This document shows positions 1 through 32,000 of a DNA stretch of 32,000 nt, one piece after another. The stretch covers positions 1,320,001 to 1,352,000 of the forward strand of contig NC_007493.2 in assembly GCF_000012905.2 (NCBI RefSeq), written 5' to 3'. The notes under the pieces are model-generated. The model had not been told where the DNA came from, did no database searches, and was given only the letters and a program-made list of their open reading frames with translations. Both the position numbers and the translations under genes were made by a program. The number at the start of each line of letters is the position of its first letter. The first letter of the stretch is position 1. This stretch comes from Cereibacter sphaeroides 2.4.1. Its GTDB lineage: Bacteria > Pseudomonadota > Alphaproteobacteria > Rhodobacterales > Rhodobacteraceae.

Positions 1-275
1 CGGTCGCGCGGATCGAACCCGGCGGCGCCGAAGCCGTAGCCGCTCGCGGCATCCATTCCGCCGCCGGAAGAGCGGTCGCGCTCTGCCCCGCGCGCCTCGT
101 CCTGACCCCGGTCCTGATACCGGGCATCGAAGCGATCGCGATTGCGATCCTCGGGGCCGCCGCGCATGCGCGGGTCGTCTTCGCGGTTGCCCCGTGACCG
201 GTCGCCACCATAGCGCTGCATGTCGGCATCCTCGTCCCAGTTCCGGTTCCGGGCGTCAAATCTCGATTGTGCCAT
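1..275 (-). CDS. N-terminal part of an Arg/Asp/Gly-rich low-complexity (probably disordered) stress-type protein; continues beyond the window edge
   Basis: Not in the ORF track because it runs off the edge. Reverse-strand ATG at 275-273, preceded by GGAGGAGG (revcomp of 282-289) with a 6-nt spacer. The frame is open to position 1. My translation is MAQSRFDARNRNWDEDADMQRYGGDRSRGNREDDPRMRGGPEDRNRDRFDARYQDRGQDEARGAERDRSSGGGMDAASGYGFGAAGFDPRD... Third-position GC is high. The composition resembles small hydrophilic alphaproteobacterial stress proteins (possibly SWFGD-type); the family cannot be confirmed without the C-terminus. Confidence 0.6.
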   Translation of the reverse strand, partial: MAQSRFDARNRNWDEDADMQRYGGDRSRGNREDDPRMRGGPEDRNRDRFDARYQDRGQDEARGAERDRSSGGGMDAASGYGFGAAGFDPRD

Positions 276-341
276 GTCTGATCCTCCTCCGAGTTGCGCG
301 GGAGAGACGGCACGGTCTCCGCGTGTTGAAACGGCTCGGGA

Positions 342-366
342 AACGGACGGTCGAAGCGAATGTTCC
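342..366 (-). promoter_or_regulatory. Perfect EcfG-type promoter motif GGAAC-N16-CGTT (reverse strand) upstream of the Arg/Asp-rich gene
   Basis: The plus strand reads AACG (342-345), 16 nt, GTTCC (362-366). This equals GGAAC-N16-CGTT on the minus strand, and the -10 element ends 66 nt upstream of the ATG at 275. The consensus is known from alphaproteobacterial EcfG/SigT/RpoE2 regulons. Confidence 0.6.
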
Positions 367-586
367 CTCGCGGGCCGCGCGGCGGGGGCGGCTCCGGGCC
401 CGGGACAGCGACTGCCGTCAACCGCAGGCACGGTCTGCAACCTCGCATGTGCGAGTATGTCGAGCAGCCACAGCGCCCCGCGTTGCAAGGAGGAACGGCC
501 GGAGTGCCGGGACGGGGGAGGGAGCGGCGGCCTCTTCCCATGCAAGCGGCGGCTCGCATCCGGTCACTCTTCGGTGAAGGCTGAAG

Positions 587-612
587 GGAACCATCGGCGG
601 AGGCTCTGCATT
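587..612 (+). promoter_or_regulatory. Near-consensus EcfG-type promoter GGAAC-N17-CATT upstream of the small-protein pair
   Basis: GGAAC at 587-591, a 17-nt spacer, CATT at 609-612 (one mismatch to CGTT). It is about 60 nt upstream of the ATG at 673. Confidence 0.35.
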
Positions 613-672
613 GACGGCCAGAGAGCAGGAGCCGGCATCGGCTCTTTCCGAAAAAGTCGCAGAGGACTTCCC

Positions 673-846
673 ATGACCTCGTCAGTATCCCGGCCGCCGC
701 CGGGCCAGATGCCCGAGCCTCCCCCGGGCCCGGGTCCGGATGTAACGCCCGGCCCGCTGCCCGTCCCGGGCGAAAGCCCCGACCTGCCGCCGACCGAGCC
801 GGATCTTCCGGGCGGTCCCGGCGTCCCGCCGACCCTTCCCGTTTAA
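673..846 (+). CDS. Small proline-rich protein (57 aa), hypothetical
   Basis: This is the C-terminal part of track ORF 220..846. ATG at 673 is preceded by AGAGGA (661-666, 6-nt spacer). Sequence is MTSSVSRPPPGQMPEPPPGPGPDVTPGPLPVPGESPDLPPTEPDLPGGPGVPPTLPV with a TAA stop. Third-position GC is about 80%. No family was recognised, and Pro-rich frames can arise spuriously in GC-rich DNA. Confidence 0.4.
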   Translation: MTSSVSRPPPGQMPEPPPGPGPDVTPGPLPVPGESPDLPPTEPDLPGGPGVPPTLPV

Positions 847-880
847 TCGATCCTCTCGTCAACCTACCAAGGAGCTACCA

Positions 881-955
881 GTGAACAGCATCATTTATAT
901 CGTGGGCCTCGTGGTCATCGTCATTGCGATCCTCTCTTTCCTCGGCCTGCGCTGA
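881..955 (+). CDS. 24-aa hydrophobic single-TM peptide (MNSIIYIVGLVVIVIAILSFLGLR)
   Basis: Below the ORF-track size cutoff. GTG at 881 is preceded by a canonical AAGGAG (869-874) with a 6-nt spacer; TGA stop at 953-955. The peptide is an uninterrupted hydrophobic helix ending in Arg, typical of small stress-induced membrane peptides. Confidence 0.55.
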   Translation: MNSIIYIVGLVVIVIAILSFLGLR

Positions 956-1280
956 GGCAGGGGAACCGCCCTATCCGTGCCAGTGACCGGCGCCAAACTG
1001 CCGGAGACGAGTGTTCTATTGTCAGTGTTTGAGTAGCGAGTGACCGGGCCCTGCGACCATCGCGGGGCCTTCGGCGTTGAAGCCGACGGCCGCTCGGGAG
1101 GCTTGTTGCGAGACCTCCGGCACCGAGGCCACGGCCTAGTCAGGGAGGCTCGCTGCGAGGCTCCGAAAAGGATTTCGTCTGCTTGGCATGCGGATGGAAC
1201 CTTGGCCTTGTCCCTCACCTGAAAAAATCCACCGGCGTGGCGCGTGCCTGATGCGGTAGGCGCGACGCGGGCGGAAGACG

Positions 1281-1661
1281 TCAGCCTTGCAGCAGCTTGT
1301 CGAGCAGCGTTGCAAGAAGCACCGCCGTGACGGGCTTCTGGAGGACGTCGATCTGCTGGAACTGCTCCGGGATGGCATCCGCACTTTCGCCGGTCACGAA
1401 GGCGAAGGGGATCCCGCGCGTCCCGAGCGTGCGGGCGAGCGCGAAACAGGTGCCATCGTCGAGCCGCAGATCCAGAAGGGCCGCATCCACGGTCTGATGG
1501 GCGATCAGGCGCAGCGCCTCGGCTTCGGTCCGCGCCGGGCCGACCGTTTCGAACCCCGATGCCGTCAGCTCGTCCACCATCGTCATGGCGAGGATCAGAT
1601 CGTTCTCGGCCACGAGGATGCGGGGCAGTCCGGTTTTCGCGCCCGAGGCGGTCTGGGTCAT
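1281..1661 (-). CDS. Single-domain response regulator (receiver only), PFxFATG-like (FAT GUY type) variant
   Basis: Track ORF 1281..1688. The preferred start is ATG at 1661 (MTQTASG...), with GGAG 9 nt upstream. Receiver hallmarks present are the acidic pair in LVAENDLIL, the phospho-acceptor Asp in AALLDLRL, Thr in PFAFVTGE and Lys in LQKPV. There is no output domain. Confidence 0.85.
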   Translation of the reverse strand: MTQTASGAKTGLPRILVAENDLILAMTMVDELTASGFETVGPARTEAEALRLIAHQTVDAALLDLRLDDGTCFALARTLGTRGIPFAFVTGESADAIPEQFQQIDVLQKPVTAVLLATLLDKLLQG

Positions 1662-1688
1662 GGCGAAAATCTCCGTCGCTTTGCCCAC

Positions 1689-1714
1689 AAGGGTCCGTAA
1701 GGCGACATGGTTCC
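1689..1714 (-). promoter_or_regulatory. Weak EcfG-like motif GGAAC-N17-CCTT upstream of the receiver gene
   Basis: Plus-strand GTTCC at 1710-1714 and AAGG at 1689-1692. On the minus strand this reads GGAAC-N17-CCTT (one mismatch). The predicted TSS near 1682 would fit the ATG at 1661 and exclude the GTG at 1688. Confidence 0.25.
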
Positions 1715-1885
1715 CGTCTCGGCCCCGCTTTCGGCGCTTTTGCGCGGCCGGGATTCAGCAGGAGTCTCCCTTCTCCGGAGCCTGATGCGCGGGCGCGCCG
1801 AGGCTGCCTCGGTCGCGCGGACTGCCGTCGTTCGTACTCCTCGCAAATCGCATCCCTGCCTGCGGGACTGAAGCGCGCCCGCGGG

Positions 1886-1911
1886 GGAACGGTTCGGGTC
1901 CGCGGTACGTT
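1886..1911 (+). promoter_or_regulatory. Perfect EcfG-type promoter motif GGAAC-N17-CGTT upstream of mgtC-family gene
   Basis: GGAAC at 1886-1890, a 17-nt spacer, CGTT at 1908-1911. The ATG of the MgtC-family gene lies 60 nt downstream at 1972. Confidence 0.6.
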
Positions 1912-1971
1912 TGCCCGAGAGGCGGCGGCGGAGTTTCCGGTCAGACGCTCACGCTTGATGCATGGAATGAC

Positions 1972-2724
1972 ATGGCGGAATTGCTTCAGGACTTTCTCAG
2001 GCAAGACATCGCCCTGCCCATGATCAGCAGCCTCGTGACGGGGTTCCTGATCGGGCTCGACCGCGAGATCCGCGGCAAGCCTGCGGGCCTGCGGACCCAT
2101 GCGCTCGTCTGTTTCGCAGCGACGATTCTGACCCTCGCGGCGGCCCGGCAGGGGCAGTGGACGGTCGTCCTTCTTCCCGACACGCAGATCGTCGCCGACC
2201 CCGCGCGCATGGCGCATGGGATCCTGACGGGCATCGGCTTTCTCGGCGCGGGCGTGATCTTCCGGGAGGGGGCGTCGGTCCATGGGCTGACCACGGCGGC
2301 CTCGCTCTGGATCACCTCTGCCCTGGGGATCGTCTATGGGATCGGCATGTATTGGCTGGCCCTTGCCGGAACCGTTGTCACGCTCATCCTCCTCGTGGCG
2401 GTGCGGCTCATCCATGCGCGGCTTCCGGTGCGTACGGAGATCCGGCTGCGCGTGACGCTGCGGCTCGGGTCCAGCTTCGACGCCGAGCGGCTGACGGCGC
2501 TCCTGAACAGCAACGGGGTGGAGATCGGCGCCATCAGCCGCAGCCTGAGCCGGCCTTCCGAGCGGATGCGGCTCAGCACTGCCGTCCATGTCCGGCAGGA
2601 GGCCACGCTCGACCGGCTCGCCCGGGCGCTCACCGAAGAGCCGGACGTGCTGGCCTTCGATCTGATGCCCGTCGGCGATCCAGCCGGGCGCACCCTGTTG
2701 GACCGGACCGGCGACGCATCGTGA
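1972..2724 (+). CDS. MgtC/SapB family membrane protein
   Basis: 250 aa. The N-terminus is a hydrophobic MgtC domain (..LVTGFLIGLDREIRGKPAGLRTHALVCFAATILT.., GILTGIGFLGAGVIF, ASLWITSALGIVYG). It is followed by a soluble C-terminal domain, as in MgtC-family proteins. Confidence 0.9.
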   Translation: MAELLQDFLRQDIALPMISSLVTGFLIGLDREIRGKPAGLRTHALVCFAATILTLAAARQGQWTVVLLPDTQIVADPARMAHGILTGIGFLGAGVIFREGASVHGLTTAASLWITSALGIVYGIGMYWLALAGTVVTLILLVAVRLIHARLPVRTEIRLRVTLRLGSSFDAERLTALLNSNGVEIGAISRSLSRPSERMRLSTAVHVRQEATLDRLARALTEEPDVLAFDLMPVGDPAGRTLLDRTGDAS

Positions 2725-2911
2725 GCCAAAGGCCCGAGGGCCTGGCGGGATGCGCGATCCACCGGGTGCCGCTGTCGGCGGGGGAAAGTGCTCTGGCGCT
2801 CGTGCCGCACGGCTCGCGGCCCTTCAGGCGGATCGCGCCTGACATCCTCCCCGCCGCAGGCGGGTCAAGCCCGGGGGGCCGCGGAGGCGGATCCGGACGC
2901 CGTGGCCCGGA

Positions 2912-3166
2912 TCAGCCCGGCGCAATCCCGTCGCGCAGGCGGTCGGCCTCGTCGCGGATGCAGCGGATCTCCTCGGCAAGCGCCACTTCGATGCCGATGC
3001 CCGGTGCGGGCACGGCGCCGGGGTCCTCCTGATGGTCCTGCATGGTGCTGCGCTCGTCGAGCCAGTCGCGCAGCGCGTCGCTGCCTGCCAGCGCCACCAG
3101 GCGCGCCAGCACCTTGCGCTGCGCGATCAGCCGCCCCTCGATCGTGTCCGAAGTCAGTTCCGTCAT
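2912..3166 (-). CDS. Hypothetical 84-aa acidic helical protein, translationally coupled to ligD
   Basis: This is the C-terminal piece of the spurious track ORF 2912..4594. ATG at 3166-3164 overlaps the ligD stop (ATGA), and GGAGGG lies upstream inside the ligD 3' end. Sequence is MTELTSDTIEGRLIAQRKVLARLVALAGSDALRDWLDERSTMQDHQEDPGAVPAPGIGIEVALAEEIRCIRDEADRLRDGIAPG. Third-position GC is very high. No family was recognised. Confidence 0.7.
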   Translation of the reverse strand: MTELTSDTIEGRLIAQRKVLARLVALAGSDALRDWLDERSTMQDHQEDPGAVPAPGIGIEVALAEEIRCIRDEADRLRDGIAPG

Positions 3167-5769
3167 GGTTTCCCTCCTGCCACAAGTCGCTCGAGCCGCC
3201 CGATCACGGTCCGACCCAGTGTCGCGGGCCGGGCGGAGGCCTCGGCCAGCGGGCAGGGCCGGTCGAGCCGGTCGCGGATGGAGCGGATCGTCCAGTCGCC
3301 GCCCGACCGGGCCGAGGCGAGTTCGTCCCAGTCGACCGGCGTCGCCACCGGCGCGCCCGGGCGGGCGCGCAGGCTGTAGGGAGCGATCGCCGTCGAGCCG
3401 CGGTCGTTCCGCAGCCAGTCGATGAAGATCCGGCCCTTGCGCCCGGCCTTGGCCATCGTGGCCGTGTAGCGGTCGGGCGCCTCCTGAGCCAGATGGGTGG
3501 CGAGCGCCCGCGAGAAGAGCTTCACGCTCTCCCATTCGGCCTTGGGCTTCAGCGGCACGATCACATGCACCCCCTTGCCGCCGGAGAGCATCGGCACCGA
3601 GGGCAGGCCGAGGTCCGTGAGCAGACCGCGCAGCTCGGCCGCCGCGGTCCGCACATGGGCGAAGTCGAGACCCTCGTCGGGGTCGAGATCGAACACCAGC
3701 CGGTCCGGTCGCTGAAGGCTGCGGTTGCGCGAGCCCCAGATGTGGAATTCGAGTGTCCCCATCTGCGTGGCCCCGACCAGAGCCGCGACATCGGGCAGGG
3801 TGATGAAATCCTCGGGCCCCGATTTCGTCTCGACGGGCACCGTCTTCATCGCGACGGGCATGCCGCGGGTGCGGTGCTTCTGGAAGAAGCACTCCGCCGC
3901 CGCCCCTTCCGGGCAACGCAGGAGCGAGACGGGACGATCCTTCAGGAAGCGCAGCATCCGCGGCGCCAGTGCCTCGGCATGCTCCGCCACCTCGCGCTTC
4001 GTGACGGCGGGCCGGTCGTAGATCCGCCGGTCGGGGTGGCTGATGCGGATGCCTGCGACGCGCAGGTCGTCGGGTCGGGCCATCGTCGTCTCCTTCTTCT
4101 CCCCGCGCGCCGTCCGGGGTTTCCGGGCAGGCTCGGGGGCGGGCTCGTCGGGTGAGGGGGCGTCTGGCCGGGCCGTCTTCGTCCCCTTCTTCCGCACGCC
4201 CGACTTCCGGGGCGCGGGCGTTTCGGGCGCGGGCTCCTCGAGCCGCACCTCCCGCGCGTCCTTGTCGCTCCGCAGGCCGGCGAAGACCCCGTGCCGGATG
4301 TGCCCCTCCGCCGTCAGTTCGGTGAAGCTCACCTCGGCCACCAGCTCGGGCTTCAGCCAGTGCGCCCCCTTGGCCTCGGCCGGCGTGCGGTCGAAGGGGC
4401 AGGCGCTTTGCGCCCGTTCGGCCAGAAGCGGCTTCAACTCGCGGAACAGGGGGGCGCCGAAGCCGCTGCCGACACTGCCGCGGTAGACCAGACGGCTCTT
4501 TTCGTAGCTGCCCATCACCAGCGAGGCGAAGGGACGGCCCGGCTTGTCCGAGGCGTTCCAGCCGCAGATCACGAATTCCTGCCGGTGCGCGCATTTCACC
4601 TTCAGCCAGTCGCCGTTCCGGCTGCCCGCATAGGGCGCGGAGGCCCGCTTCGAGACGATCCCTTCAAGGCCCGCTGCGCATATGCGCTCGTGCACCTCGG
4701 GGCCGTGGCCGCGGATGTGGCCCGAGAAGCGCACCGCGCCGCGCCCCTTGCCGATCAGCGTCTTGAGCCGCTCCTTCCGCGCGAGAAGCGGCTGTCCGGT
4801 CAGGTCCTCGCCGTCGAGGAGCAGCAGGTCGAAGGTCATGAAGAGGAGCTGGCCCCCCGATTTCAGCCGTGCCTGCAGCTCGGAGAACGAGCCGCCCTCC
4901 CGGCCCGGCGCGATCACCTCGCCGTCGATCAGCGCCTCCTGGGCCTCAAGCGCCTCGACATCCTCGACGAGGGCGCCGAACTTGGCCGTCCAGTCGAGGC
5001 CGGAGCGGGTGTAGAGGCGGGCCCGACCTCCGGCGAGGGCCGCGAGGCAGCGGTAGCCGTCGAACTTGGTCTCGTGGATCCAGTCCTCGCCCTCGGGCGC
5101 CGCCGAAACGAGGCGCGCGAGCTGGAGCGGCCGGAAGGCGGGCAGGGCAGCCTGGCGCGTGCGCCGCGGTGGCGCCTTGCCGGCGGCGATCTGCTCCATG
5201 GTCCGCCCCGTTGCGACCGAGGTCATGTGCCGCTCGACCAGCTCCTCGGTCTGCTCGCTTTCATGCGTGTCGTGCTCCTTGATGAGGAGCCAGTTCTCGG
5301 CCTTCTCGCGCGGCCTGGGTTTCATGCGCACCAGCGTCCAGCGGCCGCGCATCCGCTCGCCCGCGAGGCGGATCTTGAGCTGACCGGTGCGCAGCCCCTC
5401 CGCAAAGTCGCCCTGCGGTTCCCAAGTGCCCCGGTCCCAGAGCATGACCGTGCCGCCGCCATATTCGCCCTTGGGGATCGTGCCCTCGAACTCGGCATAA
5501 TCCAGCGGATGATCCTCGGTTCGCACCGCAAGCCTGCGGGCGGACGGATCGGGCGAGGGGCCGCGCGTCACGGCCCAGCTCAGCAGGACACCGTTCCACT
5601 CCAGCCGGAAATCCCAGTGCAGACGGGAGGCTGCATGTTTCTGCACGACGAAGGACAGGCTCTCCGCCTCGGGGCGCGGCGCCTCGGAACGGCCCTGCGG
5701 CTCGGGCGTGCGCGCGAAGTCGCGCTTGGCGCGGTAGCGGTCGAGATCCTGTCGCGGGTTGGCGGGCAT
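3163..5769 (-). CDS. ligD: ATP-dependent DNA ligase LigD, three-domain (phosphoesterase - ligase - polymerase/primase) NHEJ enzyme
   Basis: Track ORF 3163..5904. The N-terminal 3'-phosphoesterase signature is FVVQKHAASRLHWDFRLE..WAVTRGPS. The central ligase carries the adenylation motif ETKFDGYR. The C-terminal LigD polymerase domain shows FHIWGSR, VFDLDP and GGKGVHVIVPL. The start is chosen at ATG 5769 (MPANPRQDLDRYRAKRDF..) because AGGAG lies 6 nt upstream. The alternative ATG at 5790 has no SD and sits at the predicted TSS of the promoter at 5795-5819. Confidence 0.9.
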   Translation of the reverse strand: MPANPRQDLDRYRAKRDFARTPEPQGRSEAPRPEAESLSFVVQKHAASRLHWDFRLEWNGVLLSWAVTRGPSPDPSARRLAVRTEDHPLDYAEFEGTIPKGEYGGGTVMLWDRGTWEPQGDFAEGLRTGQLKIRLAGERMRGRWTLVRMKPRPREKAENWLLIKEHDTHESEQTEELVERHMTSVATGRTMEQIAAGKAPPRRTRQAALPAFRPLQLARLVSAAPEGEDWIHETKFDGYRCLAALAGGRARLYTRSGLDWTAKFGALVEDVEALEAQEALIDGEVIAPGREGGSFSELQARLKSGGQLLFMTFDLLLLDGEDLTGQPLLARKERLKTLIGKGRGAVRFSGHIRGHGPEVHERICAAGLEGIVSKRASAPYAGSRNGDWLKVKCAHRQEFVICGWNASDKPGRPFASLVMGSYEKSRLVYRGSVGSGFGAPLFRELKPLLAERAQSACPFDRTPAEAKGAHWLKPELVAEVSFTELTAEGHIRHGVFAGLRSDKDAREVRLEEPAPETPAPRKSGVRKKGTKTARPDAPSPDEPAPEPARKPRTARGEKKETTMARPDDLRVAGIRISHPDRRIYDRPAVTKREVAEHAEALAPRMLRFLKDRPVSLLRCPEGAAAECFFQKHRTRGMPVAMKTVPVETKSGPEDFITLPDVAALVGATQMGTLEFHIWGSRNRSLQRPDRLVFDLDPDEGLDFAHVRTAAAELRGLLTDLGLPSVPMLSGGKGVHVIVPLKPKAEWESVKLFSRALATHLAQEAPDRYTATMAKAGRKGRIFIDWLRNDRGSTAIAPYSLRARPGAPVATPVDWDELASARSGGDWTIRSIRDRLDRPCPLAEASARPATLGRTVIGRLERLVAGGKP

Positions 5770-5794
5770 CGGCGGCTCCTGACGGCTCATGGGG

Positions 5795-5819
5795 AACGTG
5801 ACGGAGCGGGGACAGTTCC
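5795..5819 (-). promoter_or_regulatory. Perfect EcfG-type promoter motif GGAAC-N16-CGTT (reverse strand) upstream of ligD
   Basis: The plus strand reads AACG (5795-5798), 16 nt, GTTCC (5815-5819). The -10 element ends about 25 nt upstream of the ATG at 5769. Confidence 0.65.
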
Positions 5820-6036
5820 TGAGACCGCGGGCGCTCGGCAGGGGATAGACCGGGTCACGGCCTTGGCAGGGCGCGCAGGTGGGTCGCCATGAACCGGCCC
5901 GCAACGCATGTCAGAGCAGCGCCAGTGGTCTCCGCGACCGGGCCTCGCGGACCCTGCCCGCGACAGGACCCACCGCCGTTCAGCCACGCCGGTGTGGCTG
6001 CCCGATCATTTGCTAAGAAAATAATGCGGCGGTGGA

Positions 6037-6062
6037 GGAACCTCGGGAACCGAGAGCGTGTT
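6037..6062 (+). promoter_or_regulatory. Near-consensus EcfG-like motif GGAAC-N17-TGTT preceded by an AT-rich patch
   Basis: GGAAC at 6037-6041, a 17-nt spacer, TGTT at 6059-6062 (GTT retained, one mismatch). A strikingly AT-rich stretch, atcatttgctaagaaaataatg (about 6006-6027), sits just upstream like an UP element. A second GGAAC occurs at 6046-6050. Confidence 0.3.
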
Positions 6063-6162
6063 CCCCCTGCGATGTGGGGCAGCTCGGGCAGAAGCAATGG
6101 ACAGTCGCGACAGCGGATTTCAGGGCGTGGCACGGGTTCCGGGGGGCGCCCGGAGACCGTCC

Positions 6163-6507
6163 ATGTCTCCGGCCGCAGGCGAGACGGATCGCCATCAGCC
6201 GGAGGACCGCCTCAGAGCCCCGATTGTGCCCTTGTCAGCCGACCCTGGCAGGAATGCCACAGCCGCAGCCGAGGCGGGAACCAATGGCGGCCAGGATGCT
6301 TGTGATGCGACAGTCACAAGACAAGAACCTGAGGCCATGTTTCATTTCATGCAAGATGGCCAGGGCGACGACCTGGTCAACCGACATGTCGAGGACAATC
6401 TTCGACGAACCTATGCCATATCGGCCGCCGATGAACCGATCGACGACCGGTTTGCCACGCTCCTGAAGCGTATCGCCGCGAAGCAGGCTCAGTCAGGCCG
6501 CAGCTGA
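6163..6507 (+). CDS. NepR-type anti-sigma factor-like protein (NepR motif at C-terminus)
   Basis: Same frame as track ORF 6058..6507. The C-terminal VEDNLRRTYAISAADEPIDDRFATLLKRIAAKQ matches the NepR signature (LRxxY...EP[ILV][PD]xRFxxLLxx[IL]). The start is uncertain. ATG 6163 has the best SD (GGAGA, 6-nt spacer). ATG 6337 would give a 56-aa NepR-sized protein but has a poor SD. Third-position GC is only about 60-67%, so coding statistics are weak and the call rests on the motif. Confidence 0.5.
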   Translation: MSPAAGETDRHQPEDRLRAPIVPLSADPGRNATAAAEAGTNGGQDACDATVTRQEPEAMFHFMQDGQGDDLVNRHVEDNLRRTYAISAADEPIDDRFATLLKRIAAKQAQSGRS

Positions 6508-6539
6508 CGGGCGCGGCCCGCTGCCGGTGGCGGCTGCAT

Positions 6540-6755
6540 TCAGATGTCCTGCTCCTCACGGACATCCGAACCGGGAAGCAGGACGGGCTCTGCGCATGCC
6601 TGCATCCTGAGGGCCATCGCCAGGCGCCGTGCGAGGATCTGGATCGGCTCGGGCACAGGCTCGGCCTCGAGGGCCCGCAGCAGTTCCTCGCTCAGTTCGC
6701 AGAGTTCGTCCCGTGCGGCGGGCGCACCGTCGTGATCCTGGTCGTTTATCATCAT
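6540..6755 (-). CDS. Small acidic protein (71 aa) with a second NepR-like motif, divergent from the ECF sigma gene
   Basis: Track ORF 6540..6812. The preferred start is ATG 6755 (MMINDQDHDG..), with AAGGGG 8 nt upstream. Third-position GC is about 79%. The segment LSEELLRALEAEPVPEPIQILARRLAMAL resembles the NepR EP[VLI]PE...L..L core, but it lacks the Tyr and the spacing is shorter. Confidence 0.45.
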   Translation of the reverse strand: MMINDQDHDGAPAARDELCELSEELLRALEAEPVPEPIQILARRLAMALRMQACAEPVLLPGSDVREEQDI

Positions 6756-6814
6756 GTCACCTGCCCCTTGTCGCCCTTTCTGCGACGAGCCGGCCGGGAG
6801 TGCAATCTCCAAGC

Positions 6815-6839
6815 GGAACCCGCCCGGTCAGGCGGCGTT
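6815..6839 (+). promoter_or_regulatory. Perfect EcfG-type promoter motif GGAAC-N16-CGTT upstream of the ECF sigma gene (autoregulation)
   Basis: GGAAC at 6815-6819, a 16-nt spacer, CGTT at 6836-6839. This is 44 nt upstream of the GTG start at 6883. Positive autoregulation is typical of EcfG-family sigma factors. Confidence 0.7.
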
Positions 6840-6882
6840 GATTTCGGAAAACGAAGGCGTGAAGAGCCAGGGAGAGCCGCCC

Positions 6883-7389
6883 GTGACGGATCAGACCCCA
6901 CCGCGATCGATCATACCGGATGTGGTCGATCTCATTCCGGCCCTGCGGGCCTATGCGCGCTCGCTCAGCCGCAACCAGTCCGACGCAGACGATCTCGTGC
7001 AGGAGACGCTTCTCAAGGCCATCGCCAATGTCGACAAGTTCCAGCCGGGCACGCGGCTCCGCGCCTGGCTCTTCACCATCCTGCGCAACACCTTCTACAC
7101 CCGCATCCGGGTCTCGGCCCGCGAGCGGACGGGGGCGGCCGACTGCGTCTCGGGCGAGATGTCGGTGCAGCCCTCGCAGGAATGGACGGTGCGGGGGCGC
7201 GAGCTGATGGCCGCCATCGACCGGCTGCCGCCGCATTACCGCGAGATCCTCATCCTCGTCGTCATGCTGGGCGAGAGCTATGAAGAGGCCGCCCGGATCT
7301 GCGACTGTGCCATCGGCACGGTGAAGAGCCGGGTCAGCCGCGCGCGACAGCTGGTGATGAACGATCTCGAAGGCACCGGAGAGGCCTGA
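6883..7389 (+). CDS. ECF RNA polymerase sigma factor, EcfG-like (ECF15-type general stress sigma)
   Basis: Track ORF 6754..7389. The preferred start is GTG 6883 (VTDQTPPRSIIPD..), with GGGAGAG 6 nt upstream and downstream of the promoter motif. Region 2 reads LRAYARSLSRNQSDADDLVQETLLKAIANVDKFQPGTRLRAWLFTILRNTFY. Region 4 reads YREILILVVMLGESYEEAARICDCAIGTVKSRVSRARQ. The region 2 sequence is very like EcfG/SigT/RpoE2 proteins. Confidence 0.9.
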   Translation: MTDQTPPRSIIPDVVDLIPALRAYARSLSRNQSDADDLVQETLLKAIANVDKFQPGTRLRAWLFTILRNTFYTRIRVSARERTGAADCVSGEMSVQPSQEWTVRGRELMAAIDRLPPHYREILILVVMLGESYEEAARICDCAIGTVKSRVSRARQLVMNDLEGTGEA

Positions 7390-7558
7390 GAGGATCATCA
7401 TATCCGCACAGTTCACGGCCATTGCCTGCCCATCCCCGCCTTGGCCTCACGGTGCCTGCGGGCCCGGAGGGCAGTGGCCTTCTGCGGCAGCCCGGGCGCG
7501 GTCGGCTGCTCCCGCATCGCGGAAAGCGGGGCGGAAGCGCGCAGCCCGGACCCTGCGA

Positions 7559-7587
7559 TTGCACGGCCCCCGGCGCCGGGGTATGTG
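7559..7587 (+). promoter_or_regulatory. Candidate sigma-70 promoter for fabD (TTGCAC-N17-TATGTG)
   Basis: -35 TTGCAC at 7559-7564, a 17-nt spacer, -10 TATGTG at 7582-7587. The SD GAAGGAG lies at 7604-7610 and the ATG at 7619. The spacer contains a perfect 14-bp palindrome ccccggcgccgggg (7568-7581). Confidence 0.3.
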
Positions 7588-7618
7588 CCTTTGCCAAGGA
7601 AGAGAAGGAGATCCGACC

Positions 7619-8551
7619 ATGAGCCGCGCATTCGTGTTCCCCGGGCAGGGCGCTCAGACCATCGGCATGGGCCGCGCGCTCGCCGAAGCCTATCCTGCGG
7701 CGCGGGCGGTATTCGACGAGGTGGACGAGGCGCTCGGCGAGAAACTCTCGGCGCTGATCTGGGACGGATCCATCGAGGAGCTCACGCTGACGCAGAACGC
7801 GCAGCCCGCGCTGATGGCGACCTCGATGGCGGCCCTCGCGGCGCTCGAGGTCGAAGGCCTGGGCATCGCCACCGCCTCCTTCGTGGCGGGTCACTCGCTC
7901 GGCGAATATTCCGCCCTGTGCGCGGCGAAGTCGCTGAAGCTCTCGGATACGGCGCGGCTTCTGCGCATCCGCGGGCAGGCCATGCAGGAGGCGGTGCCGG
8001 TGGGCGTGGGCGCGATGGCCGCGCTCCTCGGGCTCGATTACGACACCGCGGTCGAGGTCGCGCACGAGGCGGCGCAGGGCGAAGTGTGCCAGGCCGCCAA
8101 CGACAACGATCCGGCGCAGGTGGTGGTCTCGGGCCACAAGGCGGCCGTCGAGAGGGCAGTGGAGATCGCCAAGGGCCGCGGCGCCAAGCGGGCCATCCTG
8201 CTGCCGGTGAGCGCCCCCTTCCATTGCGCACTGATGCAGCATGCCGCGAGCGTCATGTCCGAAGCTCTCGCCGCGGTGGTGATCGAGGCGCCGGTCTGCC
8301 CGGTCGTCGTGAACGTGCGCGCCGAGGCGGTGTCGGAGCCGGACCGGATCCGTGCGCTCCTCGTGGCACAGGTGACGGGGGCCGTCCGCTGGCGCGAGAG
8401 CGTGATGTGGATGGAAAATGCGGGCGTGGACGAGTTCTGGGAAATCGGTGCCGGCAAGGCGCTGTCGGGCATGATCAAGCGGATCGCCAAGGGCGCGGCG
8501 ACCCGGGCCATCGGCACGCCCGAGGATGTGGCGGCTGCCGCCACGGCCTGA
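7619..8551 (+). CDS. fabD: Malonyl-CoA:ACP transacylase
   Basis: MSRAFVFPGQGAQTIGMG.., the active-site motif GHSLGEYSAL, and VSAPFHCALM. ATG at 7619 follows GAAGGAG. The track ORF 7559..8551 includes an N-terminal overextension. Confidence 0.95.
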   Translation: MSRAFVFPGQGAQTIGMGRALAEAYPAARAVFDEVDEALGEKLSALIWDGSIEELTLTQNAQPALMATSMAALAALEVEGLGIATASFVAGHSLGEYSALCAAKSLKLSDTARLLRIRGQAMQEAVPVGVGAMAALLGLDYDTAVEVAHEAAQGEVCQAANDNDPAQVVVSGHKAAVERAVEIAKGRGAKRAILLPVSAPFHCALMQHAASVMSEALAAVVIEAPVCPVVVNVRAEAVSEPDRIRALLVAQVTGAVRWRESVMWMENAGVDEFWEIGAGKALSGMIKRIAKGAATRAIGTPEDVAAAATA

Positions 8552-8580
8552 TCCGAGGCAACGGGACCGGAGCGGGGGTG

Positions 8581-8613
8581 CCGCCCGCGGGGGCATCGAA
8601 CCCCCGCAGGCGG
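8581..8613 (+). terminator. GC-rich stem-loop 30 nt after fabD stop (possible terminator/stabiliser, no U-tract)
   Basis: ccgcc-c-gcggggg-catcgaa-cccccgc-a-ggcgg forms a 5+7 bp stem with one internal mismatch. It lies in the convergent gap between fabD and the DUF1289 gene. Confidence 0.3.
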
Positions 8614-8781
8614 CGCTGCCGCGGAAGACCGCTCCGCCCGTCGGAGCAGTGGCAGGAGCGGTCCTCCGCCGATCTTCGCAGGGCAAGGCCAGCCGGGAGG
8701 ACCGGTGCCCCGCGGCCCGTTCCTCCCGGCTCTGGACGGAGCCGCCGCAAGCCTGCTTGAGGAATGCCGCTTGCGCGGGCC

Positions 8782-9012
8782 TCAGCCGGACGTGCGGCCC
8801 GCGTGGCCGCCGCGGCGGCGGGCGAGGCGCGGGGCCCGCGCGGGAAGCTCGGCCATCACCGCACGGCGTGCCTCGGGCGTGAGACGCGACCAGCCGGCGA
8901 TTTCCTCGAGCGTCCGATGGCAGCCCACGCAGATCCGCTCCTCGGGATGGATCATGCAGAGCTTCACGCAGGGGCTCTCGATCTCGTCGCGCCTCCAGAT
9001 GTCGTCCTTCAT
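8782..9012 (-). CDS. DUF1289 domain protein (small Cys-rich, putative Fe-S/metal binding)
   Basis: SPCVKLCMIHPEERICVGCHRTLEEIAGW matches the DUF1289 pattern SPCxxxC...CxGCxRTxxEIxxW. Its ATG at 9012-9010 overlaps the ruvX stop (ATGA). Confidence 0.85.
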   Translation of the reverse strand: MKDDIWRRDEIESPCVKLCMIHPEERICVGCHRTLEEIAGWSRLTPEARRAVMAELPARAPRLARRRGGHAGRTSG

Positions 9013-9491
9013 GCGCCCCCCTCGCGGCCGAGCCAGTCCAGACGGTCCAGCACTCCCTGCAGGATATAGCCCGCCGCGACGTGATCGATCACCTCGGCGC
9101 GACGCTTTCGTGACGTATCCGCCTCGAGGAGCGCCCGTTCGGCCGCCACGGTCGACAGACGCTCGTCCCAGAAGCCCACCGGCAGCGGCAGCACCTGCAC
9201 CAGATTGCGCGCGAAGGCCCGGGTCGATTGCGCGCGCGGCCCCTCGCTGCCGTCCATGTTGCGCGGCAGACCGAGCACGATCCCCACCAGCCGGCGCTCG
9301 GCGGCGATGGCCTTGAGCTTGGCCGCATCCTCGGTGAACTTCGTGCGCCGCACGGTCAGGAGCGGGGTCGCGATCCGCCTGAGCCCGTCCGACACCGCCA
9401 CGCCCACGGTCTTGGTGCCGAGATCGAGACCCGCGAGCGCGCCGGTGCGCGGCAGGCTGGCGAGGAAATCCTCGATACGGTCGTGGATCAC
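9009..9491 (-). CDS. ruvX: Holliday junction resolvase-like / pre-16S rRNA nuclease RuvX (YqgF)
   Basis: This is the C-terminal part of track ORF 9009..10790. GLDLGTKTVGVAVSD, IVLGLPRNMDGSEGPRAQ and FWDERLSTVAAER are YqgF signatures. The GTG start at 9491-9489 overlaps the ccmI stop (GTGA). Confidence 0.9.
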   Translation of the reverse strand: MIHDRIEDFLASLPRTGALAGLDLGTKTVGVAVSDGLRRIATPLLTVRRTKFTEDAAKLKAIAAERRLVGIVLGLPRNMDGSEGPRAQSTRAFARNLVQVLPLPVGFWDERLSTVAAERALLEADTSRKRRAEVIDHVAAGYILQGVLDRLDWLGREGGA

Positions 9492-10741
9492 TCGGCCACC
9501 CCCGCCTGCGCGCCCGCCGCGCGGATCGCGGCCAGTTCGGTGTCGCGCCCGTCGAACCGGTCCAGAGCCTCGCCGTAGATGGCGCGGGCGCGGTCGGTCT
9601 CGCCCAGCACGCCCAGGGCGCCGATCAGGCGCGCCCATTCCTCGGCGGTGCCGCCTTCGGTCGCGAGCCGCTGGTTCAGGCCCTCGACCATGCCGCGGAT
9701 CATTTCCTGCCGGGCCTCGGGCGTCATCGCCTCGGCCGCGCGCACGGCCTCTTCGGAGGGGCCGGCCGGCACGTCGCCTTCGGGGGCCGCCGCCGGCGGC
9801 AGCTCGTATTTCACGCCGGCGAGCCAGGCCAGCTGCTCGATCTGTGCCCGGAGCGGCGCGACCCAGGGGTCGTTCGGGCGCGAGCTTTCGAGAAGCGAGC
9901 GCCAGAGGCGGAAGGCCATGTCCGGCCGCCCGGTCTGGGCGAGGAGCATCCCCGAATAATAGCGCGCGGTGCCGTTCTGCGGATCGAGGCGCAGCGCCTC
10001 GGTCAGACGGGCCTCGGCCTCGGGCGAGACGATGCCGCCGGCGGCGAGGATCATGAGTTCGCCGAGGGCTGCCTGATCCTCGGCCGTGACCTTCGGCTGC
10101 GACAGATCGATCACCTTCGCCTGCGCGTGCGCCGCGGCCGCATAATTGCCGAGCGCGGCCTCGTTGCGCGCGAGAAGCTCCTGCCCCCGGATGTCGTCGG
10201 GGTTGTTCGCGACGGCGGCGCGCAGCTTCTCCATCAGCTCGAGAAACTGGGCGTCCGGTGCGGGGGCGGCGGGGCGGGGCGCTCCGGCCATCCGCGCCTC
10301 GGCGTCGGCCTGGCTCGGACGGTCGCGATAGGCCGTTTCGGCCTGCGCCAGCCGGGCCGACATCGGCATGTCCTGATAACCCGGCGCGCCGAGATCGAGG
10401 TAGGTCGCGAATGACCCGCCGAGCAGGACCAGCATCGCGCCCGCGGCCGCGATCCGGGCCGAGCCGGGGGCCCGCGCATCCGAGCCGGCCGCCTTCAGCG
10501 CGCGGTCGGCCTCGAGCAGACGGCGCGAAACCTCGGCCTTCAGCCGGTCGGCTTCCTCGGGGCGCATCGTGCCGCGGGCGACATCGCGCTCGATCTCGCG
10601 CAACTGGTCGCGATAGACCTGCATGTCGTAGGCCGCGGCCGGAGCCGCCTCCCGCCCTCCGCGCAGCAGCGCCTGCACGAGGATCACGCCGACGCCGAGC
10701 GCGATCACGCCGGCGAGGATCCAGAACAGCGTCATTTCCAT
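9488..10741 (-). CDS. ccmI: c-type cytochrome biogenesis protein CcmI/CycH (TPR)
   Basis: Track ORF 9488..10801. The preferred start is ATG 10741 (MEMTLFWILAGVIALGVGVILVQALL..), with GGGGGA upstream. The N-terminal TM plus YRDQLREIERDVARG..EEADRLKAEVSRRLL and C-terminal TPR-like repeats are typical of CcmI/CycH. Confidence 0.85.
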   Translation of the reverse strand: MEMTLFWILAGVIALGVGVILVQALLRGGREAAPAAAYDMQVYRDQLREIERDVARGTMRPEEADRLKAEVSRRLLEADRALKAAGSDARAPGSARIAAAGAMLVLLGGSFATYLDLGAPGYQDMPMSARLAQAETAYRDRPSQADAEARMAGAPRPAAPAPDAQFLELMEKLRAAVANNPDDIRGQELLARNEAALGNYAAAAHAQAKVIDLSQPKVTAEDQAALGELMILAAGGIVSPEAEARLTEALRLDPQNGTARYYSGMLLAQTGRPDMAFRLWRSLLESSRPNDPWVAPLRAQIEQLAWLAGVKYELPPAAAPEGDVPAGPSEEAVRAAEAMTPEARQEMIRGMVEGLNQRLATEGGTAEEWARLIGALGVLGETDRARAIYGEALDRFDGRDTELAAIRAAGAQAGVAE

Positions 10742-10825
10742 GCAGTCCCCCGTGCTGACGGCCTCCATGTAAGGGGTCTGGCTGACGCACAAAAGGGTCA
10801 ATATCCCGTCATCGGGACGCAGGCG

Positions 10826-10888
10826 GATGTCGCAACTCGGTGATGTCGCATTTGTGCGGATTGTGCCGCTTGCACGCGGGGCTATAAC
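10826..10888 (+). promoter_or_regulatory. Short direct-repeat array plus candidate sigma-70 promoter in the ccmI/soxB divergent region
   Basis: GATGTCGCA occurs twice (10826-10834 and 10842-10850; 16-bp period). TTGTGC(G/C)G occurs twice (10852-10859 and 10861-10868; 9-bp period). A possible promoter is TTGTGC (10861-10866)-N16-TATAAC (10883-10888), about 50 nt before the soxB ATG. Confidence 0.3.
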
Positions 10889-10937
10889 TCGTCCCCGTTC
10901 CAGAAGGCTCTATAGGCCCGAGACGGGGAGTCGGCAC

Positions 10938-12185
10938 ATGAAACGCTATTCGGTCTTCGCCATCGCCCGCGAGGCGCTGCGCCATCATACGGGGTGGGAG
11001 CGCGCCTGGGCCTCGCCCGAACCCAAGGCGTCCTATGACGTGATCGTGATCGGCGCCGGCGGCCACGGCCTCGCCACGGCCTATTACCTCGGGAAGAATT
11101 TCGGGATCACCAATGTTGCGGTGATCGAGAAGGGCTGGCTCGGCGGCGGCAATACCGGGCGGAACACGACGATCATCCGCTCGAACTACCTGCAGGATCC
11201 GTCGGCCGCCATCTACGAGAAGGCGCGCAGTCTCTACGAGACCCTGAGCCAGGATCTGAACTACAACGTGATGTTCAGCCCGCGCGGGCTCCTCATGCTG
11301 GCGCAGACCCATCACGAGGTGCGCGGCTACATGCGCACGGTGCATGCCAACCTTCTGCAGGGCGTCGAGACCGAATGGATCGGCCCCGAGCAGGTCAAGC
11401 GTCTGGTCCCGATCATGAACATCCACGGGCCGCGCTATCCGGTGCTGGGGGCGCTCCTCCAGAAGCGGGGCGGCACGGCGCGCCACGATGCGGTGGCCTG
11501 GGGCTATGCGCGGGCCTGTTCGGCGATGGGCATGGACATCATCCAGCAGTGCGAGGTGAAGGGCGTCCGCTCCGAAGGCGGCGTCGTCACCGGGGTCGAG
11601 ACGACGAAGGGCTTCATCGGCACGAAGAAGCTCGCCATCGTGGTGGCGGGACATTCGGGGCAGGTGGCCGAGATGGCGGGCTTCCGGCTGCCGGTCGAGG
11701 CGGTGGCGCTGCAGGCGCTGGTCTCCGAGCCGGTCAAACCCTGCATCGACGTGGTGGTGATGGCCAACACGGTGCACGGCTACATGAGCCAGTCCGACAA
11801 GGGCGAGCTGGTGATCGGCGGCGGCACCGACAGTTTCAACAACTTCACCCAGCGCGGCAGCTTCCATCATATCGAGGAGACGCTGCGCGCGCTGGTGGAG
11901 ACCTTCCCGATCATCTCGCGCCTCAAGATGCTGCGGCAGTGGGGCGGGATCGTGGACATGACCGGCGACCGCTCGCCGATCCTCTCGAAGACGCCGCTGG
12001 GGAACTGCTTCATCAACTGCGGCTGGGGCACGGGGGGCTTCAAGGCCATCCCCGGCTCCGGCTGGGCAATGGCGGAGCTGGTGGCCAAGGGCGAACCGGG
12101 CGCGCTTGCCGCGGATTTCGGCATGGACCGTTTCCGCGAGGGCCGTTTCATCGACGAATCGGTCGCGGCGGGGGTCGCGCACTGA
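10938..12185 (+). CDS. soxB: Sarcosine oxidase subunit beta
   Basis: Track ORF 10827..12185. ATG at 10938 (MKRYSVFAIAREALRHH..) follows GGGGAG. It carries the FAD fold YDVIVIGAGGHGLATAYYL, and the size (415 aa) and context (soxD/A/G downstream) fit heterotetrameric SoxB. Confidence 0.93.
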   Translation: MKRYSVFAIAREALRHHTGWERAWASPEPKASYDVIVIGAGGHGLATAYYLGKNFGITNVAVIEKGWLGGGNTGRNTTIIRSNYLQDPSAAIYEKARSLYETLSQDLNYNVMFSPRGLLMLAQTHHEVRGYMRTVHANLLQGVETEWIGPEQVKRLVPIMNIHGPRYPVLGALLQKRGGTARHDAVAWGYARACSAMGMDIIQQCEVKGVRSEGGVVTGVETTKGFIGTKKLAIVVAGHSGQVAEMAGFRLPVEAVALQALVSEPVKPCIDVVVMANTVHGYMSQSDKGELVIGGGTDSFNNFTQRGSFHHIEETLRALVETFPIISRLKMLRQWGGIVDMTGDRSPILSKTPLGNCFINCGWGTGGFKAIPGSGWAMAELVAKGEPGALAADFGMDRFREGRFIDESVAAGVAH

Positions 12186-12264
12186 TGCAGCCGCGTTACC
12201 GTGTCGCTTTGACGCCTGTGCTCCATGCGGTATCTCCTGTGCACAACTCTCTGGAGACGCCGAC

Positions 12265-12639
12265 ATGTTCTCATTCATCGACGACATCCCGTCCTTCGAG
12301 CAAATCAAGGCCCGGGTTCGGGACGACCTCAGGAAACACGGCTGGGAAAAGCGCTGGAACGACTCCCGCCTGGTGCAGAAATCGCGCGAGCTCCTCAACG
12401 ACGAGGAACTCAAGATCGATCCTGCGACCTGGATCTGGAAGCGCATGCCCTCGCGTGAGGAAGTCGCGGCCCGGCGCCAGCGCGATTTCGAGACTGTCTG
12501 GAAATATCGCTACCGCCTCGGCGGCTTCGCCTCGGGCGCCCTTCTGGCCCTGGCCCTCGCCGGCATCTTCTCCACGGGCAACTTCGGCGGCTCCTCGGAC
12601 GCCGGCAACCGCCCCAGCGTCGTCTATCCCATCGAATGA
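12265..12639 (+). CDS. Hypothetical 124-aa protein with C-terminal TM helix, inserted between soxB and soxD
   Basis: This is the C-terminal part of track ORF 12106..12639. ATG at 12265 follows GGAGA (7-nt spacer). Sequence is MFSFIDDIPSFEQIKARVRDDLRKHGWEKRWNDSRLVQKSRELLNDEELKIDPATWIWKRMPSREEVAARRQRDFETVWKYRYRLGGFASGALLALALAGIFSTGNFGGSSDAGNRPSVVYPIE. Third-position GC is high. Confidence 0.75.
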   Translation: MFSFIDDIPSFEQIKARVRDDLRKHGWEKRWNDSRLVQKSRELLNDEELKIDPATWIWKRMPSREEVAARRQRDFETVWKYRYRLGGFASGALLALALAGIFSTGNFGGSSDAGNRPSVVYPIE

Positions 12640-12678
12640 CCCGGGCGCCTGCGCCCGGCCAGACCGGAGCGCAAGCGC

Positions 12679-13002
12679 ATGCTGATCCTCGAATGTCCCT
12701 ACTGCGGCGTGAAGGCCGAGGAAACCGAACTCAGTCCGGGTCATGAGGCGCATCTGAAGCGCTTCGGACCCGGATCCTCGGACGAGGATTTCGAATCCTA
12801 CATGTTCGCCCGGAAGAACCCCAAGGGGGTCCATTTCGAGCGGTGGCGCCACAGCTATGGCTGCGGCAAGTGGTTCCTCGCCGCGCGCTGCACCGCGACG
12901 CTCGAGGTGTTCGGCACCTACCCGGCGCAGACCTCCGAGCCGCCCCCCGACATCGTGGCCAAGATCAAGGCACGGCGTCCGGAATGGGAGGGCTACAAAT
13001 GA
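12679..13002 (+). CDS. soxD: Sarcosine oxidase subunit delta
   Basis: 107 aa. MLILECPYCGVKAEETELSPGHEAHLKR...YMFARKNPKGVHFERWRHSYGCGKWF shows the Cys-rich zinc-type SoxD pattern. Its stop overlaps the soxA ATG (ATGA). Confidence 0.92.
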   Translation: MLILECPYCGVKAEETELSPGHEAHLKRFGPGSSDEDFESYMFARKNPKGVHFERWRHSYGCGKWFLAARCTATLEVFGTYPAQTSEPPPDIVAKIKARRPEWEGYK

Positions 13003-15980
13003 GCACGCGTCTCGCACGGGGCGGACGGCTGATCGACCGCAGCCGCGCCATCGACTTCACCTTCAACGGCAAGCGGATGCGCGGCTTCGCGGGCGACACG
13101 CTGGCCGCGGCGCTTCTCGCCAACGACCAGATGCTGGTCGGGCGCAGCTTCAAGTATCACCGTCCGCGCGGCATCGTGGCGGCGGGCGCCGAAGAGCCGA
13201 ACGCGCTGGTCCAGCTCGGCACCGGCGGCCGGTCGGAGCCGAACCAGCGCACCACCACGACCGAGCTTTTCGCGGGGCTGACGGCGGCCAGCCAGAACCA
13301 CTGGCCGAGCCTCGAATTCGACGTGGGCGCGGTCAATGCGGCAGCGTCGCGCTTCCTGCCCGCAGGCTTCTACTACAAGACCTTCCTGCAGCCGCGCGCC
13401 GCGTGGAAACACCTGTTCGAGCCGGTCATCCGCCGCTCGGCGGGCCTCGGACGGCCGCCGGAAGAACCCGATGCGGACCGCTACGAGCAGGCCTATGCCT
13501 TCTGCGACCTCCTTGTGGTGGGCGGAGGCATCGCGGGGCTTCAGGCAGCGGTCAGCGCCTCGGCCTCGGGCCGGAAGGTGATGCTCCTCGAGCAGACGCC
13601 GCACTGGGGCGGACGCGCCCCTGTCGATGACGTGCTGATCGACGGGCGCCCGGCGGCGGACTGGGTGGCGGACACGGTGGCGGCACTCGAGGCCGCGCCC
13701 AATGTCACGCTCCGCACCCGCTGCATGGCGGCCGGCGTCTACGACCACGGCTATGTGCTGGCCGAGGAGCGCGTGGCCGATCATACGCCGGGCGACGGAC
13801 GGCCGAAGAAGCGCCTCTGGCGCATCCGCGCGGGCAAGGTCCTCACGGCGACGGGAGCCATCGAGCGTCCGCTGCCCTTCGCCGGCAACGATATTCCGGG
13901 CGTCATGCTCGCCTCGGCGGTGCGCGACTATCTGGTGAACTGGGCCGTCTCTCCCGGCGACCGGGTGGTGATCGTCACGAACAACGACGACGCCTACCGC
14001 ACCGCCATCGCCGTTCACCGCGCGGGGCTGACCGTGCCGGCCGTGCTCGATGCGCGGGCCGAGGCCCACGGCGCGCTGCCCGAAGAGGTGCGCAGCCTCG
14101 GCATCCCGGTCCTCACCAATCGCGCGGTGGCCAAGGTCAAGGGCGGCAAGCGCGTGACCGGCGTCACCGTCTGCGCGCAGGCGGGCGAGGGGGCGGTGCT
14201 CGACGATTTCGACTGCGATGCGGTCGCCATGTCGGGCGGCTGGTCGCCGGTCGTCCATCTCTGGAGCCACTGCGGCGGCAAGCTGATCTGGGACGAGGCG
14301 CAGGCGGCCTTCCGGCCCGACCCGGCCCGCCCGCCGATCACCCATGACGGCTCGCCGATGGTGGCGGTTGCGGGCTCGGCCAATGGCGAGCTGCTCTCGG
14401 CCGATGTGCTGGCCGATGCCCTCCGCGCCGCGGGCGGCGAGGGCGAGGCGCCCCGGGCGCAGAGCCCCGAGGAGGCGCCGACCGAGCCGGTCTGGATCAT
14501 GCCGCAGGGCGCCCCGCCGGCGCTCCGCTCGAAGATGTGGCTCGACTATCAGAACGACGTGAAAGTGTCGGACGTGCAGCTCGCCGCCCGCGAGGGCTAC
14601 GAGTCGGTCGAGCACACCAAGCGCTATACGACGCTCGGCATGGCCACCGATCAGGGCAAGCTCAGCAACATCAACGGGCTGGCCGTGCTCGCAGGCTCGC
14701 TCAATGCGCCGATCCCCGCGGTGGGCACCACCACCTTCCGCCCGCCCTACACGCCCGTCACCCTCGGCGCGCTGGTGGGCGAGGCGCGGGGCGAGATCTT
14801 CCAGCCGCTGCGCCGTACGCCGATGCACGACTGGCACGAGGCCCATGGCGCCTACTGGGAGCCGGTGGGCCTCTGGCGCCGGCCCTACTGCTACAGCCGT
14901 CCGGGCGAGAGCCATGGCGATGCGGTGGCCCGCGAGGTCACCAACGCGCGCACGAAGCTCGGTCTCCTCGACGCCTCGACGCTGGGCAAGATCCTCGTGA
15001 AGGGGCCCGATGCGGGCCGCTTCCTCGACATGCTCTACACCAACGTCATGTCGAGCCTGCCGGTCGGGCGCTGCCGCTACGGCCTCATGTGCAACGAGAA
15101 CGGCTTCCTGATGGACGATGGCGTGGTGGTCCGTCTCTCCGAGGACAGCTGGCTCTGCCACACGACCTCGGGCGGGGCGGACCGGATCCATGCCCATATG
15201 GAGGACTGGCTCCAGTGCGAATGGTGGGACTGGCAGGTCTATACCGCCAATCTCACCGAGCAGTTCGCGCAGGTGGCCATCGTCGGCCCCAACGCGCGCC
15301 TGCTGCTGGAAAAGCTCGGCGGCATGGATGTCTCGAAGGAGGCGCTGCCCTTCATGCACTGGGCGGAAGGCACCATCGCGGGCATTCCCGCGCGGGTGTT
15401 CCGCATCAGCTTCTCGGGCGAGCTCTCCTACGAGGTGGCGGTGCCCGCGGGGCAGGGGCTGGCCTTCTGGCAGGCCTGCCTCGAGGCGGGCGCCGAATTC
15501 GGCCTCATGCCCTACGGCACCGAGGCGCTGCATGTGATGCGGGCCGAGAAGGGCTTCATCATGATCGGCGACGAGACCGACGGCACGGTGGTGCCGCAGG
15601 ACCTGAACCTCGGCTGGGCGATCTCGAAGAAGAAGGCGGATTTCATCGGCAAGCGCGGCATGGAGCGAACCTTCCTGTCGAGCCCCGACCGCTGGAAGCT
15701 CGTGGGTCTCGAGACGCTCGACGGCTCGGTCCTGCCCGACGGCGCCATCGCGCCCGCGGCGGGCTCGAATGGGAACGGGCAGCGCAACACTCAGGGCCGC
15801 GTGACCTCGACCTACTGGTCGCCCACGCTGAAGAAGGGCATCGCCATGGGCCTCGTCCATCGCGGGACGGACCGGATGGGCGAGGTGATCGAGTTCCCGA
15901 AGATCTGGGGTGGCGTGGTGCAGGCGCGGATCGTCGATCCGGTGTTCTACGACAAGGCGGGAGAGAAGCAGGATGTCTGA
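12999..15980 (+). CDS. soxA: Sarcosine oxidase subunit alpha
   Basis: Track ORF 12843..15980. ATG at 12999 (MSTRLARGGRLIDRSRAIDFTFNGKRMRGFAGDTLAAALLANDQMLVGRSFKYHRPRGI). It has the nucleotide-binding motif DLLVVGGGIAGLQAA and a C-terminal aminomethyltransferase/folate-binding-like domain. Length is 993 aa. Confidence 0.93.
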   Translation: MSTRLARGGRLIDRSRAIDFTFNGKRMRGFAGDTLAAALLANDQMLVGRSFKYHRPRGIVAAGAEEPNALVQLGTGGRSEPNQRTTTTELFAGLTAASQNHWPSLEFDVGAVNAAASRFLPAGFYYKTFLQPRAAWKHLFEPVIRRSAGLGRPPEEPDADRYEQAYAFCDLLVVGGGIAGLQAAVSASASGRKVMLLEQTPHWGGRAPVDDVLIDGRPAADWVADTVAALEAAPNVTLRTRCMAAGVYDHGYVLAEERVADHTPGDGRPKKRLWRIRAGKVLTATGAIERPLPFAGNDIPGVMLASAVRDYLVNWAVSPGDRVVIVTNNDDAYRTAIAVHRAGLTVPAVLDARAEAHGALPEEVRSLGIPVLTNRAVAKVKGGKRVTGVTVCAQAGEGAVLDDFDCDAVAMSGGWSPVVHLWSHCGGKLIWDEAQAAFRPDPARPPITHDGSPMVAVAGSANGELLSADVLADALRAAGGEGEAPRAQSPEEAPTEPVWIMPQGAPPALRSKMWLDYQNDVKVSDVQLAAREGYESVEHTKRYTTLGMATDQGKLSNINGLAVLAGSLNAPIPAVGTTTFRPPYTPVTLGALVGEARGEIFQPLRRTPMHDWHEAHGAYWEPVGLWRRPYCYSRPGESHGDAVAREVTNARTKLGLLDASTLGKILVKGPDAGRFLDMLYTNVMSSLPVGRCRYGLMCNENGFLMDDGVVVRLSEDSWLCHTTSGGADRIHAHMEDWLQCEWWDWQVYTANLTEQFAQVAIVGPNARLLLEKLGGMDVSKEALPFMHWAEGTIAGIPARVFRISFSGELSYEVAVPAGQGLAFWQACLEAGAEFGLMPYGTEALHVMRAEKGFIMIGDETDGTVVPQDLNLGWAISKKKADFIGKRGMERTFLSSPDRWKLVGLETLDGSVLPDGAIAPAAGSNGNGQRNTQGRVTSTYWSPTLKKGIAMGLVHRGTDRMGEVIEFPKIWGGVVQARIVDPVFYDKAGEKQDV

Positions 15981-16530
15981 GGCGGTCAGCGCGCTGGGGA
16001 ACGCCAGCTTCGAGGGCTTCGCGACCGTGCGCGAGCTGGGGCCCATGGGAATGATCACGCTGCGGGCGAAGCACGATCTGCCGGTGCTGGCCAAGGCGCT
16101 GCAGAAGGTGCTGAAGGCGGACCTGCCCGAGCGGCGGCGCATCGTCTCGGCGGGTGAGGTGCGCGTGGGCTGGATGTCGCCCGACGAGCTTCTGATCCTT
16201 CTGCCCTATGCGGAGGTGACGGCGCGGGTCGCGGCGCTCTCCAAGGCGCTCGGATCCGCGCACGCGCTGGTGACGGATGTCTCCGACGCGCGCTGCCTCT
16301 TTGCCATCGAGGGCGAGCGGGCGGCGGAGGTGCTGATGAAGCTCTCTCCGACGGATCTGGCGGCGCTGGAGCCGGGCGAGCTGCGCCGCACCCGTTTGGC
16401 GCAGGTCGCGGCGGCCTTCTGGGCCGAGGAGGGCGGCTTCCGCCTCGTGGCCTTCCGCTCGGTCGCGGCCTATGTCATGGGGCTTCTGGCGCATTCGGCC
16501 CAGCCGGGAAGCGAGCTTTTCCCGGCCTGA
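15973..16530 (+). CDS. soxG: Sarcosine oxidase subunit gamma
   Basis: Track ORF 15910..16530. ATG at 15973 (MSEAVSALGNASFEGFATVRELGPMGMITLRAK..) overlaps the soxA end by 8 nt. The size (185 aa) and position fit SoxG. Confidence 0.88.
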   Translation: MSEAVSALGNASFEGFATVRELGPMGMITLRAKHDLPVLAKALQKVLKADLPERRRIVSAGEVRVGWMSPDELLILLPYAEVTARVAALSKALGSAHALVTDVSDARCLFAIEGERAAEVLMKLSPTDLAALEPGELRRTRLAQVAAAFWAEEGGFRLVAFRSVAAYVMGLLAHSAQPGSELFPA

Positions 16531-16542
16531 CGCCCGTCTCGG

Positions 16543-18486
16543 CTATCCAGTCAATGGCCAGAGGCGCGATCGCCTCTGGCCTTTCCTTTGCAGGCCTCGG
16601 TTCGACAGCGACTTCGCGATGACCGGCCGCGCGGAGACCAGAGGGAAATAGGTGGCCACGGCCCTGCGGCTGCCGAAGTCGGTGAAATGGCCCGCGTCGT
16701 AGAACAGGAGCTTCCCCTCGCTCCGGTAGGGACAGGGCCCCTCGCCACAGAGCGCGGCCACCGGATCGACGAAGCTCGCCCCCGGGCTCGCCGCTTCCAG
16801 CGCCTCGTTCAGGTGCGGCTCCAGCGCCACCGTCCAGCTCGCCTCGTCCGCGCCGGCCGACTTGGCGTAGGAGATGATCGGCACGTCGATCACGAAGAGC
16901 GGCGACTGGCCGATGACATGCACCTCGAGGCCGCGGTCCTCGAGCGCCCGCACCGTGTCGGCGAGCGTGCCGATCCCGCGCGAGCGCAGGTCGACCCAGC
17001 GCGCCGAAAGCACCACCGTGTCGATGTCGAGCTGGTCGATCAGCTCCATCGCATGGCCGTTGAACGCCTGACAGCTCGGCCGGGCGAAGGAATAGTAGGA
17101 CAGGACCGGCGGACAGCCCGCCTGGGTATATTGCCAGATCCGGTGTGGGATGGCCTTGGCCTCCGCCTCCAGCCCGGGGGCGTAATGGGCGGCATAGGAA
17201 TCGCCCCACAGAAGCACGCGCTTGCCCTCGTTCTTCACGATCTCGCAGGCCTCGGCATCCCAGTTGCCGAACTGCCAGTCCGTCTCGAAAAAGCAGGTGC
17301 CGTTGTGCCACGAGTTGCGCGTCTCCTCGGTAGTCTCGGCCTGCGCCGTGACGATCCAGCCCGGATGCCGCGCGGGCAGGCCGCCGCTCTGAACCAGCGC
17401 CACGCCCGCGAACGCGAAGGCTGCGAGGCCCGCGAGCGAGGCGCCGAAGAGCGCCGGCCGCCCGGACAGGGTGGCGCGGTTGCGGAACGGCTGCTCGACC
17501 CAGCGGTAGGAGACGAGCGCGAGCGCGAAGCTCAGCGCCACGATCAGCACCACCTGCGCGGGGCCGGGCTTCTGCAGCGTGGTGTAGAGCAGGAAGACGC
17601 AGATCGGCCAGTGGACGAGATAGAGCGAGTAGGAGATCCTGCCGATCCCCACCAGAGGCCGCAGCGACAGGAAGCGCGCAACGAGCGTGGGCGAGGCCCG
17701 CCCGGTCCAGATCATGAGCGCGGTCCCGAGGCAGGGCGGCAGGGCGGCCACGCCGGGGAAGGGGGTCGAATCGGTATAGAGCACCACCGGTACCAGCGTG
17801 AGCCCGAGGCCCGCGAGCGCCGCCGCCTCGTTCGCCACGCCCCGCAGTGCCACGCGGGCGGGCAGGATCGCCACCAGCGAGCCCAGCAGCAGCTCCCACG
17901 CGCGGGTGGGCAGCAGGAAGAAGTTGGCGGTCGGCCCCCGCTCGGTCATGTAGACCGACAGCGCGAAGGAGGCGACCAGCGCGATCAGAAGCACCGCCAT
18001 CTCGGCCCGGCGCACGAAGCGCCAGACGGCCCAGATCGCCACCGGCACCACCAGATAGAACTGCTCCTCGACCGCCAGCGACCAGGTGTGCAGGAGAGGG
18101 CGCAGATGGGCGCTCGCCTCGAAATAGCCCGAATTCTTCCAGAAGTAGAAGTTTGCGGTGAACGTCGCGGTCCCGAACAGGGATTTCGCGTAATCGATGA
18201 GCTGGGCCGGCAGGAACAGGATCACCGCGGCCAGCGTCGTCAGCGCCAGCGTGAAGAAGAGCGCGGGCAGGATGCGCCGGGCGCGCCGCTCGTAGAAGGT
18301 CACGATCGAGAAACGACCCGCGGCGAGATCGTCGCGAATGATCGTCGTGATCAGGAAGCCCGAGATCACGAAGAAGATGTCGACCCCGATATATCCGCCC
18401 GAGAAGAGCGTCACACCCGCGTGGAAGAGCAGGATCGGAAGGATCGCGAGCGAGCGGAGGCCATCCACATCGGGCCGGTAGCGCAT
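16543..18486 (-). CDS. Acyltransferase family 3 membrane protein with C-terminal SGNH-like domain (OafA/YrhL type)
   Basis: 647 aa. MRYRPDVDGLRSLAILPILLFHAGVTLFSGGYIGVDIFFVISGFLIT is the acyltransferase-3 N-terminal signature. Multiple TM helices are followed by a soluble C-terminal domain (LLWGDSYAAHY...). Confidence 0.9.
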   Translation of the reverse strand: MRYRPDVDGLRSLAILPILLFHAGVTLFSGGYIGVDIFFVISGFLITTIIRDDLAAGRFSIVTFYERRARRILPALFFTLALTTLAAVILFLPAQLIDYAKSLFGTATFTANFYFWKNSGYFEASAHLRPLLHTWSLAVEEQFYLVVPVAIWAVWRFVRRAEMAVLLIALVASFALSVYMTERGPTANFFLLPTRAWELLLGSLVAILPARVALRGVANEAAALAGLGLTLVPVVLYTDSTPFPGVAALPPCLGTALMIWTGRASPTLVARFLSLRPLVGIGRISYSLYLVHWPICVFLLYTTLQKPGPAQVVLIVALSFALALVSYRWVEQPFRNRATLSGRPALFGASLAGLAAFAFAGVALVQSGGLPARHPGWIVTAQAETTEETRNSWHNGTCFFETDWQFGNWDAEACEIVKNEGKRVLLWGDSYAAHYAPGLEAEAKAIPHRIWQYTQAGCPPVLSYYSFARPSCQAFNGHAMELIDQLDIDTVVLSARWVDLRSRGIGTLADTVRALEDRGLEVHVIGQSPLFVIDVPIISYAKSAGADEASWTVALEPHLNEALEAASPGASFVDPVAALCGEGPCPYRSEGKLLFYDAGHFTDFGSRRAVATYFPLVSARPVIAKSLSNRGLQRKGQRRSRLWPLTG

Positions 18487-18672
18487 GAAATGAAGTCCTG
18501 CAGGAACGTTTCTGAAAATCTCGGCTCAGCCGGAAGCATGGCGCAATGGACCGCCGCGGCGCTTATGATGTCGGGCGGCTGCAGGATTTTCAACCCCTGC
18601 CGCCCCTTGCCCCGCCGCGTCGCCCGGGGCGCTCCGAGGGCCCCCGCTGCGACATCGGGTCGCCGCGGCCCC

Positions 18673-18701
18673 TTGACCTTGCCGTAACCTGCGCTCTTAT
18701 T
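18673..18701 (+). promoter_or_regulatory. Candidate sigma-70 promoter for the SOD gene (TTGACC-N17-CTTATT)
   Basis: -35 TTGACC at 18673-18678, a 17-nt spacer, -10 CTTATT at 18696-18701. This is about 40 nt upstream of the ATG at 18742. Confidence 0.35.
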
Positions 18702-18741
18702 GACCGCGACCGCACGGATTGCGAAAGCAAAGGAGAGACCG

Positions 18742-19341
18742 ATGGCCTTCACCCTTCCTGACCTTCCCTATGCCCACGACGCGCTGGCCGCGCTCGGCAT
18801 GTCGAAGGAAACGATGGAATATCACCACGACATCCACCACAAGGCCTATGTCGACAATGGCAACAAGCTGATCGCCGGCACCGAGTGGGAGGGCAAGTCG
18901 GTCGAGGAGATCGTCAAGGGCACCTACCAGTCGGGCGCCGTGGCGCAGAACGGCATCTTCAACAACGCCAGCCAGCACTGGAACCACACGCAGTTCTGGG
19001 AAATGATGGGACCGGGCGAGAAGAAGATGCCGGGCGAGCTGGAAAAGGCGCTGGTCGACAGCTTCGGCTCGGTCGAGAAGTTCAAGGAAGACTTCTCGGC
19101 GGCGGGCGCGGGCCAGTTCGGCTCGGGCTGGGCCTGGCTCGTGAAGGATCAGGACGGCAGCCTCAAGGTCACCAAGACCGAGAACGGCGTGAACCCGCTC
19201 TGCTTCGGCCAGACCGCACTTCTGGGCTGCGACGTCTGGGAGCACAGCTATTACATCGACTTCCGCAACAAGCGCCCGGCCTACCTCTCGAACTTCCTCG
19301 AGAAGCTGGTGAACTGGGAAAACGTGGCCTCGCGCCTCTGA
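18742..19341 (+). CDS. sodB: Fe/Mn-family superoxide dismutase (Fe-SOD-like)
   Basis: Track ORF 18700..19341. ATG at 18742 follows AAGGAGAG. MAFTLPDLPYAHDALAALGMSKETMEYHHDIHHKAYV... and DVWEHSYYIDFRNKRP are classic Fe/Mn SOD motifs. Confidence 0.93.
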   Translation: MAFTLPDLPYAHDALAALGMSKETMEYHHDIHHKAYVDNGNKLIAGTEWEGKSVEEIVKGTYQSGAVAQNGIFNNASQHWNHTQFWEMMGPGEKKMPGELEKALVDSFGSVEKFKEDFSAAGAGQFGSGWAWLVKDQDGSLKVTKTENGVNPLCFGQTALLGCDVWEHSYYIDFRNKRPAYLSNFLEKLVNWENVASRL

Positions 19342-19349
19342 CATGGCTG

Positions 19350-19380
19350 GCGGAGTGCCCTCCGGGCGCTCCGCTTCTCT
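19350..19380 (+). terminator. Rho-independent terminator after the SOD gene
   Basis: An 11-bp stem gcggagtgccc / gggcgctccgc (one G-U pair) with loop tcc, followed by ttctct. It starts 9 nt after the stop. Confidence 0.55.
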
Positions 19381-19493
19381 GCCCGGAGTACCGCAAGCGC
19401 CCGAGACGCGGCACAGGCTCCGGCCAAGGCACGCGCGGCTCCTCGGGCGGCGCGGGTGCCCGATCTCCCCCGACAGGAACCTTGCCGGCTGCC

Positions 19494-20048
19494 TCAGCAG
19501 AGGGCGGCGCGCAGATGGCTCGTGAGGGTCGCCACATCCGGTGCGGCGACGTAATAATCGCGCAGGGCCCCTTCGGCGAAGCCCTGCGCAATCACCGCCT
19601 CCATCAGCGCCACGAGCGGCTTCCAGTAGCCGTCCGTGTCGAGAAGAAAGATCGGCTTCTCGTGCAGACCGATCTGGCGCCAGGTCAGCACCTCGAAGAA
19701 TTCGTCGAGCGAGCCCGCACCGCCCGGCAGCACCACGATCGCGTCGGAGTTCATGAACATGACCTTCTTGCGCTCGTGCATGTTCTCGGTGACGACCATC
19801 TGGCCCAGATCGCGCCGGCCCTGCTCGCGGGCGAGAAGATGGGTGGGGATCACGCCCATCGTCCGCCCGCCCTCGGCGAGCGCCGCGCGCGCCACCTCGC
19901 CCATCAGACCCACATCGCCCGCGCCATAGACGAGCCGCCACCCTTCACGGGCGAGCGTCTGCCCCACTTCACGCGCATCGCGGGCAAAGGCGGGGTTGAG
20001 CCCCGCTCGGGAGCCGCAGAAGACGCAGACGGAACGGAGCTGGGACAT
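19494..20048 (-). CDS. LOG family protein (TIGR00730-type Rossmann fold; cytokinin riboside 5'-monophosphate phosphoribohydrolase-like)
   Basis: 184 aa. VCVFCGSRAG, LVYGAGDVGLMGEVA and the PGGAGSLDEFFEVLTW motif (PGGxGTxxE-like) are present. Confidence 0.9.
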   Translation of the reverse strand: MSQLRSVCVFCGSRAGLNPAFARDAREVGQTLAREGWRLVYGAGDVGLMGEVARAALAEGGRTMGVIPTHLLAREQGRRDLGQMVVTENMHERKKVMFMNSDAIVVLPGGAGSLDEFFEVLTWRQIGLHEKPIFLLDTDGYWKPLVALMEAVIAQGFAEGALRDYYVAAPDVATLTSHLRAALC

Positions 20049-20148
20049 GATCTACCTGTGGATAAGGGCTTGCGTCCGGTCTTGATATCCGTGTTCCTGT
20101 AACCGAGACAAGTCAGGCGCCGAGAAGCGCGCCGGGAGCGGATGGACG

Positions 20149-21471
20149 ATGCCCCTGTTTGGCAGGATGGGACCGGGCGCCTGGATGGCGCTTGCAGCCG
20201 GGGGAGCGGCGGCAGCCGGCGGGATCGGCTACTGGGGCTGGAGCGAGCGTGCGGCCGTGCCGCCGGAGCCCGCCACGGTTCAGCAGCCCGCAGAGGCGCA
20301 ACGCGCGGCGGTGGCTCCGGAGACGTCCAAAGAAGCGGCAGAGCACGCCGCGAGCCCGACGGTCCCCGGCACCACCGTGCCAGAGGATGCGGCGGCAGTC
20401 CCTTCGCCGGCCGAGGATCCGGCCGCCGGGGCAGACGAGCCCGAGGCGGAGCAGGCGCTGGTGATCGAGCCTGCCTTCGACGTGGTCCGCATCGAGAGCG
20501 ACGGCTCGGCACTGGTGGCCGGGCGGGCGCAGCGCGGGGCCGAGGTCACGGTGCTGGTCGAGGACGAGGAGGCGGCCTCCACCACCGCGGATGCCGCGAA
20601 CCGCTTCGCCGTCATGTTCACCCTTCCGGCCGATGACCAGCCGCGGCGCCTCTCTCTGCGCATGGTGCTGCCGGACGGCACCGATTACGTCTCAACCGGC
20701 AGCGTCCTGATCGCGCCGATCCTCACGCCGCCTCCCGCTCAGGTGGCCTCGGCCGAGGCGGGGTCGGACGCGGCGACGCAGGAGCTTGCCCGGGCCCCGC
20801 TGCCGCGCGCGCCCGCGGCGCTGCTTCTGGGCGATGGCAATGTGAAGGTGCTCCAGCCCGCCGGTGAGGCGCTCGAGGATCTCGCGGGCGTCTCCGTCGA
20901 CACGATCTCCTATGGCCCGGATGGCTCGGTGCTTCTGTCGGGTCGGGGCGGCGAGGGGGATTTCGTCCGGCTCTACCTCGACAACCGCGAGATCGCGACC
21001 GTGAGCATTGCGCCGGACGGCACGTGGGGGGTGAGCCTGACGGGGATCGAGCCCGGCCGCTACGCGCTTCGCGCCGACAGGATCGATCCCGAAGGCGAGG
21101 TGGTGGCCCGGTTCGAGACGCCCTTCGCGCGCGAAACCCACGAGACGGTGGCCGCCGCGCTCGAGGCGCAGAGCCGGCCCGGCGGCGCGCCGGGTGTAGA
21201 AGCGCAGCCCCTCGTGCCGGGCACCGAAGGGGCGCCGCCCGCGGGCGGGCCGGGCGCGGGCCTCACGGCCTCGGCCGAGGGCGAGCCTCCAAGTGGCGCG
21301 CCGGTCTCGGTCACCGTGCAGCCGGGCTTCTCGCTGTGGCGCATCGCCGAGGAGACCTTCGGCGAGGGCATCCTCTATGTGAAGGTCTACGAGGCGAACC
21401 GCACCGCGATCCGCGACCCCGACCTGATCTATCCGGGGCAGGTCTTCACCCTTCCGACGCCGACGGACTGA
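20149..21471 (+). CDS. LysM peptidoglycan-binding domain protein with N-terminal membrane anchor
   Basis: 440 aa. N-terminal hydrophobic segment, an Ala/Pro/Glu-rich linker, and a C-terminal LysM ([49 protein letters not shown]). Confidence 0.88.
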
Positions 21472-21556
21472 TCGCAGGCGAGCCGGGCGGGACGGGCTTC
21501 GGCTCTGGCAATCCGGGTGAGGGCGGCTTAGGTAGGGCTCTCCGAGGAGATCCCCG

Positions 21557-23395
21557 ATGAGCGAAGCGAGACAGAGGCCGGGCCCGACGCCCGTTGATCC
21601 GCCGGAAATGAGCGGCTGGGCGACCATGAAGCGCATGGCGCCCTACCTTTGGCCGAAGGGCCAGACCTGGGTGAAGCGGCGCGTCGTCATCGCCATGGCG
21701 ATGCTGGTGCTGGCCAAGGTGATCTCTGTCTCGACCCCCTTCTTCTACAAGGCCGCGGTGGATGCGCTCGCGGGCGATGCGCCCACGCCCGCCTTCATGC
21801 TGGGCCTCGGCGCGGTCGGGATGACGGTGGCCTACGGGCTGGCGCGGCTCGGCGCCGTGGCCTTCGGGGAACTGCGCGACGCGATCTTCGTGCGCGTGGG
21901 CCAGCGTGCCCTGCGCCAGCTCGCGCTCGAGACCTTCACCCACATCCACCGGCTCTCGCTGCGCTACCACATCAGCCGCAAGACCGGCGGTCTCAGCCGC
22001 ATCATCGAGCGCGGCGTGAAGGGCGTCGATTTCCTGCTGCGCTTCATGCTCTTCTCGATCGGGCCCCTCTTCATCGAGCTGACGCTGGTCGCGATCATCT
22101 TCGCGGTTGTGTTCGGCTGGCAATATATGGTCGTGGTGGTGGCCACCGTCGCGCTCTATGTGGCCTTCACCTTCAAGGTCACCGAGTGGCGGGTGCAGAT
22201 CCGCCGCCAGATGAACGAGCAGGACACCGACGCGAACCAGAAGGCCATCGACTCGCTCCTGAATTTCGAGACGGTGAAATATTTCGGCGCCGAGCTGCGC
22301 GAGGCCGAACGCTACGATGCGGCCATGGCGGGCTACGAGAAGGCGGCGGTCAAGACCGGCCAGTCGCTCGCCGTCCTGAACGCGGGGCAGAGCCTTCTCA
22401 TCACCGCGGGGCTCGTGGCGGTCATGGTCATGGCGGCCTACGGCGTGCAGGCGGGTCGGCTCACGGTCGGGGATTTCGTGATGGTCAATGCCTACATGAT
22501 CCAGATCACCCTGCCGCTCGGCTTCCTCGGCACCGTCTACCGCGAGATCCGGCAGGCGCTCGTGGACATGGGGCAGATGTTCGGTCTGCTCGCCCAGCCG
22601 GCCGAAGTCAGCGACGCGCCCGGGGCGCGGCCGCTCGCGGTGGCGGGCGGCACGGTTGAGCTCGAGAATGTCCGCTTCGGCTATGACGCGGGCCGCACGA
22701 TCCTCAAGGGCATCTCGCTCCGGGTCGAGGCGGGCGAGACGGTGGCGCTGGTCGGTCCCTCGGGGTCGGGCAAGTCCACGATCGGCCGGCTCCTCTTCCG
22801 GTTCTACGACGTGAACGAGGGCGCCATCCGCATCGACGGGCAGGATCTGCGCGCGGTCACGCAGGACTCGCTCCATGCGCAGATCGGCGTGGTGCCGCAG
22901 GACACGGTGCTCTTCAACGACACGATCTTCTACAACATCGCCTACGGCCGCCCCGGTGCCACGCCCGAACAGGTCGAGGCCGCGGCGCGGGCCGCGAAGA
23001 TCCACGACTTCATTCTGCGCCTGCCCGAGGGCTACCGCACGATGGTGGGCGAACGCGGCCTGAAGCTCTCGGGGGGCGAGAAGCAGCGGGTGGGCATCGC
23101 GCGCACCCTGCTCAAGAACCCGCCGATCCTGCTTCTCGACGAGGCGACCTCGGCGCTCGACACCCAGACCGAGCGCGACATCCAGGATTCCCTGCGCGAG
23201 ATGGGCGAGGGGCGAACCGTCATCACCATCGCGCACCGGCTTTCCACCATCGCCGATGCCGACCGGATCGTGGTGCTGGAAGAGGGGCGGATCGTCGAGG
23301 AGGGGCGGCACGAACAGCTTCTCGCCCGCAGCGGGCGCTATGCCTCGATGTGGGCGCGGCAATCGGCCGAGGAAGAGGACGAGGCGGCGGCCTGA
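21557..23395 (+). CDS. ABC transporter permease/ATPase fusion, Atm1/ABCB7/HMT1-type exporter
   Basis: 612 aa. ATG follows GAGGAG. It has a six-TM N-terminal domain, then Walker A GPSGSGKST, the signature LSGGEKQRV and Walker B ILLLDEATSALD. The overall sequence is very like Atm1-family half transporters. Confidence 0.9.
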   Translation: MSEARQRPGPTPVDPPEMSGWATMKRMAPYLWPKGQTWVKRRVVIAMAMLVLAKVISVSTPFFYKAAVDALAGDAPTPAFMLGLGAVGMTVAYGLARLGAVAFGELRDAIFVRVGQRALRQLALETFTHIHRLSLRYHISRKTGGLSRIIERGVKGVDFLLRFMLFSIGPLFIELTLVAIIFAVVFGWQYMVVVVATVALYVAFTFKVTEWRVQIRRQMNEQDTDANQKAIDSLLNFETVKYFGAELREAERYDAAMAGYEKAAVKTGQSLAVLNAGQSLLITAGLVAVMVMAAYGVQAGRLTVGDFVMVNAYMIQITLPLGFLGTVYREIRQALVDMGQMFGLLAQPAEVSDAPGARPLAVAGGTVELENVRFGYDAGRTILKGISLRVEAGETVALVGPSGSGKSTIGRLLFRFYDVNEGAIRIDGQDLRAVTQDSLHAQIGVVPQDTVLFNDTIFYNIAYGRPGATPEQVEAAARAAKIHDFILRLPEGYRTMVGERGLKLSGGEKQRVGIARTLLKNPPILLLDEATSALDTQTERDIQDSLREMGEGRTVITIAHRLSTIADADRIVVLEEGRIVEEGRHEQLLARSGRYASMWARQSAEEEDEAAA

Positions 23396-23494
23396 GGCGG
23401 CGCCCCCCGCGCCCGCCTCTGCACCGGCGGGAGCGGGGCTTGGCAAGCCCTTGGGCTTGCGTGTAAGACGAAGGCACCAGCGAGGGAGAGGGCC

Positions 23495-24142
23495 TTGAGC
23501 AACCCCGAGAGTTTCATCGACGAGGTGACCGAGGAGGTCCGCCGCGAACGGCTGTTCGGCTATTTCCGGCGCTATGGCTGGATCGCGCTCGTCGCCGTGA
23601 TCGCCCTCGTGGGCGGTGCCGCCTACATCGAATGGCAGAAGTCGCAAGACGCCGCAGAGTCGCAGGCCTTCGGCGACGCGATCCTTGCGGCCCTCGAGGC
23701 GCCGGATGCGGCGGCCCGTCGGGCGGCGGTGGCCGCCATTCCGGCCGAGGGCGCGCGTGCCGCGCTGCGGGATCTGATGGTGGCCTCCGATCCGGCCGCC
23801 GATCGCGCGGCCTCGCTCCGCGCGCTCGAAGGCGTGGCTGCGAACGCCACGCTCGATCCCGCGTTCCGCGACCTTGCGGTGCTGCGCCGCGTGATCCTTG
23901 CCGGGGCGGAGATGCCGGTGGCCGACCGCCGTGCCGCGCTCGATGAGATTGCAGCGCCGGGCCGGCCCTACCGCACGCTCGCGCTGGAGCAGATGGCCTA
24001 TCTGGACGTCGAAGCGGGCAAGCCCGCCGAGGCCATCCAGACGCTGCGCAACCTCGTGCAGGACCAGGAGGCGACGCAGGGCCTGCGCCGGCGCGCCGAA
24101 CAGATGATCACCGCTCTGGGCGGCGACACCCAGGCCGGCTGA
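23495..24142 (+). CDS. YfgM-like TPR membrane protein (upstream partner of bamB/der)
   Basis: 215 aa. The apparent TTG start at 23495 follows GAGGGAGAGG. It has the conserved N-terminus SFIDEVTEEVRRERLF followed by one TM helix. The position before bamB-der matches the conserved yfgM-bamB-der synteny. Confidence 0.8.
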   Translation: MSNPESFIDEVTEEVRRERLFGYFRRYGWIALVAVIALVGGAAYIEWQKSQDAAESQAFGDAILAALEAPDAAARRAAVAAIPAEGARAALRDLMVASDPAADRAASLRALEGVAANATLDPAFRDLAVLRRVILAGAEMPVADRRAALDEIAAPGRPYRTLALEQMAYLDVEAGKPAEAIQTLRNLVQDQEATQGLRRRAEQMITALGGDTQAG

Positions 24143-24187
24143 GACGGCAGCAAGGGGACGGGCAGGGACTTGAAGAGGGTTTTCACG

Positions 24188-25534
24188 GTGAAGCGGACGG
24201 CTGCGGTCTCGGGACTTGCGCTTCTTGGCCTGCTCGGCGCCTGCGGCGAGCGCGAACTCATCCTTCCCGGCGAGCGGTTCGACGTCCGCGCGCCGCTCGA
24301 GGCGAGCCTGCCCTCGGCGGGCAACCCGGCCCCGTCCGATCTTTCCGGGCGGCAGGCGAACGAGGCCCGGCCAGTGGCGCTTCCGGCGGCCACGGTCAAC
24401 GCCAGCTGGCCCCAGCGCGGCGGCAACGCGGCCCATCTGGCGCCGCATGCGAGCCTCTCGGCCGCGCCGCAGCTGGTCTGGAGCACCGACATCGGCTCCG
24501 GCAACAGCCGGAAGAACCGGATCTCGGCCGCCCCGGTCGTGGCCGAGGGCCGCATCTTCACGATGGATGCGTTGAGCGACGTGCAGGCGACCTCGACCGC
24601 CGGCGGTCAGCTCTGGCGCGTGGACATCACCCCGCCCGCCGACAGCGCGACCCATGTCTCGGGCGGCGGTCTGGCCTACGGCGCAGGAAGGCTCTTCGCC
24701 ACGACCGGCTATGGCGAACTGGTGGCGCTCGATCCCGCCTCGGGGGGCGTTCTCTGGCGCCAGAAGCTCGGCGCTCCGGCCACCGGCGCGCCCATGGTCG
24801 AGGGCGACACCGTCTATGTCACCGGCCGCGACAGCTCGGCCTGGGCGCTCGACGCCTCGAACGGCCGCGTGCGCTGGCAGATCCCCGGCGCCCCCTCCAG
24901 CACCGGCATGATCGGCGGCTCGGCCCCGGCCATGGCGGGCGGCACGGTGCTCTTCCCCTTCAACAGCGGGCAGATCATCGCCGTCCTGCGCGAGGGCGGC
25001 TCGCAGATCTGGTCCTCGCAGGTCGCGGGCGAACGGCTCGGCCGCGCCTATACCGGCTTCCGCGACATCACCGGCGATCCGGTCGTGTCGGGTGACAGCA
25101 TCTATGTCGGAAGCTCGGCCGGGCGCATGGTGGCGCTGTCGGCGACCTCGGGCGAGACCCTCTGGTCGGCCAACGAGGGCGCTCTTGCGCCCGTGGCGCT
25201 GGCAGGCGGCTCGCTCTTCCTCGTCTCCGACGAGGCGCGGCTCGTGCGGCTCGATGCCTCCACCGGCGACGTGATCTGGTCGGTCGACATGCCCTACTGG
25301 GAGAATGCCAAGCCCAAGCGCCGCAAGGGCATCACCGCCCATTACGGGCCGGTGCTGGCGGGCGGCCGGCTGGTGGTGGCCTCCTCGGATGGCGTGCTGC
25401 GCTTCTTCAGCCCGGTGAACGGCGGGCTCGTGGGCCAGACCGAGCTTCCCGGCGGGGCCGCGTCGCAGCCTGCGCTGGCCGGCGGCATGCTCTACATCGT
25501 GGGAGCCAACGGGAAACTTCTCGCTTTCCGCTGA
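24188..25534 (+). CDS. bamB: Outer membrane protein assembly factor BamB (PQQ-like beta-propeller lipoprotein)
   Basis: Track ORF 24170..25534. GTG 24188 (AAGAGGG 8 nt upstream) gives the classic lipoprotein signal MKRTAAVSGLALLGLLGAC. TTG 24170 is an alternative start. The protein has repeated beta-propeller blades (..G.LWR.., GDTVYV, GRLVVAS). Confidence 0.9.
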   Translation: MKRTAAVSGLALLGLLGACGERELILPGERFDVRAPLEASLPSAGNPAPSDLSGRQANEARPVALPAATVNASWPQRGGNAAHLAPHASLSAAPQLVWSTDIGSGNSRKNRISAAPVVAEGRIFTMDALSDVQATSTAGGQLWRVDITPPADSATHVSGGGLAYGAGRLFATTGYGELVALDPASGGVLWRQKLGAPATGAPMVEGDTVYVTGRDSSAWALDASNGRVRWQIPGAPSSTGMIGGSAPAMAGGTVLFPFNSGQIIAVLREGGSQIWSSQVAGERLGRAYTGFRDITGDPVVSGDSIYVGSSAGRMVALSATSGETLWSANEGALAPVALAGGSLFLVSDEARLVRLDASTGDVIWSVDMPYWENAKPKRRKGITAHYGPVLAGGRLVVASSDGVLRFFSPVNGGLVGQTELPGGAASQPALAGGMLYIVGANGKLLAFR

Positions 25535-25592
25535 CCGGCGTCTCTGCTAGGGACCCGGGCTTGACCTGCGTAAGCCGCCTCGGGAGGCATCG

Positions 25593-27056
25593 ATGAGCTT
25601 TACCCTCGCCATTGTCGGCCGTCCGAACGTCGGCAAGTCCACGCTGTTCAACCGCCTCGTCGGCAAGCGGCTGGCGCTGGTGGACGACCAGCCCGGCGTC
25701 ACGCGCGACCTGCGCGAGGGCGATGCGCGGCTCATCGACCTGCGTTTCACCGTGATCGACACGGCGGGCCTCGAGGAGGTGACGGACGACAGCCTGCAGG
25801 GCCGGATGCGCCGGTTGACCGAACGCGCGGTCGAGATGGCCGATGTCTGCCTGTTCCTGATCGACGGCCGCGTGGGCGTGACGCCCTCGGACGAGGTCTT
25901 CGCCGACATCCTGCGCCGGAAGAACGCCCATGTGATCCTCGGCGTGAACAAGGCCGAGGGCCGCGCGGGCGACGGCGGCGCCATCGAGGCCTGGAGCCTC
26001 GGTCTCGGCGAGCCGATCCGCCTCTCGGCCGAACATGGCGAGGGGATGGACGATCTCTATCACATCCTGCGGCCCATCGCCGAGGGCTTCGCCGAGCGCG
26101 CAGCCGCCGATGCGCCGGTGGTGGATGTGGATGTGCCGGAGGAGGAAGCCGATCTCGAGGCCGATCCCGAGGCGCACAAGCCCACCGTCAAGCATCCGCT
26201 CCAGATCGCAGTGATCGGGCGACCGAACGCGGGCAAGTCCACCCTCATCAACAAGATCATCGGCGAGGATCGTCTGCTCACGGGTCCCGAGGCCGGGATC
26301 ACGCGCGACGCGATCTCGGTGCGCTCCGAATGGCACGGCACGCCGATCCGGATCTTCGACACGGCGGGCATGCGCAAGAAGGCGCGGATCTCGGACAAGC
26401 TCGAGAAGCTGTCGGTGGCCGACGGGCTGCGCGCCGTACGCTTCGCCGAGGTGGTGGTGGTGCTTCTCGATGTGGAGATCCCGTTCGAGCAGCAGGATCT
26501 GCGCATCGCCGATTTCGCCGAGACCGAGGGCCGGGCGGTGGTTGTCGCTGTCAACAAATGGGACCTCGAGGGCGAGAAGCAGGAGAAGCTGGCCGAACTC
26601 AAGGAGATGTTCGAGCGGCTTCTGCCGCAGCTGCGCGGCGCGCCGCTGGTGACCGTCTCGGCCAAGACCGGCCGCGGGCTCGATCGGCTGCATGCGGCGA
26701 TCCTGCGCGCGCATGACATCTGGAACCGGCGGATCACCACGGCGCGGCTGAATACCTGGCTCGGCGCCATGGTCGAGGCCCATCCGCCGCCGGCTCCGGG
26801 CGGCCGCCGGATCAAGCTGCGCTACATGACCCAGGTGAAGACCCGCCCGCCGGGCTTCGTGGTGATGTGCTCGCACCCCGACGAGATGCCCGACAGCTAC
26901 CGCCGCTACCTCGTCAACGGGCTGCGCGACCATTTCGACATGCCGGGCACGCCGATCCGTCTGACGATGCGCGGGCAGGGCGACAAGAACCCGTTCAAGG
27001 AGCGGAAATTCCGCACACCCTCGCGGCTGAGGAAGCATCTCGGCAAGAAGGACTGA
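25593..27056 (+). CDS. der: Ribosome biogenesis GTPase Der (EngA), double GTPase domain
   Basis: 487 aa. Two G domains ([14 protein letters not shown] and [14 protein letters not shown]; DTAG twice; NKAE/NKWD) plus a C-terminal KH-like domain. Confidence 0.95.
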
Positions 27057-27057
27057 C

Positions 27058-27084
27058 AGGGCGCCGCGAGGCGCCCTTTTCCTT
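27058..27084 (+). terminator. Rho-independent terminator after der
   Basis: An 8-bp GC stem agggcgcc / ggcgccct with a GCGA tetraloop, followed by tttt. It begins 2 nt after the stop. Confidence 0.65.
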
Positions 27085-27297
27085 GGGCGCTGGTCCGCCG
27101 GAGAGACAGGGCTTTCGCGAGATGGACCGCGCGCGGCGACGAGCCGGCGCGTGGCTGGCGAACCGTGGGGCTTTCTCCTTAAGCGCTGGTTCTGGACCTC
27201 CAAAGGGCAAGGAGGTGTGCAGGGTAGATCTCCTTCGGGCCAACGAACTCGCTCGCGGCTGTCGCGCGCTGTGCGGCGCGGCGACGAGGGCGCGGGA

Positions 27298-29277
27298 TCA
27301 GGACCGCAACCGCTCGGGCGGCAGATGGCAGCGGATGCGGTGGCCCGGCGCGACTTCGGCCAGCGGCGGCAGGCCCTCCTCGCAGAGCGTCCCCGGCACC
27401 TCGGCGCGCCGCGGGCAGCGGCTGTGGAACGGACAGCCCGAGGGCGGCGTCAGCGCCGAGGGTTTCTCGCCCGTCAGCGGCGTTGGAGGCGGCGCGCCGG
27501 GATCGGGACGCGGCGCGGCGTCGAGCAGCGCCCTCGTATAGGGATGGCAGAGCGCGCCGAAGATCCGGTCCGCCGGGCCGATCTCCATGATCCGCCCGAG
27601 ATAGAGCACCATGACCCGGTCGGCGATCTGGCGCACGAGGGCCAGATCGTGACTGATGAAGAGGAGCGTGGCGCGGCGGGTCCGTTGAAGTTCGAGAAGC
27701 GTGCCGATCACGGCCGCCTGCACGCTGGCATCGAGCGCCGAGACCGGCTCGTCGGCGACAAGGACGGCCGGGTCCCCGGCCAGCGCCCGCGCAATGCCCA
27801 TCCGTTGGCGCTGGCCGCCCGAGAGCGCCCGCGGCATCCGCGAGCCGAGCGCCGGGGACAGGCGGACGAGGTTCAGAAGGTCGGTCAGGCGTGCGCGCAG
27901 CGTCGGAGCCGAAAGACCGCCCTGAAACAGCTCCAGCGCCCGCATCACCTGCCGACCCGCGGGGATCGCCGGGTTGAGCGTGTCGGCGGGGTTCTGAAAC
28001 ACCATCTGCATGGCCGCGGTGAGGTCCCGCGGGCGCCTGCCTGCGGGCCGGTCCTGCACCTCCACCCCCTTGAGCCGGATGGTCCCGGCATCCGCGCGCT
28101 CCAGCCCCATCAGAAGCCGGGCCAGAGTGCTCTTGCCGCAGCCGGATTCGCCGACGATGGCGAGGGTCTCTCCCTCTTGCGCGGTGAATGTCGCCTCCTC
28201 CAGCGCATGGACCGTTCCGCGGGCGGTGCCGAACCTGCGTGTCAGGCCCTCCACCTCAAGGATCGGGCCGCCGATGTTGGGGTCGGGCAGGGTCGAGGCC
28301 GCCTCGGGGTCGCCTCCGATCTCGCGCCAGCGCAGGCACCGGACCGCAGCGTCGGGCGTCACCGTCTCGAGAGGCACGGGATCCCGGTCGCAGAGACCCG
28401 GGCGCACATGGGCGCAGCGCGGGGCGAAGTCGCAGCCCGGCGGGCGGTCCTGCGGCAGCGGCTGACTGCCCGCCAGCGGCGCCGGCGGACGGCGGGCCGC
28501 GTCGATCCGGGGCAGGGCCGCGAGGAGCGCCTGCGTGTAGGGATGCCGCGCCTTCTCGAAAATCCCCGCGACCGGGCCCGCCTCGACGAGCCTTCCGGCA
28601 TAGAGCACGGCAAGCCGGTCGCAGATCCCCGCCATCAGCGCCAGATCGTGCCCGATGAACAGCATCGCCGTGCCGCGCGTCCGGCGGATATCGCGCAGGA
28701 GCGCCATGATCTCGGCCTCGACCGTCACGTCGAGCGCCGTCGTCGGCTCGTCGAGGATCAGAAGCCGCGGCTCGGCCATCAGCGCCATGGCGAGGGCGAC
28801 GCGCTGCAGTTGCCCGCCCGAAAGCTGGTGCGGATAGGCCGCGAGCAGCCGGTCGGGATCGGGCAGGCGCAGCTCCTCGAGCGCCCGGCGCGCGGCGGTG
28901 CTGGCCTCGGCGCGCGAGACGCGGCCATGCAGGCGCGGCACCTCGGCCAGCTGGGCGCCGATCCGCATCGACGGGTTGAGCGCGGCCATCGGCTCCTGCC
29001 CCACCAGCGCGATGCCCGCGCCGCGCAGGGCGCGCCACTGCCGCTCGGCAAGGCCGCGCAGCTCGCGGCCCTCGAAGCGGAGGCTGCCCGTCTCGATCCG
29101 GCCCCCGGGACCGAGGTCGCCCATGATGGCCAGCGCCGTCGTGCTCTTGCCGCTGCCCGACTCGCCCGCAAGGCCCAGCACCTCGCCCGGGCCAATGCGC
29201 AGCGTCAGATCCTCCACCACCCGGCGCGATCCGAAGCGCACCGTCAGCCCATCCAGCGCCAGCACCGGTTCAGTCAT
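27298..29277 (-). CDS. ABC transporter ATP-binding protein, fused double ATPase (DppD/DppF-like, Gsi/Yej-type)
   Basis: 659 aa. Two complete ABC cassettes: GESGSGKST..LSGGQLQRV..ILDEPTTALD and GESGCGKST..LSGGQRQRM..LVADEPVSALD. Each is followed by an oligopeptide-type C-terminal region (HPYT). Confidence 0.92.
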   Translation of the reverse strand: MTEPVLALDGLTVRFGSRRVVEDLTLRIGPGEVLGLAGESGSGKSTTALAIMGDLGPGGRIETGSLRFEGRELRGLAERQWRALRGAGIALVGQEPMAALNPSMRIGAQLAEVPRLHGRVSRAEASTAARRALEELRLPDPDRLLAAYPHQLSGGQLQRVALAMALMAEPRLLILDEPTTALDVTVEAEIMALLRDIRRTRGTAMLFIGHDLALMAGICDRLAVLYAGRLVEAGPVAGIFEKARHPYTQALLAALPRIDAARRPPAPLAGSQPLPQDRPPGCDFAPRCAHVRPGLCDRDPVPLETVTPDAAVRCLRWREIGGDPEAASTLPDPNIGGPILEVEGLTRRFGTARGTVHALEEATFTAQEGETLAIVGESGCGKSTLARLLMGLERADAGTIRLKGVEVQDRPAGRRPRDLTAAMQMVFQNPADTLNPAIPAGRQVMRALELFQGGLSAPTLRARLTDLLNLVRLSPALGSRMPRALSGGQRQRMGIARALAGDPAVLVADEPVSALDASVQAAVIGTLLELQRTRRATLLFISHDLALVRQIADRVMVLYLGRIMEIGPADRIFGALCHPYTRALLDAAPRPDPGAPPPTPLTGEKPSALTPPSGCPFHSRCPRRAEVPGTLCEEGLPPLAEVAPGHRIRCHLPPERLRS

Positions 29278-30424
29278 CGCGCGCCACCGTGCGGAGCGCG
29301 TCGGCCAGCAGGTTCAGCCCGAGGACGAGGCTCAGGAGCGCGAGCGCGGGCACGACCGCGGCGTGCGGATAGATCGCCAGAAAGCGCCGACCGTCGTTGA
29401 TGGTCGAGCCCCAGTCGGGGCTTTCGGGCGAGACGCCCAGCCCGAAGAAGCCCAGCGTGCCGAGAAGGATCGTGGTGTAGCCGACCCTCAGGCAGGCATC
29501 GACGATCAGCGGGCCGCGGGCATTGGGCAGGATCTCCCAGAGCATGATGAACCACGGGCCCTCGCCGCGGGTGCGCGCCGCCGCCACATAATCGCGGTGC
29601 CTGAGGTCGAGGGCGAGGCCCCGGACGATGCGGAAGGCGGTGGGGGCATTCACGAAGACGACCGCCACGAAGACGGTGAGGAGCCCGGGCTCGAGCCGCC
29701 AGAGGCCCGAAGGGTCCGCATCGAGCGCGAGGCCCGCCCAGATCCAGAGCCCGGGGCCGAGGATCGCGGCGAGACCCAGAGCCCAGGGGCCTGCCCGCGT
29801 GCGGAAGCGGCTGTGCCAGAGCAGGACGAGGAACAGGAGCGGCATGAGGAACAGGACCGCGGCGATGATGCGGGGCAGCGCGGTCTGCCGGATCTCGGGC
29901 GTGACGAGCAGGTAGAAGAGCAGGATGACCGGAAAGGCCAGCACCAGATTGGCGAGAAAGGACAGGGCCGCATCCAGCCGTCCGCCGACAAAGCCCGCAG
30001 GCAGGCCGAGGAGCATCCCCACGGCCAGCGCGCAGAGCGTGGCGGCGGGGGCGATCGCCAGCACGCGCCGCGCGCCCACGACCATCCGGCTGAAGCAATC
30101 CCGCGCGAGGCTGTCGCCGCCGAGGAGATAGACCGGATAGGCTGAGCCCCCCGCGGGGCTGCCTGGCATCGCGTTCTTCAGCCCCGACAGCTGCGCCAGC
30201 GGATCGTGCGTGGCGATGAGGTCGGCAAAAAGCGCGGTCAGGACCCAGAAGAGGACGAGCGTCAGCCCAGCAAGGCCCGCGCCGCTCCCGAAGAGCCGGC
30301 CCGCAGGCCCGAGCCGCGCCCGGGCGCGCCAGCCCAGACCCAGGATCAGCGCGAGCCCGGCCCAGACGGGCGCGAAGCGCAGGACCATCCGGCCGAGGAT
30401 CTCGATCCAGCCCAACGCCTCCAT
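29270..30424 (-). CDS. ABC transporter permease (DppC/OppC-like) with extended N-terminus
   Basis: 384 aa, multi-TM. It overlaps the downstream ATPase gene by 8 nt and shares 1 nt (TGATG) with the upstream permease. The start is not verified. Confidence 0.85.
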   Translation of the reverse strand: MEALGWIEILGRMVLRFAPVWAGLALILGLGWRARARLGPAGRLFGSGAGLAGLTLVLFWVLTALFADLIATHDPLAQLSGLKNAMPGSPAGGSAYPVYLLGGDSLARDCFSRMVVGARRVLAIAPAATLCALAVGMLLGLPAGFVGGRLDAALSFLANLVLAFPVILLFYLLVTPEIRQTALPRIIAAVLFLMPLLFLVLLWHSRFRTRAGPWALGLAAILGPGLWIWAGLALDADPSGLWRLEPGLLTVFVAVVFVNAPTAFRIVRGLALDLRHRDYVAAARTRGEGPWFIMLWEILPNARGPLIVDACLRVGYTTILLGTLGFFGLGVSPESPDWGSTINDGRRFLAIYPHAAVVPALALLSLVLGLNLLADALRTVARDD

Positions 30425-31449
30425 CAGCGCGCCCGCAGCCGGGGATTGAGCGCGCGATAGGCGAGGTCGGACAGGCCCTGCGTGACCAGCACCAGCGTCA
30501 CCGCCACCGTGGCGCAGCCGAGGAGCAGATCTATGTCGTTGTTGCCCGCGGCCTGCACCAGCGTCCAGCCGAAGCCCTTGTAGGCAAAGAGCGTCTCAAC
30601 GATCACGACCCCGTTCAGAAGCCATGGCAGCTGCAGCAGGATCACCGTCACCGGCGCCACCAGCGCATTGCGCAGCGCATGGACGAGCACGATCCGGCTC
30701 TGGCTTGCGCCCTTCAGCCGGGCGGTGCGGACATAGGGCTGCGTCATCGCATCGGCCATGGCCGCGCGGGTGATGCGCGCGACATAACCCGTGCCGTAGA
30801 GCGCCACCGTCACCACCGGCAGGGCGAAGTTCCAGAAGGTGATGCCGCTCATGGCGCCCGAGGCGGTGCCCTGAAATAGGGTGCGGTCCTCGATCCAGCC
30901 CGCCTCGTGCAGAAGGGGCGACAGGCCGGCGGTGGCCGAGGCGAACAGCGCCACCAGGACCACCCCCGAGACATATTCCGGCGTGGCGGCGGTGAGGATC
31001 GTGGCCACCGAGATCGCGCGGTCGGTGCGCGAGCCTTCGCGCATCCCGGCCAGCACGCCGAGCGCCAGCGCCGTGGGCACCATCACGACCATGACCCAGA
31101 GCATGAGCCAGCCGGTCGCGGCGAGGCTGCGGGCCAGCACCTCTGCGACCGGCTGGCGGAAGACGGTGGACTGGCCCCAGTCGCCCTGCAGCACGCCGCA
31201 GCGGCCGCAGCGGGCCTTCGGCAGGAGGCCCAGCCACTCGCCGTAGAGCACCGGCACCGGCCGGTCGAATCCCGACCGCTCGAGCCAGCTCGCCACTTCG
31301 GCGTCGGACATGCGGGCCGACCCCTGAGACTTCGCCAGCTTCTCGAGGTTCGGCGGCAGATGGGTCAGCCAGAACACGAGAAGGCTCAGGCAGAGGGCCG
31401 TGGCCAGAAGCGCGCCCAGGCGGCGCAGGAGGATCGCCGTGACGCGCAA
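30424..31449 (-). CDS. ABC transporter permease (DppB/OppB-like)
   Basis: 341 aa. MRVTAILLRRLGALLATALCLSLLVFWLTHLPP is a typical DppB-type N-terminus, and the protein has the BPD-transporter core. Confidence 0.9.
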   Translation of the reverse strand: MRVTAILLRRLGALLATALCLSLLVFWLTHLPPNLEKLAKSQGSARMSDAEVASWLERSGFDRPVPVLYGEWLGLLPKARCGRCGVLQGDWGQSTVFRQPVAEVLARSLAATGWLMLWVMVVMVPTALALGVLAGMREGSRTDRAISVATILTAATPEYVSGVVLVALFASATAGLSPLLHEAGWIEDRTLFQGTASGAMSGITFWNFALPVVTVALYGTGYVARITRAAMADAMTQPYVRTARLKGASQSRIVLVHALRNALVAPVTVILLQLPWLLNGVVIVETLFAYKGFGWTLVQAAGNNDIDLLLGCATVAVTLVLVTQGLSDLAYRALNPRLRAR

Positions 31450-31452
31450 GGG

Positions 31453-32000
31453 TCAGGCGTCGATCCACCATTTGTAATGATGATGCTCGAAGGTCGGATG
31501 GGCCTCGGCTCCTTTCACCTTGGGATCGACATGGCGGAAGATCGAGCGCCAGTAGGGCTGGATCAGCACGCCCTCCTCCTGCAGGATCCGCTCGAGATCG
31601 GCCATCAGCACCCGGCGGCGGTCCGGGTCGACGAGCGACATGGCCTCGTCAAGTTTTGCGTCGAACTCCTTGTTCGAGAAAGCGGATTCGTTCCACGGGA
31701 CGCCCGAGCGATAGGCGAGCGCCAGCACCTGCACGCCCAGCGGGCGCATGTTCCATTCCGTGGCCGAGAAGGGAAACTTCAGCCAGTCGTTCCAGTAGGT
31801 TGCGCCGGGAAGCACCGTGCGGCGGATGGCGATGCCGGCATCGCGCAGCTGTGCCGCCACCGCATCGCAGGAGGCCGCCTGCCAGGCATCGTCGAGCGAG
31901 ACGAGCTCGAACTCGTGCTCGGCCATGCCGGCCTCCTTCAGTTGCGCCAGCGCCGCGGCGCGGTCCACGGTCAGGGGCGGCAGCTCGGCATATTCGGGAT
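31453..32000 (-). CDS. ABC transporter substrate-binding protein, family 5 (peptide/nickel type), C-terminal part; continues beyond window
   Basis: The frame stays open upstream of the track ORF start (the codon at 31968 is an internal GTG). ..AAALAQLKEAGMAEHEFELVSLDD.. and the C-terminal ..HHYKWWIDA are typical of SBP family 5. The stop lies 3 nt before the permease gene. Confidence 0.85.
   Translation of the reverse strand, partial: PEYAELPPLTVDRAAALAQLKEAGMAEHEFELVSLDDAWQAASCDAVAAQLRDAGIAIRRTVLPGATYWNDWLKFPFSATEWNMRPLGVQVLALAYRSGVPWNESAFSNKEFDAKLDEAMSLVDPDRRRVLMADLERILQEEGVLIQPYWRSIFRHVDPKVKGAEAHPTFEHHHYKWWIDA

Follow-up and report, generated by a model that had tools for sequence, protein, structure and literature searches.

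The window, meaning the whole stretch of 32,000 nucleotides that was analyzed, belongs to chromosome 1 of Cereibacter (Rhodobacter) sphaeroides, and at its left end lies a cluster with the genes RSP_2675-2681. The regulatory genes of the cluster encode an EcfG paralogue (RSP_2681, a locus tag that we infer), two small proteins weakly resembling NepR, and an SdrG-like single-domain receiver. The protective genes encode BON/OsmY-like, PRC-barrel, PQQ dehydrogenase, MgtC, and LigD proteins, the last with an 84-aa partner, together with a Pro-rich ORF and a 24-aa membrane peptide. An earlier, sequence-only reading had confined the cluster to 1-7389; the cluster is real, but it is larger and extends some 3 kb beyond the left edge of the window, where BON, PRC-barrel, and PQQ-dehydrogenase genes are found with one further perfect site. 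The protein families and the motifs, with their positions and conservation, are direct observations, and the features within the window are the following:

1-275, minus strand: 5′ part of a BON-domain (OsmY-like) gene, 303 aa, with an Arg/Asp-rich disordered N-terminus, running off the left edge of the window (probably RSP_2675)
342-366, minus strand: perfect EcfG-type motif GGAAC-N16-CGTT before the BON gene
587-612, plus strand: GGAAC-N17-CATT motif (one mismatch), 60 nt ahead of the Pro-rich ORF
673-846, plus strand: Pro-rich ORF, 57 aa, with 56% identity to its positional counterpart in C. changlensis
881-955, plus strand: gene of a 24-aa hydrophobic peptide, with GTG as start codon and AAGGAG as ribosome-binding site
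1281-1661, minus strand: SdrG-like single-domain response regulator RSP_2676, 126 aa (Pfam Response_reg)
1689-1714, minus strand: GGAAC-N17-CCTT motif (one mismatch), 27 nt ahead of the receiver gene, the weakest site
1886-1911, plus strand: perfect motif GGAAC-N17-CGTT before mgtC
1972-2724, plus strand: MgtC/SapB family gene RSP_2677 (Pfam MgtC, E = 1e-36)
2912-3166, minus strand: 84-aa ORF RSP_2678, whose ATG overlaps the ligD stop codon (ATGA)
3163-5769, minus strand: ligD (RSP_2679), three-domain NHEJ ligase (Pfam LigD_N, DNA_ligase_A_M/C, LigD_Prim-Pol)
5793-5819, both strands: palindromic ligD promoter, with GGAAC-N16-CGTT on the minus strand at 5795-5819 and GGAAC-N16-AGTT on the plus strand
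6037-6064, both strands: GGAAC-N17-TGTT (plus, 6037-6062, one mismatch) mirrored by GGAAC-N17-GGTT (minus), inside a conserved block at 6006-6130
6277-6302, plus strand: GGAAC-N17-CTTG, 34 nt before the 56-aa NepR-like gene
6337-6507, plus strand: NepR-like gene, 56 aa (Pfam NepR, E = 2.4e-4, 21.1 bits, below the cut-off of 25.7 bits)
6540-6755, minus strand: 71-aa gene RSP_2680, divergent from the sigma gene
6815-6839, plus strand: perfect motif GGAAC-N16-CGTT before the sigma gene, putatively autoregulatory
6883-7389, plus strand: ECF sigma factor of the EcfG family, RSP_2681, annotated "RpoE" (Pfam Sigma70_r2, Sigma70_r4_2, PhyR_sigma2)

The product behind the motif at 342-366 had been described as an Arg/Asp-rich protein. 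The site does precede this gene, but the Arg/Asp-rich stretch is only the N-terminus of the BON-domain protein, whose full gene is found at 2482-3393 of locus L086 (Pfam BON, E = 6e-20). The 24-aa peptide gene differs from that of C. changlensis by 10 substitutions, of which 8 fall in third and none in second codon positions. The best solved relative of the receiver is SdrG (5IEB, E = 2e-13), and the IPFAFVTGES of RSP_2676 aligns with IPFVFATGGS of SdrG. LigD matches NCBIfam NHEJ_ligase_prk (E = 3.5e-187). Its partner RSP_2678 falls into no family in a Pfam search; a homologue adjoins ligD in C. changlensis, and another, in Pseudotabrizicola (L089), stands alone behind its own perfect motif.

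The local sigma factor had been read as an EcfG-type regulator, and this holds: its best solved relative is 5UXX_A (E = 1.6e-35), the sigma chain of a sigma-NepR complex, and it matches the PhyR_sigma2 model at 58 bits. Judged by its sequence, RSP_2681 is a second EcfG paralogue, distinct from the master EcfG RSP_1272. Its orthologues form a Paracoccaceae clade with 65-69% identity among themselves, and those of L001 (C. changlensis), L087, L089, and L091 likewise stand behind a perfect motif. The view that this cluster unites the regulator with much of its regulon is right as to the presence of an EcfG-family sigma but overstated, because this sigma is a paralogue and the master module lies elsewhere. 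Indeed, phyR and an HWE/HisKA_2 kinase gene are absent at RSP_2675-2681, unlike in a complete PhyR-NepR-EcfG system; the canonical phyR-nepR-ecfG-kinase module is RSP_1271-1274 (PMC5830050).

A further difference from that system is that the NepR-like genes are not cotranscribed with the sigma gene: RSP_2680 is divergent from it, and the 56-aa gene is convergent with RSP_2680. Both NepR assignments are weak matches below curated thresholds. In C. changlensis, an ORF in the corresponding place shares 49% identity with the 56-aa ORF. RSP_2680, which has no Pfam hit, is a candidate NepR-like anti-sigma factor; in hhalign its family aligns with canonical NepRs with a probability of 63% (P = 7e-5). 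Of six related Paracoccaceae loci that were compared, five (L001, L087, L088, L089, and L091) have a small divergent ORF of this kind, with the core ..LLrAIeAEPVPE..LA..Lq.AL, next to the orthologous sigma.

A pattern search of the whole window gives exactly five perfect GGAAC-N16/17-CGTT matches, at 342-366(−), 1886-1911(+), 5795-5819(−), 6815-6839(+), and 23843-23867(−). These are the four motifs of the first 7.4 kb and the single antisense copy within a gene that had been found by eye. The four are correctly oriented, and the distance from the −10 element to the start codon, previously put at 25-66 nt, measures 66 nt for the BON gene, 60 nt for mgtC, 25 nt for ligD, and 43 nt for the sigma gene. 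In 100 dinucleotide-preserving shuffles of the window, the mean was 0.23 perfect matches as compared to 5 observed, and no shuffle reached 5; in the first 7389 nt, 0.053 are expected and 4 observed (Poisson P(≥4) = 3e-7). Sites with at most one mismatch, on the correct strand and within 150 nt, precede 6 of the 8 transcription-unit starts of the cluster (7 of 8 with the long NepR start, 6097) and none of the 21 gene starts elsewhere in the window (Fisher p = 6e-5). No EcfG-type motif is found before RSP_2680. A search of 1-8000 found no sigma-70-like promoter.

The four perfect sites are real EcfG-type promoter motifs in promoter positions. Across six C. sphaeroides/johrii strains their spacers vary, but every GGAAC and CGTT is unchanged; the site at 342-366 is invariant in the 6 strains, that at 6815-6839 has an invariant core and a variable spacer, and that at 1886-1911 shows the same pattern across strains and C. 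changlensis. The intergenic DNA of C. changlensis is too diverged to be aligned by blastn, yet a site is found there at every orthologous position: perfect sites are kept before mgtC, ligD, and the sigma gene, and the BON gene is preceded by a TGTT variant (GGAACATTC..-N16-TGTT at L001 2654-2678). This conservation supports the earlier view of the motifs as EcfG-type promoter elements. In the related sigma locus of L089, four perfect sites occur within a span of 6 kb, and the sigma loci of Mesorhizobium and Roseicyclus have 8-10 motif sites per 20 kb.

It is quite probable that at least eight transcription units, comprising RSP_2675-2681 and the three genes left of the window, are transcribed from EcfG-type (ECF15) promoters. 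Which sigma would read these promoters, which conditions would induce them, and all the protein-protein interactions are what we infer from the mechanism of the family. Stress kinases would phosphorylate PhyR (RSP_1274, encoded elsewhere), which would then sequester NepR-type anti-sigma factors, and the released EcfG (RSP_1272) and/or RSP_2681 would bring RNA polymerase to the GGAAC-N16/17-CGTT promoters. Being itself behind an EcfG-type promoter, RSP_2681 would form a second tier that amplifies itself. Negative feedback would come from the co-induced NepR-like proteins, and the SdrG-like receiver may modulate signaling.

The antisense match at 23843-23867 is probably due to chance, and it might suggest that all the matches are chance occurrences in G+C-rich DNA. 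The probability of such an origin for the cluster motifs is practically negligible: four matches in 7.4 kb (P ~3e-7), consistent strand and distance, and conservation at orthologous positions across species rule it out. It is unlikely, too, that only the perfect sites function, with the sites at 587, 1689, and 6037 being chance matches and their units using other promoters. These three one-mismatch sites are all present where the sequence-only reading had located them, but their standing before the other units is uneven. One-mismatch matches are frequent, with 19 in the window, so that a single one means little. The CCTT of the receiver site departs from the best-conserved GTT. The site is conserved within C. 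sphaeroides strains; between species only its −35 element is kept, the receiver orthologue of C. changlensis having GGAAC-N17-CGTC upstream. The site at 6037 is 34 nt before the ATG at 6097 (a 136-aa frame) but 274 nt before 6337, the NepR start that is conserved and generally annotated, and it lacks a counterpart before nepR in C. changlensis. Closer to that start is the element at 6277-6302, a possible weak or variant promoter, which is invariant in the strains and has the same arrangement in C. changlensis. Against a perfect-only rule, the placement of the one-mismatch sites is nonrandom: three of the four remaining units have one, whereas any one 100-nt stretch of a strand would contain a site with no more than one mismatch with a probability of ~0.04, and the 21 control gene starts have none. 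Moreover, the CATT variant is kept 58 nt before the Pro-rich orthologue of C. changlensis (L001 2768-2792), a matching distance, and the 6037 site sits in the best-conserved block of its intergenic region. CATT (Table 1), TGTT, GGTT, and AGTT are all present as −10 variants in EcfG-dependent promoters of S. melonis, CATT and TGTT being found in proven ones (PMC6599016).

The motifs could also belong to a different ECF sigma group, which is very improbable. GGAAC-like −35 elements are common to several such groups, and specificity therefore rests on the −10 element and the family of the sigma. However, the cluster sigma is EcfG-like and has the motif in its own promoter, NepR-like and SdrG-like genes lie within the cluster, and the canonical nepR-ecfG promoter of a related genome carries the identical motif. 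Unlikely, though less so, is an autonomous local circuit, in which the promoters would be read only by RSP_2681, held by RSP_2680, and would answer to their own signal without PhyR or the canonical EcfG. The sigma and small-ORF pair is kept in 5 of 6 Paracoccaceae loci, usually with no phyR nearby, RSP_2680 lacks an EcfG motif, as for a constitutively made anti-sigma factor, and the phyR mutant phenotypes are narrow (PMC5830050). On the other hand, in Paracoccaceae bacterium Fryx2 the orthologous pair lies 1.3 kb from phyR-nepR-ecfG-HWE kinase, and both sigma genes carry the same perfect motif. RSP_2681 is 49% identical to the canonical EcfG of a Paracoccaceae genome that has both paralogues, each behind a perfect motif. 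The two sigmas are about 49-50% identical, so that common promoter recognition is likely. The RSP_2680 family also aligns with the conserved NepR core (EPVPE...L..L), which makes capture by PhyR plausible.

A cluster of stress genes with EcfG-type promoters around an EcfG sigma is a known arrangement, and the locus is a fresh instance of it rather than a novel type of system. As in EcfG/SigT/RpoE2 regulons, GGAAC-N16/17-CGTT motifs lie within 100 nt of coding starts, a putatively autoregulated EcfG-family sigma occurs with NepR-like small proteins and an SdrG-like receiver, and the targets include BON, PRC-barrel, LigD, and small secreted or membrane proteins; BON, PRC-barrel, LigD, the SdrG-like receiver, and NepR-like proteins are typical gene content of such regulons. 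Secondary EcfG paralogues include SigU of Caulobacter, the multiple EcfG/NepR proteins of Methylobacterium extorquens, and RpoE5/RsiA2 of S. meliloti. RSP_2681 resembles them as a second EcfG-type sigma behind an EcfG-type promoter, away from phyR, and presumably as a second tier of the same response; it differs in belonging to a Paracoccaceae clade, 49% identical to canonical EcfG, that has its own small divergent ORF without Pfam family. EcfG paralogues are described in M. extorquens and S. meliloti (PMC6599016), and the reference list of the same paper names two paralogous Caulobacter ECF sigmas.

A desiccation or stationary-phase role of the cluster is suggested by analogy only. In a published array (PMC6509803, supplement 4), ligD mRNA shows no stationary-phase rise, with log2 values of −0.06 (28 h) and −0.09 (72 h); only in outgrowth does it reach +0.56. 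During growth, NHEJ seemed to be inactive (PMC7183636), consistent with stress-only expression. The sensitivities of the C. sphaeroides phyR mutant are limited to membrane stress and to UV in darkness (PMC5830050), which fits with ligD and envelope genes under EcfG control. In S. meliloti, EcfG control of ligD and ku has been experimentally established, with ku3-ku4 and ligD4 under RpoE2 (PMC6379672); the C. sphaeroides ligD likewise stands behind an EcfG-type box, which would imply stress-inducible end joining. Differences from S. meliloti are that ku (RSP_0524) lies at another place in the genome, that translation of ligD is coupled to that of the 84-aa gene, and that the ligD promoter is palindromic, with a second half-site on the plus strand; the palindrome is retained in all the strains and in C. 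changlensis.

Judged from its sequence, the first 7.4 kb of the window, with an extension beyond the left edge, is best interpreted as an EcfG-type regulon cluster around a secondary, autoregulated EcfG paralogue. Since the window is about 70% G+C, genes were called from codon-position G+C content, and their starts were inspected by eye. Locus tags were assigned on the grounds that the protein accessions of strain 2.4.1 are consecutive and that two papers refer to ligD as RSP_2679. The gene order, in window positions, is as follows.

1-275, minus strand: BON-domain gene, probably RSP_2675; partial, crossing the left window edge
673-846: Pro-rich ORF, 57 aa
881-955, plus strand: 24-aa membrane peptide
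1281-1661, minus strand: single-domain receiver, RSP_2676
1972-2724: mgtC, RSP_2677
2912-3166, minus strand: 84-aa ORF, RSP_2678, overlapping the ligD stop codon
3163-5769, minus strand: ligD, RSP_2679
6337-6507: NepR-like ORF, 56 aa, unannotated in 2.4.1
6540-6755, minus strand: 71-aa ORF, RSP_2680, divergent from the sigma gene
6883-7389: sigma gene, RSP_2681

Beyond the sigma gene lie fabD and then unrelated housekeeping genes. The sequence-only reading had limited the cluster to the first 7.4 kb; the cluster is real but larger, as it continues to the left. The window is essentially identical to CP015287.1, and its position 1 corresponds to position 3119 of the locus taken from that record. 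Positions 1-3118 of this locus contain the remainder of the BON gene and three further genes, listed here in locus positions.

412-437, minus strand: perfect motif in front of a PQQ-dependent dehydrogenase gene, the fifth perfect site of the cluster
1214-1239, minus strand: GGAAA-N17-CGTT in front of a PRC-barrel gene
After the BON gene: gene for a 264-aa low-complexity secreted protein

PQQ or sugar dehydrogenases also adjoin the orthologous sigma gene in three other loci (L087, L088 and, from Pseudotabrizicola, L089). LigD combines three domains, phosphoesterase, ATP-dependent ligase and primase-polymerase, in a single polypeptide and scores 951 bits against NCBIfam PRK05972 (cut-off 895). 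Nothing suggests a horizontally acquired genomic island: composition is ordinary (G+C 0.65-0.71 in the cluster vs 0.64-0.74 elsewhere in the window), and no integrase is found among the called genes. The word "island" is apt solely in the sense of a gene cluster, and "EcfG-type regulon cluster" is a safer term than "general stress island".

A pattern search for GGAAC-N16/17-CGTT returned exactly five perfect matches in the 32-kb window. Four of them fall within the first 7389 nt, all on the coding strand of the gene that follows.

342-366, minus strand: perfect motif, 66 nt upstream of the BON-domain gene start codon
1886-1911, plus strand: perfect motif, 60 nt upstream of the mgtC start codon
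5795-5819, minus strand: perfect motif, 25 nt upstream of the ligD start codon
6815-6839, plus strand: perfect motif, 43 nt upstream of the ECF sigma gene start codon
23843-23867, minus strand: perfect motif, antisense within a 248-aa gene of unassigned family, just upstream of bamB
587-612: one-mismatch site, -10 element CATT
1689-1714, minus strand: one-mismatch site, -10 element CCTT
6037-6062: one-mismatch site, -10 element TGTT

The chance expectation for the perfect motif, obtained from dinucleotide-preserving shuffles, is 0.23 per window, and none of 100 shuffles reached five. At that rate, a genome of a few Mb would contain on the order of 30 perfect matches by chance. For nt 1-7389, 0.053 perfect motifs are expected (Poisson P(>=4) = 3e-7). 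The match at 23843-23867 is probably due to chance. These results bear out the sequence-only reading, which had described four intergenic perfect sites 25-66 nt before start codons and a single further copy in the window; the three one-mismatch copies that it named are likewise present. One-mismatch matches are common (19 per window). Nevertheless, six of the eight unit starts of the cluster have a perfect or one-mismatch site in the 150 nt upstream, vs 0 of 21 gene starts in the remainder of the window (Fisher p = 6e-5). RSP_2680 is the sole cluster unit that has no EcfG-type motif. A sigma-70 consensus scan of positions 1-8000 found no promoter. EcfG-dependent promoters of Sphingomonas melonis are known to use the -10 variants CATT, TGTT, GGTT and AGTT, and in that species the motifs are overrepresented no more than 100 bp from coding starts (PMC6599016).

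Conservation follows the same pattern at each of the four perfect sites of the cluster. Among six strains, neither GGAAC nor CGTT varies at any of them, and the spacers change, with four different spacers at the sigma promoter. This set includes a C. johrii-like strain (L082), which has only 7% of sampled 40-mers in common with the window. An identical sigma protein is encoded by many assemblies of Cereibacter sphaeroides and C. johrii. In C. changlensis, whose sigma factor is 86% identical to that of the window, the whole module runs in the same order, with the Pro-rich ORF first and the sigma gene last, and blastn aligns coding DNA only. The sites of C. changlensis are the following.

Before mgtC, ligD and the sigma gene: perfect sites
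Orthologue of the BON promoter: -10 element TGTT
Before the Pro-rich ORF: GGAAC-N16-CATT, with the deviation and the distance of the window
Before the receiver gene: GGAAC-N17-CGTC

The 56-aa NepR-like gene is preceded in both species by GGAAC-N17-CTTG (window 6277-6302). The one-mismatch site at 6037-6062, which had been assigned to this gene, does exist and lies within 6006-6130, the best-conserved block of its intergenic region among strains, but no counterpart of it precedes nepR in C. changlensis. The block includes an AT-rich tract and two copies of GGAAC, and the 240 nt that follow it are free of indels between diverged strains. From an ATG at 6097 the frame is open into the NepR-like gene in all strains, with a G+C of 0.64 at codon position 3, and substitutions in 6097-6336 relative to L082 number 10, 15 and 22 at the first, second and third codon positions. 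Given this G+C value and this substitution pattern, the stretch is provisionally treated as probably noncoding. Three readings of the region 6006-6336 are conceivable: that it forms a long 5' leader, that it encodes a small RNA, or that it extends NepR at the N-terminus and evolves fast. In C. changlensis, a transglutaminase-like gene preceded by GGAAC-N16-GGTT is located between ligD and the NepR-like gene (L001 7753-8680). The gap at 5820-6336 was considered as a remnant of this gene, and no similarity was found.

RSP_2681 contains ECF regions 2 and 4 and matches the Pfam models Sigma70_r2, Sigma70_r4_2 and PhyR_sigma2 (58 bits). Its closest solved relative is 5UXX_A (E = 1.6e-35), whose partner chain B was deposited as "Anti-sigma factor NepR". 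The similarity to 5UXX_A and the PhyR_sigma2 match indicate a sigma factor of the EcfG family (ECF15). Orthologues are found across Paracoccaceae at 65-69% identity. The genome of Paracoccaceae bacterium Fryx2 carries a complete phyR-nepR-ecfG-HWE kinase locus at a distance of 1.3 kb from its orthologue; the orthologue shares 50% identity with the canonical EcfG of that locus, and a perfect motif precedes both sigma genes. Because Fryx2 has the orthologue alongside a canonical EcfG, RSP_2681 is considered a second EcfG paralogue. The RSP_2681 locus has adjacent NepR-like genes and lacks phyR. It has been reported that the canonical phyR-nepR-ecfG-kinase module is RSP_1274-1271, elsewhere in the genome, and that RSP_2681 "was also annotated as RpoE", with no reported role in the stress response (PMC5830050). 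A literature search for RSP_2675-2681 turned up no more than a passing mention of RSP_2681, some references to ligD, and RSP_2675 as a CRISPRi hit.

Motif clusters of this kind have clear parallels. Loci of Mesorhizobium, Aminobacter, Filomicrobium, and Roseicyclus hold 8-10 perfect motifs per 20 kb around ecfG genes, and in Pseudotabrizicola four perfect sites occur within 6 kb around the orthologous sigma gene. Secondary EcfG paralogues are also known in other Alphaproteobacteria. As both features are familiar, the arrangement is a further case of a known type, and it does not alter the overall view of how Alphaproteobacteria respond to stress.

Two small proteins are candidates for the anti-sigma partner. 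The 56-aa ORF (6337-6507) matches the Pfam NepR model PF18557 with E = 2.4e-4 and 21.1 bits, below the curated cut-off of 25.7, and a canonical NepR reaches 51.9 bits in that run. RSP_2680 has no Pfam match at E up to 10. Sequence searches of both proteins against solved structures gave nothing useful. A word-index search with RSP_2680 returned Cereibacter relatives only; an exhaustive profile search added six further small proteins with its core, LLrAIeAEPVPE..LA..Lq.AL, and members of the family measure 58-75 aa. A small divergent ORF with this core lies beside the orthologous sigma gene in five of the six loci examined. ORFs of this type occupy the same position in C. changlensis, Falsirhodobacter, Plastorhodobacter, Pseudotabrizicola, and Fryx2. 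Aligned by hhalign against 10 canonical NepRs, the 11-member RSP_2680 alignment gives a weak match (probability 63%, P = 7e-5) across 25 columns with EPVPE at the centre. RSP_2680 is regarded as a probable, highly diverged candidate for a NepR-like anti-sigma factor. Its family, the least ordinary element of the cluster, may be a NepR variant that has so far gone unrecognised and is linked to this sigma clade.

RSP_2676 is a stand-alone receiver of 126 aa, and its best solved relative is SdrG (5IEB, E = 2e-13), a single-domain regulator of the Sphingomonas stress phosphorelay. SdrG-like "FAT GUY" single-domain regulators carry the motif PFxFATG[G/Y]; RSP_2676 reads PFAFVTGE vs PFVFATGG in SdrG, two positions off the motif.

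According to the partner-switch model summarised in PMC5830050 and PMC6599016, phosphorylated PhyR would capture anti-sigma factors of NepR type. This capture would release canonical EcfG and/or RSP_2681, and the freed sigma factor or factors would then read the GGAAC/CGTT promoters. Such sites precede RSP_2681, the NepR-like gene and the gene for the SdrG-like receiver, so the cluster would include both positive and negative feedback. A different division of labour is conceivable, in which RSP_2681 and RSP_2680 form a distinct, Paracoccaceae-wide "EcfG2" module whose anti-sigma factor belongs to an unrecognised, diverged NepR-like family that has no Pfam model. On this view the clustered stress genes of C. 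sphaeroides, those for NHEJ among them, would be driven mainly by the module and not by canonical EcfG. Such a role would account for the narrow phenotypes of the phyR mutant, and we regard it as a tentative and rather unlikely proposal. The reading as an EcfG-type regulon cluster around a secondary paralogue fits several published observations. In S. meliloti, ligD and ku are under EcfG control (PMC6379672), a C. sphaeroides phyR mutant is sensitive to membrane stress and to UV in the dark (PMC5830050), and NHEJ is undetected in growing C. sphaeroides cells (PMC7183636).

Expression data bear on the label of stationary-phase survival module that had been attached to these genes. In a growth-phase microarray, the log2 values of ligD mRNA are -0.06 at 28 h, -0.09 at 72 h, and +0.56 in outgrowth (PMC6509803, supplement 4). 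Given that the mRNA is flat at 28 h and 72 h, with no stationary-phase rise, the label is unsupported for that condition. In a table for an stsR mutant, ligD is weakly expressed and lower in the mutant, and these values say nothing on EcfG. Start-site or mutant expression data for the cluster genes were not found in the searchable papers and supplements.

The analysis yields a predicted function and a candidate regulon for RSP_2681, a sigma factor of a model phototroph, together with the flagging of the small protein family beside this sigma clade. The cluster offers an explanation for the sensitivity of the phyR mutant to membrane stress and to UV in the dark, and for why NHEJ seems inactive while cells grow, a point of relevance to genome editing.

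Some minor elements of the region deserve mention. The gene for the 24-aa hydrophobic peptide is under strong purifying selection; eight of its 10 substitutions relative to C. changlensis are at codon position 3. The peptide is almost never annotated, and its exact sequence occurs once in the protein collection. Between this gene and the convergent receiver gene lies a 325-nt noncoding gap (956-1280) with no Rfam match and no consensus terminator, and an Rfam scan of positions 1-8000 at E up to 1 found no known RNA. The single terminator-like hairpin found (6820-6835) lies within the sigma promoter spacer, is not conserved in other strains, and is therefore treated as incidental.

An ATGA overlap couples translation of the 84-aa ORF to that of ligD, and the family of this ORF has no Pfam model. 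A homologue in Pseudotabrizicola (L089 11302-11610) stands alone behind its own perfect EcfG-type motif, and another occurs in Rhizobium leguminosarum (L066 4658-4879), so that the ORF looks like an independent family of small stress proteins. The ligD promoter (5793-5819) is a palindrome, GGAAC-N15/16-GTTCC, whose plus strand reads GGAAC-N16-AGTT; nothing obvious is encoded downstream on that strand in C. sphaeroides. The palindrome is preserved in all strains and in C. changlensis, and its face-to-face geometry is shared with the divergent phyR and nepR-ecfG promoters of Fryx2 (L091 12639-12670).

Follow-up and report, generated by a model that had tools for sequence, protein, structure and literature searches.

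In Cereibacter (Rhodobacter) sphaeroides, the locus around the sigma factor gene RSP_2681 is probably a secondary sigma-EcfG module of the non-canonical kind, rather than a core of the general stress response that lacks PhyR. The window, that is, the whole stretch of 32 kb that we analyzed, has gene identities like those of C. sphaeroides 2.4.1, with RSP_2679 (LigD), a 71-aa acidic ORF (ABA78835.1), RSP_2681 (the sigma factor) and then FabD. The initial annotation of this DNA had listed an EcfG-type sigma factor with an EcfG-type promoter, a NepR-like ORF and a divergent acidic ORF, with no PhyR in the window, and all of these parts are in place. Its reading of them as an atypical regulatory core of the general stress response fails, because the species has a canonical locus elsewhere, with phyR (RSP_1274), a nepR-like gene (RSP_1273), ecfG (RSP_1272) and a kinase gene (RSP_1271); for the presence of this locus we rely on PMC5830050. 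The alternative that PhyR is encoded elsewhere, which the annotation had also offered, thus holds for RSP_1274. Given a canonical PhyR locus elsewhere in the genome, we therefore regard the RSP_2681 locus as a second EcfG paralogue module. It is a satellite set of EcfG and NepR paralogues inside an island of stress genes with EcfG promoters, a kind of arrangement known from Rhizobium, Methylobacterium and Sphingopyxis.

The primary copy of ecfG lies in a nepR-ecfG operon that is divergent from phyR. RSP_2681 is not found in such an operon: the window has no PhyR, and the nepR-like gene is located outside the sigma operon. Lacking the phyR/nepR operon context is what defines a non-canonical copy and does not exclude the protein from ECF15; non-canonical EcfG copies are reported in about half of alphaproteobacterial genomes, and copies without phyR or nepR nearby have precedent (PMC3892343). 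The affiliation of RSP_2681 (6883-7389, plus strand; 168 aa with a GTG start) with the ECF15/EcfG type is assigned from its Pfam matches, its nearest solved structure and its identity to the EcfG of a canonical locus, and the assignment made in the initial annotation stands. Pfam recognizes Sigma70_r2 (7.6e-18), Sigma70_r4_2 (8.5e-17) and PhyR_sigma2 (57.8 bits), an architecture of sigma-70 regions 2 and 4 only, as in ECF sigma factors. The top PDB match is 5UXX_A, the Bartonella quintana sigma factor that was solved with NepR (1.6e-35, 125.8 bits; the runner-up has 79 bits), and the protein shares 50% identity with the EcfG from L063, which is a canonical phyR/nepR/ecfG locus. The gene is under strong constraint (dN/dS 0.04-0.09). 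Its product is an exact match to a MULTISPECIES Cereibacter protein, and ABA78836.2 ("sigma factor, RpoE", strain 2.4.1) falls in the same cluster. The literature on RSP_2681 and the small ORFs yielded passing mentions only: PMC5830050 mentions RSP_2681 only as a further "RpoE" with no assigned role, and its supplements hold nothing on RSP_2679-2682.

No PhyR is encoded in the 32-kb window, as had been claimed. A tblastn search with two PhyR proteins matched only the receiver of a 126-aa single-domain regulator (1359-1619), no ORF in the 32 kb joins a sigma-like domain and a receiver in one polypeptide, and phmmer with RSP_2681 against the window returned one sigma-like ORF. [quoted passage not shown] A PhyR-sized open frame of 270 aa in C. 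changlensis proved to encode a receiver alone. The scan for related loci with the sigma factor, which used poor peptide patterns, gave mostly Cereibacter loci and unrelated ECF sigma factors, and no canonical loci. A megablast search against plasmids for a plasmid origin of the locus found a 40-nt sigma fragment only.

The sigma gene has its own perfect EcfG-type promoter, GGAAC-N16-CGTT (6815-6839, plus strand), which the initial annotation had pointed out. The motif is kept in all orthologous loci: all those from Cereibacter have it 64-80 nt 5' of the start of the sigma gene, as do C. flavus and Pseudaminobacter. Across the window the GGAAC-CGTT motif occurs five times, where 0.23 occurrences would be expected; besides the sigma gene, it stands in promoter position before the genes for a BON-domain protein, mgtC and ligD (three copies), all typical general-stress genes that form the island around the module. 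The copy belonging to ligD (RSP_2679, 3163-5769) is located at 5795-5819 on the minus strand, which suggests that the motif of the sigma gene is in use on neighboring stress genes. The island also contains a single-domain response regulator (1281-1661, minus strand) whose top PDB match, and best solved relative, is SdrG (5IEB, 2.3e-13), a protein of the general stress response of Sphingomonas melonis. This receiver is conserved in the syntenic loci, lies about 5 kb from the sigma gene and is possibly part of a stress phosphorelay.

Both small ORFs next to the sigma gene are under purifying selection, with a substitution pattern biased toward synonymous changes (dN/dS 0.08-0.30 for the plus-strand ORF and 0.22-0.56 for the acidic ORF), and both are syntenic across more than 10 loci. 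The first of them, which we call nepR2, encodes a 56-aa protein (6337-6507, plus strand; MFHFMQDGQGDDLVNRHVEDNLRRTYAISAADEPIDDRFATLLKRIAAKQAQSGRS). It ends at 6507 with the C-terminus that was originally quoted, and comparison of profiles and orthologues identifies it as a divergent member of the NepR family that has lost the EPxP linker. NepR is its sole Pfam match, with an E-value of 0.0018 for a 149-aa form and 2.4e-4 (21.1 bits) for the 56-aa form, the latter below the gathering cut-off of 25.7 bits for Pfam NepR (PF18557); all five orthologues (5/5) match the same family. Comparison with NepR by hhalign gave probabilities of 91.6% (P 8e-7) and 96% (E 4e-9, 47 columns), scores that were reached by 0/150 and 0/100 column shuffles. 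The top 20 non-family matches of the nepR2 profile are all NepRs (20/20), and the profile of the family gives 34 bits to P0119, a NepR encoded in a canonical phyR locus. The C. johrii orthologue is named "NepR domain-containing" in UniProt. nepR2 retains helix 1 (NLRRxY) as well as helix 2 (DRFAxLLxRI). The claim of a good fit to the NepR signature therefore stands for the helices and for the family match, but not for the linker, nor in terms of the Pfam cut-off: unlike in canonical NepR, the EPxP linker is replaced by EPID, QSTD, QTTD, EAMD or ESGG across five lineages, whereas the last proline of the linker is invariant in 118/118 NepRs examined. In Caulobacter NepR a poly-Ala linker abolishes binding (PMC4551977), and with the linker proline lost nepR2 may not bind classically. 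Queries with the small ORFs, single or as profiles, recovered no NepR chains from the PDB; NepR chains were found via a consensus peptide.

The ambiguity of the nepR2 start (6163 or 6337) is largely settled in favor of 6337, the most likely start. The ATG at 6337 is conserved in nine loci together with its SD sequence, RefSeq WP_009562319.1 is a 56-aa protein of identical sequence, and the low dN/dS extends over these 56 codons (dS ~1) as opposed to 0.4-1.0 for the upstream extension. A longer N-terminus, with starts at 6058, 6097 or 6163, was rejected on its near-neutral dN/dS, its unconserved starts and stretches of rare codons that lie on promoter-like motifs. The length differences between lineages upstream of 6337 are multiples of three, and the extension could be translated in some species. 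As the initial annotation had cautioned, third-position GC of the plus-strand ORF is low (0.63-0.67 versus 0.79-0.92 in neighboring genes).

Two EcfG-like promoter candidates precede nepR2, and for both of them a promoter function is inferred from conservation of the DNA. P1 (GGAAC-N17-TGTT; 6037-6062, plus strand) lies within the palindrome GGAAC-N18-GTTCC (6037-6064), and its predicted transcription start at about 6070 would be some 265 nt before the NepR-like ORF. Its position is conserved in eight Cereibacter loci, where GGAAC and GTT are kept while the flanks drift; the site is absent in C. changlensis. P2 (GGAAC-N16-GCTT; 6277-6301, plus strand), 36 nt before the ATG at 6337, has GGAAC and CTTGT invariant in 9/9 loci, including C. 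changlensis, where the remaining upstream region is unrelated. The would-be codons over P2 are rare and A/T-ending (GGA, TGT, ACA, AGA, CAA, GAA) in a genome with a GC3 of about 0.85, which argues for constraint at the DNA level. The -10 elements of both candidates depart from the CGTT consensus. The low third-position GC, and a promoter-like site that is followed by a long drifting leader, would also suit an alternative explanation, in which the plus-strand region would chiefly specify a regulatory RNA or form a long leader, with a NepR-like frame that is fortuitous. We consider this highly improbable: the 56 codons are conserved as codons, the ATG and SD are maintained, and the likeness to NepR recurs in five diverged orthologues and in comparison with the NepR of a canonical locus. 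Rfam gave no match for the locus or for the whole window, so no known sRNA or leader is present.

The second small ORF (6540-6755, minus strand) is convergent to nepR2 and encodes a 71-aa protein of the RSP_2680 type, with the conserved core LLRA[IL]EAEPVPEPI..LARRLA. The protein is as acidic as first described, with a pI of 4.2 and 16 D+E versus 6 K+R. Judged by its conservation it is a real, lineage-restricted gene, found in Cereibacter spp. and a few metagenomic relatives. It is adjacent and divergent to the sigma gene in 12/12 Cereibacter-group loci (L001-L010, L012 and the window, several of them from strains of the same species). A possible housekeeping-type promoter, TTGCAC-N17-CAGAAA, lies at 6777-6805 on the minus strand; the form TTGC(A/G)(C/T)-N17-CA(A/G)A(A/G)(A/C) is kept in C. 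azotoformans, C. sediminicola, a CZR27-type strain and C. changlensis, and a simple sigma-70 scan made no call at this candidate. We found no similarity of the protein to PhyR, of which it might have been a remnant.

The proposal that the acidic protein carries a second NepR-like core fared less clearly, and its likeness to the NepR core is suggestive at the level of the alignments. EPVP is invariant in all Cereibacter acidic proteins, where it is flanked by two amphipathic helices, and one distant relative has QPVP. However, no Pfam match was obtained for five orthologues or four distant relatives, there is no NCBIfam match, and the helix-1 signature L-R-x-x-[YF] is absent at the standard linker distance: the sequence reads LLRA[IL]EA-EPVP and fits LRRAYDAtvnEPVP, from the P0119 alignment, only with a deletion of three residues. 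Comparison with NepR by hhalign gave a probability of 30-41% (P 3e-4 to 5.5e-4) over 22-25 columns only. Searched with the acidic profile, 110/118 NepRs rank within the top 200 of 14,080 sequences, an enrichment that may be due to composition and to the short EPVP motif, and that is flattered by a background of six-frame ORFs; Caulobacter-like sequences make up most of the NepR set.

The low probability and the missing family match could mean that nepR2 acts alone in the circuit; the acidic ORF would then encode a small protein that is conserved but unrelated, such as a stress protein or a member of the regulon, and its EPVP-helix likeness to NepR would be coincidental. Its homologues on three short metagenomic contigs adjoin a Cu/Zn superoxide dismutase and have no adjacent sigma gene, and no GGAAC is found upstream of the acidic ORF on the minus strand. 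Nevertheless, this explanation is rather unlikely. What aligns with NepR is precisely the linker and helix 2, with a score that was reached by 0/150 and 1/100 column shuffles, and all Cereibacter genomes examined have the divergent linkage to the sigma gene. The linkage extends to C. flavus, where the acidic ORF stands beside the sigma gene in a different neighborhood with no nepR2 nearby. In C. changlensis an insertion parts nepR2 from the sigma gene and leaves the acidic ORF in place. The acidic protein is the partner most tightly linked to RSP_2681 across species.

Returning to the module as a whole, the GGAAC-N16-CGTT promoter of the sigma gene suggests that the gene is switched on by an EcfG-type holoenzyme, which could contain RSP_2681 itself or the canonical RSP_1272. 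nepR2, which has GGAAC-type promoter candidates of its own, would increase during the response and provide negative feedback, either as an anti-sigma factor acting on RSP_2681 or by binding PhyR, as some Methylobacterium NepR paralogues do. The acidic protein, which retains the EPxP linker needed for NepR binding (PMC4551977), is most likely a constitutive second modulator that would bind the sigma factor or PhyR and might be NepR-derived or convergent; this is the weakest step of the scheme. Release of the sigma factor would be expected from phospho-PhyR (RSP_1274) of the canonical locus.

The module might instead be self-standing and independent of PhyR, with the acidic protein as an antagonist or decoy that would titrate nepR2 off the sigma factor, or the reverse. 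The absence of PhyR within 32 kb agrees with this possibility, as does the retention together, in nine lineages, of two distinct small NepR-like proteins that each keep a different half of the NepR signature; furthermore, PMC5830050 reports almost no general-stress phenotype for a phyR deletion in R. sphaeroides. The PhyR cascade was judged there to have only a minor role, in membrane stress. However, a circuit of this type is quite unlikely, as the genome has a canonical PhyR, phospho-PhyR binds NepR-type helices, and the presence of an SdrG-like receiver among the island genes suggests the usual phosphorelay. In addition, hhalign detected no mutual similarity between the acidic family and the nepR2 family, and the non-canonical EcfG copies of other species stay under the control of PhyR or EcfG1 (PMC3892343, PMC4814048).

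Compared with the canonical PhyR-NepR-sigma(EcfG) switch, represented by PhyR/NepR/SigT in Caulobacter and by RSP_1274/1273/1272 with RSP_1271, the RSP_2681 module shares the EcfG sigma factor with its GGAAC-N16-CGTT promoter, a NepR-family protein nearby, regulon genes that bear the motif, and the SdrG-like receiver in the island. Unlike the canonical switch, it has no adjacent phyR and no adjacent HWE/HisKA_2 kinase, and the divergent position is filled by the extra small acidic protein. The nepR-like gene is not co-transcribed from directly upstream of the sigma gene; the 375 bp originally noted between the nepR2 stop (6507) and the sigma start (6883) hold, contain a convergent gene, and recur in 9/10 lineages.

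Caulobacter SigU is another non-canonical EcfG copy. Rhizobium etli likewise has a second ECF15 sigma factor away from phyR, sigma-EcfG2 (PF00052), and non-canonical copies control overlapping stress regulons (PMC3892343). However, the gene for EcfG2 in R. etli lacks a neighboring gene for an anti-sigma factor or regulator (PMC3892343), whereas RSP_2681 is flanked by two conserved candidate regulators. Extra NepR-family proteins are also known from Methylobacterium extorquens AM1, with paralogues such as META2p0735 (PMC4814048), and from Sphingopyxis granuli TFA, with a duplicated pair, NepR1 and NepR2 (PMC9303464). [quoted passage not shown] In the Methylobacterium paralogues most residues that contact PhyR are conserved, whereas the linker of nepR2 is degenerate, and the tail-to-tail pairing with a second NepR-like protein is not reported for the paralogues of Methylobacterium or Sphingopyxis.

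A bolder reading, which we regard as unlikely, is that the RSP_2680-type proteins represent a new NepR-derived class that retains the EPVP linker and helix 2, has a helix 1 three residues shorter, and would serve as the dedicated anti-sigma factor of RSP_2681. The linker-less nepR2 would then be a feedback modulator, e.g., one that titrates PhyR, and together with PhyR encoded elsewhere the components would form a four-protein partner switch. If true, this could explain the near-absence of a general stress phenotype from phyR deletion or from a study of RSP_1272 only.

Outside the field of alphaproteobacterial stress signaling, a secondary EcfG module is an ordinary paralogue story. For the model organism R. 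sphaeroides, a second EcfG sigma factor with its own NepR-type partner or partners, placed among classic general-stress genes with EcfG promoters, offers a concrete reason for the weak phyR phenotype. The two small proteins split the NepR signature, with nepR2 keeping the helices and the acidic protein keeping the linker, and this division could inform how NepR recognizes sigma factors as opposed to PhyR.

The 5.8-7.4 kb region contains, in order, the start of ligD (minus strand), a NepR-like ORF on the plus strand that ends at 6507 (nepR2), a convergent 71-aa ORF on the minus strand (6540-6755), an ECF sigma factor gene on the plus strand that ends at 7389, and fabD. We conclude that it represents a non-canonical EcfG2-NepR2 module, in a species that serves as a model organism. 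Exact-sequence look-ups assigned the window to Cereibacter (Rhodobacter) sphaeroides 2.4.1 or a strain nearly identical to it; they identified the 71-aa protein as ABA78835.1 (Q3J2Z9_CERS4) and FabD as ABA78837.1, and clustered the sigma factor with ABA78836.2, named "sigma factor, RpoE [C. sphaeroides 2.4.1]". In strain 2.4.1, RSP_2679 encodes LigD (PMC7183636), and consecutive numbering therefore makes the acidic 71-aa ORF, the sigma factor and fabD RSP_2680, RSP_2681 and RSP_2682. PMC5830050 names RSP_2681 only as another protein "annotated as RpoE" and reports no role for it.

Similarity searches assign RSP_2681 to the EcfG type. In Pfam the protein matches both sigma regions 2 and 4 and, at 57.8 bits, the PhyR_sigma2 model, and its closest solved structure in a PDB search is chain A of 5UXX (1.6e-35, 125.8 bits; the runner-up scored 79 bits), whose chain B is an "Anti-sigma factor NepR". 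It shares 50% identity with the sigma factor of L063, a locus of textbook layout (phyR divergent from nepR-ecfG). It is distinct from the classical RpoE; the RpoE-ChrR structure of R. sphaeroides, which is in the PDB, is missing from its matches. The gene starts at GTG 6883, with which the 167-168 aa gene calls in six relatives concur, and longer alternative frames start within or 5' of the promoter.

The ORF on the plus strand is a genuine gene of the NepR family, encoding 56 aa. Its third-position GC is low (0.63-0.67 versus 0.79-0.92 in the neighbours), as the initial annotation had noted. In four comparisons (C. azotoformans, C. sediminicola, a CZR27-type strain and another C. sphaeroides lineage) dN/dS is 0.08-0.30 across the last 56 codons, with dS around 1, versus 0.4-1.0 for the extension 5' of them. 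ATG 6337 and the preceding GAGG are kept in nine loci, and no start codon further 5' is conserved across the compared loci. The identical 56-aa protein is present in RefSeq, and the C. johrii orthologue is an "Anti-sigma factor NepR domain-containing protein" in UniProt. Pfam NepR is the sole family match, in five of five diverged orthologues, with scores under the curated cut-off (best 2.4e-4, 21.1 versus 25.7 bits). When about 14,000 six-frame ORFs were scored with a profile of 118 PF18557-bearing NepRs, the nepR2 family came out on top (E 3e-6 to 0.1). With hhalign the family matched NepR at 91.6% (P 8e-7) and a small diverse NepR alignment at 96% (E 4e-9, 47 columns), and no column shuffle came near the nepR2-NepR score. 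The closest NepR, P0119, sits in a canonical locus in which phyR is divergent from nepR, sigma and an HWE kinase. One defining NepR feature, the four-residue linker, is absent from nepR2. This stretch reads EPID, QSTD, QTTD, EAMD or ESGG in the nepR2 family and EPVP in Caulobacter NepR, and its final proline is invariant in the collected NepR set. In Caulobacter, a poly-alanine linker abolishes binding of NepR to both SigT and PhyR (PMC4551977).

The minus-strand ORF is also real, lineage-restricted and tied to the sigma factor. Its dN/dS is 0.22-0.56, and its core, LLRA[IL]EAEPVPEPI..LARRLA, is invariant or almost so while both termini drift. A word-indexed protein search found homologues solely in Cereibacter; when 1.8 billion representatives were searched exhaustively with a profile, five further relatives emerged, all small proteins (58-69 aa, E up to 2e-4), from C. 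changlensis, C. flavus and three metagenomic sequences. The C. flavus homologue is again divergent from an EcfG-type sigma factor with a GGAAC-N16-CGTT promoter, in a different neighbourhood with no nepR2 close by. In C. changlensis a 168-aa gene on the minus strand (L012, 7093-7599), by eye a DUF892/YciE-like stress gene, lies between nepR2 and the acidic ORF, which still adjoins the sigma factor despite this insertion. On the three short metagenomic contigs the homologue adjoins a Cu/Zn superoxide dismutase, with no sigma factor in view. The acidic ORF matches no Pfam or NCBIfam model and resembles neither nepR2 nor PhyR. Its likeness to NepR is suggestive only: hhalign aligned ELLRALEAEPVPEPIQILARRL to QMFDEVVNEPVPDEFLDILRRA with 30% and 41% probability (P 5.5e-4 and 2.9e-4), and column shuffling attained the observed score in 0 of 150 and 1 of 100 trials. 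Its profile placed 110 of the 118 NepRs within the top 200 of 14,080 sequences; since the background consists of six-frame ORFs and the collected NepR set is nearly monomorphic, we take this enrichment as suggestive. If a three-residue deletion is allowed, LLRALEA---EPVPE also fits one canonical NepR's helix 1, LRRAYDATVNEPVPD.

The sigma promoter (6815-6839) is a perfect GGAAC-N16-CGTT, and all Cereibacter species, as well as C. flavus and a 58%-identical orthologue from Pseudaminobacter, keep this motif 64-80 nt 5' of the sigma gene. The strict motif occurs five times in the 32 kb versus 0.23 expected, and none of 100 shuffles reached five. Perfect copies (GGAAC-N16/17-CGTT) occupy promoter positions before a BON-domain gene (342-366, minus; the gene starts at about 275 and runs off the window), mgtC (1886-1911, plus; gene 1972-2724) and ligD/RSP_2679 (5795-5819, minus); a copy inside a plus-strand gene (23843-23867, minus) may be chance or antisense. 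A GGAAC...GTTCC palindrome (N15) at 5793-5819 gives EcfG-like promoter matches on both strands, of which the minus-strand one would serve ligD. Genes for PRC-barrel and PQQ-dehydrogenase proteins are additionally present in syntenic loci. A single-domain response regulator (1281-1661, minus), conserved across all syntenic Cereibacter loci, has as its top PDB match SdrG of Sphingomonas melonis (5IEB, 2.3e-13), a stress-response regulator of Sphingomonas, followed by Sma0114 (2LPM) and PhyR receivers; it may be part of the general-stress phosphorelay. The motif copies before the BON-domain gene, mgtC and ligD, the PRC-barrel and PQQ genes, and the SdrG-like receiver together place the sigma factor within an island of general-stress-type genes.

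Upstream of nepR2 there are two candidate promoters, both of which lack the consensus CGTT. P1 (6037-6062, GGAAC-N17-TGTT) is conserved in eight loci as a plus-strand site and is half of a GGAAC-N18-GTTCC palindrome (6037-6064) with EcfG-like matches on both strands. P2 (6277-6301, GGAAC-N16-GCTT) lies 36 nt 5' of the ATG; no locus departs from its GGAAC and CTTGT, not even that of C. changlensis, whose remaining upstream DNA is unrelated. The presumed leader from P1 to the 56-aa ORF (6070-6336) has no Rfam match and is conserved only in a block of about 30 nt (6070-6100) and its last 60 nt or so, the middle drifting with indels. Positions 6299-6320, immediately 5' of the Shine-Dalgarno sequence, form a 7-bp inverted repeat, CTTGTGA-N8-TCACAAG. 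The acidic ORF has no GGAAC; its strand carries a conserved TTGC(A/G)(C/T)-N17-CA(A/G)A(A/G)(A/C), a putative promoter not called by a simple sigma-70 scan. If these assignments are correct, the sigma factor and nepR2 would be stress-induced, giving positive and negative feedback, and the acidic protein would be made constitutively.

The initial annotation had recognized the parts of the locus largely correctly; its reading of an atypical core that lacks PhyR is incorrect. The window has no ORF with both a sigma-like domain and a receiver, and two PhyR queries matched only the SdrG-like receiver. According to PMC5830050, the species has a canonical locus elsewhere, RSP_1274-1271, with phyR (RSP_1274), a 68-aa NepR-like protein (RSP_1273), ecfG (RSP_1272) and a kinase (RSP_1271). 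About half of alphaproteobacterial genomes encode secondary EcfG copies at a distance from phyR (PMC3892343), and Methylobacterium has extra NepR paralogues with EcfG-type promoters, some of which bind PhyR and no sigma factor (PMC4814048).

Other arrangements were seen in the related loci. Two metagenome contigs with a canonical locus of phyR divergent from nepR, sigma and HWE kinase (L061, 6149-6631; L062, 1832-2314) encode a 160-aa "sigma" with no Sigma70_r2 or r4 Pfam match, a weak PhyR_sigma-like match only, and just 29% identity to RSP_2681; this protein may be degenerate, or a pseudo-sigma. A 347-aa protein of Inquilinus limosus (L021, 273-1313), which joins complete sigma regions 2 and 4 to a partial receiver, is PhyR-like yet has sigma-type Pfam matches, and an ECF sigma factor lies about 7 kb away. 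In Pseudaminobacter soli the 58%-identical sigma orthologue has no NepR-like ORF nearby; the gene after it encodes a 1949-aa protein rich in HAMP-like repeats (L011, 8605-14454), whose translation looks like that of a hybrid histidine kinase.

The literature we searched does not treat this locus as such a module, and database annotation of its parts is generic only. The constant association of the acidic protein with the sigma factor, and the complementary ways in which the two small proteins keep the NepR signature, merit a test at the bench.
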